Positions 1 to 64,000 of a stretch of DNA of 64,000 nt are shown here, in pieces (positions within the stretch are counted from its first letter, which is position 1; each line of letters begins with the position of its first letter). A model generated the notes under the pieces. The model made no database searches and was not told the DNA's origin. It saw only the letters and a program-made list of their open reading frames with translations. The position numbers were made by a program, and so were the translations under genes. Source of the stretch: Candidatus Latescibacterota bacterium (GTDB lineage Bacteria; Latescibacterota; UBA2968; UBA8231); contig OZ241889.1 of NCBI GenBank assembly GCA_965203355.1, positions 1,152,001-1,216,000 of the forward strand. The letters are read 5' to 3'.

Positions 1-18
1 CTGGCTTCGATAGGACCG

Positions 19-1785
19 CTAGGCGAGTTGCAACTGATGCAGACGGGCGTAGATGCCGCCTTGGGCCAACAGCTCTTCGTGGCGGCCTTCTTCGCGCAAC
101 TGGCCCCGGTGCAACACTAAAATTTTGTCGGCGCTGCGGATGGTGGAGAGGCGGTGGGCAATGACGATGGAAGTGCGGTCGCGCATCAGTTTTTCCACGG
201 CCTCTTGGATCCAGCCTTCGGTCTCGGTGTCGATGTGGGCGGTGGCTTCGTCCAACACCAAAATATCCGGGTCGGCGGCTAGGGCGCGGGCCAGGGACAA
301 AAGCTGACGCTGACCGGCCGACAGGGATGCGCCGCGCTCTTGCACGTCGTGCTGGTAGGTGCTGGGCAGGCGGTCGATGAAGCGGTCGGCGTTGACATAG
401 CGGGCCGCTTGGGCGACGGCTGCGTTCGATAGCTCGGGCGCACCGAAACGGATGTTACTGGCAATGTCGCCGGCAAAGAGAAAGACGTCCTGCTGCACCA
501 GACCGAAGCGCCGCCGCAGTGCTTCCACATTCCACGTGCGGATGTCGATCCCATCGACTAGGATCTGCCCTCGTTGAATTTCGTAAAAGCGGCACAGCAA
601 GCTGACGATGGTAGTTTTGCCCGAGCCGGTGGCTCCAACTAGCGCGAGGCTCTGGCCCGGCTCGACGCAGAAGGAAACGTCGCGCAGGACCCATTCTTCA
701 TCTTCATAAGCAAACCACACGTGGCGGAACTCAATGGCCCCGGCGATGCGGCCTTGGCGCACGGACCCGCCGATAGGCTCTGGCTCGGCGTCCATCAGTT
801 CAAAGATGCGCTCGGCGGAAGCCATAGCCACCTGCACGGTGGCGTATTCCTCGGCGAGGTTGCGGATGGGCATGAAGAAGCGGGGCACGTATTGCAGCAT
901 GGCCACCAAAACGCCCCAAGCGATTTCCTCGCGCAGCACTTGGCCGACGCCGTACCACAGCACCAGCGCCATCAGGGCCGCACCGCACAATTCCATGAAG
1001 GGAAAGTAAGCCGAGTGGTACAGGGTGCGGACTAAGCGGGCGTCGAGGTATTCGTCGGTGCCCTCGTTAAAGCGGCGGGTGCTGCGCGGCTCGCAGTTGA
1101 ACAGTTTTACTACTTCTATACCCGACAAGGTTTCTTGCAAATCGGCACTGAAGCGGGCAAAGTAGGTACGGGCTTGGCGGAAGGCTTGGTAGGTGCGGTT
1201 TTGCAGCCACAGGGTGGCGGCGAAAGCCACCGGCAAAAAGGCGCAAGTGAGCAGGCCCAATTCGACGTCGAGGTAGTAGAAGATGTAAAACAGAATGGAG
1301 GCGATGGTGACCGCTTCGGTTACTAGGGAGACCGCGCCGTAGGTGAAGAATTCGTTGAGCGCATCGACATCGCTGGTGTTGCGCGCCATCAGCCGACCGA
1401 TGGGCGTGCGGTCGAAGAACTTGAGCGGCAGGCACTGTAGGCGGGTGAAAATGTCGAGCCGCACGTCGCGCATGGTCCATTGGCCGACCATGCTGGTGAT
1501 CCAGCCCTGGGCATAGCCAATGGCAAATTGAGCGACCAGCAGTGCGGCGAAGAAAAGGACGAGGGTGCCTAGGCCGTCTAGATCGCCGGGCACGATGTGC
1601 TCGTCGACAGCTATTTTGGTCAGCACGGGACCGGCTTGGCGGGCCAGCGAAGCCGCGAGGATGAGCAACAACGTCGAGGCCGCCCAAGGCCAATAGGGCC
1701 GCAAGAAACCCAACAGCCTGGCCATTAGGCCGAGGTCAATGGATTTTTTGTCGATTTCCTGCTCGTCGCGGACGGTCGGTGGCAT
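19..1785 (-). CDS. ABC exporter half-transporter (permease + ATPase), MsbA/TmrAB-like
   Basis: TM N-half; Walker A GATGSGKT, LSAGQRQ, Walker B ILVLDEAT, IAHRLST. Start set at MPPTVRD (ATG 1785, AAGGA 8 nt upstream); the longer ORF overlaps res. Confidence 0.93.
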   Translation of the reverse strand: MPPTVRDEQEIDKKSIDLGLMARLLGFLRPYWPWAASTLLLILAASLARQAGPVLTKIAVDEHIVPGDLDGLGTLVLFFAALLVAQFAIGYAQGWITSMVGQWTMRDVRLDIFTRLQCLPLKFFDRTPIGRLMARNTSDVDALNEFFTYGAVSLVTEAVTIASILFYIFYYLDVELGLLTCAFLPVAFAATLWLQNRTYQAFRQARTYFARFSADLQETLSGIEVVKLFNCEPRSTRRFNEGTDEYLDARLVRTLYHSAYFPFMELCGAALMALVLWYGVGQVLREEIAWGVLVAMLQYVPRFFMPIRNLAEEYATVQVAMASAERIFELMDAEPEPIGGSVRQGRIAGAIEFRHVWFAYEDEEWVLRDVSFCVEPGQSLALVGATGSGKTTIVSLLCRFYEIQRGQILVDGIDIRTWNVEALRRRFGLVQQDVFLFAGDIASNIRFGAPELSNAAVAQAARYVNADRFIDRLPSTYQHDVQERGASLSAGQRQLLSLARALAADPDILVLDEATAHIDTETEGWIQEAVEKLMRDRTSIVIAHRLSTIRSADKILVLHRGQLREEGRHEELLAQGGIYARLHQLQLA

Positions 1786-1787
1786 TA
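1729..1787. repeat. 59-bp perfect direct repeat, copy forming the real start of the ABC gene
   Basis: gccgaggtcaatggattttttgtcgatttcctgctcgtcgcggacggtcggtggcatta is identical at 1729-1787 and 6155-6213. Confidence 0.97.
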
Positions 1788-1799
1788 TATGCGTCCTTG

Positions 1800-4391
1800 T
1801 CAACCCCTTCTCAAATACTTCGGCAGCTTGGTCTTCCATTCACTCATCAGGATCAGAGTGCCTTGCACCGTCTCGCCGTTGCTTTGGATAAGCTCCAGCT
1901 CGCCGGCTGGGGTAAAATCGCTCCAACCGAAGTTGTCGGACAGGAAGGATAGGACTTCACGCTTATAGGCCGTGTCGAGATGGTCGAGATGGTCGCCTTT
2001 GGTCTCAAGGACGGTGACTCCTTTACCTCGAACGGCGAAGATGAAGTCGGGATAGATTTTGGCTTTCTTCCAAGCCTGAATGCCGTACTGAGTACGCGCA
2101 ACGTTGCGATGCCACCATGAGAGTGCGTCTTCACTGTCTAGGTAGATCGCAACATCGCGCTCGTCTCGGTTAAACTCGTTTTCGTACATCGGTGCGAAGA
2201 GGCTCTTTTCCAACGGCCCACCCGTCGTGCTCACAAGCTGACGGGCATTCTCGGGCTCCATCGTCTCCGTTATAAACGGCATGCGCCAATTGCGACCGTC
2301 AAGACGCAGTCGGAACTGAATCCGGCCCCCCTTCACCTCCGCCTTGAATAAGGCTTCGGATCGCACGGTGCGCTCGGTATCCAAGCCCTGGCGCAGTTCC
2401 TCGACGATCAGACTGGCAAGCCCACCAAGTTTGGCCTCATCGAAGCCGCGCACTTTCAGGGCAGACAAGAGCTTGCCAACGATTTCCCGCCCGACGAATG
2501 GATTGGGCACAATATCCGATATCATCCTAACGACATACGCTGGGTCAAGGGCGAGAGTCTCGGCATTTTCACCAACCGTCTCACCGACGAACAATTCGTC
2601 CCCGTCATCGCTGAGTTTGATACGCTGAAGTTGGCTCTCGGCAGCTTGGGCATTGTCGGGAATACGAGTCGAGATGTCCTTCGGGTCGTAGCCACGCCAG
2701 TCAATGCACGACAACACATCAGTTTCATAGTCTAGATCGCGTGCCTCGGCTCCGTCCACAATCATGACCTTGGGCAGATAGATTTCCGTTGAAGCAAAAG
2801 CCGGTCGCCGATCGATTTTCCTTGCCACCCGCCCGCCTCCTGACGTGTCGTCTTGGGAGACCTGTAAGACCAGATCGCCGAGACCATCTTTCTCAAGACC
2901 ATTCTTGATAGCCTCCACGACTTTCGCAGTATTAGTGCGATGGGTTATGACGTGGCATTCGTCCAGTGCCGGCACCTCGGTCTTGATCGCACCCGGCTGA
3001 CGGAGAATTCGCCCTACGAGCTGGGTCATAGCCTTCAGGTTGGAATTGGCGGCTAAGGCACAAAGTAGATAGGCGAAGGGGCAGTCCCAGCCTTCTTGAA
3101 GCGCCTGCTTGGTGATGATGAAGCGGACGCGGTTCGTTGGCGACAGAAGATTCTGGTTTTCTGGCTGGTTCAGGTCGTTCTGTTCAGCCGTCTTGATTGC
3201 GATTTCCGCCTCGTCAAAGCCCGCCGTTAGAAGCCAGTCCTTTACGTCCTCTGCATGGATCTGCCCGCTTTTGCGTTGATCCGTGCCAGTGCGCTCTACC
3301 TGTATCAGCATGATGGGCCGAATGTAGTACCCCGTGTCGGCCTGGAGCTTCCGAGCCTCATTGCCGAGATCGCAGAGCTTGGCGACAGCGGCGTTCAAGG
3401 TCGCCTTCCAGTCATTGCCTTGCCGGGGATCGAGATTGAGAGGCATCTTGATCATGCCCTCACGGTCCAGATCGCGCCCCGTCACTTCAACCAGAACATT
3501 CGCATATCGACCTGCATGGGGGTTCCTGCCGCCACGAGGCTGTACGTCTTGGGGCGTCGCCGTGAGTTCCAGCACGAAGCACGGGTTGAAATCGTAGAGC
3601 GTCCGAAACGCCAAATCGGTAATAGCCCGGTGTCCCTCGTCGAGCACCACGACGGGGCGTATGATTCGCAGGGCGTTCCCGAGCGAATCCTTTACCATCG
3701 GGAATATGTCGTTATAGCCATCTAGGTTGGGTGTCTGATCAAGTGCCACCTTGTGGGCGTACTGTTCCCCCTCGGGGGGGAAGAAGCCATACACATCGCC
3801 GCGATCCTGAAACATTTTCAGCGAGTCCCGGTTCTGTCGGTTCGAAGATTGCAGCATCAAAAGCATGACGCAGAGATTGGTTTCCACATCGCGGGCATTG
3901 AGGGGGTCGGTCTTCTCCATAATCCGCACCCGGCCGGCGGCGGCGCGATCAAGTGCCTGCCGGTAGGGGTGTTGGCGGTCCTTCAAATGCTTCAGCGTCT
4001 GGGTATAGATCGCTTCGTTGGGGACGATCCAGAGCACAAAGCCCGTGTTGCGGTTGAGATAGCGGCCCATAATCCGCGAAACGGCAGAGATCGCGAGATA
4101 GGTCTTGCCACCGCCCGTCGGGACCTTCAGGACGGCGTTTGGTACAGGCCGATTGCATCCGTCCATGCGGGGCGAGAAAGGAATCGCTGCACGGGAGGCC
4201 GGGAGTTTGTCGTTTACTTTCAGGGCTTCCCATGCCTCCTTGGCGAAATCCGGGATCGGGAGGTCGAGATCGGGTCTTTCTATGGTAAGTGCGGCGATCT
4301 GGTCGGAGCGGCTCTTTTCTTTTTTTAGAAGATCGAGATGAACGTCAATGGCCGTAAGGACGCGGTCTTGGTAGTCGAGTTGGCGGAACAT
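1800..4391 (-). CDS. res: Type III restriction endonuclease/helicase subunit (Res)
   Basis: PTGGGKT, DEGH, LTATP, LQEGWD, QLVGRILR, C-terminal YPDFI...LETKG nuclease motif; directly downstream of mod. Confidence 0.9.
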   Translation of the reverse strand: MFRQLDYQDRVLTAIDVHLDLLKKEKSRSDQIAALTIERPDLDLPIPDFAKEAWEALKVNDKLPASRAAIPFSPRMDGCNRPVPNAVLKVPTGGGKTYLAISAVSRIMGRYLNRNTGFVLWIVPNEAIYTQTLKHLKDRQHPYRQALDRAAAGRVRIMEKTDPLNARDVETNLCVMLLMLQSSNRQNRDSLKMFQDRGDVYGFFPPEGEQYAHKVALDQTPNLDGYNDIFPMVKDSLGNALRIIRPVVVLDEGHRAITDLAFRTLYDFNPCFVLELTATPQDVQPRGGRNPHAGRYANVLVEVTGRDLDREGMIKMPLNLDPRQGNDWKATLNAAVAKLCDLGNEARKLQADTGYYIRPIMLIQVERTGTDQRKSGQIHAEDVKDWLLTAGFDEAEIAIKTAEQNDLNQPENQNLLSPTNRVRFIITKQALQEGWDCPFAYLLCALAANSNLKAMTQLVGRILRQPGAIKTEVPALDECHVITHRTNTAKVVEAIKNGLEKDGLGDLVLQVSQDDTSGGGRVARKIDRRPAFASTEIYLPKVMIVDGAEARDLDYETDVLSCIDWRGYDPKDISTRIPDNAQAAESQLQRIKLSDDGDELFVGETVGENAETLALDPAYVVRMISDIVPNPFVGREIVGKLLSALKVRGFDEAKLGGLASLIVEELRQGLDTERTVRSEALFKAEVKGGRIQFRLRLDGRNWRMPFITETMEPENARQLVSTTGGPLEKSLFAPMYENEFNRDERDVAIYLDSEDALSWWHRNVARTQYGIQAWKKAKIYPDFIFAVRGKGVTVLETKGDHLDHLDTAYKREVLSFLSDNFGWSDFTPAGELELIQSNGETVQGTLILMSEWKTKLPKYLRRG

Positions 4392-4395
4392 GTCA

Positions 4396-6009
4396 TCAAC
4401 TCTGGTCTATGCGATAGAGTGCGTAGGGCAGGGGCACAAACTCCACGGGGATGTTCTGCTCGGTCAGCATCTTTTGGCTCACGAAGCGGGTAGAGGCAAA
4501 GACTAGGTGGCGTTTGTCCGGGACCGTCTCCGCAAATTCCTTGGCACGTGTGAGTGTCAGCGCGGAGTCAGGTGACTTCAGCCAGTCGAGATCGGGTTTG
4601 TAGATCAGCCAGACATGCTGGTCCTCGGTCGCGCCGAGATAGAAGTCCGCCTCGCGCACGGTCGCGGGAGTGAGGGCACTGTTGGTCGCCATGTGGAAAA
4701 GTGGTGCAGCAATTCCCAAATAGGAAGGCAGTGTTTCGCCGTTCAGTACCTTGTCTAGTTCGACCGGTGTACCTAGGGTGTAATAGGTGAAGGTGCCGCC
4801 CAGCCCTTCCCGCAAAGACTGAGCCGACGGAACGCCCTTGATGACGTGGCGCACTCGCTCGGCGGTAGTTGTGTCGGCGTATTTCTCACACTCCACCAAG
4901 ATAAACCTGCGATTGCCGCCATCCTCTTTATTGAGTGCCAAGACGGCGTGGGCGGTGGTGCCGCTGCCGGCAAAAGAGTCGAGAACGATAGCGTCTTTTC
5001 TACGCAATATTGCCAGCAAAAACTTCACTAGCTTTGTCGGTTTGGGTTGCGGAAACACTCCCCCCCTGCCGAATAGATCTTGAAGCTCTCGTGTGCCGTC
5101 CTTGTTAAACCCTACCTCTTCTGGCGAAAGAATCGCGTCAGGCGGTTGCCCTTCTTGGACTTCGTTCAGATACCGCTTTGCTTTGGGTTCTCTGCCGGAG
5201 AATACAATGCGATTCCCCTGTTCCATTTCTCGCAGTTTGCATTTCGAGTATCTGGGGTAGCTTCCAGTGGGAGGCTGCCAAATGGTACCATTTGCGAAGG
5301 TGAATATGTAAGGTTCGTAATAGTTTCTTGCATGGATAGGATCAAGCTTGTACTTACCGCGCCCATCATTGTCATCATGCGGATACTTGCTTGCCTTGTC
5401 GGTAATGTGTCGAATGTAACGGGCCTTTTGTGAACTAAACCATGTCTTATCCTTTGCATACGCGAGAACATAGTCAGCGTTGAGGTTAAAGTCCTTGCTG
5501 GAATTGCGGACGGTGTGCATTGCTCTTCTCGTGAGAACAGTAAAAAAATTGATGTCTCCGAAAATTTCATCCATCATCATCCGTAGATGGTGCTGTTCGT
5601 TATCGTCAATAGATACGAAAATCACGCCGTTATCGGCCAGTAATTCCCGCAGTAATCGCAGACGGGGCCACATCATTGCACACCACTTGTCGTGGCGCAG
5701 ACCGTCCTCAATCCCTACCGGGTTCGAATCGAGCCACTCCTTGATCATCGGAGAATTTACGTTGTCGTTATAGCACCAGCTTTCGTTACCGGTGTTGTAA
5801 GGCGGATCGATGTAGATGCAGTCCACCTTGCCCGCGTAGAGCGGCAGAAGTGCCTTGAGGGCGTGTAGGTTGTCGCCGTGAATGATCAGGTTGCCGTCAA
5901 GCGCGACCGGGCCAATGCCCTTGGTCTCGTCCGGGACGAGTGGACGGAAGGGTACGGCGAGGTGATGGTTGTAGACAAATTCCTTGCCTTTGAAATTCAG
6001 ATCGGTCAT
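4396..6009 (-). CDS. mod: Type III R-M adenine methyltransferase (Mod)
   Basis: IHGDNL, IYIDPPYNTG, PKP, VLDSFAGSGTT; AT-richer central target-recognition region. Confidence 0.93.
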   Translation of the reverse strand: MTDLNFKGKEFVYNHHLAVPFRPLVPDETKGIGPVALDGNLIIHGDNLHALKALLPLYAGKVDCIYIDPPYNTGNESWCYNDNVNSPMIKEWLDSNPVGIEDGLRHDKWCAMMWPRLRLLRELLADNGVIFVSIDDNEQHHLRMMMDEIFGDINFFTVLTRRAMHTVRNSSKDFNLNADYVLAYAKDKTWFSSQKARYIRHITDKASKYPHDDNDGRGKYKLDPIHARNYYEPYIFTFANGTIWQPPTGSYPRYSKCKLREMEQGNRIVFSGREPKAKRYLNEVQEGQPPDAILSPEEVGFNKDGTRELQDLFGRGGVFPQPKPTKLVKFLLAILRRKDAIVLDSFAGSGTTAHAVLALNKEDGGNRRFILVECEKYADTTTAERVRHVIKGVPSAQSLREGLGGTFTYYTLGTPVELDKVLNGETLPSYLGIAAPLFHMATNSALTPATVREADFYLGATEDQHVWLIYKPDLDWLKSPDSALTLTRAKEFAETVPDKRHLVFASTRFVSQKMLTEQNIPVEFVPLPYALYRIDQS

Positions 6010-6121
6010 CTCGTCTCCTCGCCTTGTTCTTTGTTTGCCCGAGCGTCATTTCGCCCTTTGCTGGCATCTATTTCAAAGTCGCGATTATCATCGGCGGGAA
6101 CCGACGGTGCGCTATTCCTAG

Positions 6122-6150
6122 CATATACGCAGGCTGCCAAACCTCGTCAA
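6122..6150 (-). promoter_or_regulatory. Putative sigma70 promoter for mod-res
   Basis: Minus strand TTGACG-17 bp-TATATG, starting 4 bp inside the insertion junction. Confidence 0.5.
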
Positions 6151-6154
6151 GTAA

Positions 6155-6213
6155 GCCGAGGTCAATGGATTTTTTGTCGATTTCCTGCTCGTCGCGGACG
6201 GTCGGTGGCATTA
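6155..6213. repeat. 59-bp direct repeat, orphan copy (dead 5' fragment of the downstream ABC gene)
   Basis: Identical to 1729-1787; its ATG overlaps the upstream ABC stop as TAATG. Confidence 0.97.
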
Positions 6214-7956
6214 GAGGTCGCTCAATTCCTCGGTGAGGTGCTGGCGGCGGTACATGTCGGCGTACAGGCCATCGTGCGCGAGTAATTCGGCGTGGGTGCC
6301 CTCTTCGACAATGCGCCCTTCGTCGAGCGCGATGATGTGGTCCGCGTCCATGACGGTGGAGATGCGATGGGCAATGAGAATGGTGGTGCGCTCGGCCATG
6401 ATGTTGCGCAGGCGCTTGAGGATTTGCTCTTCGGTGCGGGTGTCGACGCTGGCCAAGGCGTCGTCGAGGATGAGGATTTTCGGTTGTCGCACAACCGAGC
6501 GGGCGAGGGCTGTGCGCTGCTTTTGCCCGCCCGACAGGGTGACGCCGCGCTCGCCGACGATGGTGCCCAGCCCTTGGGGAAAGGTCTCGAGGTCCGCGGC
6601 TAGTTGGGCCACCTCAAGGGCGCGTTCAACGTCGTCCGCGGTGGCCGAGTCGAGGGCGATGTTGTCGCGGATGCTCTCGGAGAACAGGAAGGTGTCTTGC
6701 GGCACGTAGCCGATGGCGTCGCGAAAGGTGCGCAGCGACATTTGTTCAATGGGTTTGCCGTCAATGAGCACTTGGCCCTCGCCGGCTTGGATGAGGCGGG
6801 GGATGAGCCGGGCGAGGGTACTCTTGCCCGACCCGACCCGACCGACGATGGCTAGGGTGCTGCCAGCCGGAATGTGGACCTCTATATCGCGTAGCACGGC
6901 TTGGCCGTTATAGGCAAAAGAGGCGCGGCGAAATTCGATTTCGCCTTGGATCGCCAAGCCGTCGCTTGGGTGCTGGTCGGGCTGGGACTTTTCTTTGAGC
7001 ACGGACTCAATGCGCAGCATGGAAGCCATGGCGCGTTGGTATTCATCGACGATGCGGCCCATCATCATCATCGGGCGGCTCATGCGGATCAAGTAGGCGT
7101 TGAAGGCGACAAAGGCGCCCAAGGTGAGCGTCCCTTCGACGACGCGGATGCCGCCCAGCCACAAAATGAACACCATGGACAGGCCGCTGATGAGGAAGGT
7201 AAAGGGGAAAAACGTGCTGTAGAGGTAGATTAGGCTGCGGTTGCGCTCGACGTATTCGTCGTTGAGCTGGGTGAAGCGGTCGATCTCGCCGCGTCGGCGG
7301 GCAAATGCCTTGACCACGCGCACGCCCGCGAGGTTTTCCTGTAAGCAGGTGCTAATGGCGGCAAATTGCTCTTGTACCAACTGATAGCGTCGGCGTACTT
7401 TGCCGCCTACCAAGCGCAAGATCGCGGTCATAATGGGCATGGGCAACAGCGCGTACAGGGTCAGTTGCCAGTCGTACAGGCACATGGCTGCCATGCTGAA
7501 GCTGAAGCCGAGCAGAGCGCTGAGGAACATGCGGAAGCCATGGCTGAGGTAGCGCTGGACGGCTTCGACGTCGTTGGTCGCTCGGGCCATTAAATCGCCG
7601 GTTCGGGCTTGTTGGAAGTAGCCCAAGGGCAAGGTGAGCAGGTGGGCGAAATAGCGCTGGCGGATGTCGCGCTCGACTCGGTACGAGGTGGCGGCTAAGT
7701 GCCAGCGCATACCAAAGGCCATGCTCCACTGTACCAGCCCCAAGCCGACGATGAGTGCCGCGTAATACGGCAGAAAAGTCAGGTCCGGCACCGTTTGATC
7801 TAGGCTGGCTCGGGCTTGGTTGATGACGCGTTCGAGGACGAGGGGGATGGAGACGGAAGCGAGCTGTTCGCCGAGCAAAAAGGCTAAGCCGACGACTAAG
7901 GCCCAGCGATAGGGGCGAAGGTGCGCGGCAAACGGTTTGAAGGGATTGAGGCTCAT
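6211..7956 (-). CDS. ABC exporter half-transporter, partner of 19..1785
   Basis: TM domain; GRVGSGKS, LSGGQKQR, LILDD (degenerate site typical of heterodimeric exporters). Confidence 0.93.
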   Translation of the reverse strand: MSLNPFKPFAAHLRPYRWALVVGLAFLLGEQLASVSIPLVLERVINQARASLDQTVPDLTFLPYYAALIVGLGLVQWSMAFGMRWHLAATSYRVERDIRQRYFAHLLTLPLGYFQQARTGDLMARATNDVEAVQRYLSHGFRMFLSALLGFSFSMAAMCLYDWQLTLYALLPMPIMTAILRLVGGKVRRRYQLVQEQFAAISTCLQENLAGVRVVKAFARRRGEIDRFTQLNDEYVERNRSLIYLYSTFFPFTFLISGLSMVFILWLGGIRVVEGTLTLGAFVAFNAYLIRMSRPMMMMGRIVDEYQRAMASMLRIESVLKEKSQPDQHPSDGLAIQGEIEFRRASFAYNGQAVLRDIEVHIPAGSTLAIVGRVGSGKSTLARLIPRLIQAGEGQVLIDGKPIEQMSLRTFRDAIGYVPQDTFLFSESIRDNIALDSATADDVERALEVAQLAADLETFPQGLGTIVGERGVTLSGGQKQRTALARSVVRQPKILILDDALASVDTRTEEQILKRLRNIMAERTTILIAHRISTVMDADHIIALDEGRIVEEGTHAELLAHDGLYADMYRRQHLTEELSDL

Positions 7957-8037
7957 GCGTTGTTTGGTGGAACGCTAATAACCCACTTAGACTAATACAT
8001 TTATAACCCGTGTCAAAGCACAAAGGCGATCCACTCG

Positions 8038-8187
8038 ATGAATGCTTTCAGCGTGATTCTCGACGGAATCAAGCGTTGGGAGGGCGATGGGTGTTTTGTA
8101 CGCGAAGCGGTCTTTTCGCACGAGGAAAACGATCTTCTGTTCATAGATCACAGAATAGTGGTCAACGGTAGCGCGGGATTTGTTTGA
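8038..8187 (+). pseudogene. Possible N-terminal remnant of a PhyH-type dioxygenase
   Basis: 49-codon ORF with RWEGDGCFVREAVFSHEENDLL, resembling the PhyH N-terminal xxDGY motif; weak. Confidence 0.25.
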
Positions 8188-8243
8188 AGGATACGAAATG
8201 GTCCGGGAGCGACCGGCCAGCCAACGCGAAAGAGAGAGGAACC

Positions 8244-9137
8244 ATGGGAAACTTGACTAAACGCACCCTAGGCCGCACGGGGATTGAGGTCACCCAACTC
8301 GGCTTTGGAGCAGCCGAGCGCGGCCTGCCAGATGAAGCCGAGTACGACGCCCGCGCCGGCAGCGTATTAAATGCGGCGCTCGATGCCGGGATCAACCTCG
8401 TTGATACGGCCCCGGATTACGGCGCGAGCGAGGAGCGGATCGGCCAGTATCTTAGCCATCGCCGCGCCGAGTTTTTTTTAGCTACCAAGTGCGGTTGCAA
8501 CATTGACGAGGATGGCAACAGACTGGCCCCAAGCCACTTGTGGACGGCCGAGCGCTTGCGCACCAACATCGACCAGAGCCTGCGCCGCCTAAAGACCGAC
8601 TGCGTAGATCTGCTCCAGATGCACAATCCCACCGTGGAAGATGTAGCGCTGGGCGGGCTGATCGAAGTGCTCGAAGATATTCGACAGAAGGGCAAGACCC
8701 GTTTTATTGGCGTGTCTTCCACGCTGCCGCATTTGGCCTCATTCGTGGAGTCGGGTGCGTTTGATGTGTTTCAGATTCCCTACTCCGCGCTGGAGCGCCA
8801 GCACGAGCGGATTATTCAGCAAGCAGCCGACGCTGGGGCGGGCATTCTCATTCGCGGCGGCATCAGCTTGGGGCACCGAGCCAATGAGGAGCGCCAGTCG
8901 AAATGGGAGCGGTCTGGTCTCGACCGACTCACCGGCGAGATGAGTCGCCACGAGTTTATCTTGCGCTTCACCCTGGCGCATCCAGCGTGTCACACGACGA
9001 TTGTCGGCACGACGAATCCCGAACACATGAAGGCTAATGTCGCTGCGGCCTTGGCGGGGCCATTGCCCGCGGATCGCTATGCAGAGGCGAAGGCCAAGCT
9101 GGCGAGTATTGGCGAGGAGCCGGACACACGCGATTAG
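8244..9137 (+). CDS. Aldo/keto reductase
   Basis: RTLGRTG, LGFG, DTAPDYG, ATKCG, SLRRLKTDCVDLLQMH; RBS GAGGA before ATG 8244. Confidence 0.92.
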   Translation: MGNLTKRTLGRTGIEVTQLGFGAAERGLPDEAEYDARAGSVLNAALDAGINLVDTAPDYGASEERIGQYLSHRRAEFFLATKCGCNIDEDGNRLAPSHLWTAERLRTNIDQSLRRLKTDCVDLLQMHNPTVEDVALGGLIEVLEDIRQKGKTRFIGVSSTLPHLASFVESGAFDVFQIPYSALERQHERIIQQAADAGAGILIRGGISLGHRANEERQSKWERSGLDRLTGEMSRHEFILRFTLAHPACHTTIVGTTNPEHMKANVAAALAGPLPADRYAEAKAKLASIGEEPDTRD

Positions 9138-9141
9138 GGCT

Positions 9142-9588
9142 TCACGCTGGTGCTGGTTTCAAGCGGTCCAGTGCTGCTTGGATAGCGGCGGTCAGGGCCT
9201 CGGGCTCGTCCGTGCCAATGCGGCAGGTCTTACCGCTCTTCATTTTTAGCTCCACGGCCTCCAGTCCCGAAACATTGTAGAGCCAGCCGTGGGGCGTCAG
9301 GCGAATGCCCCAGCCGTAGATCCAAGCGTTTTTCACCGGCCGGCAGGTGTCGATCTGAGCGAGCGGGAAGCGCTTGCGGATCAGGCCGATGCCAAAGCGG
9401 ATGCGGAGATGCTCGGCGTTGATCTCGACCGTCAGGCTGGCAAACAGCGCTAGGGCTGCGGCTTGGACTGCTACTATGCCGCCTAGCAGCGGGATGGTGG
9501 CTATGTTGCCTCCCCACAGTATGACGGCCGAGGCGATGACGATTACGATGCCTACCTTGCCGAACTGGGAGTGGCGATAGGTGTTCAC
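9142..9588 (-). CDS. Small two-TM membrane protein with bPH-like C-terminus
   Basis: YRHSQ, two hydrophobic helices, GWGIR...WLYNVSGLEAVEL...IGTDEP; GTG start inferred. Confidence 0.7.
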   Translation of the reverse strand: MNTYRHSQFGKVGIVIVIASAVILWGGNIATIPLLGGIVAVQAAALALFASLTVEINAEHLRIRFGIGLIRKRFPLAQIDTCRPVKNAWIYGWGIRLTPHGWLYNVSGLEAVELKMKSGKTCRIGTDEPEALTAAIQAALDRLKPAPA

Positions 9589-9739
9589 TGCATCTATTCC
9601 TGCGAGGGTTTGATCCACAGGCCCGACAGCTTGCCGTCGTGCTCGAGGACGAGGTGATGCGGTACTGTACCGGCCTTTGCAGCGGTGGATAAGTAGGTGC
9701 GGAATACACACCGCTAAATCGTAATAAAAGGAGAATCAC

Positions 9740-11119
9740 TTGACGAATATACCTCCTTCCTCGCCAGAGGAAGCCTTGGTCGAAGGGGAAGTGCAGGAGC
9801 GGAGGGCCGCGCTCCGGTACACGGTTCAAGAAGCCTTTGCGGCCGAGGATGTAAGCACCCTGCGTCTCATCCTCAACGACTATCATCCTGCGGACTTAGC
9901 CGATTTGTTCCGCTATCTAAACGACGAGGAGCAGCCCGTCGCATTGCAGGCGTTGGCTGAGCCGCTGGCCGCAGCGGTCTTGGCCGAGATGGACGCGGAT
10001 GTCCTGCGCGAGGTGGCCGAGGATATACCGGCTGACGATTTGTCGGGATTGGTTGACGAGATGGCTCCCGACGATGCGGCCGATGTCTTGGGCGGCCTGT
10101 CTGAGGAGCAAAGTGCCGAAGTCCTCAATTTGCTCGTCGGCGAGGAAGCCGGTCAGGTGCGCGCGTTGTTGGCTCACCCCGAGGATACGGCCGGCGGGCT
10201 GATGACCTCGCGCTTTATCGCGGTGTCCGAGGATATGAGTGCCGGTCAAGCCATAGAGCAGGTGCGGGCTTGGGCCGAGGACGAAGACGAGGTGTTCTAT
10301 CTCTACTTGATCGACCAAGAGGGGCTGTTGAGTGGCTTGGTGCCGCTCAAGCGGTTGTTGTTGGCCGCGGCCGATGTTTTGGTTGGCTCCTTGGCCAAGC
10401 GCAATCCAATTGCCGTGCGCAGCGATATGGACCAAGAGGAGATCGCCTATATCTTCGCCGAGTACGATCTGTTGGTATTGCCGGTGGTGGATGATGTGGG
10501 GCGCTTGGTGGGCGTGGTTACTGTGGACGACATTTTCGACGTCCTCGAAGAGGAGACCACCGAGGACCTGTACGAGATGGCGGCCATTTCCTCGGAGGAG
10601 CGCACGGATCGTCCGGCTGTAGGCGTACTGCGGCTGCGGTTGCCATGGCTGTTGGTTTGCTTGGCGGGCACGTTGCTCGCGGGCGCGGTGATCAAGCACT
10701 TTGACGATACGCTTGCCCAGGTTCTTGCGCTGTCTTTTTTCGTGCCAGCGGTCATGGCCATGGGCGGCAATACGGGCATCCAGACCGCTACGGTGACCGT
10801 GCGGAGCTTGGCCATTGGTCAAGGGCAATGGGGTTTGGTGGGACGCGAACTGCGGGTGGCTTTAGGCTTGGGGAGTATGCTCGGGGTTTTGTCTTGGGGT
10901 GTGGCTAGCGGATGGACCGGCGACATGCGCTTGGGGGGATGCGTGGGGTTGGCGATGGGAGCGGCGGTGGTGCTGGCGGCGGTGATGGGTGCGGTGGTGC
11001 CGTTGGTTTTCCGTCGCATTGGGGTTGATCCGGCTGTGGCCTCGGGGCCGCTGATCACCACGCTCAACGACGGGTTGTCGCTGCTGTTGTATTTTGGCAT
11101 CGCGGCGTTTTTCTTATAG
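9740..11119 (+). CDS. mgtE: Magnesium transporter MgtE
   Basis: HPADLA, MAPDDAAD, TAGGLMT CBS pair, GGNTGIQT, DPAVASGPLITTLND; TTG start with AGGAG. Confidence 0.96.
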   Translation: MTNIPPSSPEEALVEGEVQERRAALRYTVQEAFAAEDVSTLRLILNDYHPADLADLFRYLNDEEQPVALQALAEPLAAAVLAEMDADVLREVAEDIPADDLSGLVDEMAPDDAADVLGGLSEEQSAEVLNLLVGEEAGQVRALLAHPEDTAGGLMTSRFIAVSEDMSAGQAIEQVRAWAEDEDEVFYLYLIDQEGLLSGLVPLKRLLLAAADVLVGSLAKRNPIAVRSDMDQEEIAYIFAEYDLLVLPVVDDVGRLVGVVTVDDIFDVLEEETTEDLYEMAAISSEERTDRPAVGVLRLRLPWLLVCLAGTLLAGAVIKHFDDTLAQVLALSFFVPAVMAMGGNTGIQTATVTVRSLAIGQGQWGLVGRELRVALGLGSMLGVLSWGVASGWTGDMRLGGCVGLAMGAAVVLAAVMGAVVPLVFRRIGVDPAVASGPLITTLNDGLSLLLYFGIAAFFL

Positions 11120-11172
11120 CCAGCTATGAACGCGACTATCAAAGCAATGCCGGGCCGCGGGATGGAGCGCAA

Positions 11173-11856
11173 GTGAAACTAATCGTTACCAACGACGACG
11201 GCGTCGAAGCAGAGGGGCTGCAAACCCTAGTCCGTCTGGCGTCGCGGTGGGGCGAGGTCGTCGTCGTCGCGCCGGCCGAGCCTCAGTCCGGCGTTGGACA
11301 TCAGTTGACGACCGATAGGCCCATTCGCGTTGACAAACTGACAGAAGCACGCTACCGGATATGGGGAACGCCCGCCGACTGTTCTCGTCTGGCCCTCAAC
11401 TGCCTAGCGTCCGACGGCGACTGGGTGCTTTCTGGGATCAATCACGGCGGCAATCTGGGGGTGGATGTGTACGAATCCGGCACGGTAGCCGCCGCCAGAG
11501 AGGCGGCCATTCACGGTTGTAAGGCTGTCGCCTTGTCCCACTATACCGTAAAAGGTCGGTCGGTCGATTGGCCGTTGGCCGCCGAGCGGCTCCGGCCGGT
11601 TTTGGACGACTTGCTGAACGGGCCGCTGGAGTCTGGATATGTTCTGAACGTGAATCTGCCCCATCCCGAACACGACCGGACGTGCCTTGAAACGAAACAC
11701 GCCCCGGTGGACCCAAGCCCCCACCGAACCACATTCTCGCAAACCGATGCTGGCTTTTTATATACGGGAATCTATCAGGAGCGCTGGAGACAACTCGGCA
11801 GCGATGTGGATCTCTGTTTCAAGGGGCATATCTCGCTGTCGAAAATCGCCGTTTGA
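11173..11856 (+). CDS. surE: 5'/3'-nucleotidase SurE
   Basis: TNDDG, QSGVGH, GTPADC, SGINHGGNLG, SGTVAAA. Confidence 0.93.
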   Translation: MKLIVTNDDGVEAEGLQTLVRLASRWGEVVVVAPAEPQSGVGHQLTTDRPIRVDKLTEARYRIWGTPADCSRLALNCLASDGDWVLSGINHGGNLGVDVYESGTVAAAREAAIHGCKAVALSHYTVKGRSVDWPLAAERLRPVLDDLLNGPLESGYVLNVNLPHPEHDRTCLETKHAPVDPSPHRTTFSQTDAGFLYTGIYQERWRQLGSDVDLCFKGHISLSKIAV

Positions 11857-11948
11857 ATGCGTCTCATGCTTTGGCAGCCAAGCAACAGAGCGTATGATAG
11901 CTATCGAAGCGCGTGCGTCCGCGCACCGGCGCAAAGGAGATGAGAATA

Positions 11949-12164
11949 ATGCCACGGCGAATTGCCATTGTGGGTGGAGGCATTTCAGGGCTGGGTGCCG
12001 TATGGGCACTGCACCAGCCCCCGGACCGTTTTGATTTCCGACTGTTCGAGGCTAACGAACATATCGGCGGAAACGCCATTACCGCCGATATGCCGCCAAA
12101 CAGCGGCGGCTCAATCTCCTTCGACATCTCGGTGACCGCCTGCATCCCTAAGAAGCCTTTTTAA
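11949..12164 (+). pseudogene. Truncated FAD-dependent oxidoreductase (amine oxidase-like)
   Basis: IAIVGGGISGLGA...LFEANEHIGGNA dinucleotide-binding start; ends inside the MITE. Confidence 0.75.
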
Positions 12165-12250
12165 AATTCTCGTCGGACTCCTTCAACGGGCGTCGAGAGG
12201 TTCCTAAGTCGGGCGTTTTCCGAGCGGCTTTAAACAAGTAAAAAGGCTTC
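12152..12250. mobile_element. 99-bp MITE with terminal inverted repeats and TAA target duplication
   Basis: TAA|GAAGCCTTTTTA...TAAAAAGGCTTC|TAA; about 75 bp homologous (inverted) to the element at 33824-33967. Confidence 0.8.
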
Positions 12251-12332
12251 TAACAAACCTTAGCGGTTGCCTGAACACGCTAAAAAGCCACCTGAATTTA
12301 GGTTGATCGACAAAACACGGCGGAGCAAAGCG

Positions 12333-13505
12333 ATGAAAATAGCCGATGTCAAAGCGTTCCCATTGCGGATTAGTAAACAGGCCGATGAGCAATCGGCGGG
12401 GCTCTCGCGGCCACCGACGATCGAGGTCGGCGATTACTTTGTGGATCGCACGGCGTTCACGACGATCTACTCGCCCCATCACGAGACCACCGTTATCCGG
12501 GTTGAAACGGACCATGGGCTCGTCGGGTGGGGTGAAGCGCAGTCGCCGGTGTCGCCGAATACGACTGCGACAATAGTGCGCGAATTGGTGCGACCCTTGG
12601 TGGTGGGACGCGATCCGTTCGACATTGAGGCGATTTGGACGCGCAACTATGGGGCGATGCGAGAGCGCGGACATCCGACGGGTTTCTACATTGACGCGCT
12701 CGGCGGGACGGACATCGCGTTGTGGGACATCGTGGGCAAGGCCGTCGGAAAGCCGGTACACAAAATTGCGGGTGGGCGCTATCGAGATGCGATCTTGCTC
12801 TACGCGGGGATTGGCGGCACGGATCCAATGAAGGTTGCAGACGCGGCTGAGGAGCATGTGGGCTATGGGTACAAGGCGCTGAAGTTGCATTTGTTGTTGG
12901 ATGTGGAGGGCGTCGTGGAGATTTGCCGTGCCGTGCGGCAGCGCGTGGGGCCGGGCATCATGCTGATGGTCGATACGCACATGCGGCAGACGGTCGCTAG
13001 CTCGATACGGCTGGGCCGCGAGTTGGAGAAGCTAAACTTCACTTGGCTGGAGGCACCGATCGTACCGGACGATATACCGGGTCAGGCGGAGATAACTCGA
13101 GCGTTGGACATGGCGGTGGCGATAGGGGAATGGACGCGCACTCGCTATGAGATGCGAGAGCAGTTTGAGCGTCGAGCGTACGACATTTTGATGCACGACA
13201 TCGCGCGGACGGGGATTACCGAGGGGCACCGGATTGCGACGCTGGCCGACACCTACAACATTCCGGTCGCGCCGCATGTCGGAGGGGGTGGGATCCTGTC
13301 GGTGGCGGCAACGGTCGAATGGTCGGCATCGTGTCCAAATTTCGCGATCATGGAGCACAGCCACCACGCCAACGCGGTCAAGAGTCAAATACTCAAGGAG
13401 CCGTACGAACCCGAAAACGGCTACTACAAGGTTGCGGATCGGCCGGGTTTGGGGGTTGAGGTGGATGAGGCGGCGTTGGCGACGTACGCGTTTCCGGGGA
13501 GTTGA
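12333..13505 (+). CDS. Mandelate racemase/muconate lactonizing enzyme family
   Basis: GLVGWGE, DIALWDIVGK, KxH, MVD, WLEAP, GE, APH, RPGLGVE. Confidence 0.92.
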   Translation: MKIADVKAFPLRISKQADEQSAGLSRPPTIEVGDYFVDRTAFTTIYSPHHETTVIRVETDHGLVGWGEAQSPVSPNTTATIVRELVRPLVVGRDPFDIEAIWTRNYGAMRERGHPTGFYIDALGGTDIALWDIVGKAVGKPVHKIAGGRYRDAILLYAGIGGTDPMKVADAAEEHVGYGYKALKLHLLLDVEGVVEICRAVRQRVGPGIMLMVDTHMRQTVASSIRLGRELEKLNFTWLEAPIVPDDIPGQAEITRALDMAVAIGEWTRTRYEMREQFERRAYDILMHDIARTGITEGHRIATLADTYNIPVAPHVGGGGILSVAATVEWSASCPNFAIMEHSHHANAVKSQILKEPYEPENGYYKVADRPGLGVEVDEAALATYAFPGS

Positions 13506-13617
13506 GCTTGGCCCGCTGACTGGTGCTTCGCGAAAAAAATGGTACGACTCCAAAGCCGAAGCCCCTGGTCGGCAGCCTTGCGAGGCCGTGCCCGCAACGA
13601 ATTAAAAAAGGAGAAGT

Positions 13618-14421
13618 ATGGAGGATTTAAAGGCTCTAATGATCGTTTTTGCCGGCTGCGTTATGCACGCCGTCCCCGGGCTGGCGCGGTCGGCTGATGA
13701 TGAGAGCGAGGGATACGTCGGCACTATGGTGGCTGTCATTTTGGGTCAGGACCTGCACCATAAAACGGCTTTTATCACCCCTGATAGTACAGAGTTGACG
13801 GTTTCGAGCCATCTCGTTATTGATTACGGAATTGGGTTTGCGGCCGTTGCGGGAAAAGGCATTTCCGATTACACGGCACTTGAATTTACCGGCTCTTGGG
13901 CGAGGCTGCCATCCCATCTCGACGTTCCCCTTCCCTTGCCGCCCCTGTTTGCCGAAGGGCTCTCCCAAAATGGTTTTGAGCTACCTAGCGGTTTCAACTA
14001 TGACGGGAAAACAGTGATACTACAGTCGAAGGTTGATCTTTTGCTTTTCCCGATAAAGATGGCCACGAGTCCCAGCGATGGCGCGAAGCCTTACTTGGGG
14101 GGAGGCTTGGGAATCGTGCGATCGCACCTAGATTTGGATATTGAAAAGGAGGGGTCGCAGGCCGTTATCGAGGCTTTAGGGGAGTTTGCCGAATTGATTG
14201 CCGAAAATCTCGCCAGACACATTCCCGAAAATCTCGCGGAACTTATTCCCGAAAAGATAGACGAAAAAGAAATCGATTTTCAATTGACCCTGCGCGCAGG
14301 TGTAAACATGCCTTTCAACAACATGGACTTAGATTTGGGATGGCAGTTTTATAGAACGTACGTTAATGGAGAAGACAACAACTCCCATGTGGCGAGCGGC
14401 ATCCTGAAGTACGTTTTTTAA
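13618..14421 (+). CDS. Outer-membrane beta-barrel protein
   Basis: Signal peptide, KPYLGGGLG, terminal LKYVF; internal ENLA repeat. Confidence 0.7.
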   Translation: MEDLKALMIVFAGCVMHAVPGLARSADDESEGYVGTMVAVILGQDLHHKTAFITPDSTELTVSSHLVIDYGIGFAAVAGKGISDYTALEFTGSWARLPSHLDVPLPLPPLFAEGLSQNGFELPSGFNYDGKTVILQSKVDLLLFPIKMATSPSDGAKPYLGGGLGIVRSHLDLDIEKEGSQAVIEALGEFAELIAENLARHIPENLAELIPEKIDEKEIDFQLTLRAGVNMPFNNMDLDLGWQFYRTYVNGEDNNSHVASGILKYVF

Positions 14422-14522
14422 GCGGCTGCGATCTCTGCGCCTTGAAATGATTGAAGTGATGGACGCGCATTGCTCCGAGTGAGAGCTCGGCCTATATTGG
14501 TAACAGTAGCGAGTATATAACT

Positions 14523-14604
14523 TCCGTTGGGGGTGGTCCGATGGCGGGCCTGAGATTGAGACCCTTCGAACCTAAACTGGATCGTGCCAGCCTAGGGAAA
14601 CGGA
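14523..14604 (+). promoter_or_regulatory. Variant or degenerate TPP riboswitch aptamer
   Basis: P1 tccgtt/aacgga, GGGG, CTGAGA, ACCC intact; ACCTAA for ACCTGA and GCCTAGG for GCGTAGG. Confidence 0.85.
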
Positions 14605-14614
14605 TGCCGGACGC

Positions 14615-14646
14615 ACCGCTGGCCCATCTGGGGCGAGCGGTTTTTT
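14615..14646 (+). terminator. Intrinsic terminator of riboswitch copy 1
   Basis: accgctggccc-loop-gggcgagcggt followed by a T run. Confidence 0.75.
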
Positions 14647-14782
14647 ATGCGCCTGCGACGGAGTCATTCCGCAAGGCACCTTTTCTTGCAAACTGGGGCG
14701 ATAAGTGTGTATCATCCGAGCCTTCGTCGCTCCTACCGACGAAGAGGTTGCTTTATATGCCTTAATTAGTGATAGGATTCAG

Positions 14783-15820
14783 ATGATGATAAAAAAGCAA
14801 GCTACCATTAAAGATGTTGCACGGGAGTTGCAGATTTCGCATTCAACCGTCTCACGGGCACTATCTGCGGATCGGAAGGTGTCGGCACTAGTGAAGGAGG
14901 AGACTCGAAAACGGGTGCAGCAAGTAGCCGCCGAGCTTGACTATATTCCCAATTTTATAGCGCAGGGGTTTGTAACGGGGAAGACGGGTACCTTGGGTCT
15001 GCTGACCTATCAGATTTCCCTAGAGATGTTTGGCCGTCAGACTAATCAGATTTTGCAGGAGGCTGATAAGCAGAAGTATCGCATTCTGATGGGCATGGCC
15101 CCTAACCGGTTTCAGGAGTTGCCACTAGAGGATCAAACTTTGCAGATAAAGCAGTTGCTTTCCCGGGGCATAGACGGACTCTTGATTCACACCCGGGGCG
15201 ACCGAGGAGAGGCCGAGCGCATTTTAAGCACCGTGCAGGGACGAATGCCGGTGGTGACTTTTACCGATCCGATTCAAAGTTTGAGTGGAGTCGTGTTGGA
15301 AGAGATAACGAGTTTTTGCGAGGCCACCGAGTATTTGATCCGTCTGGGGCACGAGCGGATCGGGTTTATCGGGACGGACTGGAGTAAGAACCTCGTGGGT
15401 TCAGCCAAGGGCAAGGGGTATATGCTAGCGATGCAAAAGCACGGCTTGACTCCCAAACGCATACCTAGCAAAACCTTTCCCAAAAAACCGACACATCGCT
15501 TAGGGGAAAGGCTGGGCGACCGATTTACAGCTCTTGTGTGCCGAAACGATTACGAGGCCATAATCGCTTGTCACGGACTAAGGGCAGCGGGCTTTCGCGT
15601 CCCCGAGGATGTAGCTGTGGTGGGAAACGGCGATCTGGATTTGGCAGCGTATGTGACACCGGCACTGACGACTTTGGCAATTCCCTACGCGGCGATTGCC
15701 CAGGCGGCGATGGAGTTAATGCTGGAACAGCTTGCAGGGAAGCAGGACGAGCCTCGGCAAGTAGTCTTGAAATCGTCGCTGGTCGTGCGGGAATCTTGTG
15801 GGGCGAACAACAAGAAATAA
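14783..15820 (+). CDS. LacI-family transcriptional regulator
   Basis: TIKDVARELQISHSTVSRAL HTH; GHERIGF, VPEDVAVVG, PALTT, LVVRESC. Confidence 0.93.
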   Translation: MMIKKQATIKDVARELQISHSTVSRALSADRKVSALVKEETRKRVQQVAAELDYIPNFIAQGFVTGKTGTLGLLTYQISLEMFGRQTNQILQEADKQKYRILMGMAPNRFQELPLEDQTLQIKQLLSRGIDGLLIHTRGDRGEAERILSTVQGRMPVVTFTDPIQSLSGVVLEEITSFCEATEYLIRLGHERIGFIGTDWSKNLVGSAKGKGYMLAMQKHGLTPKRIPSKTFPKKPTHRLGERLGDRFTALVCRNDYEAIIACHGLRAAGFRVPEDVAVVGNGDLDLAAYVTPALTTLAIPYAAIAQAAMELMLEQLAGKQDEPRQVVLKSSLVVRESCGANNKK

Positions 15821-15973
15821 GCGGAACACTAACTTGACACGGTAGAGTGAAAGGATAGATTTATCGCTCTAAATGCAAACGTGTGAATATAAGAATATCA
15901 TTCGATTGCTGAGTTGAATATTGATATTGACATGGTGTTACCCTCCGGGGACTTTTTTTAGTACTGAAAGCCG

Positions 15974-16912
15974 ATGAAGCCAGTCAATATGCTTGCAGTA
16001 AATGGTCGGATCCATAAAGGAGTTTTTAGCCAGTTGATAACGCAAGGGATTGTAACAGAGAGGACGGGTACTTTAGGTCTGCTGGCCTGCGAGGTTTTCG
16101 GATCTGTGTTAGGCCGGCAGATCGATCACATTTTGCAGGCAGCGTACAAGCGGAACTATCAGGTCGTGATGGGCCCGATGCATCTGACCCGATTGGACGA
16201 CCAGGCCATACAGGTCGAGGAATTGCTTTCCCAAGGCATAGACGGATTCTTGATTCGGACGCGGGGTGCCAAAGGAGAATTCGCGCACATTTTGCAGACC
16301 ATAAAGAGGCGTGTGCCGGTGGTGACGTTTCACAATCCAACGCAAGTGAGTGGAGTCGTGCTGGACGATACAACGAGTTTTTGCGAGGCCACCGAGCATT
16401 TGATCCGGTTGGGGCACGAGCGGGTTGGGTTTATCGGTGCCGATTGGGACCAGAGCCGCACGGGGTCAGCCAAGGGTAAGGGGTATCTGCTGGCAATGCA
16501 AAAGCACGGATTGATTCCCAAACGCATACCCAGCGAAATCAGCACAGAATCGGGGTATCGCTTGGGCAAAAGACTGGGCGATGGTCTTTTTACGGCCCTT
16601 GTGTGCCGGAACGACTATACGGCGATAGGCGTTTGTCGCGGGCTACAGGAAGCAGGGATTCGCGTACCCGAGGATGTGGCTGTGGTGGGGAGTGGTGCTA
16701 TCGACATGGGGGAATATGTGACACCAGCGCTGACGACCTTGGCGACTCCTTATGAGGCGATTGCCGAGGCGGCAATGGAGTTGATGCTGGAACAGCTTGC
16801 GGGGAGGCTGGATGATCCGCGGCAAATAACCTTGAAATCGCCGCTGGTCGTCCGGGAATCCTGCGGGGCACACCAAAAAAATAATCGCAAGGACGCGCAT
16901 TGCCCCGAGTGA
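15974..16912 (+). CDS. LacI-family paralogue lacking the HTH domain
   Basis: Closely similar to 14783..15820 from QG(F/I)VT onward; no HTH; putative promoter TTGACA-16 bp-TAGATT near 15834-15861. Confidence 0.75.
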   Translation: MKPVNMLAVNGRIHKGVFSQLITQGIVTERTGTLGLLACEVFGSVLGRQIDHILQAAYKRNYQVVMGPMHLTRLDDQAIQVEELLSQGIDGFLIRTRGAKGEFAHILQTIKRRVPVVTFHNPTQVSGVVLDDTTSFCEATEHLIRLGHERVGFIGADWDQSRTGSAKGKGYLLAMQKHGLIPKRIPSEISTESGYRLGKRLGDGLFTALVCRNDYTAIGVCRGLQEAGIRVPEDVAVVGSGAIDMGEYVTPALTTLATPYEAIAEAAMELMLEQLAGRLDDPRQITLKSPLVVRESCGAHQKNNRKDAHCPE

Positions 16913-16949
16913 GGGCGTGTTCTATATTGTAGAGACATTGAATATAGCT

Positions 16950-17031
16950 TCCGTTGGGGGTGGTCCGATAGCGGGCCTGAGATTGAGACCCTTCGAACCT
17001 GAACTGGATCGTGCCAGCGTAGGGAAACGGA
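16950..17031 (+). promoter_or_regulatory. TPP riboswitch (canonical)
   Basis: GGGG...CTGAGA...ACCC...ACCTGAACTGGATCGTGCCAGCGTAGGGAA; upstream of a TonB receptor and thiN. Confidence 0.96.
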
Positions 17032-17052
17032 TGCCGTACGCACCGCGTACGC

Positions 17053-17085
17053 ACCGCTGGCCCTTCTGGGGCGAGCGGTTTTTTT
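17053..17085 (+). terminator. Riboswitch terminator
   Basis: accgctggccc-loop-gggcgagcgg + T7. Confidence 0.8.
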
Positions 17086-17135
17086 GTGCCCTTCGACGGA
17101 GTCATTCCGCAGATGAAAAACGAGGGAGCCTATCC

Positions 17136-19487
17136 ATGAAAATTTCACTATCATCGGTCCGCTTGCTGGCCGGTTTATTGACGCTGTCGGCGTTGTCGCT
17201 GGCGCAGGCCGAGGAAGTGCCCGGCCGAGTGTTGGACGCGGCCACCGGGCATCCTTTGGCCGGGGCCAATGTGCAGGCCGGGAGCGCGGCTACTACTACG
17301 GATGCTCAGGGCCGCTTCAAGGTGGAGGCGGCCTTGGGCGATTCTATTACCATTTCCTACATCGGCTACCAGCGCGTGCGAGTGGCGGTCGTCTCGCCCT
17401 TGGTCGTGGCCTTGGAGCGCGAAATTTTGCCAGCGCCTGAGGTGGTAGTCGAAGGCGGTTTGGTGCGCCAGCGACTCGACCGCTTAGCCGCGAGCGTCAC
17501 GGTGGTAGAGGGGGACCGCTCGCGGACTAGCGGGGCCGGTCACTTGCAAGACGCAACCCATGCCGTGCCCAATTTGAATTGGGCTGGCGGCTCATCGCGG
17601 CCGCGCTATTTCCAGATCCGGGGCATTGGCGAGCGCAGCCATTACGCGGGCGAAGGGCCGCCCAGTTTTTCAGTGGGATTCGTCATGGACGACGTCGATT
17701 TGAGCGGCATGGGCACGGCCGGGTTGCTCTTTGACGTCGATCAGGTCGAAGTTTTCAAAGGCCCTCAGTCGACCATTTTTGGCCCCAACGCCTTGGCCGG
17801 ACTGATTAACTTGCGCTCGGCCGACCCCCAGCCGGAGTTTGCCGGAGCGGGCAGTGCCGAGATGGGCAGCGATGGTTTAGGGCGTTTTTCCGGGGCGGTC
17901 AACCTGCCAGTAGGCGCCGATTTGGCGCTGCGCGTGGGGTACGAGAACGGCCGGGCCAACGGCTTTCGCTCCAACGCTTTTCTCGATGCCGACGATACCA
18001 ATGCCCGGCGCGAGCAGTTGCTGCGCGCCAAGGTCGGCTGGACCCCAGCGGTTGGTCCCGAGGTGTTAGGTACCTTCTTTTGGGCTGATATGGATAACGG
18101 ATACGACGCTTGGGCACCCGACAACAACGAGGATTTGACCACTTACGCTGACAGGCCGGGCAAGGATCGCCAGCAGACGACAGGGGCCTCGCTCAAGAGT
18201 GCTTGGGAGCTAGGGGCGACCGGGGCTGAGTTCGTCGCGATTACCGCATTTTCGCGCAGCAAGTTGGAGCACAGTTTCGACGGCGATTGGGGCAACGACG
18301 AGTACTGGCTGCGTGCGCCGTACGAATTCGACCCAGCAGTCGAGGGGTGGAGTTACGACTTTTTCGACCGCAATGGGCGCGACCGCACGGTGGTGAGCCA
18401 AGAGGCCCGGCTCTTGGTCGAGGAACTGGTGGTAGGGGCCTATTGGAAGCGGCTCGAAGAGGAAGACCAGGCCGAGGGCTATTTGTTCGGCGGCGACGCC
18501 ACCGAGCTGAACGGACGCTACGAAATCGACAACCTCGCTTTTTACGGTCAGTACGGGTTGGCCTTGGGCGAAAAGTTGCGGCTGGAAGTCAATGCGCGGC
18601 TCGACCGCAACGACACGGCCTATGAAGGAACGACCGCGAATGACGGCGCCGATAGCACCAGCACTGCGTTCGCCGTTGATCAATGGTTGGGCGGCGGCAA
18701 AGCGGCCCTCAGTTACACTTGGCGTTTGGGCCATACTTTATACGCTTCGGCCTCGCGTGGCTACCGCTCGGGCGGGGTCAACCAGCATCCGTACTTGGCG
18801 GCGGCGAACCGCCCCTACGACCCCGAGCACATCGTCAATCTCGAACTCGGCTGGCGGCTCAGCGGGCCGCGCTCTTCCATCGGACTGACTCTGTTCCACG
18901 CGCTGCGCTCGGACCAGCAGGTCGAGCTGTCGAGCCAGCAGGATCCGGGCGACCCCAACAGCTTCTTTTACTTTACGGCCAATGCCGGCAAAGGCCGCAA
19001 CAGCGGCTTGGAATGGGAGCATACTGTCCGCCTCTTGCCCCAAGTCGAACTCTTCGGCTCAGTGGGCTTGCTCACTACGCACGTTGATACGTACACCTTC
19101 CCCACGGAAGATGGGGCAGTAACGCTGGGGGACCGGGCCGCCGCCCACGCGCCCAACTACACCTTCAGCGTGGGCGGTGCCTATCGCCATCAGTCGGGTT
19201 TGGGGGCGCGCTTGGTCCTGACCGGCATGGACCAATTCTTCTACTCCGATAGCCACGACCAAGTCTCGGAGCCGTACCAATTGGTCAACGCCCATATTGC
19301 CTACGAGCGGGAAGCGTGGTCTGTGCAGCTATGGGGCCGCAACGTGCTCGACAAGCGCTATGGGGTGCGGGGTTTCTACTTTGGCTTGGAACCGCCGGAT
19401 TATGCTGACAAGCTGTACGAAACCCATGGCGATCCGCGCCAAGTCGGCGTGCGGCTGACGACGCAATTTTCTTCTTTGGGGAACTAA
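17136..19487 (+). CDS. TonB-dependent receptor, probable thiamine uptake
   Basis: Signal peptide, carboxypeptidase-regulatory-like N-domain, FQIRGIG, VEVFKGPQSTIFG, WGRNVLD; under a TPP riboswitch. Confidence 0.9.
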   Translation: MKISLSSVRLLAGLLTLSALSLAQAEEVPGRVLDAATGHPLAGANVQAGSAATTTDAQGRFKVEAALGDSITISYIGYQRVRVAVVSPLVVALEREILPAPEVVVEGGLVRQRLDRLAASVTVVEGDRSRTSGAGHLQDATHAVPNLNWAGGSSRPRYFQIRGIGERSHYAGEGPPSFSVGFVMDDVDLSGMGTAGLLFDVDQVEVFKGPQSTIFGPNALAGLINLRSADPQPEFAGAGSAEMGSDGLGRFSGAVNLPVGADLALRVGYENGRANGFRSNAFLDADDTNARREQLLRAKVGWTPAVGPEVLGTFFWADMDNGYDAWAPDNNEDLTTYADRPGKDRQQTTGASLKSAWELGATGAEFVAITAFSRSKLEHSFDGDWGNDEYWLRAPYEFDPAVEGWSYDFFDRNGRDRTVVSQEARLLVEELVVGAYWKRLEEEDQAEGYLFGGDATELNGRYEIDNLAFYGQYGLALGEKLRLEVNARLDRNDTAYEGTTANDGADSTSTAFAVDQWLGGGKAALSYTWRLGHTLYASASRGYRSGGVNQHPYLAAANRPYDPEHIVNLELGWRLSGPRSSIGLTLFHALRSDQQVELSSQQDPGDPNSFFYFTANAGKGRNSGLEWEHTVRLLPQVELFGSVGLLTTHVDTYTFPTEDGAVTLGDRAAAHAPNYTFSVGGAYRHQSGLGARLVLTGMDQFFYSDSHDQVSEPYQLVNAHIAYEREAWSVQLWGRNVLDKRYGVRGFYFGLEPPDYADKLYETHGDPRQVGVRLTTQFSSLGN

Positions 19488-19490
19488 ACC

Positions 19491-20156
19491 GTGGGCGGTC
19501 GGTCTGCGCTGGTCGTCGGCAATGGCGAGCCACCTTCCCGAGCATTATTCGCTGCCTGCGCGCAAGAAGCCGAGCTGATCTTGTGCGCCGATGGCGGAGC
19601 CAATACCGCCTCGGCGTACGGATACGCGCCCGATTACGTCGTCGGCGACCTCGACTCGGTTAGCCGCCAAAGCAAGGCTGCCCTCGCCGCCGACCGCTTC
19701 ATCCTCGTTGACCCCGAGGGCCATGTAGGCACAGATGGCCAAAAAGTCCTCAACCACGCCGTCGCCTTGGGCGTTACTGAAGCCGTGCTCGTCGGTTTTA
19801 CGGGGCGGCGCACCGATCACTTGTTGGGCAACTTGAGCCTGCTCAAGACATTTGCCGACCGCCTCGCCCTGCGCCTAGTGGACTCCTACTGCGACATCCG
19901 CCTCATTGACCGCCGCATTCGCTTCCGCGCCGTTATGGGTCAGAAAATTTCCCTATGCCCACTTAACGGGGCGGTGGAAGGTATTGAGACGTTTGGCTTA
20001 AAATGGCCCTTGCGGTCTGAGAGCCTCATTCCGGGTGTGCGCGACGGCATCTCCAATGAAGTGGTAGCCAACCCCGTCGAAATTCGCGTCGAGCGCGGCG
20101 ATCTGCTGTTGTGTGTGCAGCGGGAGGGAAGTGCTGGCGAGATTGTGGTGGAGTGA
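19491..20156 (+). CDS. thiN: Thiamine pyrophosphokinase
   Basis: CADGGA, VVGDLDSV, TD, GRRTDH, GLKWPL, GISNE. Confidence 0.92.
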   Translation: MGGRSALVVGNGEPPSRALFAACAQEAELILCADGGANTASAYGYAPDYVVGDLDSVSRQSKAALAADRFILVDPEGHVGTDGQKVLNHAVALGVTEAVLVGFTGRRTDHLLGNLSLLKTFADRLALRLVDSYCDIRLIDRRIRFRAVMGQKISLCPLNGAVEGIETFGLKWPLRSESLIPGVRDGISNEVVANPVEIRVERGDLLLCVQREGSAGEIVVE

Positions 20157-20190
20157 GTAGGTTGTCTTTTGCATCGAAAGGAGAACCACC

Positions 20191-21267
20191 ATGAAGAAGC
20201 ATACAGTAGCGATCATCGGCCTCGGACGCATGGGCAGTACCATTGACGACGAAGGGCACGGAGACTTGCCCTATTCGGTTGCGGCCGCGACGAGGGCGAG
20301 CGAGCGGCTGGAACTCGTGGCTGGGGCCGATCTCTTGGCGGATAAGCGCGATGCCTTTCAAAGCCGTTGGGGAACAGCCGTGTACGAGGATTTCCGCGAC
20401 ATGATCCGCCGCGAAAAGCCAGACATTGCGGCCATCTGCACGGCGGCCTGTTTGCCCAAGCCCGCCCGAGAAGCTCCAGACGCGAATTTTCGCGGCGACT
20501 CGCACGCCGACTTAGCGGTAGCGGTGGCCGACATGGGTGTGCCGATGATCTATCTCGAAAAGGCCATGGCGAGCTCAATGGAGCGTGCCGACGAAATCCG
20601 CGATGCGGTAAAGCGCAACAACGCGCTCTTTAACACGGGCGTCCTGCGCCGCTTTGACAATCGCTACGAGGTGGTCAAGGACGCGGTCGCCGCCGGTCAA
20701 GTCGGCGCGGTGCGGGCCGTGATTCACTACGCGAGTTCCAGCCTGATGCACGGGCACATCCATTCGATCGACACGGTGTCCTATCTCATCGGCGACCCGG
20801 CGATTAAAGCTGTGCGCGGCGAGCTTTTGCCCGGCGGCTTGCAAGTCGAGGGCAATCACATTCCGTCCGATCCCTTGGCGACCTATCAACTGCGCTTTGC
20901 CAACGGCATTGAGGCGTGGTCCATTCCAGCGGCCCCGTGGGAATTTGAGGTCATCGGCTCGGAGGGCGCGATTCGCTCGTGCAACAATGGAGCCAGCGTT
21001 TTGCTGCGCCAGCCCGGCCCGGTGCAAGGGCGGAACGCCTTGTGGGAGGAGGTACCGATCGAGCCGGTGACGCCGCGCAGCACGACCCAGTGCTGCCTGG
21101 AGGATTTGGTCGCAGCGCGCGAATCCGGCCAACGCACGCGCGGCCACATCGACGTGACGCACCACATAACAGAAGCCACCATCGCCGTTGCCGAGAGCCA
21201 TCGTCGGGGCGGTGCTTGGGTGGAGTTGCCGCTGCCGGCGCGCGACTTGTACATTTTTCACGTCTAG
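20191..21267 (+). CDS. Gfo/Idh/MocA oxidoreductase
   Basis: IIGLGRMG, YLEKA, HGHIH. Confidence 0.88.
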   Translation: MKKHTVAIIGLGRMGSTIDDEGHGDLPYSVAAATRASERLELVAGADLLADKRDAFQSRWGTAVYEDFRDMIRREKPDIAAICTAACLPKPAREAPDANFRGDSHADLAVAVADMGVPMIYLEKAMASSMERADEIRDAVKRNNALFNTGVLRRFDNRYEVVKDAVAAGQVGAVRAVIHYASSSLMHGHIHSIDTVSYLIGDPAIKAVRGELLPGGLQVEGNHIPSDPLATYQLRFANGIEAWSIPAAPWEFEVIGSEGAIRSCNNGASVLLRQPGPVQGRNALWEEVPIEPVTPRSTTQCCLEDLVAARESGQRTRGHIDVTHHITEATIAVAESHRRGGAWVELPLPARDLYIFHV

Positions 21268-21282
21268 CGACAAAACACCTAC

Positions 21283-21306
21283 GGGTACCCACGAGGGGTG
21301 CCCTAC
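21283..21306 (-). repeat. GTAG-type REP-like palindrome
   Basis: Minus strand GTAG-GGCACCC-CTCGT-GGGTACCC hairpin. Confidence 0.55.
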
Positions 21307-21329
21307 CACTTACAACTAAAAGGATACAC

Positions 21330-22106
21330 GTGTTAAAGGCAGGCATATTTCTCGATATGGAGAATCTCAACCGCTGCGGCGGCCACACCATCCAGTTTCG
21401 CCAGATCAAGGCCCTGGTGGAGGCGCAGCAGGCGGTGGTGGTGCGGGCCAATGCCTACATGGCCGTTGACCGCGCACGCGAAAGCGCAGACGCAGAGTAC
21501 CGCCAAAAGAGGGAAACGTATCGCAATCGAGCACGGCGGGAGGGCTATCACCTAATTCTCAAAGAAGTGCGGCGCTATCTGACTTCGGAAGGCGAGACCA
21601 TCGTCAAGGCCGACGCGGATTTAGAGATGGCGATCGATGCGCTGTTGCAGTCGGAGAATTTGGATTACGCGCTGTTGGGCACGGGCGATGGCGATTTTGT
21701 GCGCTTGGTGCGCGCCTTGCAAAACCGGGGCAAGCGGGTTGATCTGCTGTCTTTTATGAACACCAGTACCGCGCTGCGCCAAGAGGTAGATTACCATTTT
21801 TACGGGTACTTGGTGCCCGGCATTCTGTTCCCGCCAACCGAGCGTCTGCGCGGCATTCTCCACGCGGTCAACGAAGAGAAGGGCTACGGGTTCTTGACCG
21901 CGCAGACCGACTTGGGGCTAGACACCGTACGCGAGGACATTTTTCTGCACATTACCGACCTGCGTACGGCCAGAGGCAGGCCGGTGTCTAACGCGGAATT
22001 TGCCCAGTTCAGGACGAGCGGCGCGATCATCGAGTTTGAGGTGGAAGACGATGGCGAACGGCAAAAGGCCGTCAACGCCGTGGAGTTTCTGCCGGAACTG
22101 CTGTGA
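21330..22106 (+). CDS. NYN (LabA/DUF88) domain protein with C-terminal cold-shock-like domain
   Basis: IFLDMEN, KADADLEMAID, TGDGDF; then KGYGFL...DIFLHITD; GTG start with AAGGA. Confidence 0.88.
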   Translation: MLKAGIFLDMENLNRCGGHTIQFRQIKALVEAQQAVVVRANAYMAVDRARESADAEYRQKRETYRNRARREGYHLILKEVRRYLTSEGETIVKADADLEMAIDALLQSENLDYALLGTGDGDFVRLVRALQNRGKRVDLLSFMNTSTALRQEVDYHFYGYLVPGILFPPTERLRGILHAVNEEKGYGFLTAQTDLGLDTVREDIFLHITDLRTARGRPVSNAEFAQFRTSGAIIEFEVEDDGERQKAVNAVEFLPELL

Positions 22107-22112
22107 GGTGCG

Positions 22113-22520
22113 TTATTCGCAGTACACTCGGACCTTGTCGGCCCCGTCTTGGACGTGGACCTCGATCTCGCTTAGGGCATCAATGAGCTGCTCTAGATCC
22201 TCGGGGCGCAAATTGTCAATATCAACGTTAATGCCGTTGTCCTGTAGAGCCGTGTTGATTCCCGTCGTGGCTTGTGCCGGGAGCAGGGTGTGCAGCTTGA
22301 CTCCGGCCTTGATCAGCGCTAGTGGCACCCGGACATCGACGTGCTCATTCCCGTCTCCGGCGACGGTAACTCTCAGATAGCGACGGGCCGATTCCGCGTG
22401 TGAAGGTGCTAGCGGCGCCGCTGGCTCCTCGTCGACGAGGGAGAGCAGGCGCTCGGCCTCATCGACCGAGACCTTGCCTTCGGCTAGCATCTCTAGTACG
22501 CGTCTGCTGTTTTCGTTCAT
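22113..22520 (-). CDS. SHOCT-like/YvlB-like small protein
   Basis: RRVLEMLAEGKVSVDEAERLL; VDVRVPL. Confidence 0.75.
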   Translation of the reverse strand: MNENSRRVLEMLAEGKVSVDEAERLLSLVDEEPAAPLAPSHAESARRYLRVTVAGDGNEHVDVRVPLALIKAGVKLHTLLPAQATTGINTALQDNGINVDIDNLRPEDLEQLIDALSEIEVHVQDGADKVRVYCE

Positions 22521-22530
22521 GGCGGTCCTC

Positions 22531-23454
22531 CTATTGAATTGTGATGGAGCCGTTTGCGGTTTTGGCGATCAATTCGGCTTCGCCTGCGCCCACTGTTCCC
22601 TTGAGCTTGTGGCGCTTCTCGACCGACGCGACGAAGCCCGGCACTTCGCAGCGGACGCGCCCATTGACCGTTGCAGCTTTTAGCTTGAGGCTCGGGTCGG
22701 TGCCCATAGCTACTTTGATGTTGCCGTTCGTGGTGGATAGTCTATTGATTTTTTTAGGCTCGATACGGCCCTGAAATTTTATCGACCCATTGGTCGTCTG
22801 CACATCAAAGTGGCCGTATGCGTCCTCAATGGATACGCGGCCGTTCGAAGAAGAAAGCTCTGCCGAGCCAGCGAGCGTCTTGACCGTGATCGGGGCGTTC
22901 TTGGTGGCTGCGTTCAGGTCGCCCTTGAAATTTTCAACCCGTATAGGCCCGTTCTTGGTCTGCATCGCCCCACGGCCTTCGGTTCCTTGGAGTTCTACCG
23001 GTCCGTTGCTAGTCGCCAAGTCAACGCTAGTCGCGACGGGTACCGTCACTTCTATGTTTGCGCCGACGTGCTGGCGGGAGAATCCAGGCGGGAATCCCTC
23101 GGGCTGGTGCTCCGGCTTGACTTCGACCGCGATGAGGTCGCCTTCCTGTGTGGCGTTGTACTTGATCTCGTGCGGTTTTTTTAGCCTCGCCCGCACGTGA
23201 ATTGATCCGGGTTCGCCCGCCTGGACCCGGATGGGACCATTAAAGCCGCGCACCACGAGGCGCGGATGGTCGCCCACGGCGAACGTGTCGTCGCGCCTGG
23301 CGGTTTTGTCGTTTTTGTCGCGGGCCCCGGACCGGGATTCTTCGAGTCCTGCGAGGGGGCCTTGCAGCACCTCCAAAAGACGCTCGGCCTCTGCTACCGT
23401 TACCTTCCCGGCCGAAAGCATGTCGAGAATTCTGCGTCGCTCTTCAGTCATCAC
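22531..23454 (-). CDS. DUF4097 beta-repeat protein with SHOCT-like N-terminus
   Basis: EERRRILDMLSAGKVTVAEAERLL; repeated TxNG motifs. Confidence 0.85.
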   Translation of the reverse strand: MMTEERRRILDMLSAGKVTVAEAERLLEVLQGPLAGLEESRSGARDKNDKTARRDDTFAVGDHPRLVVRGFNGPIRVQAGEPGSIHVRARLKKPHEIKYNATQEGDLIAVEVKPEHQPEGFPPGFSRQHVGANIEVTVPVATSVDLATSNGPVELQGTEGRGAMQTKNGPIRVENFKGDLNAATKNAPITVKTLAGSAELSSSNGRVSIEDAYGHFDVQTTNGSIKFQGRIEPKKINRLSTTNGNIKVAMGTDPSLKLKAATVNGRVRCEVPGFVASVEKRHKLKGTVGAGEAELIAKTANGSITIQ

Positions 23455-23460
23455 AGCCTC

Positions 23461-23736
23461 CTAATCGATTGAAATGAATACGCGATCCTCGCCGGCCGCG
23501 ACGTTGCAGCGCAGGCCGCGCAGCGAGGCAAGCACGTATAGAAGCAGGGGGCCGGCCAGCAGGACGGAACGGCTTCGAGCGCGGTGCCCCGAGCGCGCCG
23601 CTATCAGTATGGCAACAGGCGTCCCCAGCAGCACCGCGACAAAAATGACCGGCCATAGCACTATGAGCGGGATCCACAGCCGAATGCGCCGCTTGTCGTC
23701 TTGAACCCGCAATCGCAGGAGCATCGGGGGCCGCAT
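23461..23736 (-). CDS. Small membrane protein
   Basis: IRLWIPL plus hydrophobic helices; TGATG-coupled within the operon. Confidence 0.7.
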   Translation of the reverse strand: MRPPMLLRLRVQDDKRRIRLWIPLIVLWPVIFVAVLLGTPVAILIAARSGHRARSRSVLLAGPLLLYVLASLRGLRCNVAAGEDRVFISID

Positions 23737-24119
23737 CAGGAGAGCCTCCGCAGCGCTTCCTCGACGTCGATTTCGCCGCGTTCCAAGCTGTCGAGTACTG
23801 CGGCCGATTGGGGATTTGAGCGCGGGGTGCTAGCGGCTCCCTTTTGCACGGTCTCGACCAACGGTAGCTGCTCGGCAATGGCATCCAGTCGGTTTTTGAC
23901 CGTTGGATAGCTGATGCCAAAGATGCGCTCCATTTCCTTGATCGAGCCGTGGACTTGGACGAAGGCCATTACGAATACTTGGTCCTCGGCGGCAAGACGC
24001 GCGAGAACGGGCGGCTCGAATTGCCCTTCGATCGCGAGGGTGCTGTCCGGCAGAGAAACCCGCTCGACCACGATACGCGCCCCTTTCGTCAGATTGGTTA
24101 GCTCTTTCCAGTCTTTGAT
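23736..24119 (-). CDS. DUF2089-family HTH regulator
   Basis: GSIKEMERIFGISYPTVKNRLD; probable start is ATC at 24119 behind GGAGG (alternative GTG at 24071). Confidence 0.85.
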   Translation of the reverse strand: MKDWKELTNLTKGARIVVERVSLPDSTLAIEGQFEPPVLARLAAEDQVFVMAFVQVHGSIKEMERIFGISYPTVKNRLDAIAEQLPLVETVQKGAASTPRSNPQSAAVLDSLERGEIDVEEALRRLS

Positions 24120-24134
24120 GGCTAAACCTCCAAA

Positions 24135-24219
24135 TAATTAAATTTAGATGTAATTATAGCTATATAAATTGAAAAAGTCAATCGTAAAATTGAAAAATTT
24201 AATTTTGAATTAAATAAAA
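24135..24219. promoter_or_regulatory. AT-rich promoter/operator region of the DUF2089 operon
   Basis: Very AT-rich; repeated aaattgaaaaa; minus-strand TTGACT-17 bp-TATAAT. Confidence 0.6.
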
Positions 24220-24238
24220 CTCAGCGGAGATTTGGACG

Positions 24239-25348
24239 CTATTCTTCCACGGCGGCCGACACCGCGTTGGATATCCGCCGCAACAAGCTCCCGTTGGCGA
24301 CCATTTGGTTGGTCAGCACCACGCAGCTTAGCTGGTGTGCTGCGTCCGCCCACGCCACAGTGCCAGTCGCCCCGGTGTGGCCGAAGGTGCGCGGCGATAC
24401 CAGATCGCCCCAAAAGGCCCACACCCGCGCCCCACACACGCCCCAGCCAAGGCCCCACGGCGCGTTGAGTGTGCCGTTCTGATCGCTCGTCATCGCGGCG
24501 ACCGCGGCGCGGCTGAAGATGCGCTGGTCTCCGTACGCGCCGCCGTTGAGCATGGTTTGCAAGAGGATCGCCAGATCGCGTCCGGTACTGTGCATGCCGC
24601 CCCACGGCGCCCCAAAATCGCGCCAGTACGGGGAATTCCACCCCCAACTTCGCAATTCTTCGTCTTCTTCGGGGTCCGTCCCGCACCACACGGTATCCCC
24701 AATGGCCCAATCGCCCATGCCCAATGCGCTGCGCTCCATGCCCAGCGGCGCGAAAATTTCCTCGCGTTCAAAGTCGCGTAGCCGCTGGCCGCTGACGCGC
24801 TCGACAATCGCGGCTGCCAGCAGGATGCCCTTGCTCTGGTAGCGGAAATCGGTCGCTGGTTTGTAGAGCAGAGGCGTCTTGAGCGACCGCTCGACAAAGG
24901 CTTCTACCGGCTCGTGCGCCCGCCGCAGATTGGTGTTTTCGGGGAGCATGTCGGGCATGCCCGATATGTGCGACAGCAGGTGGCGGACCTTGATGGCGGG
25001 CCGGTCGCCGCCGGTGAACTCAGGCAGGTATTCGACGGCTGGGTCTTCGAGCGAGATCAGCCCGCGATCCACGAGGATCATCAGCGCACAAGCGGTGATC
25101 GGCTTGGTGATCGACGCGAGGAGAAAGATCGAATCGGCATCGACCGGCGGGCCGCTGCCGGGTTTTCGTTGGCCAACTCCACGGGCAAAGACCTCTTTGC
25201 CGCGTCGTGCCACGGTCAGCGAGGCCGCGCTGATTTGGCCCGCTTCAACCGCCGCCGCGAGCAGGCCGAAGGCTCTTTCGAGCTGGGTGGCCGACAGGCC
25301 GACAGCCGCTGGATCGCCCATTTGCAAAACCGTTCCGTCCGTTGTCAT
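24239..25348 (-). CDS. Serine hydrolase, beta-lactamase class C-like
   Basis: ASITK (SxxK), LLSHISG, FRYQS, FGHTGATG. Confidence 0.9.
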   Translation of the reverse strand: MTTDGTVLQMGDPAAVGLSATQLERAFGLLAAAVEAGQISAASLTVARRGKEVFARGVGQRKPGSGPPVDADSIFLLASITKPITACALMILVDRGLISLEDPAVEYLPEFTGGDRPAIKVRHLLSHISGMPDMLPENTNLRRAHEPVEAFVERSLKTPLLYKPATDFRYQSKGILLAAAIVERVSGQRLRDFEREEIFAPLGMERSALGMGDWAIGDTVWCGTDPEEDEELRSWGWNSPYWRDFGAPWGGMHSTGRDLAILLQTMLNGGAYGDQRIFSRAAVAAMTSDQNGTLNAPWGLGWGVCGARVWAFWGDLVSPRTFGHTGATGTVAWADAAHQLSCVVLTNQMVANGSLLRRISNAVSAAVEE

Positions 25349-25362
25349 CGCGTTTCCTTTCT

Positions 25363-26070
25363 TTAGTCAACTAACTCGACCACTTCCCTTAACTCCGACA
25401 CCACTCGTACGCCGTCTGCCAGCCAGCCAGCCGCGTCGAGCGACCGGCTAATCAACACCGGCCGCAGCCCCGCCGCCTTTGCTCCCGCTACGTCGTCTTG
25501 GGGTGAATCGCCGACGAAGAGCACTTCGTCCGCTTCCAACCCGGTCTGGGCCAAGGCCGGGGCAAAGATCGCCGGGTCGGGCTTGTTGACGCCGACATCG
25601 CCGGAGATGATCACGGCGTCGAAAAAGGGCCGCAACGCCAGATCGTCTAGCAACCGATGGACGTGCGGCGGATGATCGAAGTTGGAGATCAACGCCAGCT
25701 TGCAGCGGCCTTGTAACTCGCCGAGTACGCTTTTGGCCTTTGGGTCGAGCCGTGTATGGGCGTGCCACGCTGCGATGCTTGCCGCGCTGATCCGGCGCAA
25801 CTCCTCCAACGCCAACGCCAAACCCAACTCCCGGACTAACGCGCGGAGGCGACGCTCGTACACGGTCAGTCCGTCGTGCTGTGCCGGCGGCTCGGGTTGG
25901 CGCAGGAATTCCTCGCATAGCCGGATCAATGTTGCTTCGTCAAACGCATGGTTGCCAGCCAGCAACGCGCGGCGGATGGCGCGGTGCCAGCTTTCTCCTG
26001 CGGCCTCCATGTCGCCGTAGCACAGCAAGGTGCCGTATAGGTCGAAGAATACGCCTCGTATTTCAGTCAT
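25363..26070 (-). CDS. HAD-family hydrolase
   Basis: FDLYGTL, ISN, KPDP, VGDSPQDD. Confidence 0.9.
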   Translation of the reverse strand: MTEIRGVFFDLYGTLLCYGDMEAAGESWHRAIRRALLAGNHAFDEATLIRLCEEFLRQPEPPAQHDGLTVYERRLRALVRELGLALALEELRRISAASIAAWHAHTRLDPKAKSVLGELQGRCKLALISNFDHPPHVHRLLDDLALRPFFDAVIISGDVGVNKPDPAIFAPALAQTGLEADEVLFVGDSPQDDVAGAKAAGLRPVLISRSLDAAGWLADGVRVVSELREVVELVD

Positions 26071-26098
26071 GTTAATTCGGCTTAGGCCCGCCGCTCAA

Positions 26099-26734
26099 TC
26101 ACAACCTTTTACCCACCCACAGGGCACCTCGGCGCACCACTTCTTGGAAGGAGGGATTTTCCAGCACCGCGTTGTCGTGGCCCAAGGCAAAGAAGAATAC
26201 CCGGCCCTGACCATAGGTATGGTGATAGGCCATGACGTGGGTTTCGTCGCGGCCGGGGTCGTAGGCGTGCATGAGGGGATGCGAGCGGCTGGGATCGCGT
26301 TTGAGATAGTGCAACTCGTCGGTCACGGCAAAGTCTTTGAGGCCCGCCGCAATGGGGTGGTCGGCGTCGGAGATGGCAACGGTAAAATCCATGTACGGGC
26401 TGTGGCCGTCAAAAAAGCCGTTGAGCATGTGGTGATAGCCGGCGTTGTCGCGGAAGGAGGCGTCTGCGGTGTGCAGGCCGAAGAAGCCGCCGCCGCGTTC
26501 GATAAAGTGCAAAAGCCCCTGTTCCTGCGCTTGGGTGAAGTGGCCGACATCCGTGAAGAAGAGGGTGGCGTCGTACGCGGCGAGGCCGTTGACCATCACT
26601 TCGTAGTCGCGCGCGAAATCGGCCTCGATCTGGTCATTTTGGTTGAGCAGGTCGGTCAGAAATCGGCCCTGGCCTGCGTGGTCGTGGTAGATGCCTTCGG
26701 TGCCGACGAATACCAAAAGTTTAAGGGGAGCCAT
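26099..26734 (-). CDS. ThuA-like domain protein
   Basis: YHDH, GGGFFGLHTA, TDELH, YGQGRVFFFALGH. Confidence 0.85.
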   Translation of the reverse strand: MAPLKLLVFVGTEGIYHDHAGQGRFLTDLLNQNDQIEADFARDYEVMVNGLAAYDATLFFTDVGHFTQAQEQGLLHFIERGGGFFGLHTADASFRDNAGYHHMLNGFFDGHSPYMDFTVAISDADHPIAAGLKDFAVTDELHYLKRDPSRSHPLMHAYDPGRDETHVMAYHHTYGQGRVFFFALGHDNAVLENPSFQEVVRRGALWVGKRL

Positions 26735-26857
26735 GGCGGGATTCTCCTGTTGTCATTGGGTTTGTTGGGCATGGCGGCAGCGTCCACTCCTGATGATCGC
26801 GCTCGGTCCGGGCCGAACTGCATCAAGATAAATAAGGAGCCTCGCACCGCAGTCAAG

Positions 26858-27661
26858 CTAGCTTCCCGTAGAGCGGTAGTGCCGCACGCCCACTTGCCAG
26901 ACGCGCAGACAGATCGCGAAAAAAAGCAAGCCTACGATGGGGGCCAGCCATTGGAATAACGCCCCTGAACCCAAAGGATCGGGACGCTCCAAAATCCCCA
27001 GTGCTGGGTAGTAGCTGACGCAGGCGAGGGGGATGACGTAGGTGAAAAAGCGGCGGAACCACTCGCGGTAGATAGCCAATGGATACTGGGCTGTCTCCAC
27101 GCCGCCGTAGGTTACGGCATTGACGATTTCCAAGGTCTCGATAGTCCAAAAAGCCAGCGTTGCCTGCAAGACCAGGAGGCCGTAAAACAGGCAAGCACCC
27201 CCGAGGATGGTGAGCGCGGCGAGGAGCAGTTTGTCAGGGGTCCAAGCGAGGTCCAGGGCATGTGAGGCCCATAGCAGGACGACCAAGCCTTGGGTGAGGC
27301 GGCCGATGCGTTTGAGGGTGAGTTCTTGTCCGGCCAGTTGCAAGGCTGTGCTGCGGGGGCGCAGCAGCAGGCGGTCGAAGTCGCCGCTTTTGACCGTGGC
27401 GGCGAATAAGTCAAAGCCGCGCGAGAAGGCGTCGCACAGGGCGAAGGCGATATTGATTAGGCCGTAAAAGAAGGCTACTTCGGGCAGACTCCACGTATCG
27501 AGCGCGGCAAAGCGGTCGAAGAGCACCCAGATGCCCAAGAATTCCAAGCCGGTCATCGCGCCGTGGCCCAAAGACAGCATGATGAAAGAGGCCCGGTACT
27601 GCATTTGGCTGCGGAAGGAAATGCCGATATAGCGGCCGTACAGGCGCAGTCCATCGAGCAC
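26858..27661 (-). CDS. ABC-2 type permease (DUF990)
   Basis: QMQYRASF, GDFDRLLLRP, YPLAIY, YRSTGS end. Confidence 0.88.
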   Translation of the reverse strand: MLDGLRLYGRYIGISFRSQMQYRASFIMLSLGHGAMTGLEFLGIWVLFDRFAALDTWSLPEVAFFYGLINIAFALCDAFSRGFDLFAATVKSGDFDRLLLRPRSTALQLAGQELTLKRIGRLTQGLVVLLWASHALDLAWTPDKLLLAALTILGGACLFYGLLVLQATLAFWTIETLEIVNAVTYGGVETAQYPLAIYREWFRRFFTYVIPLACVSYYPALGILERPDPLGSGALFQWLAPIVGLLFFAICLRVWQVGVRHYRSTGS

Positions 27662-27665
27662 AGCT

Positions 27666-28460
27666 TCAGCCTCCTTGGACGACCAAGCGGCGGGTGCCTT
27701 GGTAGAGCAGGAAGCGGCCTAGTCCCACCAGCGCTAGCGTCCACGCGAGTTGATGCCCCACCACCGACCAGACTTGCGCCGCGGGAATGTGCCCCATGTA
27801 CAGGCGAAAAGGGGTGTCGGCTAAGCCGCGGAAAGGCAGGAAGTTGAGTATGGGTTGGAGCGCGTCGGGAAACAGCGGCAAGGGGACCACCATGCCCGAA
27901 AACACGTAGATGCACACCGCCAGTATTTGCGTGGAACCCTCTCCGGCGATGGTCCACAGCAAGGAGATGTTGACCAAGTTGGCCAAGGCGCCCCCGAGCA
28001 GGATAGCGCCCACCGTGGCCAAGGCCCAAGCCGCCGCGGCCGCCGGAGACGCGGGCGCTTGTAGGCCGAAGAAGAGGAAGGCTAGGCAAAACAACGGCAC
28101 CGAGCGCAGCAGGGTGGGGGCGATGCGATTGGCGAGGGCGCGGCTGTACCAGAAGCCATACAAATCGACGGGCCGCACTAATTCGTAGGCTACGGTGCCC
28201 GTGCGCACCAGGGTGCGCACGTCGTTGTCGGGTTGCCAAGGCAAGAGGGCGAACAGGGCCTGACCAAGCCAGACATAGTTGACCACCTCGGCGTAGGTCA
28301 TGGGGTGCGCTTGGGTCGCCGTGCGGTAGAACGCTTCGAAGATCATCACCCGAATGAGTCCCCAAAATAGCTGGGTGCTCATGCCGGCTAGGGCTGCCGC
28401 TCGGTACTGCAGCAACATGCGGATGCGCGCGCTGAGGACGGACAGGTAGGGCCGCATCAA
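27666..28460 (-). CDS. ABC-2 type permease
   Basis: [28 protein letters not shown] end. Confidence 0.88.
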
Positions 28461-29437
28461 GGGCGATCTCGGTAGAGCTGGGCGATGACTTCCTCAATGG
28501 GCGGGTTTTCCACAAAAAGGTCGCGCACCTCGTGGCGAGTGGTGATGCGGCTGATGAGGGCCGGGGCTGAAATGCGTTCGGGCGCAAAACTGAGATGTAC
28601 GCGGTGGCCATCGCGCTGCACGACGCGCGCGGCTTCGTCTTCGATAATCGCCTCGGCATCGACTAAATCGACGATGAGGCGGCGCTCGGACGAGACGCGG
28701 GTGCGCAGGTCCGCGAGGCTGCCGTCGGAGAGGATGGAGCCGTCGCCGATGACCAGGACCCGGTTGCACAGGGCTTCGATATCGTCCATGTCGTGGGTGG
28801 TCAGGATGACGGTGGCGCCTTCTCGGCGATTGAGTTCTTTGATAAAATCGCGCATCGCCAGTTTGGAGACCGCGTCGAGACCAATGGTCGGCTCGTCCAA
28901 AAAGAGCAGGCCCGGGCCGTGGAGCAGGGCCGCCACCAGATCGCAGCGCATGCGCTGGCCCAAGCTGAGCTGGCGCACGGGCACGTCGAGAAAGGAAGAG
29001 AGTTCCAACATGGCGATGAGGGCGTCGCGGCGACGGCGATAGGCCGCGTGGGGGACTTTGTATATGTCGCGCAGCAGATCAAAGGATTCAATGGCCGGCA
29101 GGTCCCACCACAACTGGGTGCGCTGGCCGAAGACCACGCCAATGCGGCTGACGTGGCCAATGCGGTCCGCCCAAGGGACGCGGCCTTGGACCTCGCAGCG
29201 GCCCGAATCCGGGACGACGATGCCGGAGAGAATTTTGACCGTAGTGGATTTGCCCGCTCCGTTTGGCCCGATGTAGCCGACGAGTTCGCCGGCTTCCAGC
29301 GAGAAAGAGATGCCGTCCAACGCCCTGATTGTGCGGTGCGAGCGCTGCACAATGCCCCGGAAGGCGCCCCAAAGACCGGGCCGGCGCTCGGCAATGCGAT
29401 AGGTTTTGACGAGATTTTCAACGACGATTTGGGGCAT
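28457..29437 (-). CDS. ABC transporter ATP-binding protein
   Basis: [30 protein letters not shown]. Confidence 0.93.
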
Positions 29438-29446
29438 AGACCCTAA
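29396..29446. repeat. 51-bp imperfect direct repeat, copy spanning the ABC ATPase start
   Basis: 43/51 identical to 33998-34048; 21-bp perfect core ttttcaacgacgatttggggc. Confidence 0.88.
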
Positions 29447-29632
29447 TAACGAATACTAGTTTAACGAGGGCCATTCCTAGGCGGGAGCCGGCGCGGATTT
29501 TTCTCAAACATAGGACCTTGCCAGCGCCCTTGGATACTCCCGATAATTAACCTATCGACAACACACCAACACCGGCAGAAGGCCAACGCCAGCCGCGGAG
29601 ACCACCTCTCTACACTCTCAGGAGACAAGACA

Positions 29633-32056
29633 ATGGCCAACAACAAGCATACTCATCGCGACCGCCAAGGACCACGGCAATACACCATCGCCCAGATCAC
29701 TGAGATGTTGCGTTCACAGGGAGCCGATCTCAACGCCAAAGACCAAAACGGCATGACTCCGTTGCACTGGGCATTGGCCAAGAATTACCCCTCCGAGATC
29801 GCTGAGAGGTTGCTTGCCCAGGGAGCCGATGCCAACGCCAAAGACCAAAACGGCATGACCCCGTTGCACCGGGCATTGGCCAAGAATTACCCCAAGATCG
29901 CTGAGAGGTTGCTTGCGCAGGGAGTCGAGGTCAACGCCAAAGACAACAATGGCATGACTCCGTTGCACCGGGCATTGGCCAAGAATTACCCCAAGATCGC
30001 TGAGGTCTTGCTTGCGCAGGGGGCCGAGGTCAACGCCAAAGACCACAATGGCAGAACCCCGTTGCACGAGGCCGCCGCCAAGAATTACGCCGAGATCGCT
30101 GAGGTCTTGCTTGCGCAGGGGGCCGAGGTCAACGCCAAAGACCACAATGGCAGAACCCCGTTGCACGAAGCGGCCAAGAATTACGACGACGCCAAGATCG
30201 CTGAGGTCTTGCTTGCGCAGGGGGCCGAGGTCAACGCTAAAGACCACAACGGCAGAACCCGGTTGCACGAGGCCGCCGCCAAGAATTACGCCAAGATCGC
30301 TGAGGTCTTGCTTGCGCAGGGAGTCGAGGTCAACGCTAAAGACAAAGACGGCAGAACCCCGTTGCACGAAGCGGCCAAGAATTACGCCTCCGAGATCGCT
30401 AAGATGTTGCTTGCGCAGGGAGCCGAGGTCAACGCCAAAGACCACAACGGCATGACCCCGTTGCACGAAGCCGCCAAAAATTACGACGCCTCCAAGATCG
30501 CTGAGGTCTTGCTTGCGCAGGGAGCCGATGCCAACGCCAAAGACAAAGGCGGCAGAACCCCGTTGCACTGGGCAGTGGCCGAGAATTACGCCAAGATCGC
30601 TGAGGTCTTGCTTGCGCAGGGAGCCGAGGTCAACGCTAAAGACAAAGGCGGCAGAACCCCGTTGCACGAAGCGGCCAAGAATTACGCCTCCGAGATCGCT
30701 AAGATGTTGCTTGCGCAGGGAGCCGAGGTCAACGCCAAAGACAAAGGCGGCAGAACTCCGTTGCACGAAGCGGCCAAGAATTACGCCTCCGAGATCGCTA
30801 AGATGTTGCTTGCGCAGGGAGCCGAGGTCAACGCCAAAGACGACAACGGCAGAACCCCGTTGCACGAAGCGGCCAAGAATTACGCCTCCGAGATCGCTGA
30901 GGTCTTGCTTGCGCAGGGAGCCGAGGTCAACGCCAAAGACAAAGGCGGCAGAACCCCGTTGCACGAAGCGGCCAAGAATGCCGCCAAGATCGCTGATATG
31001 TTGCTTGCGCAGGGAGCCGAGGTCAACGCCAAAGACAAAGGCGGCAGAACCCCGTTGCACGAAGCGGCCAAGAATGCCGCCAAGATCGCTGATATGTTGC
31101 TTGCGCAGGGAGCCGAGGTCAACGCCAAAGACAAAGGCGGTAGAACCCCGTTGCACGAAGCGGCCGAGAATTACGCCTCCGAGATCGCTGAGGTCTTGCT
31201 TGCGCAGGGAGCCGAGGTCAACGCTAAAGACGACAACGGCAGAACCCCGTTGCACGAGGCCGCCGCCGAGAATTACGCCTCCGAGATCGCTGAGGTCTTG
31301 CTTTCACGGGGAGCCGAGGTCAACGCTAAAGACAAAGATGGCAGAACCCCGTTGCACGAGGCCGCCGCCAAGGATTACGCCTCCGAGATCGCTAAGATGT
31401 TGCTTGTGCAGGGAGCCGATGCCAACGCTAAAGACGACAACGGCAGAACTCCGTTGCACGAAGCCGCGGATAGTACCGCCTCCGAGATCGCTAAGATGTT
31501 GCTTGTGCAGGGAGCCGAGGTCAATGCCAAAGACAAAGATGGCAAAACCCCGTTGCACGAAGCCGCCGCCAAGGATTACGACGCCGAGATCGCTGAGAGA
31601 TTGCTTGCGCAGGGAGCCGATGCCAACGCTAAAGACGACAACGGCAGAACTCCGTTGCACGAAGCGGCCAAGAATTACGATGAGATGTCTATTTTTTCCC
31701 TCCCAATCATCGTTGAGTTCCCATTCCTAATCCCAAATCGTCGCCTTCATGCCTCCGAGATCGTTGAGATGTTGCTTGCGCAGGGAGCCGAGGTCAATGC
31801 CAAAGACAAAGATGGCAAAACACCGTTGCACTACGCAGCACAAGCAAAGAAGGCCGCCTCCGAGATCGCTAAGGTCTTGCTTGCGCAGGGAGCCGAGGTC
31901 AATGCCAAAGACAAAGATGGCAGAACCCCGTTGCACGAGGCCGCCGCCAAGAATCACGCCATTCTCGCTGAGATGTTGCTTAAATATGGAGCCGACCCAA
32001 ACGCCAAAGACAACGAAGGCAAGACGCCGGCGTACTACCGATCTTTATTAGATTAG
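29633..32056 (+). CDS. Long ankyrin-repeat protein (about 23 repeats)
   Basis: Tandem GRTPLHEAAKNYASEIAEVLLAQGAEVNAKD units, nearly identical at DNA level (96-102 bp). Confidence 0.95.
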   Translation: MANNKHTHRDRQGPRQYTIAQITEMLRSQGADLNAKDQNGMTPLHWALAKNYPSEIAERLLAQGADANAKDQNGMTPLHRALAKNYPKIAERLLAQGVEVNAKDNNGMTPLHRALAKNYPKIAEVLLAQGAEVNAKDHNGRTPLHEAAAKNYAEIAEVLLAQGAEVNAKDHNGRTPLHEAAKNYDDAKIAEVLLAQGAEVNAKDHNGRTRLHEAAAKNYAKIAEVLLAQGVEVNAKDKDGRTPLHEAAKNYASEIAKMLLAQGAEVNAKDHNGMTPLHEAAKNYDASKIAEVLLAQGADANAKDKGGRTPLHWAVAENYAKIAEVLLAQGAEVNAKDKGGRTPLHEAAKNYASEIAKMLLAQGAEVNAKDKGGRTPLHEAAKNYASEIAKMLLAQGAEVNAKDDNGRTPLHEAAKNYASEIAEVLLAQGAEVNAKDKGGRTPLHEAAKNAAKIADMLLAQGAEVNAKDKGGRTPLHEAAKNAAKIADMLLAQGAEVNAKDKGGRTPLHEAAENYASEIAEVLLAQGAEVNAKDDNGRTPLHEAAAENYASEIAEVLLSRGAEVNAKDKDGRTPLHEAAAKDYASEIAKMLLVQGADANAKDDNGRTPLHEAADSTASEIAKMLLVQGAEVNAKDKDGKTPLHEAAAKDYDAEIAERLLAQGADANAKDDNGRTPLHEAAKNYDEMSIFSLPIIVEFPFLIPNRRLHASEIVEMLLAQGAEVNAKDKDGKTPLHYAAQAKKAASEIAKVLLAQGAEVNAKDKDGRTPLHEAAAKNHAILAEMLLKYGADPNAKDNEGKTPAYYRSLLD

Positions 32057-32144
32057 CGATAATGTAAAGTATGATTGCGGCGGCCTGACCGGGACATTCA
32101 GACCGCTTCCTAACGCCCTTCCTTTAAGGAGGCAAGAGACGGCT

Positions 32145-33773
32145 ATGATGCGGGGAATGCTCGTTGCAGCTTTGATCTTTGGGCGCCTAGCAGCCAATGC
32201 CAGTGAAGGCTATACACCGCTGCACGATGCGGCGTGGAAAAATGCGGCGGAGGCCGCTGAGGTTTTGCTCAAAAATGGGGCCGCTGTCAACGCTAAAACC
32301 AATAAGGGCTATACGCCGTTGCACGAAGCGGCGTGGAAGAATGCGGCGGCGACCGCTGCGGTCTTGCTTCAGCATGGGGCCGCTGTCAACGCCCAAACCA
32401 ATGAGGGCAGAACGCCGCTGCACGATGCGGCGTGGAAGAATTTTTCTGCGACCGTTGCGGTTTTGCTCCAGCACGGGGCCGATGTCAACGCCAAAAATCA
32501 CAATGGCCTCACGCCGCTACACGAGGCGGCTTTGAAGAATGCTTCTGCGGCCGTTGCGGTTTTGCTTGAGCATGATGCCGCCGTCAACGCCAAAGACCAT
32601 AATGGCCTCACGCCGCTGCACGGGGCGGCGGAAAGTAATGCTTCTGAGGCCGCGGAGGTTTTGCTCAAAAATGGGGCCGCTGCCAACGCTAAAACCAATA
32701 AGGGCTACACGCCGTTGCACGAAGCAGCGGGCAGTAATTCTTCTGTGACCGCCGAGGTTTTGCTTGAGCATGATGCCGCTGTCAACGCCCAAACCAATGA
32801 TGGCCTTACGCCGTTGCACGAGGCGGCGGAAAGTAATGCTTCTGCGGCCGTTGCGGTTTTGCTTGAGCATGGGGCCGCCGTCAACGCCCAAACCAATAAG
32901 GGCAGAACGCCGCTGGCCGTTGCGGTAGAGGCCAATGCGGCGGCGGCGGCGGAAGTTTTGCTTGAGCATGGAGCCGCTGCCAACGCCCAAACCAATGAGA
33001 GCGGCACGCCGCTGCACGGGGCGGCGCGGAAGAATGCTTCAGCGGCGGCGGAAGTTTTGCTCAAGAACGGAGCCGCCGCCAACGCCCAAACCACCCATGG
33101 CGGCTTTACGCCGCTGCACCTTGCGGCAGTGATTAATGCGGCGGCTACTGCGGCGGTTCTGCTTGAGCATGGGGCCGCTGCCAACGCCAAAAACCACAAT
33201 GGCCTCACGCCACTGCACCTTGCAGCGAATGCTTTTGAGACCGCTGATGTTTTGCTCCGGCATGGGGCCGCTGCCAACGCCAGCGACCATGATGGCGGTA
33301 CGCCGCTACACCTTGCGGCAGTGATCAATGCGGCGACGGTGGCCGAGGTTTTGCTTGATCATGGGGCCGCTGTCAACGCCAAAAACCACAATGGCCTCAC
33401 GCCGTTGGACGTTGCGGTAGAGGCCGATGCGGCGGCGGTTGCGGCGGTTTTGCTCGAGCATGGGGCCGCTGCCAACGCCAAAAACCATGATGACGGCACA
33501 CTGCTGCACTTTGCGGCGGTGATTAACGCGGCGGCGGTCGCCGCGGTTTTGCTCAAAAACGGAGCCGCTGCCAACGCCCAAACCACCCATGGCGGCTTTA
33601 CGCCGCTGCACTTTGCGGCGGTGATGAATGCGGCGGCGGTCGCTGAGGTTTTGCTCAAAAATGGAGCCGCTGCCAACGCCAACGACCATAATGGTGCTAC
33701 GCCGCTGCACTTTGCGGTAGAGGCGAATGCTTCGGCGGCGGCGGCGGTTTTGGGTCGTTACGGTGCCCGGTAG
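32145..33773 (+). CDS. Ankyrin-repeat protein (about 16 repeats) with probable signal peptide
   Basis: MMRGMLVAALIFGRLAANA leader, then GxTPLH...VLLEHGAAVNA repeats. Confidence 0.93.
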   Translation: MMRGMLVAALIFGRLAANASEGYTPLHDAAWKNAAEAAEVLLKNGAAVNAKTNKGYTPLHEAAWKNAAATAAVLLQHGAAVNAQTNEGRTPLHDAAWKNFSATVAVLLQHGADVNAKNHNGLTPLHEAALKNASAAVAVLLEHDAAVNAKDHNGLTPLHGAAESNASEAAEVLLKNGAAANAKTNKGYTPLHEAAGSNSSVTAEVLLEHDAAVNAQTNDGLTPLHEAAESNASAAVAVLLEHGAAVNAQTNKGRTPLAVAVEANAAAAAEVLLEHGAAANAQTNESGTPLHGAARKNASAAAEVLLKNGAAANAQTTHGGFTPLHLAAVINAAATAAVLLEHGAAANAKNHNGLTPLHLAANAFETADVLLRHGAAANASDHDGGTPLHLAAVINAATVAEVLLDHGAAVNAKNHNGLTPLDVAVEADAAAVAAVLLEHGAAANAKNHDDGTLLHFAAVINAAAVAAVLLKNGAAANAQTTHGGFTPLHFAAVMNAAAVAEVLLKNGAAANANDHNGATPLHFAVEANASAAAAVLGRYGAR

Positions 33774-33823
33774 TGTAACCTATTAGCGAAGGCCCTGCAT
33801 CCGATCTTGGCTTGAGATGCTAA

Positions 33824-33967
33824 GAGGTTTTTTAAAAAATATTCTTATTGTTTTTTAATCCCCCCAAAAGCCTAGTAGTAATGGAGTCTCGCCCGCGGAA
33901 AACGCCCGATCGAGGAACCGCTCGACGGCCCGTTGAAGTAGTCCGACGAGAGGTTTAAAAACGCTTC
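33824..33967. mobile_element. 144-bp MITE related to 12152-12250, TAA-flanked
   Basis: TAA|GAGGTTTTTTAAA...TTTAAAAACGCTTC|TAA; right part is a reverse-complement match to the first element. Confidence 0.75.
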
Positions 33968-33997
33968 TAAGGAGTTCCCCGCACAGCAACCGGAACG

Positions 33998-34048
33998 GCG
34001 GTAGATTTTGCCGAGGTTTTCAACGACGATTTGGGGCGTGAACGCTAA
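33998..34048. repeat. 51-bp direct repeat, decayed orphan copy
   Basis: Minus strand reads [14 protein letters not shown] versus [14 protein letters not shown]; ATG changed to ACG. Confidence 0.88.
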
Positions 34049-34082
34049 CATTGGCGGCACGTGGATGGGATGCAGCCGCCCG

Positions 34083-35624
34083 TTAATGCAGGCTGGCGAT
34101 AAAGGCATTGAGAAACGGCAAGAGTACCCCCACCAATGCTCCCAGTACCGCCCCCAGCAAATTGATATAGCGCAATTGATCGCTGATGATACCCTTGATC
34201 AGACGCTCCACCCGCAACAGATCGAACTTCATAATTTTGGCGTACACCATGTTTTGAACATCGAACCTTTCAATCAGTAACGGTACTTGTGTCGCTAACA
34301 CTTTTGTCGCTTTGTCCTGTGCCCACTGAACCAGCGCTTTCTCTTCGTCCAGTCGCAGGCCAGTCCACTTCCGCAACGGTGTGCGACTGTGCTGTAAGTG
34401 CTGTCGCAAAAAAGTGCTCAACCGTACGCTCCAGGGTTCAATTTTGTCCTTGGGCACTTGCAACGCCTTCGACAAATGCTGCCGCATGGTGCGTCGCGCC
34501 TTTTCTGGCACCATCTCGTCGAGTCGGTGCTTGCGGTACTTGTGGTAATGGTGGCGCAGAAAGCTCCCCAGCGCCTCCTGCGCCTCTCGGCTCGAAATCC
34601 AAGTCGCGGCCACCGATCCGACGCGCTGGGCCAAAACATGGCGATGCTCTCCCACCACCTCGACCACGGGCTTGCCCAATAAGTCATTGACGCCATTGAT
34701 GAGCTGTTTAGCGAGTTTCTCGCGCACTTCTTGGCTGTGCAAAAACTCTTGGGCCAGTTGGGGAATGCGCTGGCGCAATGCTTGGGTGATGTTTTCCCGA
34801 AAAAAGTGCAAGCCCAAATTGACGATCAGGCTCTTGAGCCAAGCCCCTTGTTCGGCGGACGCTGTAAGTGCTTTCAAGATTCGCTCGACCAGAGCCTCCA
34901 TATTCTCAGGATCCTTCAGCCAGCGGGCTATACGCACCATCATTTCCGGGATTTCGCGCTGCAATCGGTCGTGTAAAACATCGCGCAATTCCGCCGGGAC
35001 GATGTTTTCTAGCGGCGTATCCGATCCGAGGTAATCTTCCAATCGCTCCTGTAGGGTATGGGCCAAGTAATCTCGCGTTTCTCGCTGGGTCAGTACTCCG
35101 CCGGCCATGTCGATGAATTCATCGAGTTGTTCTGCCGACAGCACCTGTTCGACTTGCAGCGCACCCAAGTGCGTTTCCAGCGTGTCCAAAAGCCGCCGTT
35201 TTAACTCCAGTCCCGACTTGCTTTCGCTCCACTCAGCCATCCATTCGAGCCACCGTCGCGTTGCTTTATCCAAGCCCTCCTGTTGCCATTCCAGCGGTAA
35301 TTGAGCAAAACCAGAAGCCAAGCTAGCACTTAATACCGAGTCCATTTGAGTGGCGACAAAGCGATGCAAACTCTTCTGCAAAGTCGCGTTCTGCAACTGC
35401 TCGAACAAATAGTCTCGGGCCAACAAATCGGTCCCTACAACATTGGAGATATTGCTGGCTAGTTTCTCTTTATTGCGCGGAATGATTCCCTGCCAACCGA
35501 GGCTATACCAGCGCGGCCGCAGCGGACGGAACAGCGACTTGATGGCCAACCAATTGGTGCCAAAACCGATTAGTGCTCCCAGTGCGGCACTGGCGATGAT
35601 TTGGCTTACAGTGATCAAAGTCAT
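34083..35624 (-). CDS. DUF445-family membrane protein
   Basis: IGFGTNWLAIKSLFRP, QGIIP, C-terminal LRYINLLGAVLG. Confidence 0.9.
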   Translation of the reverse strand: MTLITVSQIIASAALGALIGFGTNWLAIKSLFRPLRPRWYSLGWQGIIPRNKEKLASNISNVVGTDLLARDYLFEQLQNATLQKSLHRFVATQMDSVLSASLASGFAQLPLEWQQEGLDKATRRWLEWMAEWSESKSGLELKRRLLDTLETHLGALQVEQVLSAEQLDEFIDMAGGVLTQRETRDYLAHTLQERLEDYLGSDTPLENIVPAELRDVLHDRLQREIPEMMVRIARWLKDPENMEALVERILKALTASAEQGAWLKSLIVNLGLHFFRENITQALRQRIPQLAQEFLHSQEVREKLAKQLINGVNDLLGKPVVEVVGEHRHVLAQRVGSVAATWISSREAQEALGSFLRHHYHKYRKHRLDEMVPEKARRTMRQHLSKALQVPKDKIEPWSVRLSTFLRQHLQHSRTPLRKWTGLRLDEEKALVQWAQDKATKVLATQVPLLIERFDVQNMVYAKIMKFDLLRVERLIKGIISDQLRYINLLGAVLGALVGVLLPFLNAFIASLH

Positions 35625-35665
35625 TCTCGTTTATCGCACAATTTCACGTGTATCCTCCTCGTGCC

Positions 35666-37435
35666 TTACCCTTGCACTGGCTGCAAATTGAGCAGCACCA
35701 ACAGCCACACTCGGTGCCAATAGGCACTGTTGATGTACGGGCTGTACTCGGACGGCCAGTTGCGCCAGTAGGTTTGGTTGTGCGGAATGCGGTGATACCA
35801 CTGCAAGAGCGGGATCGACGGCAGTTCGGCGAGCCATATTTCCATGGCTTGGCGGTACAATTGCCCTAGCTGTGGATCGCGCGGGGCGATTGCTGCCATT
35901 TGATCGACGATTCGGTCGAATTCTTGGTTTTGCCAGCGCCAGAAGTACTCGGCGGGCGTGCCAGTCGGCTGCACGAAGCGGCTGTGGTAGAGCCGCAGCG
36001 TAAAGTACGGATCGCGCACGCTGCCGCCGTGCCCGTTGATAAAGGAACGTGCCGTGCCGTGCGACATGCGGGTATAGGTGTCCGGGGTGTTGCGGAAGTC
36101 CGCGTCAAAACCCGCGTGCTCTAGTTGCGCGACCAAGACCGGCGTGATGTCTTGGAAAATCGAGGAGATGTCGATGACCATCTTAAACGGCTCGCCGTCC
36201 TTAGTCCAATAGCCGCCTTCGGGCCGCTGCCAGCCCATGCCCTCCATTAGCGCCGCGCTCTTGGCGAGGTCAAAGACCCCGATCTCGTATCGCGCTAGCA
36301 AATCTTCGACCTCGCTGAAGTACGGGCGGAGCGCCGGATACGCGGGGAAGGGCAGGAGCGTCGAGGTGCCCGCTCCTTGCCAGCCGATTTCTACGAGTTG
36401 TTCGCGGTTGATGGCGTAGTTGATCGCCCGGCGCACATTCACGTCTGAGAAGGGGGCCTCTAAGTTGTTAAAGCCCAGCGAAATAGGCCAAAAATCCACG
36501 TAGCCATACGGCGGGGCCCGCCCGGTCCACGTCGTCACGCGGGGATTGCGGTCGAGTACGGTCTGGATGTTGGGTGGCCGGAGGTCTAGACAGGTATCTA
36601 TGTGATTGGTGATTAGGTTCTGGACGCGCTTGGATTCTTCCATGTAAGGCAGGTAGATGATGCGCTCGACTTTGGGCAGGGATTGGAAGCCGGTGGCCGC
36701 GGCCCACCAATCCGACCGCAAGTCCCAGATGCGCTGCTGCGGCGTGGATAGCACCAGCTTGTACGGCCCGGAAAACACCGGCCAGCCCTTTTGCGGATCG
36801 AAGTGGGTAAAGGTGTCTGGCGCCTGCCCTTCCCACACGTGCTTAGGCACGATCGGCACCCCATTGCCGAAGTTGTGGGTGAAATACGAAAAGACAAAGC
36901 GCGGGTTGGGGGCTGTCAGCGCGATGCGCGCCGTCAGGCTATCGACGGCTACGGCCTCTTGGACCCAGTTTTCCATGTCGGTCGAATAGGACAACAGGGG
37001 CGCGTGACGGCGGAGCATGTTGATCGTAAAGACCAAATCGTGCGCCGTCCACGGCTGTCCGTCGCTCCATTTGACCCCCGGGCGAATGGCGATTACCACT
37101 TCGGTATAGGCGTCGTTGAAGCGGTGGTCGGTGGCAATCCAAGGAATCAGTTTGCCCTCGAAGGCATTGTAAAAGTACAGCGGCTCAAAAACGAAGTTGT
37201 ACCCCGTGCGCGAAGTGGTTTCTGGCAGATAGGGATTGAACGAATTGTAGTCTTGAATCTGTCCGGCGCAGGTGCCGCTTTCGGCGCAGTCCACGATCAA
37301 GGTGCGGTTCCGCGGGACTTGGACCAGCGCCGTTTCCTCGGCGTTCTCGCGCGGGTCGGCCGCTTGGTCGGAGGGGGTGTCGCCGCAGCCGCTGAGCAGC
37401 CACAAGCTGAGCAATGTGCAGGGGATGCGTTTCAT
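35666..37435 (-). CDS. Family 5 ABC substrate-binding lipoprotein
   Basis: Lipobox LSGC; GVKWSDGQPWTAHD; VRRAINYAINR. Confidence 0.9.
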   Translation of the reverse strand: MKRIPCTLLSLWLLSGCGDTPSDQAADPRENAEETALVQVPRNRTLIVDCAESGTCAGQIQDYNSFNPYLPETTSRTGYNFVFEPLYFYNAFEGKLIPWIATDHRFNDAYTEVVIAIRPGVKWSDGQPWTAHDLVFTINMLRRHAPLLSYSTDMENWVQEAVAVDSLTARIALTAPNPRFVFSYFTHNFGNGVPIVPKHVWEGQAPDTFTHFDPQKGWPVFSGPYKLVLSTPQQRIWDLRSDWWAAATGFQSLPKVERIIYLPYMEESKRVQNLITNHIDTCLDLRPPNIQTVLDRNPRVTTWTGRAPPYGYVDFWPISLGFNNLEAPFSDVNVRRAINYAINREQLVEIGWQGAGTSTLLPFPAYPALRPYFSEVEDLLARYEIGVFDLAKSAALMEGMGWQRPEGGYWTKDGEPFKMVIDISSIFQDITPVLVAQLEHAGFDADFRNTPDTYTRMSHGTARSFINGHGGSVRDPYFTLRLYHSRFVQPTGTPAEYFWRWQNQEFDRIVDQMAAIAPRDPQLGQLYRQAMEIWLAELPSIPLLQWYHRIPHNQTYWRNWPSEYSPYINSAYWHRVWLLVLLNLQPVQG

Positions 37436-37445
37436 AATTGGGCCT

Positions 37446-37538
37446 CGTCTCGTTTAACCTCGCGTTGAACCTTTTGGCAGCTACTGGTCACTGGCTACTG
37501 ACCACTGATCACTGTATCCGTCTCGTTTAACCTCGCGT
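37446..37538. repeat. Heptamer tract between 20-bp direct repeats
   Basis: cgtctcgtttaacctcgcgt at 37446-37465 and 37519-37538, enclosing actggtc-actggct-actgacc-actgatc-actg. Confidence 0.85.
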
Positions 37539-37671
37539 AGTGGTCGCCAAAAGTATCAACGCGCGTTGGGAGGGTCAACCGACTTGAGTGCCGCGGCCGC
37601 CCCGCCTATACTACCTTCATCCGAGCTCAATGCGGTCATACTGCACTCTATATAACCCCAAGGAAAAAGCC

Positions 37672-39276
37672 ATGTACGACCTGCTAATCCGCAACGCTCA
37701 ACTCCTCGACGGCAGCGGCCAGCCCGCTTTTCGCGGCGACATCGCCATTGAGCAGGGCCGCATCGTGGCCATTGGCGACCTTGCGGCCGCCGAAGCGAGT
37801 CGCACTATCGCGGCCGAGGGCTGCATCGCCTGCCCCGGCTTCATCGACATCCACACGCATTCGGACCTGACCCTGGCCCTCGATGGTCGCGCCCTCAGTT
37901 CCCTGATGCAGGGCATTACGACTCAAGTCATGGGCAACTGCGGCGTCTCGGCCGCACCGACCCGCGACTACGAGCCGTACTACGGCCCGCTCGACCCGGC
38001 CATGACCCGTGGCTTGGAGTGCGATTGGACTCATTTCGGCGATTATTTTCAGCGGCTCGAAGCCAATGGGCTGGGCACGAATACCGCGACCTTGGTCGGC
38101 CACGGCAACGTGCGCGTCGCCGCTATGGGCTACGACGACCGCCCGCCGACTGCGGCGGAAATGGAGCAGATGAAGACGCTCGTTGCCCGCGCCATGGAAG
38201 ATGGCGCGCTGGGCTTGTCGTCGGGCTTGGCGTACGCGCCCGGCCCGTATGCGGCGCTGGCAGAACTCGTTGAGTTGGGCAAGGTCGTGTCTGAGTACGG
38301 CGGCATCTACACCTCGCACATCCGCAACCAGACCGAGTCGATTGCCCAAGCGGTCGGCGAGGTCATCGCCGTGGGCGAGCAAGCCGCGGTTGCCGCTCAT
38401 GTCTCGCACATGCAGCCGGGTGCGCCGATGATCGGTGCGACCCGCGAGCTGCTCGCCGCAATGGACCAGAAGCGCCGCGAGGGCTGCGACATTAGCTGCG
38501 ACGCCATTCCCTATACGGTCGGCAGCACCACCCTCAAGTCGCTGTTGCCCCCTTGGGCTTTGGCCGGCGGCGACGAGGAACTGCTGAGGAGGCTGCAAGA
38601 CCCAGCGGCCCGCGCCAAAATCGAACAGGACACCAAGCAGTACGGGGCTGAGAGCGGCGGTAGCCGCAAGCGCAACTTGGCGCGGGATGGGCAATGGGAC
38701 CAGATCTGGCTGGGCAGTGCCGAGCAAAACGCCGCCTTAGTCGGGCTGAGCTTTGCCGAGATTGGTCGGCGGCGCGGTCAAACCCCTCACGACGCGGTTT
38801 GCGACATCCTCGTCGAAGAGCGTGCGCGGCCGTGGATGCTGGCCGAGGACGTGTCTGAAGAGGACTTCCTCAACATCGCCCGCCACTCCATGGGCGGCGT
38901 CATCTCCGATGGCTTCTCGCTGGCGCCTGAAGGCACCTTGGCCGAAGGCAAGCACCACCCTCGCTCTTATGGGGCTTTCCCCTACTTCTTGCGCCGCTTC
39001 GTCCGCGAGCAAGGCTCGCTGCGCTGGGAAGAGGCCATCCACAAACTCACGGGCCACCCGGCCGCCCGCTTCCGCTTGCATGCGCGCGGCCTGTTGCGCG
39101 AAGGCTACTGGGCCGACCTCGTGGTCTTCGATCCCGCCGCCATCGGCGAGTGCGCCGATTTTGCCGACCCCTACCGCTATCCGCAAGGCATTGACTGCGT
39201 AATTGTCAATGGGCGGATCGCGGTGGAACGAGGAGCAGTAGCCGACAGCCGCGCCGGACAGATCGTCCGGGCCTGA
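37672..39276 (+). CDS. N-acyl-D-amino-acid deacylase family amidohydrolase
   Basis: PGFIDIHTHSD, GNCG, SHIR, HPRSYGAFP, ADLVVFD. Confidence 0.92.
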   Translation: MYDLLIRNAQLLDGSGQPAFRGDIAIEQGRIVAIGDLAAAEASRTIAAEGCIACPGFIDIHTHSDLTLALDGRALSSLMQGITTQVMGNCGVSAAPTRDYEPYYGPLDPAMTRGLECDWTHFGDYFQRLEANGLGTNTATLVGHGNVRVAAMGYDDRPPTAAEMEQMKTLVARAMEDGALGLSSGLAYAPGPYAALAELVELGKVVSEYGGIYTSHIRNQTESIAQAVGEVIAVGEQAAVAAHVSHMQPGAPMIGATRELLAAMDQKRREGCDISCDAIPYTVGSTTLKSLLPPWALAGGDEELLRRLQDPAARAKIEQDTKQYGAESGGSRKRNLARDGQWDQIWLGSAEQNAALVGLSFAEIGRRRGQTPHDAVCDILVEERARPWMLAEDVSEEDFLNIARHSMGGVISDGFSLAPEGTLAEGKHHPRSYGAFPYFLRRFVREQGSLRWEEAIHKLTGHPAARFRLHARGLLREGYWADLVVFDPAAIGECADFADPYRYPQGIDCVIVNGRIAVERGAVADSRAGQIVRA

Positions 39277-39467
39277 GCCGGGCGGCTCCTTTTCTTGACC
39301 TGACGGAAGCCGTCAACGACATTGCAAAGGCCATTGTGGATTCAGGGCGGCTGCCGCCGGGATCAGCACGTGACTAATTCAGTATAGATATTCTGTTGAC
39401 TTAGCCTTGTCGACACATTGCCAATGCGACAATTGTGAAGGAACTCCGCATTTTCTAGGGGCTTACC

Positions 39468-40562
39468 ATGCTAAAGCGAATTCACATTGATAACTACAAG
39501 TGCCTTACCAATTTCGATCTGCGTTTTGGGGAACTAACGTTGCTGCTTGGAGCAAATGGATGTGGTAAGTCAGCCGTATTTGAGGTTGTGGGGAAATTGC
39601 GCGACTTTGTACGCGGCGATGCACGGGTCAATGACTTGTTTCCCGCTGCTGACATCACGCGCTGGAGTACAAAACTCGAGCAACACTTTGAATTGGAAGT
39701 GGCCATCCCCGGTGCAGTATGCCTTTACCGGCTTGTAATTGAACACAACTTGGAAAGACGATTCGCACGAGTAATACGCGAAGAGCTCCTGTCCGATGAC
39801 AAGCCACTCTTTGTCTTTTTTAACGGCGACGTACAACTCTACCGCGATGATCATAGTGAGGGGCCAAAATACTCTTTCGATTGGACACAATCGGGTCTTG
39901 CTCCCGTGGCCGAACGGCACGACAATACCCGGTTGTGTGCATTCCGAGATCAAGTCCGCCGTTTTGTGACGCTTTTCTTAGAGACTAAACGCATGAGGAG
40001 CGGTTCGGACTCCGACACTGACCGGATCAGCGACAGCGGCGAGAATTTTGCTTCGTGGTATCAGGGGTGCTTACAAGAGAATCCGAACCCGATCTTTGAG
40101 GCGATGAATCACCTAGGCGACGTCCTGCCCGGTTTCACTGGCCTGAGGCTTGTACAAAAAGGTAGTGATTACAGGGAACTGTACGCCGATTTTTCTCCAA
40201 AAGATGGAAAAGCAGGTAGCAGCTATCGGTTTGATCAACTCTCAGACGGTCAGCGTGCATTGATCACACTGCATTTGCTGCTCTTTGCCGGTGATACTGA
40301 GCGCACTTTGTTTTTGGATGAGCCGGACAACTATATAACCCTCCCGGAATTGCAGCCTTGGCTCGCCGAGTTAGAGGATGGCTGTGGCGACACGCTGCCA
40401 CAGACGATATTGATTTCGCATCACCCCGAAGCGATTGATTTTCTCAGCCGTCAGGCGGTTTGGTTGGGGCGCGAACCGGAGAGTCATACGCGCATCTTGG
40501 ATGTCAAAAACGATACGATGTTAAAAGCATCCGAACTCTACGCCCAAGGGCTTGTACCGTGA
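39468..40562 (+). CDS. ABC/AAA_21-type ATPase, defence-associated type
   Basis: IDNYKCL, GANGCGKS, LSDGQR, FLDEPDN, ISHHP; no TM; lower GC. Confidence 0.88.
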   Translation: MLKRIHIDNYKCLTNFDLRFGELTLLLGANGCGKSAVFEVVGKLRDFVRGDARVNDLFPAADITRWSTKLEQHFELEVAIPGAVCLYRLVIEHNLERRFARVIREELLSDDKPLFVFFNGDVQLYRDDHSEGPKYSFDWTQSGLAPVAERHDNTRLCAFRDQVRRFVTLFLETKRMRSGSDSDTDRISDSGENFASWYQGCLQENPNPIFEAMNHLGDVLPGFTGLRLVQKGSDYRELYADFSPKDGKAGSSYRFDQLSDGQRALITLHLLLFAGDTERTLFLDEPDNYITLPELQPWLAELEDGCGDTLPQTILISHHPEAIDFLSRQAVWLGREPESHTRILDVKNDTMLKASELYAQGLVP

Positions 40563-41071
40563 ATCACCCTAAAATAACCGTCCTCTGCGAAGACAAACAG
40601 CACGAAACTTTTATCCGAAGATTTCTTAGAAAACGCAATCGCAAGATATACGCTGTGCCGAGAACCGGCGCAGGCGCGGGTGATCAATTCGTGCGGGATA
40701 ACTATCCTGCACAACTGGACGCTGTCCGCAAACGCGGTGGTATTCTTGTGGTGATGATTGATGGAGATGAAAACGGCATCAAGCAACGGCAGAAACAAAT
40801 AGATGAGGCCTGCAAGCAAAGGGGTATTTCGCCGCGTAAACCAAGAGACAAGGTCGCCATCTTTGTTCCCATGCGTAATATCGAAACTTGGCTTGCCTAT
40901 CTAGATGGCGAGGATGTGAACGAGACGGACACATACCCTCGACTTGAGCGAGAGCGGCAATGTCGAAGACACGTTGACATTCTTTATCAGATGTGCATTG
41001 AGGAGCAGTTGCGAGCTCCTGCGCCAGCATCGTTAGAAGCGGCCTGTCGTGAATATGACAACGTCTTTTGA
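40559..41071 (+). CDS. TOPRIM-like (DUF4276/RloB-like) ATPase partner
   Basis: VLCED, VVMIDGD, RNIETWL acidic motifs; GTGA overlap with the ATPase stop. Confidence 0.65.
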   Translation: MNHPKITVLCEDKQHETFIRRFLRKRNRKIYAVPRTGAGAGDQFVRDNYPAQLDAVRKRGGILVVMIDGDENGIKQRQKQIDEACKQRGISPRKPRDKVAIFVPMRNIETWLAYLDGEDVNETDTYPRLERERQCRRHVDILYQMCIEEQLRAPAPASLEAACREYDNVF

Positions 41072-41364
41072 TCGTATTGAAGTCCCATACCTACAGCACC
41101 ACCTTGCTGAATTTCGTGAGGATCGGTCGCGTTGAGTTACTCGGTCAGCTTGGCGCATCGGTCGTGCTGCTCGACCAAGTTCTCGCTGAAGTGAGGCGTC
41201 CAGTAGTTGACAATGCTGTGGCGGCTGGCACATTTGCTCTACAGATCGTTCGCAATCCAGTGGAAGTTACTCTGTTTGCAGAACTTAGTGCGGGTGGGCG
41301 GCTTGGTGCTGGCGAAGGAAAGAATGGGCCTCACCACAAAGGTAAGAACACCAAATACCGATAG
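41068..41364 (+). pseudogene. Truncated PIN-domain (DUF3368-like) remnant
   Basis: STTLLNFVRIGRVELL...VLAEV...RLGAGE, then diverges; first catalytic Asp missing. Confidence 0.5.
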
Positions 41365-41472
41365 TAATCCATGCTCATCCTGCACTGGCTAACGCGAAAT
41401 ACCGACCGCCACGCTGCCGCCCGCGTCAACCGAGCGTCCGGGGTGCGGCAGCAGTTGGCGGATATGCTGTAG

Positions 41473-42750
41473 ATGAGCTACGCCCAGCTCATCCGCTTCA
41501 TGTTGCCCTTGGTGGTGACGGCGCTGGTGCAAGAGCTCAGCGGCCAGTTTCTCAACGGCGGCATGGCGCGGATGCCGCGGGCGGTCGAAACGCTGGCCGC
41601 CTTTGGCTTGGCCTTTGGTTTGGCTTTGTTCCTCTCCGGCACCCTGTCTCAGGTGCGGCAGCTCGGCTTGGTTCTCGTCGAACACACCCAAAGCTACCGC
41701 GTCTGTTGCCGCTTTGTGCTCGCCGCTGGACTGCTATTGGCCGGTATCTTGGCCAGCTTGGCGCTGACCCCGCTGGGGTCTTGGATCATCAACGATCTGC
41801 ACGGGGTCGATCCCGCGCTCGGCGACGCCGCGCGCTTGGCTCTGCTGTGGCTCGTTCCCTTCCCCGTGCTGCACGGGATGGCGCGCTTTTACAGCGGCGA
41901 ACTCATCCGCGTCCGCCGCACCGACATCCCCGCCTACGCCACCACCATTGGGATCGCCTGCAGCATCTTAGCCGTGTTTGCGCTGCTGCCGCTTGGTTTT
42001 GTCCGCCAGACTCCCATCTTACTGCCGGTTCTCGCCACGTACATGGGGGCTATCGCCGAGCTTGGCGTAGTTGCGTGGGGACGCTGGCGCTTGGTGCATT
42101 GGCCTGAGCCAGCCAACAGGCCGCTTCTGACTTACTTCTACGTCCTGCGCTTCTTTTGGCCCTTAGCGCTGATCATGGCGGTGCAGGCCGGCACCCGGCC
42201 GCTGATCAACGCGTTCGTCGCCCGCAGTGCCAACGGCACCGAAGCACTGGCCGCGTTGACCATTGTCTATGCGATCGGCCACATCCCCTATGGCTGGCTC
42301 AACGAACTGCGCAACCTGCCGACGGCTTTCCGCCAAGAAGGGGATTTAGCCAAAATCCGCCGCTTTTGCTTGGGCTGTTGTCTGTTTTCCTGTGCGTGGA
42401 TGGTGGGGCTGTTTTGGACGCCGGCCGTTGACTATATCCTCGGCACTTGGATCGGCATTGGCCCCGAGTTGATCGCCGACTGCAAGGTGCCGCTGCTGAT
42501 TTTTACGGGCTTTCCCTTTGTCGTCAGTCTGCGTAGTTACTTTCACGGCATTGGCCTGCTCCAACACCGCACCCAAGCGATGGCCCCGAGTGCCCCGTCG
42601 CGGGTCGCGACCGTCTTGCTGATGCTAGCCCTGCTGGCCAATTTTGAGATCCACGGGGTGACGCAAGCCGTAGGTGCCTTGATCAGCGGCCACACCGTGG
42701 AGGCTTTGGTCGTCTGGTGGACCATCGGGCGCGGGCGGCGCACCTATTGA
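41473..42750 (+). CDS. MATE/ANKH-like membrane transporter
   Basis: About 12 TM with two-fold internal repeat (RFMLPL / RFFWPLAL). Confidence 0.75.
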   Translation: MSYAQLIRFMLPLVVTALVQELSGQFLNGGMARMPRAVETLAAFGLAFGLALFLSGTLSQVRQLGLVLVEHTQSYRVCCRFVLAAGLLLAGILASLALTPLGSWIINDLHGVDPALGDAARLALLWLVPFPVLHGMARFYSGELIRVRRTDIPAYATTIGIACSILAVFALLPLGFVRQTPILLPVLATYMGAIAELGVVAWGRWRLVHWPEPANRPLLTYFYVLRFFWPLALIMAVQAGTRPLINAFVARSANGTEALAALTIVYAIGHIPYGWLNELRNLPTAFRQEGDLAKIRRFCLGCCLFSCAWMVGLFWTPAVDYILGTWIGIGPELIADCKVPLLIFTGFPFVVSLRSYFHGIGLLQHRTQAMAPSAPSRVATVLLMLALLANFEIHGVTQAVGALISGHTVEALVVWWTIGRGRRTY

Positions 42751-42847
42751 CGCAGCTAGGTCTGTGGCCAAAGTTCTACGCAAGCCGCGCGTGGACCGCC
42801 CCTCGCGGCGGCCCGGACCCAACCACAAAACACCGGAAAAGGACGCC

Positions 42848-44488
42848 ATGCCCATGAACGGCAACCAAGCCATTGCCCACATCCTCAAGGCCGAAGGCGT
42901 CGAGTGGCTGTCGGCTTTCCCCGCTCAGTCGCTGATCGACGAGGCCGCACGCGCTGGGATCCGGCCCGTTATCTGTCGCCAAGAGCGGACGGGCGTCAAC
43001 ATGGCCGACGGCTTCAGCCGCACGACCAATGGCCGCCCCTTTGGCGTTTTCACCATGCAGACCGGGCCGGGTGCTGAAAACGCGCTCGGCGGCGCGGCCC
43101 AAGCCTACGCCGATGCCGTCCCCTTGCTGCTCTTGCCCGGCGGCGTGGCCACGGCCCGCACCCAAGTGCCGCCCAACTTCGACGCGGTGGCCAATTACCG
43201 CGGCATCACCAAATGGGCCGCCAACATCAACCGCGTCGAGCGCATTCCCGAACTGATGCGCCGCGCCTTTAGCCAACTCGCCCACGGCCGGCCCGGGCCG
43301 GTGTTGGTGGAAATTCCCAGCGATTTAGGTGCGGCCGGGTTGCCCGGCGATCTCGCCTACCAACCGATCAAGGCCTGCAAATCCGCCGCCGACTCAGACG
43401 CGGTGCGCGACTTGGTTGCCGCGCTGATCAAAGCCGAATGCCCGATCATCAACGCCGGGCACGGCGCGTTGTGGGCCGAAGCCACCGACCAACTCGTGGC
43501 CCTTGCCGAGCTGCTCAATGTGCCCGTTATGACGACCTTGGCCGGCAAGAGCGCGTTTCCGGAAAATCACGCGCTCGCGCTGGGCACTGGCGGCCACACT
43601 GGCACGCTGATGGTTGATCGCTTCTTGCAAAAGACCGACTTCGTCTTGGGCGTGGGCACTAGCTTCACCGTCTCGGTCTTCAATGCTCCCATGCCCGACC
43701 GCGCCGTCTTGGCGCAGGTGACCAACTGTGCGGAAGATCTCAACAAGGACTACCGAATTGACTTGGGGGCTGTCGGCGATGCGCGGCTCGTGCTGGAGCA
43801 GATCATCGAGGAAGTCCGTCGGCAGCTTGGGGCCGACGGGCGCGCAGACGGCGGAGTGGCGGCCGAGATCGCAGCTAGCCGCGCCGAGTTCAATGCCGCA
43901 TGGGCGCCGCGGTTCCGTTCGGACGAAGTGCCGATAAACCCCTACCGGGTCTTTGCCGAACTCGCCCGCGCCGTGGATGTGGCCAACACCATTATCACCC
44001 ACGACTCGGGCTATCCCCGCGATCAACTCGTGCCGTTCTGGCGGCCCCAAGTCCCCAGAGGGTACATCGGTTGGGGCAAATCGACCCAGCTCGGTTACGG
44101 CTTAGGCTTGGCATTGGGGGCCAAGTTAGCCGCGCCCGACAAGCAGGTCATCAACATCATGGGCGACGCGGCTTTTGGCATGGCCGGCCTCGACATTGAG
44201 ACCGCCGTGCGCGCGGAAATTCCCATTTTGACGGTGGTGCTCAACAACGGCGTGATGACCCATTACGACCATCACATGCCCTACGCGACCGAGCACTGGC
44301 AGAGCAATCGGCTCGGCGGGCATTACGCGCAAGTAGCCGAGGCCCTTGGCGCCCACGCCGAGCGCGTCGAAGCGATCGCGGATTTGGCCGCGGCCATTCA
44401 GCGTGCCCTTGCGGCCAACAGCGAGGGACGCGCCGCCCTGTTGGAGGTAATGACCAAGGCGGAAGAAAACGTCGCCAAGTTTTGGTAG
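42848..44488 (+). CDS. TPP-dependent enzyme, acetolactate synthase-like
   Basis: RQERTGVNMADG, GPG, RPGPVLVEIP, GDAAFG...NNG. Confidence 0.92.
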   Translation: MPMNGNQAIAHILKAEGVEWLSAFPAQSLIDEAARAGIRPVICRQERTGVNMADGFSRTTNGRPFGVFTMQTGPGAENALGGAAQAYADAVPLLLLPGGVATARTQVPPNFDAVANYRGITKWAANINRVERIPELMRRAFSQLAHGRPGPVLVEIPSDLGAAGLPGDLAYQPIKACKSAADSDAVRDLVAALIKAECPIINAGHGALWAEATDQLVALAELLNVPVMTTLAGKSAFPENHALALGTGGHTGTLMVDRFLQKTDFVLGVGTSFTVSVFNAPMPDRAVLAQVTNCAEDLNKDYRIDLGAVGDARLVLEQIIEEVRRQLGADGRADGGVAAEIAASRAEFNAAWAPRFRSDEVPINPYRVFAELARAVDVANTIITHDSGYPRDQLVPFWRPQVPRGYIGWGKSTQLGYGLGLALGAKLAAPDKQVINIMGDAAFGMAGLDIETAVRAEIPILTVVLNNGVMTHYDHHMPYATEHWQSNRLGGHYAQVAEALGAHAERVEAIADLAAAIQRALAANSEGRAALLEVMTKAEENVAKFW

Positions 44489-44499
44489 AGGAGGAGCAA

Positions 44500-45582
44500 A
44501 TGCAGCCATACAAAGCCGTCCTCATCGGCTGTAGTCGCATGGGGGCTTTCATCGACAACGAAGTTCCGGCCGATATGCGTCCATATTCCCACGCCGCTGG
44601 GTACGAGGCTTGCGCGCGCACAGACCTCGTCGCCTGCTCGGACCTGCGCGTTGATGTGATGGAAAGGGTCGGCGTACGCTACGGTATTCCGGCGGACAAG
44701 CAGTACACTGACTATCGGGAGATGCTCGCCTGCGAAAAGCCGGACCTCGTCAGCGTCGCCACCCAACCCGAGCACCGCGCCGCTATCGTGCTGGCAGCGA
44801 CCGAAGCGGGTGCCCGCGCCATCTACGCGGAAAAGGCGTTCTCGGCCTCGCTGGCCGAAGCCGACCGCATGGTCGAAGCCTGCCAGCGTCACAACGTCGC
44901 GCTCAACATGGGCACCAATCGCCGCTTTCACCCGGGCTACGACCAGATGAAAGCCGTCATTGACTCCGGGGAAATCGGCGCGTTGCAAACCCTCATCATT
45001 CACCAGACCAGTGCGCTCTTCAACGGCGCTAGCCACAGCTTTGACTTGCTCCAGCGTCTCAACTCGGACGCCCCGGCCGCTTGGGTGCAAGCGCATTTGC
45101 CCAATGGCGACGAGATCATCGATGGCGATATCCTGCGCGAAGACCCGGTTGGGCATGGCATCATCCAGTTTGCCAACGGAGTCACCGCGTACGCGCTCAA
45201 CTCGGGTCGGGGGCTGGAAGTGGAGGCTGTCTGCGAAAAAGGCGTGGTGACGGCACTGGGCCATGATAAGGAGTGGCAGCTACGGGCGCCGGTGGCACAG
45301 GATCACCGAGGCCGCGATATGTTGGGATGGGTGGAATTCCCTGATTTCGAGCAACGAGCTTCGACGCTCTGCTTGATCGAGGATCTGGTACACTCACTCG
45401 ATACGGGCGTGCCTCCGCGTGGCGGCGCAGCGCTGGCGCGGGCTAATACCGAACTGATCTTCGCGTTTGTCGAGTCGCATCAGCGCGGCGGTGCTCGCGT
45501 AGAGCTGCCGCTTGACGGGAGCAAGTATCGGCTGGATCGAGATCGCGCGCCGCGGCAGCCCAAGTACGAGCCGGACGCTTGA
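44500..45582 (+). CDS. Gfo/Idh/MocA oxidoreductase
   Basis: LIGCSRMG, YAEKA; paralogue of 20191..21267. Confidence 0.88.
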   Translation: MQPYKAVLIGCSRMGAFIDNEVPADMRPYSHAAGYEACARTDLVACSDLRVDVMERVGVRYGIPADKQYTDYREMLACEKPDLVSVATQPEHRAAIVLAATEAGARAIYAEKAFSASLAEADRMVEACQRHNVALNMGTNRRFHPGYDQMKAVIDSGEIGALQTLIIHQTSALFNGASHSFDLLQRLNSDAPAAWVQAHLPNGDEIIDGDILREDPVGHGIIQFANGVTAYALNSGRGLEVEAVCEKGVVTALGHDKEWQLRAPVAQDHRGRDMLGWVEFPDFEQRASTLCLIEDLVHSLDTGVPPRGGAALARANTELIFAFVESHQRGGARVELPLDGSKYRLDRDRAPRQPKYEPDA

Positions 45583-45630
45583 GCCTGTCTGATATAGATA
45601 TAGTATCCATATTGCCGCTCAATTTACCTG

Positions 45631-47037
45631 TCAGTTGGGCGCGTGCTGTGCGGCTTGTTCGATCAAGAGCCGATCCTGCTGGCTTTGCCGCACCTGTGCC
45701 TCTATCGCGACCGGATCCCACTCGGCCAACAGCCGTTCTTGGAGATCGGCTAAGGTCGCCGCGTGGGCGGGATGGTTCGCTAGGTCGTCGAACTCGTTGG
45801 GGTCGGCCTCTACGTCGTATAGCTGAGGCGGATCGCCCAAACTGTAGTGGAGCTTGTACCGGCCGCGCCGCAACATGGCCGTTGGCCGCTGCACACCATG
45901 GGCTAGATATTCGGAAAATGCTTCATCTTTCCAGTTTGCGTCTTGCCCTTGCAGCAATCCCAACAGGCTATCGCCGTCCAACGACCCGGCGCTGGGTGCG
46001 TCGGCGACTTCGACGATGGTTGCGACCAGATCGACCAGCGACACTACTTCGTTGAGGTGCTGACCGGGCGGGATTTGCCCGGGATAGACCATTTGCAGCG
46101 GCACTTTGGCGGACGCCTCGTACAGGCTCGACTTCCGCCACATGCCGTGCTCGCCGTTCATTTCCCCGTGATCGCTGAAGTGCGCGATGAGCGTGTTGTC
46201 GCGCTGGCCGGTTTCTGCTAGGACGGCGAGCAGACGGCCGATTTTCTCGTCTAAATAGGTAATGAGTCCATAGTACCCGGCGCGGGCGCGGCGCACCTGC
46301 GCTGCGGGGAAATCGACCGCCCCAAACATGGCCCGCATCCGCTGGTGGACGGGGTGCTGGCTTTCGAGGTGGCCGGGGGGAATCTCCGGCATGTCGATTT
46401 GGTCGAGAGGATAGAGGTTGAAAAACCGCTCGGGCACTACGAGCGGAAAATGCGGCGCAATAAACGAGACATTCAGGGCCCAAGGCCGCTCCTTGCGGGC
46501 CGGGTCGCGCAGGTAGGCCAGCGCTTGTTCTTCTGCCAGATCATCGACTTCGATCTCCAAGGTTGTCCCCGGCCCGGCCGCGGCGACCCCGCCCCAGGGC
46601 TTGTCGGCCGGCGGCGTGCCTTTGCGCCAGTCGGGCGTGCCGCGCAGGACGCCTTCTTTGGTCCACAACTCGGCGTGCAAGTCGCGCGCTAGCTGGGCGC
46701 GGAAGCCGTGCAGTTGGTCGGGGCCGCAAAAGTGCTGTTTGCCCGAGAGCACCACGTCGTAGCCCACGGCGCGCAGCCGATGGGCCCAAGTAACCGCATC
46801 CGACGGCAGGGGGCTGGCATTGTCAAAGGCCCTGATCTGGTTGATGTAGCGGCCGGTCATAAACGACATCCGCGATGGGAGGCAGAGCGGAGAATTGCAA
46901 TAGGCGTTGGCAAAGGTCGCGCCTTCGGCCGCCAGTTGATCCATAAAGGGCGTCTGTACGAGTGGATGCCCGTAGGGGCCGCTGTACATGGGCGCGTGTT
47001 CGTCCGTCATAATGAACAGTATGTTGGGGCGATTCAC
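45631..47037 (-). CDS. Sulfatase, choline sulfatase-like
   Basis: NILFIMTDEH, CLPSR, GKQH, SDHG, WRK. Confidence 0.93.
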   Translation of the reverse strand: MNRPNILFIMTDEHAPMYSGPYGHPLVQTPFMDQLAAEGATFANAYCNSPLCLPSRMSFMTGRYINQIRAFDNASPLPSDAVTWAHRLRAVGYDVVLSGKQHFCGPDQLHGFRAQLARDLHAELWTKEGVLRGTPDWRKGTPPADKPWGGVAAAGPGTTLEIEVDDLAEEQALAYLRDPARKERPWALNVSFIAPHFPLVVPERFFNLYPLDQIDMPEIPPGHLESQHPVHQRMRAMFGAVDFPAAQVRRARAGYYGLITYLDEKIGRLLAVLAETGQRDNTLIAHFSDHGEMNGEHGMWRKSSLYEASAKVPLQMVYPGQIPPGQHLNEVVSLVDLVATIVEVADAPSAGSLDGDSLLGLLQGQDANWKDEAFSEYLAHGVQRPTAMLRRGRYKLHYSLGDPPQLYDVEADPNEFDDLANHPAHAATLADLQERLLAEWDPVAIEAQVRQSQQDRLLIEQAAQHAPN

Positions 47038-47079
47038 GGGTTGCTCCTAGTTTGTCGGATGGAAAGTTGCGGCCAACGC

Positions 47080-47508
47080 TCAGCCATCGGCCCGGACGCC
47101 CAAGCCGTGGACATAGACCAATTTGCTGCCGCAGTAGCCCGTCCACAAGACCAAGCCGCCGATCAGGACGCCCAGGGCGATCCACGCATAGAGCGGCCAT
47201 CCGGTAAGCCGCCCCTTGAGGTGCAATGGCAAGCGCCCGAGAACGGCTCCCAATCCCAACAGCAAGGTCCAAGTGGCGAGGGAGTCGTGGGTGGCTAACG
47301 GCGCGGCCGCCGACCCATCCCAAGCCTCGGTCGCGGCCGCATTACCGCTGAGCACGGCCGCGGTCGCCGCTAGCACACCCAACACCAGCAAGCCGTACGC
47401 TAGGTGATGCCCAGCGCGGCGACCGAGGCACAGCGCCCCTATATCGCACAGCGGGCTAAGCGACAAGAAGGCGATCGGATAGTGGACGATGAAGGGATGC
47501 CAGTCCAT
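47080..47508 (-). CDS. DUF2231-family membrane protein
   Basis: HPFIVHYPIA; TGYCGSKLVYVHGLGV. Confidence 0.8.
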   Translation of the reverse strand: MDWHPFIVHYPIAFLSLSPLCDIGALCLGRRAGHHLAYGLLVLGVLAATAAVLSGNAAATEAWDGSAAAPLATHDSLATWTLLLGLGAVLGRLPLHLKGRLTGWPLYAWIALGVLIGGLVLWTGYCGSKLVYVHGLGVRADG

Positions 47509-47513
47509 TTTTT

Positions 47514-47679
47514 AGTGGTCAGTGGTCAGTGGTCAGTGGTCAGTGGTCAGTGGTCAGTTTCCCCGCTCTATCAGGGACGGGTCGGGACGGGACAGGTCAC
47601 TGGCCACCGGCCACTATCAGGGGACGGGTCGGGACGGGTCACCGGCCACCGGTCACCGGCCACTGGCCACCGACCACTG
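47514..47679. repeat. Inverted heptamer arrays with an internal duplicated spacer
   Basis: (AGTGGTC)x6 at 47514-47555; degenerate complementary heptamers at about 47598-47615 and 47640-47679; ctatcaggg(g)acgggtcgggacggg twice. Confidence 0.88.
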
Positions 47680-47752
47680 TTGTTTCCTAAGCGTCTGAAT
47701 GCGTCATTTGTGGAGAAGGACCATTCTCGATTCCCATAACCGGAGCAATGCC

Positions 47753-49045
47753 ATGGCCACGGATTTGTGCCAACACATTGAAGAGACGCTGCTAATTGAC
47801 ACGCACGAACACCTGCGCCAGGAGCGCGACTGGGTCGAGAACGGCCCGGACATTTTGCAAGACCTTTTTGGCAACTACGTGCCGGCCGATCTGATCGCCG
47901 CTGGTGCTACCCCCGCGGACCTGCACAAGCTCAACGACGCCTCCGACCCAGACTTGGAAGCGCGTTTTGACCGCATCCGCTCGGCCTTTGCGGCCATTCG
48001 CTTCACCGGCTACGGCGAGGCCGTGCGCATTCTCGCGCAGGGGGTCTATGGCATGGCCGACTTCAGCGCGGACGAGCTGCACAAGGCGCAAGAAAAGCTC
48101 GCGGCTTGGCGGCGGCCCGGCGGTCGGCACGAGTTGCTCAGCCAACTGGGTCGGCTCGACCACGTGCAGACCGACGACTTTTCTTGGCCCTGCCCGCCCG
48201 ACGAGTCTGGCGTGGACTTTTTTCTCTACGACTTGTCTTGGGCCGCCTTTTGCAACGGCCAGATCGACGCGGACGCCATTGAGCGCGAGACCGGCGTGGC
48301 CGTCGCCGATTTGGCCAGCCTCAAGCAGGGCATGGAAGCCATTTTCGCCCAGCACGGCCCCCATGCCATCGCGGTTAAAGCCCAACACGCATACAACCGC
48401 ACGTTGCGCTGGGAAGAGCGCACCGACGCCGACGCCGAGCGCGTACTCCAACGCTTGCTTCAGGGTGCGGAGCTCGACGAGCCGAGCCGGTTGCTGTTGG
48501 GCGACTGGTGCTGGGCGCGGGGTACTGAGCTGGCGATTGAATACGAGCTGCCGTTCAAGATCCACACTGGCTACTATGCTGGCAACGACCGCATGCCGGT
48601 TGACCGCATCAAAAGCGGCAACCTCTGCCCCTTGCTGGCCCGCTACCTCGATTGCCGCTTTGTGCTGATGCACATTGCCTATCCCTATTCCAACGAATTG
48701 GTCGCGCTGACCAAGCACTACCGCAACGTGTACGCCGATCTCTGCTGGGCGTGGTCCATTGACCCGTACAGCGCGTGCGACTTTGTGCGCCGCTTTATCC
48801 ACGCTGCTCCCGCGTCCAAGCTCTTTGCCTTTGGCGGCGACACGGGCTGGCCGACCAGTTCGGTGGCCTACGCGATTCAGGCGCGTCGCTGGCTGAATCG
48901 CGCGCTACAAGGCGAGATAGACGACGGCCTGCTGACCGAGGCTGAAGCCATAGGGCTGGCGACCCGCTTTATGCGCGGCAACCAAGCGGCCTGTTTTGAC
49001 TTGGCCGGGACGCGGCAGGCTTTGCGGGCTTCAGCGGCTGGCTAA
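47753..49045 (+). CDS. Amidohydrolase family 2 protein
   Basis: IDTHEH, KIHTG, LMHIAYPY, DLCWAW, FGGD. Confidence 0.88.
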   Translation: MATDLCQHIEETLLIDTHEHLRQERDWVENGPDILQDLFGNYVPADLIAAGATPADLHKLNDASDPDLEARFDRIRSAFAAIRFTGYGEAVRILAQGVYGMADFSADELHKAQEKLAAWRRPGGRHELLSQLGRLDHVQTDDFSWPCPPDESGVDFFLYDLSWAAFCNGQIDADAIERETGVAVADLASLKQGMEAIFAQHGPHAIAVKAQHAYNRTLRWEERTDADAERVLQRLLQGAELDEPSRLLLGDWCWARGTELAIEYELPFKIHTGYYAGNDRMPVDRIKSGNLCPLLARYLDCRFVLMHIAYPYSNELVALTKHYRNVYADLCWAWSIDPYSACDFVRRFIHAAPASKLFAFGGDTGWPTSSVAYAIQARRWLNRALQGEIDDGLLTEAEAIGLATRFMRGNQAACFDLAGTRQALRASAAG

Positions 49046-49149
49046 GTTGCGCCAAGGCCGGAACGCCAGCAAACGCTCGCGGTGTGCCCGCACCGTTCTG
49101 TCTTCGTACACCACAAGTTTTAGGCCGATCAGGGCCTCGAAATGCTGCC

Positions 49150-49320
49150 CAAAAACATCCCCATCAAATGCTAGATCTATTGTATGCAGTGCTACCGGAT
49201 GCGGCGTCGACTTGGCCTTTCGGCATTGGAGATATATTTGTGTTGATAAGCAAAGCGGAGCCTGCGCTGAAAACCAACGAAGAATTTCTCGAATTGAAGC
49301 GGCGATGGGATTCCCGTTAG
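49150..49320 (+). pseudogene. Orphan C-terminal fragment, possibly of a Dsr1-like SIR2 defence protein
   Basis: LDLLYAVLPDAASTWPFGI...FLELKRRWDSR resembles, from recall only, Dsr1-type C-termini. Confidence 0.4.
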
Positions 49321-49321
49321 T

Positions 49322-51217
49322 TCAACGCTTCTTCCGCCTTCCCCGCTCCTTCTTCCTCGCCGTCAGCGGTACTTGCGTTTGCTCGTAGCGTGCGAAGAGA
49401 TGCTCCACGCGCTCGCGCTCGGAAGTGAAACGGGCGCGGCGATAGAGGCCATCGACAGCGCGGTCGAGGGCTTGGTGTGCTTTGCGGAGGTCGGCGGGCA
49501 TGAGGTCGGGATCGTAGAGGTCGGCGAGCGTGGCGTTGGGATGGACGGCGCGTGCGGCGAGGACCGCGTCGGCGTGGGGTACGAGGCGTTCTAGGTTTTT
49601 TTCGGAGACAGGTGGGAGCGGAAAGGTGTTGTACACGAGGCCGATAGAATAGCGATAACGGCTCTCCAGCCGCCCGCCAATGGAGCGCAACCAACTTACG
49701 TGCATGGCCGAGGTGAGCAGGGCGAATAGGGGTTTGCTGGCGTTTTCGATGATGCGGACGAGATTGCTCGGAATCACTGGTGGCTCAAGCCATCCAATCG
49801 GGATGTAATCTCGCCGTTCAGAACTGACCTCGGGCACGACTAAAAACGGCGCGGTGGGAATGACTTCCACTTCGTACTTTGTCGGAAAATCTGCCAATAT
49901 GCGGGTCGCCTGTTTTTTGCTAACAGCTCGCATTTGCCGGACAGCCACCATGCGTTCCCGAACGAGCGGTAGCTTCCTCAGTTCGGTCGGGTCGGCATCC
50001 CCCAAGTGAAGAATCCAACGCGATTTTCCTTGGAGAAATTCCGCTGCTCCAATGAACGGGCGAAAAAACTTCGCCGCGCTTGGCTCTTGCTGGAGAAATT
50101 TCATCTTGTCCGCATCGCTAAAAAGATAATGAGCACCGACTACCGGCTTGGTTCCCATTCGCGCTGCGGGAAGGCCGTTCAGCGGTGAGGTAGTCTCCTG
50201 TACCACAATACGAGGATTGACCAATCCGCCAGCGTCGAACAAGTAGGGCGAGAGGGCCGCGTGTTGGCTCTCTCGTGGATCGCCTTTGGGGGTGTCGTAG
50301 GAAAATAGTCGCTTCTCATGCGGCACATCGTCCTGCTTGGCTAGTCCGATAATGACCACATGAACGCGAGCCTTGCCGCGGGCGTCCGATCCCCAAGCAA
50401 AGGTGCGGTGCGCGAAGGCGACCTCCAGTTTGCAGCGATTAAATAGGAGTGGCCAAAGTTGCGCCACTTGCTCGCCCTGGGTGATGGAATTGGTGGCGAC
50501 AAAGCCAATTCGTGTTGTACTTTTTTGTGCGTATTCGCCCGCTTTGATGAACCATGCACATACATAGTCGAGCGAACCTGCTCGGCCAGCGGGCGAACTG
50601 ATAACAGTGGCCATTTGCCGACGTTGGGTTGGCGATTGATAACTCTGTCCCACAAACGGCGGATTCCCCAACACGTACGAACATTGCTCCGGCGGCAGCA
50701 GTTCGCTCCAGTCCGTTTCCAGCGCGTCGCCGTGCTGGATGTGCGGCGATTTTTCCAGCGGGATACGCGCATACGTCCGGCCGAACTCCAAGCTCAGCCG
50801 ATTGTTCATAATGTGATCCATCATCCACAGCGCGGTGGCCGCGATACGCGCCGGAAACTCGCCAATCTCAATGCCGTAGAACTGATCGACGTCGACCACG
50901 GAAAGCAGTTCGGCAAAGGCAGAAAGCTGGCCGGACGGATGCAACTCGCGCAACACCTCGATTTCAAGCTGCCGCAGCTCCCGGTAGGCGATGATGAGAA
51001 AGTTGCCGCAGCCGCAGGCCGGGTCGAGAAACGTCAACTGGCCTAGCTTTTGTTGGAAGGCGTACAAGTCGGGAATGCGGCGGTTGTCGCGGCGGACCTT
51101 CAGGCGGGCAAACTCCGCCCGAAGGTCGTCTAAAAACAGCGGCTCAATCACCTTGCGAATGTTCTGTTCGGTGGTGTAGTGCGCCCCCTGCGTCCGCCGT
51201 TTGGCCGGTTCCATCAC
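49322..51217 (-). CDS. MmeI-like (Type IIL/YeeA-like) R-M enzyme, methyltransferase + TRD part
   Basis: GAHYT, LDPACGCGNFL, GNPPFVG, TNSITQGEQ, LADLYDP. Confidence 0.9.
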   Translation of the reverse strand: MMEPAKRRTQGAHYTTEQNIRKVIEPLFLDDLRAEFARLKVRRDNRRIPDLYAFQQKLGQLTFLDPACGCGNFLIIAYRELRQLEIEVLRELHPSGQLSAFAELLSVVDVDQFYGIEIGEFPARIAATALWMMDHIMNNRLSLEFGRTYARIPLEKSPHIQHGDALETDWSELLPPEQCSYVLGNPPFVGQSYQSPTQRRQMATVISSPAGRAGSLDYVCAWFIKAGEYAQKSTTRIGFVATNSITQGEQVAQLWPLLFNRCKLEVAFAHRTFAWGSDARGKARVHVVIIGLAKQDDVPHEKRLFSYDTPKGDPRESQHAALSPYLFDAGGLVNPRIVVQETTSPLNGLPAARMGTKPVVGAHYLFSDADKMKFLQQEPSAAKFFRPFIGAAEFLQGKSRWILHLGDADPTELRKLPLVRERMVAVRQMRAVSKKQATRILADFPTKYEVEVIPTAPFLVVPEVSSERRDYIPIGWLEPPVIPSNLVRIIENASKPLFALLTSAMHVSWLRSIGGRLESRYRYSIGLVYNTFPLPPVSEKNLERLVPHADAVLAARAVHPNATLADLYDPDLMPADLRKAHQALDRAVDGLYRRARFTSERERVEHLFARYEQTQVPLTARKKERGRRKKR

Positions 51218-52107
51218 GATTGGAACAGCGATCCGAAGATGGCCGGAGAAATCGCGGTCCAGTCGAACAAGCAGGCGTTGATTAAGCTCTGGCGCATGGC
51301 TGCATCAAAATCCGGGATGCGTAGCGGCTGGGCGAATAGCTCGCCGTTGATGTAAGGAAAGCGCCCCAAGTCTTCATCGAGCTTGGTCTGTCGCCACTCG
51401 GCTGGCGTGTTCAACACTTGAAACAGCCGCGCCAGATAGGGGCCGAGATCGCTGCCGTCGGGCGCGGTGCGCTCCTCAATGAACTGCAAGAAAATGTCGC
51501 GTGGCTCGAAAATGCCCGTGTCGTCGGCGAACAAGCAAAAGACGATGCGGACGAGGAATTGCTCTAAGTCGTGGCCGTCGTAGCCGGACTCGGTTAGGGC
51601 GTCGTGCAGGCGCGCAATGCGCTCAGCCGCCTCGATGTTGACCGGATCTTGGTCGCGGAACGTGCGCCGCTGCACCCCGATGATGAAGCCGAACTTTTCG
51701 ACGTGCTGCGGTAGATCGGCCAGAGCAAAGCGCGTCTCCTCGCGCTCGTCGCGGTCGAGCAGTGCAAAGGTCTGAAAGTCGCAGATCAGTTGGTAGCGGG
51801 GGCGGTCGCGCTCGGACAGCGCGTCAAAATAGGTACCGGCTTGTTCGTGGGCGGCGGTAAGGTCGCGGCCGGCACTCTTTTGCTCGACTAGCAACACGCC
51901 CGGCCAGAACAGGTCGATAAAGCCGTGCGAGTTGTCCAAGCGGCGGACATGCTCCTCATACCGCGCAACCGCACGCCGCTGCACCCCGAAGATGTTAAAA
52001 AAATCGTTGTAGAAGCTCTGGGTCTCGCCGCGCTCGTAGGTCGCGTTGTCCCACGCTGCGGCGAATTGGGCGGCGCGGGCGCGGATTTCGTTCCAAGATA
52101 GGCGCAT
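51214..52107 (-). CDS. MmeI-like enzyme, N-terminal nuclease + spacer part, split by a frameshift
   Basis: ERGETQSF, IDLFWPGVLLVEQKS, LFADDTGIF, SPAIFGSLFQS then TGA. Confidence 0.88.
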   Translation of the reverse strand: MRLSWNEIRARAAQFAAAWDNATYERGETQSFYNDFFNIFGVQRRAVARYEEHVRRLDNSHGFIDLFWPGVLLVEQKSAGRDLTAAHEQAGTYFDALSERDRPRYQLICDFQTFALLDRDEREETRFALADLPQHVEKFGFIIGVQRRTFRDQDPVNIEAAERIARLHDALTESGYDGHDLEQFLVRIVFCLFADDTGIFEPRDIFLQFIEERTAPDGSDLGPYLARLFQVLNTPAEWRQTKLDEDLGRFPYINGELFAQPLRIPDFDAAMRQSLINACLFDWTAISPAIFGSLFQS

Positions 52108-52118
52108 GGCAATGGGTT

Positions 52119-52793
52119 CTACGCGGGGTTGCCTGCTGGAAACCAATCGGTCAGGACCGTTTTGAGTTCCAAAAACGCCGGATCATGGCAGCCGCGCAGG
52201 GAAACCTTTTCTGCAAGCTGCCGATACAACGAGGCACTGCGAGGTTTCCGCACTGTGTATAAAGCCGCTTCCAACGCCTCCTTGGGCCGCTGGGGTTTGG
52301 TTGCCCCGGCTTGCTCCAACGCCTCCTTGGGCCGCTGGGGTTTGGTTGCCCCGGCTTGCAAATAGCCCTGACGGATCAGCCAGCGACGCAGCGAAGGTCG
52401 TCGATTCTTCCAACCTGCTGCGTTGTCAACATGAGGCGAATCGCTCCAGACCCACGCCTCCAGTTCTGGATCGAGCACGATGGCCCTCGCTCGTTTGCCC
52501 CACGCCGAATCTTCGAACTCGCGGTTGAGTTCTTGCTGTATTTCTCGAGGCTGCTTCTGCTCTCTGCCACTGCCTTCGCGATCGAACATGAGCAACCCGT
52601 GGCGATACTGCTGCGAGAAATTGGCAAGGAATGCAACGCCGCGTGTAACGCAGCCGGGATCATGTTGCGGATGAATGGAAATGTTCGCGTCAATTGAGCG
52701 AATGCCCAATGCCTCTGGTCGCGTAAACAATCCAATCAGCGCCTGTTCTATATTGTGGTCGGCTACAAGTACAAAGAGGTCTCTCTCGTTCAT
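52119..52793 (-). CDS. TOPRIM-like ATPase partner resembling MADS Mad4
   Basis: DLFVLVAD, HDPG, MFDREG, PELEAWVW, RPKE; ATGA overlap with the ATPase; family match from recall. Confidence 0.6.
   Translation of the reverse strand: MNERDLFVLVADHNIEQALIGLFTRPEALGIRSIDANISIHPQHDPGCVTRGVAFLANFSQQYRHGLLMFDREGSGREQKQPREIQQELNREFEDSAWGKRARAIVLDPELEAWVWSDSPHVDNAAGWKNRRPSLRRWLIRQGYLQAGATKPQRPKEALEQAGATKPQRPKEALEAALYTVRKPRSASLYRQLAEKVSLRGCHDPAFLELKTVLTDWFPAGNPA
52270..52359. repeat. 45-bp perfect in-frame tandem duplication
   Basis: QAGATKPQRPKEALE twice. Confidence 0.95.
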
Positions 52794-54037
52794 CCCAAAA
52801 CCCCAGAGGCGAGTAGGGTGCCAAGGTCGGCTTGACCTTGCCATTGCCGCAGCGCGGGGTGTTCGGTGCCCAGAACAATGTCGGTTGCGCCGTCGTCGTT
52901 CTTGGCAAAGCACAATACGTCATCCATGCTGGCCGTGCTCAGCACTACTGGCGAATGCGTCGCCAACAAGACCTGAGACTCATACATGGAAGCAAGCGAG
53001 TCATACGCGGTGGCGACTGCGCGCGGATGGATCCCGTTTTCGGGTTCCTCTATTAGGTAGATACCTTGCAGATCGGCTAGATATGCGGGCAGCGTGAGTG
53101 CCGTCAGTCGCAAGGTGCCGTCAGAAACCATCCACGAAGGCACTGCGAGACCGCCTTCGTACTCGTAGATCATGTAGCAATGTCGATCCTCTGGACGCTC
53201 GAAGGTCTCGATGGCGACCAAATCCGGCAGTGCCGTGCGCATATGGACGATCCAGTCTTGGTAGCGTTGGGGAGTTTTAGCGCGCAAATCAGCTATCGCC
53301 CACGGCAGGTTTGAACCGTCCGGCAAGAAACCCGATCCCCGCATCGGCGGACTCGGTCGCTTAATGGCATGGCTATTTAGTACAAACTTTTGGACGCCGC
53401 TGGTCAGATACGCTAAAAACCACGCGGCAACGGGAAAGCGCTCTATATCAGCCGGCAGATTGCCGAAAGCCGAAGTCTGCGGCCCTAGCTTAAAAGACGG
53501 CGACCAACCTTTGTCTGTTTCGCTATAGAAGCTATCGTTGCCGCCCGCTGTCTTGTTGACGACAGCCTTACTGTCTTTCTGCCTTATGCGTTCCAACAGC
53601 GAAGCGGGGGCGTCAATTGGCCGCGGAAATAAAGCGAGTTGTGGCACGGCGATGTGCTCGGACTTTTTGAGCAAGACCGTCTCGGATTTGAATGCGAATC
53701 GCCCCTGTGTTTCGTCAAAGCCAATCGCCACCTGATACCGTGCGGTGTCCAGCTCTGGTTTTACGGTCCGAGAACACAGGCTGCTGGGAATGCACGCCTC
53801 TACTGCTAGCTCCAGCCTATCGCCCTGACGCCGAAAAAGAAGATCTTGGGGGTCCTGAGTGCGTTCTGCAATGGCCGCATCCAACCCCTCAGACAACACA
53901 TCGCGCAGAAAGCCGATGACGTCCAAAAAAGTTGTTTTGCCAGACGCATTCGGCCCCACGAGAACGTGAAAAGGGCGCAGTGGCCTATGCACATATCGCA
54001 AACAGCGATAATTCAAGGCTTCAATGAGGGTTATCAT
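52790..54037 (-). CDS. ABC/AAA_21-type ATPase resembling MADS Mad3
   Basis: IEALNYRCL, GPNASGKT, VSDGTLR, IEEPENGIHP, ATHSP. Confidence 0.85.
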   Translation of the reverse strand: MITLIEALNYRCLRYVHRPLRPFHVLVGPNASGKTTFLDVIGFLRDVLSEGLDAAIAERTQDPQDLLFRRQGDRLELAVEACIPSSLCSRTVKPELDTARYQVAIGFDETQGRFAFKSETVLLKKSEHIAVPQLALFPRPIDAPASLLERIRQKDSKAVVNKTAGGNDSFYSETDKGWSPSFKLGPQTSAFGNLPADIERFPVAAWFLAYLTSGVQKFVLNSHAIKRPSPPMRGSGFLPDGSNLPWAIADLRAKTPQRYQDWIVHMRTALPDLVAIETFERPEDRHCYMIYEYEGGLAVPSWMVSDGTLRLTALTLPAYLADLQGIYLIEEPENGIHPRAVATAYDSLASMYESQVLLATHSPVVLSTASMDDVLCFAKNDDGATDIVLGTEHPALRQWQGQADLGTLLASGVLG

Positions 54038-54049
54038 TCGGCGAGACTT

Positions 54050-54781
54050 CTACTGAAACACCTGCACCGTCGGCTTAATCACCAACAAGGGCACACAGGC
54101 GCGGGGTGGAAGAGAGGCCACAAAAAGCGCGGCTTGGGCCAGCTCTTCGGGTTGCAGCATGGCGGCTCGACGTTGGGCGCTGACGGGTTCGGGCCGCTGG
54201 GCCAAAATCGGCGTCTCGACCTCGCCGGGGCAGATGGCGCAGGCGCGAATGCCGGACGCGACTTCTTCCTCGTTGATCGAGTTCGTCAGGGCCACTGCTC
54301 CGTGCTTGGAGGCCGAGTACGCCGCGCCGGCCAGCTTGCTGGCCCGCAGGCCAGCGATGGACGAAACGGTGATGATGAGGCCGTCGTTTTGTTGCCGCAT
54401 CCCCGGCAACAGTGCCCGCACCATGTTGTACACCCCGGTGAGATTGATGGCAAGGGTCTGGTCCCAGTCCTCCGGGGCCACTTCGCCGACCGAGCGCGGA
54501 TTGGTGTTGATGCCCGCGTTGTTGACGAGCACATCGACAGAACCCCACGTCGCTTCAACGGCCGATACAAGATCGCCGACTGCATCGCGGTCGGACACGT
54601 CGCAGGAGTGAAGCAGGATGCGGTCGGGAGCGAGGCCGACGGCCGCGGCCGCGAGCGGCTCAGGGCGTCGCCCGACAAACGCCACCCGCGCCCCGGCGTG
54701 GGCAAAGCCGCGGGCGATGGCCGCGCCGATACCAGTGCCCGCGCCGGTTGTTACCACCACTTTATCGGTGAATTGCCGCAT
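54050..54781 (-). CDS. SDR-family oxidoreductase
   Basis: TGAGTGIG, NNAG, YSASK. Confidence 0.92.
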   Translation of the reverse strand: MRQFTDKVVVTTGAGTGIGAAIARGFAHAGARVAFVGRRPEPLAAAAVGLAPDRILLHSCDVSDRDAVGDLVSAVEATWGSVDVLVNNAGINTNPRSVGEVAPEDWDQTLAINLTGVYNMVRALLPGMRQQNDGLIITVSSIAGLRASKLAGAAYSASKHGAVALTNSINEEEVASGIRACAICPGEVETPILAQRPEPVSAQRRAAMLQPEELAQAALFVASLPPRACVPLLVIKPTVQVFQ

Positions 54782-56238
54782 TATTCCGCTTCCTTTTTGA
54801 TGGCCTTTAAGCGCTGCGCTTCTTCGCGCTCCTTGTAAAATGAGTCGAGGGGAAAGCAGCCGGAAATCATGCCGTTGCGCGGCGCAGTCGTGCAATCGGA
54901 GAACGTGCGGCAGATGACGCGCCGTTGCAGTTGGCCGGTTTGCAGCACGTCGCTGGGCAGGTCGGGATAGGACAGCACCATCCGCCCCAAGCCGATAAAA
55001 TCCACCATGCCCGCCCGGACGAGGGCCTGCCCCACGTGCGGTAGATACTCCTGCAAGTAGGAATAACCCGACCCAACGAACAGGCTGCGCGAAAAACGCG
55101 CCTTGAGCCGGGCGACCATCGCCACTTGCCGCGCCACCCCGCACAGCGGGTCTTCCGGCGGCAGGTACCCGTCGGAAGGGGGAAAGAGCGCGGGCCGCTG
55201 GATGTGCGGATTGTAGTAGGGGCTGCCGCAGGACAAGTTGATCAGGCCCACGCCCAAGCTCTCCAACAAGGCGATGAACTGCTCGGCCTCGCCTAAGTCC
55301 ATTTGCCGCGGGTCGGACGGATCGACCCCAAAGCCGTACTCGTAGGGCAGGCAGTTTTGGTGCGGCTCGGGCACGCCAGGCCCCCGGTCCTCATTTGGAT
55401 CGGCTCGGAAGGGCACGAAGTCGAAAGCACTCAGCCGCACGCCAATGCCGAGACCAGGTGCCCGATGGCGAATTCCCGCGATGATGGAGCGGACAAAGCG
55501 CGTGCGATTGGCAAAGGAGCCGCCAAAGGGGCCAGGCCGGGTAAACGCGCTGAGGAATTCGTGCCCTAGGTAGCCGTGGCAATGCTTGATGTCCACGAAG
55601 TGGTAGCCTAGCTCATGGGCGATTTGTGCGCTGACGACATAGCGGTCGATCAACGCCTCAATAGCGGCGTCCGTCAGGAGCGGATAGCCCGCGTCAAGGC
55701 CGAATTTGCGGTCCAAAATCGGGTGGTGATAGAGGATGGCTGGCGCGGCTTGGCCTTGGCGATAGGGCCGGCAAAACCGCCCCGAATGCGTCAGTTGCAG
55801 GCCGAGGAGCAGGTCGTCGGTGGAGCCGAATCGCGCGTCGTGTGCCGACAGGAGGATGTCGCGCAGCTCGGCCATGCCGGCGCGGTTTTCTTCGCGCGCC
55901 ATGAGCTGGTTGGGATTGGCGCGGCCCTCGGGCACCACGGCAAACGCCTCCCCGCCCCAGATGAGCTTGGCCCCACTGCGCCCGAAATTCCGCCAGCGTC
56001 GGCGCGTCAGATCGCTTGGCTGGCCGTCTTCAGTCCCATCCCATCCTTCCATCGGCTGAATGGCAAAGCGATTGCCAATGCGGTTGCCGCCGCTATGGGC
56101 TGGTTGGGCTAGCGGAGAAGTGGGCGCGGTTTCGACTTGGTCGTCGCAGGGCATGGCCGCGCCCAAATGGGCTAAGTGGGCGCGGAAATCCGCTGCCTGC
56201 TTAAAGCTGGAGATGCGCGGATAGCGCGTCTTGGCCAT
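54781..56238 (-). CDS. NADH:flavin oxidoreductase (Old Yellow Enzyme family)
   Basis: [29 protein letters not shown]. Confidence 0.9.
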
Positions 56239-56993
56239 CAGGCGGCCTCTGGCCGGCGTTGCAGATGCAACATGAGCCCCAAGCCGAAGACAATCATGAC
56301 GAGGCTGAGAAGCTGGGCTTGGCTCAGGCCCCACAGGGCAGGCGGATTGATCCGAATGAACTCCACCGCGAACCGCGCCAGCCCGGCGAGGATGAGATAG
56401 AAGCTGAACGATAGGCCCGGAGGCGCGAAGCGGGTGCGCCTCTTCCACAAGAAAGCTGCGATCCCCAAGTGGGCGAGGGTTTCGTACACGGGCGCGGGAT
56501 GGACTTTTTCAAAGGTTGGCACCACGCCGTTGGGATAGGCCATGCCCCAAGGGAGATCGGTCGGCACCCCGTAGTCGCCATCGCCGGCGAGTTGGCAGCC
56601 GATGCGCCCGACCCCGTAGCCCACGGCCAGGGCGATGCCCACCGCGTCGGCGACCGGGCCCAGCGGTGCATTGTAGCGGCGAATTTGCCACAGCACGCCA
56701 ACGGCAGCGACGACGAATCCCCCGTACCAAGTCAAGCCATAGCCGGAAAACAGCAGGTCGAACACGTCGCCCCAAGTCTCGGGCGACGTTTCAAAGAGCA
56801 CAAAGTAGAGCTTGGCTCCGACTAGCCCGCCGATCATGCCGGTGGTGACAATCGTCGATCCCAGTTCGTCGTGCAGACCTTGGCGTTTGAACTCGCTATT
56901 GAGTACGCGCAGGGCGGCCAAGAAACCGAGGGCGACCATGAGGCCAAACGTGCCAATGCTAATGGGGCCGATTTCGAATAGGTAGGGATACAT
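56238..56993 (-). CDS. lgt: Prolipoprotein diacylglyceryl transferase
   Basis: [36 protein letters not shown]. Confidence 0.92.
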
Positions 56994-56995
56994 AA

Positions 56996-59900
56996 TCAGA
57001 TGTTTTTGCGGCCTAGCGCTGCGACCTGTCGCTTGAGCGCGGCGGCGATCTCGTAGTAGATCTCGTAGGGAGTTCCCTTGAAGGGGGCCGCTGTCAAGGG
57101 CGGGCCAAAGAGCAGGCGCAAAGGGTGGCGCGATGGGGTGCGCGTCCCCTCGGGCAGGGCCTCGCGGGTCCCGGCAATGTGCAGGGGGACTACGGGTGCA
57201 TCCAGTTCGTAGGCCAAAAGCCCCACGCTGGCCTTAAACGGCTGTAGCTGGCCGTTGACCGAGCGCGTGCCTTCGGGAAAGACCAACAGGGGGCGACGCA
57301 CGCCCACCAATTGCCGCGCCCGCACCAAGCCGGCCGCGAAGTTGTCGTGGCCATCAAAGGGGATGGCATTGACAAAGGTAGATAAAAACCAGCGCAGCTC
57401 GGCGTCGGTAAGGTCGTGCTCGCTGGTTGCGATATTGAGGTGATCGACCTGGGAATGCACGGCTGCGTACACGCAGGCACCGTCGAGGTGGCTGGCGTGA
57501 TTGGCGGCAATCAGGTAGGGCCGATCTTGGGGCAAGTGTTCTAGGCCGCCGGCGCGGAAATCGAAAAAGCGGCGGAACAAAGGACCGCCGGTCTCCCACA
57601 GGATTTCTTGCAGCCTGTTTTTGCCGACTGCGCTCTCTGGCTCGGCCTTCGGCTCGGCGTGCAAGATGCTCGACCAGTACGCGGGAGACTGCTCCACGCC
57701 CCAATCCACCCCATCTTGCAAGTGAGCCTCCAGCCGTGCCAAGACGCTGCGAAGCGTGTCCTGCGGCTGCAAGAGTCCTTCGACTGGAGCTCCCAATCGC
57801 TGGCCGAGCCACGCGGCAAACTCCACGGCCATCAGCGAATCCAACAAGGTGTCGAGCGGCGCATCCAGATGAGCGGCTATCTCCCCGGTGCTCAGCCCCG
57901 CAAGTCGGCCGATTTGGCGCTGGATCGCCCGCTCCCATTCCGGCAGGGCCGCGCCCGGGCAGCCTTCGCGCTCGATGGCGGACAAGAGGGCTTGGCGGTC
58001 CACGGTGCCGTCGTCTAGCCGCGGCAGGGGGCGGGCCCAAAAGTGCCAGTGCTGGATCCGGTGATGACTGGGCAAGGTGCGCGCAATCTCGTATGAGCGC
58101 GCTTGGATGGCCTCGCGCAAGCCCTCGGTTTCTTCGGCGTCGCGGTCGAGCACAGCCACGCCGTGTACTGCTTCGCCCCCGGTGTGCGCCGAAGGCACGC
58201 CGACTACGCTTAGCTCGGCTACGTGCGGCAAGCCGCGGTAGAGCGATTCGACTTCGCGGGGATAGACGTTGTGGCCGGCTCCGTTGACGATCAAGTCTTT
58301 GCTCCGCCCCTCGACGAAGAGATAGCCGTCGTCGTCGAGACGGCCGAGATCGCCCGTGTGTAGCCACTCATCCTGCAACGCGGCTTGGGTCAATTCCTCT
58401 TGGGCGAAGTACCCCTCCATGACGTTGGCACCGCGCACTAAGATCTCGCCGATGCGGTGCTCGTCCGGCTCGGCGATTTGCACTTGCTGCCCGGGCAGCA
58501 CCTGCCCCACGGACCGGGCCTTGCCCTGATGGGGCGGGTTGACCGCCACGACCGAGGCCGCTTCGCTGAGGCCGTAGCCTTGGCAGATCGCAACGCCGAG
58601 CCGCTCATACGTGCCGACGAGGTCGTCGGGCAGAGCCGAGCCGACGCTGACGACTCGCCTCAAAGTGGCCAGCCCGGTTGTGGCTTCGGCTCCGAGGCGT
58701 TCGACGCGCTCGGCCAAGACGCGCAACAGGCGCGGCGCGGTCAACAGCACGGTCGGGCCCGTATCGCGCAGGGTGCGGAGCATTGCGCGGCTGTTGACGG
58801 CCTCTAAATACGTGATGGTGGCCCCGCCGAGCAGTGGCAGCAGCAAGCCGCCGGTGAATTCGAGGGCTTGATCGAGGGGCAGGGTCGAGAGCATGCGGTC
58901 GGATTCGTAGAGGCGCAGCACCTCGCCTTGGGCGAGGACGTTGGAGATGAGGTTGCGATGGCTCAACACCACGCCGCGCGGCTCGACAAGCGAGGTGAAG
59001 ATAATGGACGCCGTGGCACTGGGCTCGACCCTCGGTGGCTTCCAACGGCCTTCTTTGGTGGCCGCGCTTGGCCCGGAGTTTTGCCCGAATGGCCGGCCGT
59101 CGCGATCGGCGTTGAAAAAGGCCAGTTCTTTGTGGGAGGCTACGCCCTCGGGCGAGAGTTGGGAAAAGCGCTTTTCTGCGGCAATCAACGCCCGCGCTCC
59201 GACCAAGTCGCACAGCCTCCAGATGTTTTTCTCGCGCGTCTGCGGGCTGATGGGCACGACCGCTAGCCCAAGCAGGCTGGCCGCCATGTAGGCGACGACC
59301 CACTCTGGCCCGTTGGCTCCGCACAGCAGGACCCGCGCCCCGGCCGACAGGCCCTGGGTGCGCCAACGGCGTGCCATGTGCTCGGCGCGAGTGAGCAACT
59401 CGTCGTAACTGATGCGCGTCCAGCCGGATTGGCGCTCGATTTGCAAGGCCGTTCTGGCGGCGTAGCGGCCGCAGGCCCAGCGCAACAGGTCCGGGATGGT
59501 GCGGATGCTTTCCTCGACGCGCCAGCGCTGTTCTTCGCCCCCCACTTCGCTCGGTGCCGCGCTCAACGGCTCTTGGTCGTCGTCGGCCCCGCCCAACTCG
59601 TGGCGGCGGAGGCCCGGCAGATGGGTCTTTTGATAGTATTGGTACCAGTCGATCCGCCGCACGTCCATGTTGAAAATCCGCTGCTCTTCGGGCGGCAGCG
59701 ACTCGTAGAGAGCCAACATGCGCTTGGCGGCATAGCGGCAGTCGAGGGTCGTGTACGGGCTGAATAGGTCGGTGAAGTACTGGACGCGCTTGAGGCGCGT
59801 CTTGAGCGCGGCCAAGCGGCGCTTTTTCTGGGCCGGTGCCCAGCGCTCGGGCAGGCACTCGTAGAGCTTTTGCTTTGCTTCGAGAGGATAGAGGTACTTC

Positions 59901-61177
59901 CAGTTGAAGGTGCGCTGGAAGCGAGCCACCGTCGGGAAGGTCCAATCCACGAGCTCGGGCCGCGAGCCGTCCTTGTTGAGGAGGGGGTACTGCTCAAAGT
60001 AGGCCTTGATGTACTTGAGCATCCGGGTGTTGGGCAGCGGATTTTCTTCGCTAGTCGCCGCGTGGAAAACCTCCACGGCGGCGGCCGTGGCTTGGGTCGC
60101 GGCGGCCAACACGGTATTGACGACAATGTCCACAGGCACCAAGTCCATGGGTGCGCCGACCGCGGCCGGGAAGTCCGGGACGATCCCCCGCCCGTAGGCT
60201 ACCACCAGCGGATCGGTCACTTTAAGCCCATGGATCCAGCCTGGATGCGGGTCTTCGAGTGCGCCTTCGGTGACGCTGGGCCGCACGATGGCCAGCGGCA
60301 CTTGGCCGCGGTGCTTGACGAGCAACTGTTCGCCCATGGCCTTGGTAAAAGTGTACACGTCGTTCCAGCCGTGCTGCCGCGCTCGGCGCATCCCCTCCTC
60401 GACTAGCGCGCGCTCAATCCAGCGGCGACAGCGGTCGTCAATCAGCTTTTGCAAGCGGCTGTCCGAAAGCTGGCGGCGGTGGCTTTGCTCGACGATCTCG
60501 CGGCGGAATGCCCGCTGTTGTTCGGTGCTTTGCGCTTGGGCGCGGATCGCCCGGCAGCGGGCTTGCGCTTGGGCGATTTCTTCTTCGGGGACAAAGGGTT
60601 GTGCGGGGGTGGCGTTGTCGATTAGGTGCTGAATCGTGCGGTCGATCGGCAGGGTTTGCTCGGGGACTGCGCCGGTGAGGCGCCCATTGACGTACGCGGT
60701 TGACACGTGGACCAAGACGGGCTTTTTGCGACCTTCGCGGGCCAGTCGCAACAGTTCTTGCGGGGCCAAGGTGTTGAATTGGAGTGCCGAGTCGAGCGGT
60801 TCGTCAAAGGTGACGCTGGCCGCGTTGCCGATGATGAGGTCCACTTCCGCGAGCAACTCGTCGCGCGATGCTTCGTCTAGCCCGAGGCCTGGTTGCTGCA
60901 TGTCGCAGGCCAGGGCGCGCACCTTCTGGCGCGCTGCGGCAAAAGCGGCAGGTTCTTCGCGGCGAAAGCGGTCGAAGACGACTAGCTTAAAAAGATCGTC
61001 CAGCCGCTCCTCTACCGGCAGCGAGGTCCCGCCCGGACCCCGCCCGGGCCGCAACACGAGGTACAAGCGCCGCACACCGGGCAAATAGCGCAGGATCTTG
61101 GCCGTCAGCCCCTGCCCGTAAAACCCGGTGCCGCCGGTCAGCAACACGGTGCGGTCCTGATAGAATTCTCTGATCAT
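56996..61177 (-). CDS. Multidomain acyl reductase-adenylation-carrier-acyltransferase (ElbD-like)
   Basis: FAR: TGGTGFYG, HVSTAYV, YTFTK. AMP-binding: GYGLSE, HTGDLG, GRSKD. Carrier: LDSL. PlsC: NHASHLD, FPEGTRS. Confidence 0.88.
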   Translation of the reverse strand: MIREFYQDRTVLLTGGTGFYGQGLTAKILRYLPGVRRLYLVLRPGRGPGGTSLPVEERLDDLFKLVVFDRFRREEPAAFAAARQKVRALACDMQQPGLGLDEASRDELLAEVDLIIGNAASVTFDEPLDSALQFNTLAPQELLRLAREGRKKPVLVHVSTAYVNGRLTGAVPEQTLPIDRTIQHLIDNATPAQPFVPEEEIAQAQARCRAIRAQAQSTEQQRAFRREIVEQSHRRQLSDSRLQKLIDDRCRRWIERALVEEGMRRARQHGWNDVYTFTKAMGEQLLVKHRGQVPLAIVRPSVTEGALEDPHPGWIHGLKVTDPLVVAYGRGIVPDFPAAVGAPMDLVPVDIVVNTVLAAATQATAAAVEVFHAATSEENPLPNTRMLKYIKAYFEQYPLLNKDGSRPELVDWTFPTVARFQRTFNWKYLYPLEAKQKLYECLPERWAPAQKKRRLAALKTRLKRVQYFTDLFSPYTTLDCRYAAKRMLALYESLPPEEQRIFNMDVRRIDWYQYYQKTHLPGLRRHELGGADDDQEPLSAAPSEVGGEEQRWRVEESIRTIPDLLRWACGRYAARTALQIERQSGWTRISYDELLTRAEHMARRWRTQGLSAGARVLLCGANGPEWVVAYMAASLLGLAVVPISPQTREKNIWRLCDLVGARALIAAEKRFSQLSPEGVASHKELAFFNADRDGRPFGQNSGPSAATKEGRWKPPRVEPSATASIIFTSLVEPRGVVLSHRNLISNVLAQGEVLRLYESDRMLSTLPLDQALEFTGGLLLPLLGGATITYLEAVNSRAMLRTLRDTGPTVLLTAPRLLRVLAERVERLGAEATTGLATLRRVVSVGSALPDDLVGTYERLGVAICQGYGLSEAASVVAVNPPHQGKARSVGQVLPGQQVQIAEPDEHRIGEILVRGANVMEGYFAQEELTQAALQDEWLHTGDLGRLDDDGYLFVEGRSKDLIVNGAGHNVYPREVESLYRGLPHVAELSVVGVPSAHTGGEAVHGVAVLDRDAEETEGLREAIQARSYEIARTLPSHHRIQHWHFWARPLPRLDDGTVDRQALLSAIEREGCPGAALPEWERAIQRQIGRLAGLSTGEIAAHLDAPLDTLLDSLMAVEFAAWLGQRLGAPVEGLLQPQDTLRSVLARLEAHLQDGVDWGVEQSPAYWSSILHAEPKAEPESAVGKNRLQEILWETGGPLFRRFFDFRAGGLEHLPQDRPYLIAANHASHLDGACVYAAVHSQVDHLNIATSEHDLTDAELRWFLSTFVNAIPFDGHDNFAAGLVRARQLVGVRRPLLVFPEGTRSVNGQLQPFKASVGLLAYELDAPVVPLHIAGTREALPEGTRTPSRHPLRLLFGPPLTAAPFKGTPYEIYYEIAAALKRQVAALGRKNI

Positions 61178-61632
61178 AGCGGAAACGGACCAAAGCCCCA
61201 TCCCGTGCAGCGCGTGGCCCGTCAGGACAGAGCGCAAAATGTTACAATATAGAAGGCTGGATGCCCTGCCACAAGGAGGGTTGATAGTGGTACGTTTTGA
61301 AGTTTAGCTTTACTCCCGTTGCACGGGTTGCTCTCGCTCGGCCTGAACCCGGCGACCCAAGCCCGACCTCAACCGTACCGCGACAATTGGAGATTTCAAA
61401 ACGCATCACGACCGGAGGGTTACTGCTTTGGACGCCTAGGCTTGCAGCCCTTGCTGTCGCGCTGATTCCGGTCTAGCCCCTGCTTGGTGATATAGGGGTG
61501 TTCGACCTGTTTTTCCAGCGCGCGGCGCTGGTCGGTCCACTCGATGTTTCGTTTTCGCTTGGCCATGTTTTGATGTTATTTTTTGAGTATGGTGAATCTA
61601 CGCACAGGGCCGCTTATGGGACAACCCAAGCT

Positions 61633-62538
61633 ATGTCCAAACACTGGGTCTTGATAGCCAATCCAACGGCGGGCAACGCCCGCGCCCGCTGCGTTGCCGA
61701 ACGAGCCGCCTTGGCTATACAAGCGGCCGGGCAAGGGGTTGAATTGCGCTACACGCGGGCCAAGGGCCACGCAACCGAGTTGGCACAGCAGGCCGTGGCC
61801 GAGGGGGCCGAGCGGCTGGTGGTCTGCGGCGGCGACGGCACCATCCGCGAGACGCTCGCGCCCCTCGCTGGATCGTCCGCGGCCTTGGGGTTGCTGCCCG
61901 GCGGCACGTGCAACGATTTGGCCCGCGCCCTCGCCGTGCCGCTGCGAGTGGAAGCGGCCATCGACAACTTGCTGAGCGGGGAGGTCCGCGCCATAGACTT
62001 GGGACGGGTCGGCGACCGGTTCTTCGCCACAGTCGCGGCCTTTGGCTTTGACGCCGAGGTCAACCGCCGCGCGGAAAGTGCCCGAGGGCCGCTGTCTGGG
62101 CGGATCCGCTATGTATTGGCGGCATTGCGGCACCTGGCACGCTACCAGCCGGTCCGGGTCCGGCTCGGCGGCGATTTCGGGGAGATTGAGCAAGAGGTGC
62201 TGCAAGTATCCACCGCCAATGCGCGGAACTACGGCGGCAATCTATGCGTTGCCCCAGATGCCGACCTCGGCGATGGCCTTTTTGACGTCGTCGTCGTCGA
62301 TGCGGTGCCGTGGCCGGCGATTCTGTCGTTGATGACGCGCCTCTTTTGGCGAGCACACGTCCGCCATCCAGCCGTGCGCGTCGAACGCACGGCTCGCCTC
62401 GTGCTGCACACCGACGCGCCGCACCGCGTATATGCAGACGGCGACTATCTAGACCAGACGCCGCTCGCGCTGGAGATTAGCCCGGCTGCCTTGCGGGTGG
62501 TGGTGCCGAGTGCTTGCTCGCAGGGGGTGCGTTGTTGA
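61633..62538 (+). CDS. Diacylglycerol/lipid kinase (YegS/DgkB family)
   Basis: ANPTAG, GGDGT, PGGTCND, GFDA, YGG. Confidence 0.9.
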   Translation: MSKHWVLIANPTAGNARARCVAERAALAIQAAGQGVELRYTRAKGHATELAQQAVAEGAERLVVCGGDGTIRETLAPLAGSSAALGLLPGGTCNDLARALAVPLRVEAAIDNLLSGEVRAIDLGRVGDRFFATVAAFGFDAEVNRRAESARGPLSGRIRYVLAALRHLARYQPVRVRLGGDFGEIEQEVLQVSTANARNYGGNLCVAPDADLGDGLFDVVVVDAVPWPAILSLMTRLFWRAHVRHPAVRVERTARLVLHTDAPHRVYADGDYLDQTPLALEISPAALRVVVPSACSQGVRC

Positions 62539-62588
62539 TATTGCCCTAAGAGGCGGTTCTCAATCGCGACTTATTCCACAGCGTCTTT

Positions 62589-63566
62589 ATGGCTACCAGA
62601 GCACAGCAAATACGCCTCGGCATCTTCTTCTTGGTTTCGCTCGCCGTCCTCGCGCTCTTCTTTATCGTCGTTGCCGGCAGTCATCTACTGCATCAGCGCG
62701 ATATCTACTACATTGCGTCCAACTCGCCCGTCAGCGGCCTCAACAAAGGCGCGGACGTCAAGTACTTGGGCTTTAGTATTGGCCGCGTCGAGGACATCGC
62801 GATCGCGCAGGACGATCTCGCCACGGTAGTAATCGAGATTTCGGTCGAGCGGCGGCTGGCCGAAAATGCCATCCGCACCGACACGCAGGCGCGAGTGGCC
62901 TCGCTGGGGATTACCGGCCTAAAGTACATTGAGCTTTTCGGCGGCAGCGACGCCGCCTCGGTCGCCCCGCCAGGGGCCACCATTGTCGCGGGCGAGACCT
63001 TTTTTGGCAGTATGCAGGAACGCGCCGAGGTGCTCAGTGCCAAGGTTGAACAAACCATCGACAACCTAAACGCGCTACTCGGCAGCGACAATCAGCGCAC
63101 CTTCAATGAGTTGCTAAGCAACGCGGGCCATCTGCTGGCTACGGCCAACGCGCTGATCGCAGACAACCGCGCCGCATTCGACGAGACCACGGCCAATATG
63201 GTGGTCGCCAGTCGCTCGCTCGCTCAAGCCAGCGCGACGGTGGCGACGACGACCGATTCCCTGCGCGTCTTGCTCCTGGGTGCGCGGCTGCAACAGACGG
63301 TTGAAGACCTGCAAGTGACGATGCACAAATTGCGTCAGCAAATGGACGGTCCGGTTCCCCTGCTCGTGGCGCGGATGGACACCGTGATAAGCCATATCGA
63401 CCGGACTTTTGTGGGCATTGACCAGACCGTGGGGGCGAGTCGGCAGAATCTCCTGCGCGCCATGCGGGAGCTGGAGGAAACGTTGCAGAATATCCGCGAA
63501 ACCACCGAGCTAGTCCGCGAGAATCCCGCGGTACTGATCCGAGGTCACAGTGGTGGGAGCCAATAG
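62589..63566 (+). CDS. MlaD/MCE-family protein
   Basis: N-terminal TM; VSGLNKGADVKYLGFSIGRV, LGITGLKYIEL; helical tail. Confidence 0.9.
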   Translation: MATRAQQIRLGIFFLVSLAVLALFFIVVAGSHLLHQRDIYYIASNSPVSGLNKGADVKYLGFSIGRVEDIAIAQDDLATVVIEISVERRLAENAIRTDTQARVASLGITGLKYIELFGGSDAASVAPPGATIVAGETFFGSMQERAEVLSAKVEQTIDNLNALLGSDNQRTFNELLSNAGHLLATANALIADNRAAFDETTANMVVASRSLAQASATVATTTDSLRVLLLGARLQQTVEDLQVTMHKLRQQMDGPVPLLVARMDTVISHIDRTFVGIDQTVGASRQNLLRAMRELEETLQNIRETTELVRENPAVLIRGHSGGSQ

Positions 63567-64000
63567 CCGGGCGCGCCGCTGCGCTCAGGCCCTCGCGTTA
63601 GCCGCGCTGCTGTCCGGCTGCGCTCAGTTGCTAGGCGGGGACCCCAAGTTGCCGCAACGGCGCTATTTTAAGTTGCCTATCGAACCTTTGCGCGGTGGCG
63701 TGGAAGATTCCGAGCGCCCGTATCCTTTTCGCTTGCAGGTCAAAGGCTTTGAGGTGCCGCGGGCGTACGACCGCACCCACATCATCCGCCGCCGCGATCA
63801 GTACGAATTGCAGCGCGACAATCTCCACCACTGGATGGAACGCCCCGGCGACATGATCACCGATGCGGTCAAGCAGTACCTGCGCCAAGCCGATCTCTTT
63901 ACCTATGTCGGCGGGGACCGCGATTTTTTTGAGCACCGCCCCGATTACGTACTCAGCGGCTCGGTCAAAGCCATTGAGTGCTTCGACAGCGGCGATTTGT
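63550..64000 (+). CDS. PqiC/ABC-auxiliary lipoprotein, runs off the window
   Basis: Lipobox LSGC; YDRTHII...HHWMERP; follows the MCE gene. Confidence 0.75.
   Translation, partial: MVGANSRARRCAQALALAALLSGCAQLLGGDPKLPQRRYFKLPIEPLRGGVEDSERPYPFRLQVKGFEVPRAYDRTHIIRRRDQYELQRDNLHHWMERPGDMITDAVKQYLRQADLFTYVGGDRDFFEHRPDYVLSGSVKAIECFDSGDL

Follow-up and report, generated by a model that had tools for sequence, protein, structure and literature searches.

A duplicated TPP riboswitch leader in a Latescibacterota genome, with a probably TPP-blind copy upstream of a LacI-family gene

Introduction

Why does a TPP riboswitch stand upstream of a gene for a LacI-family regulator, and why has this copy, and not its near-identical neighbor, changed at two bases of its pyrophosphate pocket? 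These questions are raised by a locus within a 64,000-nt stretch of DNA from a Candidatus Latescibacterota bacterium (contig OZ241889.1), hereafter the window, from whose first letter all positions are counted. A first-pass annotation, made from the letters alone, had described the locus as a duplicated riboswitch that captured a new gene, and had proposed either that loss of TPP sensing was selected or that the aptamer had shifted to another ligand. The comparison with related genomes, public sequencing runs and predicted folds that is described here indicates that the finding is real and that its explanation is likely an ordinary one.

Two copies of one leader

Two TPP riboswitches occur in the window, both detected by cmscan with the Rfam model RF00059 above its gathering score of 54.3 (Table 1). 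They will be referred to as RS_A, the upstream copy, and RS_B, the downstream copy. Each is part of a duplicated leader block of about 213 nt, some 90% alike between the two sites, that comprises a promoter-like site, the TPP aptamer, an expression platform, a terminator and about 30 nt past the terminator. The duplication claimed by the first-pass annotation for 14461–14673 is thus borne out, both by the two above-gathering matches and by the alignment of the block to 16891–17111. The order of genes is enolase-superfamily gene, orf267, RS_A, LacI1, LacI2, RS_B, TonB-dependent receptor and thiamine diphosphokinase. RS_B therefore precedes thiamine-uptake genes, whereas the gene downstream of RS_A is not a thiamine gene but LacI1.

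Over the 82-nt aptamer (14524–14605), exactly three positions, 14543, 14574 and 14592, distinguish RS_A from RS_B, and these are the very mismatches that had been listed (one in the P3 loop, G>A at 14574 and G>C at 14592). At 14543, in the P3 loop, RS_A has G and RS_B has A; the adjacent loop positions 14541 and 14542 are variable among relatives too. At 14574, in the motif ACCUGA, RS_A has A for the G of RS_B (17001), the equivalent of G60A in the thiM aptamer, and at 14592, in GCGUAGG, it has C for the G of RS_B (17019), the equivalent of G78C. The numbers G60 and G78 were put on the ACCUGA and GCGUAGGG motifs according to the thiM sequence. The first-pass annotation had made the same assignment to G60 and G78, and it is consistent with the numbering in those parts of PMC3764141 that deal with the pocket. 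Of the pyrophosphate-sensor bases, then, RS_A keeps the equivalent of C77 (14591), and those of G60 and G78 are gone.

The remainder of the aptamer is well preserved. Helices P1, P2, P3, P4 and P5 surround the three-way junction both in the cmscan alignment and in the minimum-energy fold of RS_A. The pyrimidine-sensor motif CTGAGA (UGAGA of J3-2) and the terminator, both of which had been said to remain, are in place, the former at 14550–14555 and the latter as a hairpin at 14616–14640 followed by six T. Retention of the promoter had also been claimed, and a TTGCTC-17-TATATT site can indeed be seen by eye, with the qualification that it falls under the threshold of the promoter scan; the scan reports the homologous RS_B site (16900–16928) and passes over that of RS_A, which has one match fewer in its −35 element. 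Outside the aptamer, RS_A is without one 11-nt tandem-repeat unit of the platform, at 14609/14610, and has G at 14610 where the other copies have T. More mismatches between RS_A and RS_B lie in the promoter and post-terminator parts of the block. These differences outside the aptamer are absent from the first-pass annotation.

Table 1. Positions of the two leader copies and of the genes and sites around them in the window.
Feature	Position	Strand	Evidence and remarks
orf267, 267 aa	13618–14421		conserved, upstream of RS_A
RS_A leader copy	14461–14673	+	aligns to 16891–17111; orthologs in L009, L010 and L015; 5′ flank like the single leader of L007
RS_A promoter-like site, TTGCTC-17-TATATT	14470–14498	+	by eye; homologous to RS_B site 16900–16928
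RS_A TPP aptamer, pyrophosphate pocket degenerate	14519–14615	+	RF00059, 61.0 bits, E 1.6e-9 (cmscan)
Site of the absent 11-nt repeat unit, with loss of the apical platform hairpin	14609–14610	+	26 of 27 related copies have both units
RS_A intrinsic terminator, hairpin + 6 T	14616–14646 (hairpin 14616–14640, T 14641–14646)	+	fold
LacI1 promoter-like site, TTGCAA-18-TATCAT	14686–14715	+	promoter scan; 3′ of RS_A terminator
LacI1, full-length LacI family with HTH	14783–15820	+	Pfam LacI, Peripla_BP_3
LacI2, paralog without HTH	15974–16912	+	63% identical to LacI1 over 292 aa
RS_B leader, canonical TPP riboswitch	16891–17111	+	aptamer 16946–17042 (RF00059, 68.2 bits, cmscan), hairpin 17036–17050, terminator 17054–17085; fold
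TonB-dependent receptor, RS_B-controlled	17136–19487	+	Pfam Plug, TonB_dep_Rec_b-barrel, CarboxypepD_reg
Thiamine diphosphokinase	19491–20156	+	NCBIfam TIGR01378, 136.9 bits (cut-off 76.4); Pfam TPK domains

Origin of the duplication

The receptor protein, used as a query, located 51 loci in genome contigs, and the close ones (86–91% identity) belong to Latescibacterota MAGs. This close set consists of 22 loci (L001–L021 and L035), for which synteny was established by tblastn. Two LacI genes are present in 14 of them and none in four (L007, L014, L020 and L035), while the rest have one or run into the end of a contig. The four loci without the cassette have the simple order orf267, leader, receptor. 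RS_A itself is present in only 3 of the 22 (L009, L010 and L015), where it lies between orf267 and LacI1. The single leader of L007 has the upstream flank, promoter signature and P3a sequence of the RS_A type, and this likeness identifies RS_A, next to orf267, as the copy that occupies the ancestral position, and RS_B as the one next to the receptor. Doubling of the leader accompanied the insertion of the LacI1–LacI2 cassette and was not a later copying event by which a gene was captured. The earlier account, of a riboswitch that was duplicated and then acquired a new gene downstream, gives way to one in which the cassette entered the leader and left leader sequence on both sides.

Once formed, RS_A was lost more than once. 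In a tree built from receptor–kinase DNA, the loci that hold RS_A are scattered and the window is sister to the cassette-less L007, an arrangement that suggests both losses and recombination. The deletions of RS_A have differing end points and fall into at least four patterns. In the coordinates of the L009 intergenic region, L003 is missing 24–258 (its sister L015 retains RS_A), L021 has only 247 onward, L011 has 215–252, which is the terminator, together with 284–397, its RS_A remnant amounting to 52 nt, and L001 has 50–75.

Conservation of the pocket bases

The three orthologs of RS_A all have G at both pocket positions, possess both repeat units and score 67.3–67.9 bits. In the genomes that carry them, the receptor–kinase locus is the sole TPP riboswitch site. 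All of the ten copies aligned with RS_A of the window have G at 14574, and variation in their aptamers is limited to 14537, 14541, 14542, 14554, 14557 and 14558, all of them in P3 or at otherwise variable sites. A pattern search of 167 genomes of the phylum, in which position 60 could be G or A and position 78 could be G or C, gave 132 matches from 110 of the genomes, and every one of the 132 had G at both. The double change is private to the lineage of the window.

A wider search gave no second case. The first-pass annotation had looked to the same double variant turning up elsewhere, and a pattern for it matched six places in 241 million metagenome records, none of them TPP-like (cmscan at E up to 0.1; two also judged by eye), in addition to being absent from the 132 phylum matches. 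A pattern specific to the promoter and aptamer of RS_A had no matches in metagenome contigs, where there are thus no further RS_A orthologs of that form. Using a similar pattern, a base other than G at position 60 was found in none of 301 Bacteroidota genomes, a sample whose canonical sites are uncounted.

The same bases are described in the literature on the aptamer. In the parts of PMC3764141 that concern the pocket, U59 and A80 in P4, G60 in J4-5, and C77 and G78 in J5-4 are described as highly conserved; G60, C77 and G78 are placed at the metal by which the pyrophosphate is held, and G78 is a direct pyrophosphate contact. In the relevant section of PMC7824784, C77 and G78 are reported to hydrogen-bond the pyrophosphate. 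Since the two guanines replaced in RS_A correspond to highly conserved metal and pyrophosphate contacts, we infer, as seems fair, that normal TPP sensing has been lost in RS_A and that the copy probably no longer binds TPP.

One way in which the first of the changes might have been harmless was considered and set aside. Rfam pairs position 60 with position 79, and G60A could conceivably be a compensated change from a G-U to an A-U pair. Among the 132 phylum matches, however, position 79 takes T, C, A and G, and position 60 is always G, and compensation was therefore rejected as an account of G60A.

As a side observation, four related whole genomes (G001–G004, loci L058–L063) have TPP riboswitch matches only at the receptor–kinase locus. 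This restriction to one locus suggests that the bacteria concerned rely on thiamine salvage.

Strain comparison and rates of change

Contigs from four public runs (X1, X4, X5 and X6) were compared with the window over 14200–15100, and they bear on the concern that the variant might be a sequencing or assembly artefact, for example a mis-assembled repeat. Copies that are about 90% alike do invite such errors, repeats being prone to mis-assembly. Against this, a single contig of X1, the probable source run, covers the whole stretch with zero mismatches to the window, and a 418-nt contig of X4, from another study, is identical to 14382–14799, including both variant bases and the deletion. X4 also yields an RS_B-type contig with G at both positions and the 11-nt unit present. 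The identity of the X4 contig means that the variant is real and present in a second study, and an artefact can be regarded as hardly credible.

Runs X5 and X6, which come from one study, contain a strain that is about 96% identical to the window, with about 3–4% mismatches in the flanks. Its 99-nt unitig over 14521–14619 has G at both 14574 and 14592 and T at 14610. The unitig joins the contigs on the orf267 side and on the LacI2 side and leads to the contig on the LacI1 side, and it is the repeat core common to RS_A and RS_B. No 11-nt insertion is seen at 14610 in the contig on the LacI1 side. Because this strain is without the 11-nt unit and yet has G, G and T, the deletion must predate the split of the two strains, and the point changes came later, in the lineage of the window.

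The same strain provides a measure of rate. Between the window and X5, in a hand count over few sites of assembled contigs, 9 of about 180 third codon positions differ (5%; 3 in orf267 and 6 in LacI1), as compared with about 15 of the 213 positions of the RS_A block (7%; 13 listed and 2, at 14520 and 14543, deduced from contig totals). Within the block, the aptamer differs at 3 of 82 positions and the part outside it at 12 of 131. The RS_B core differs at 0 of 99. When L009, L010 and L015 are used to polarise the changes, all three in the RS_A aptamer are derived in the window lineage, and those of the whole block divide into about 11 on the window branch and 4 on the other. Since its divergence from the X5/X6 strain, RS_A has therefore changed about as fast as silent sites, and the RS_B core is unchanged. 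A near-silent rate beside a frozen core is what would be seen if RS_A changed like unconstrained DNA in the window lineage.

One further feature of the block deserves mention. The sequence GTCATT is common to both window copies (14663–14668 and 17101–17106), where GTTCTT or ATTTTT is found in relatives and position 14665 is T in the X5/X6 strain. This agreement between the two copies is suggestive of gene conversion between them in the window lineage.

The expression platform

The platform of the related copies contains the 11-nt tandem repeat, which forms a hairpin, GUACGC-ACC-GCGUAC, in 26 of 27 of them. In L007 (9876–9890), a compensatory change from A-U to C-G is found in this hairpin, which in the predicted folds appears to cap an antiterminator helix. 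Across the 27 copies, 98.6% of cells pair in the terminator hairpin. For the antiterminator helix, formed by the 3′ strands of P1 and P4, 95.6% of cells are compatible, with one compensatory change only. For ligand-free truncated transcripts of the canonical copies, thermodynamic estimates favor a long antiterminator in which the 3′ strands of P4 and P1 and the repeat hairpin would be stacked on the 5′ strand of the terminator. Pairing of nucleotides 72–78 with the terminator 5′ strand was also considered as the antiterminator and was rejected; it is not the favored alternative fold in canonical copies.

In isolation, the antiterminator of RS_A is predicted to be about 10 kcal/mol weaker than that of RS_B (−11.8 versus −21.7 kcal/mol). 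The predicted balance between antiterminator and aptamer is +1.0 kcal/mol in RS_A versus −2.9 to −4.4 kcal/mol in canonical copies, negative values meaning that the antiterminator is the lower in energy. When the four substitutions of RS_A are reverted in silico to the states of its relatives, the balance returns to −2.9 kcal/mol. The shift would come from 14543 and 14610, and the pocket changes are predicted to be without effect on it. These estimates dispose of an otherwise attractive idea, that the 11-nt deletion crippled the antiterminator, locked the switch off and so freed the aptamer to decay: reversion of the four substitutions restores −2.9 kcal/mol with the deletion still in place, the hairpin contributing equally to both states.

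Fate of the RS_A copy

The explanation that we consider probable, with moderate confidence, is that RS_A is a redundant leader copy that LacI1 can do without, that has lost its constraint in the window lineage and that is by now presumably blind to TPP. The ancestral leader of the thiamine-uptake operon, made up of promoter, riboswitch and terminator, was doubled as the LacI1–LacI2 cassette inserted between leader and receptor. RS_A retained the old upstream flank and came to stand before LacI1, and RS_B retained the old downstream flank and, with it, control of the operon. RS_A would be dispensable because LacI1 has a conserved promoter-like site of its own and most relatives have lost RS_A altogether. 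The LacI1 site at 14686–14715 is kept in the RS_A-less relatives L003, L021 and L011, and on these sequence grounds LacI1 is not dependent on the RS_A promoter. In the window lineage, RS_A would then have passed out of purifying selection and begun to drift, its changes being effectively neutral. Two of these, G60A and G78C, fall in the Mg/pyrophosphate pocket and would most likely abolish TPP binding or greatly weaken it. The product would be a structured leader that no longer senses TPP and still has its terminator intact, and transcripts from its promoter would stop, or read through into LacI1, regardless of thiamine status.

Certain findings speak against drift. Two of the three aptamer substitutions are in the four-base pyrophosphate pocket (G60, A61, C77 and G78); the chance of such clustering is about 0.007 for three random hits in 82 positions, or about 0.04 if the ten-base ligand shell is taken as the target, although both figures are post hoc. 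Changes are sparser in the aptamer (3/82) than elsewhere in the block (12/131), the aptamer score is still above gathering, and the terminator and −10-like element of RS_A are intact. The clustering in particular hints at selection rather than drift. In a selective explanation, TPP control of LacI1–LacI2 would have been a harmful by-product of the insertion, and mutations that blinded RS_A would have been favored as the point-mutation counterpart of the deletions of RS_A seen in relatives. The position of the pocket changes, the repeated deletion of RS_A with differing end points and the occurrence of the variant as the only form in contigs of two studies (X1, the probable source, and X4) would all be in keeping with this. 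Repeated deletion, however, is equally expected of a neutral redundant element. Moreover, the changes are spread across the whole block, including its promoter-like and post-terminator parts, at about silent-site density; intact RS_A persists in three species and in the X5/X6 strain and so is not strongly harmful; and one pocket mutation would have been enough, the second adding nothing. We regard selected inactivation as possible but unlikely. Of the earlier claim that loss of TPP sensing had been selected, the loss remains a reasonable deduction from the conservation of the bases and their pyrophosphate and metal contacts, and the selection is weakened by the near-silent rate of change in the block and by the deletion of RS_A in most relatives.

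It is also conceivable that RS_A is still in use. A TPP riboswitch of weaker affinity could set LacI1 at another TPP threshold than that of the uptake operon, and a match of 61.0 bits with all helices, CTGAGA and C77 kept, together with a terminator and a shortened antiterminator that are both predicted to form, would suit such a retuned switch. Its chances are nevertheless slim, considering that G60 and G78 are invariant in all 132 phylum matches and are described as metal and pyrophosphate contacts in the pertinent part of PMC3764141, that the orthologs and the closest strain have G at both positions, and that position 60 had no base other than G in the 301 Bacteroidota genomes, their canonical sites being uncounted. 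Alternatively, the pocket might have been rebuilt for another ligand, with amino groups in place of both metal-coordinating guanine carbonyls and LacI1 under a new signal; candidates would be thiamine, TMP or an HMP derivative bound without the Mg–pyrophosphate bridge, a different anion or an unrelated ligand. Both changes do turn keto into amino groups at guanines that are placed at the metal site in the sections consulted of PMC3764141 and bioRxiv 10.1101/2025.01.21.634073, and the pyrimidine-sensor half is untouched. Yet there is no independent example, whether among the six metagenome matches (none TPP-like), the 132 in the phylum or the three orthologs; the change is younger than a strain split of about 4%, and LacI1, which lies downstream, is a LacI regulator of a generic kind, present in most relatives with no riboswitch before it. 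The ligand-shifted variant put forward by the first-pass annotation is not supported, the double change being private to the lineage, with G at both positions in the three orthologs, the X5/X6 strain and all 132 phylum matches, and we consider it very improbable.

Relation to known systems and significance

Variant riboswitch classes with altered ligands combine a known fold with substituted ligand-contact bases, and they have many independent representatives and a consistent gene context. RS_A resembles them in having contact-base substitutions within a known fold and differs in being confined to one lineage. As compared with the TPP (THI) element of Rfam RF00059, RS_A shares an above-gathering score, P1–P5, CTGAGA, C77 and a transcription-terminator platform; unlike that element and thiM, it has A and C for the invariant G60 and G78, is without an 11-nt unit of the platform and has a LacI-family gene downstream. 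The nearest experimental parallel is with engineered thiM mutants of the pyrophosphate helix, one of which includes G78U and which are described, in the portion of bioRxiv 10.1101/2025.01.21.634073 that covers them, as having a decreased response to TPP. In both cases, Mg/pyrophosphate positions are changed, and in the mutants TPP modulation is decreased. The engineered changes are at A61, C63, C77 and G78, whereas RS_A has the natural pair G60A and G78C, from which a similar effect would be expected.

The operon controlled by RS_B resembles the thiamine operons of Bacteroidetes (OMthi, pnuT and tnr3) that are outlined in the part of bioRxiv 10.1101/867226 dealing with them, in that a riboswitch precedes an outer-membrane transporter and a kinase. 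It differs in belonging to the phylum Latescibacterota, in that no pnuT-like gene is seen between receptor and kinase in the window, and in having its leader doubled around a LacI cassette.

RS_A and RS_B provide a dated, stepwise and natural case of the birth and death of a riboswitch copy, which arises by insertion of a cassette into a leader, remains whole in certain species, has been deleted from others and in the window bears fresh mutations of its contact bases. The pair would also serve as a natural control for the contribution of G60 and G78 to TPP binding. For annotation, the case counsels caution: an above-gathering match to a covariance model can be ligand-blind, and pocket positions are worth checking before regulation is inferred. 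In relatives with intact RS_A, on the other hand, a TPP riboswitch before a LacI-family regulator may constitute a cascade from riboswitch to transcription factor.

The LacI cassette and neighboring genes

LacI1 scores under every NCBIfam equivalog cut-off. In LacI2, no HTH is detected with Pfam and there is no open frame upstream, the stop-to-stop frame starting only at 15968. The tblastn matches to LacI2 in 14 relatives begin near the same residue, which makes the HTH-less form appear to be conserved beside full-length LacI1. LacI2 may be a partner of LacI1 or an anti-repressor. No family match to orf267 is given by Pfam or NCBIfam; in relatives, this gene sits directly upstream of the TPP leader or of the LacI cassette.

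The leader of LacI1 has features of its own. At 14719, the window is without a 12-nt stretch that is found in relatives and in the X5/X6 strain. Just 3′ of the LacI1 promoter-like site, an 8-bp inverted repeat (14722–14744), which the scan flags as terminator-like, is largely conserved in relatives and is a candidate for a LacI operator or a leader hairpin.
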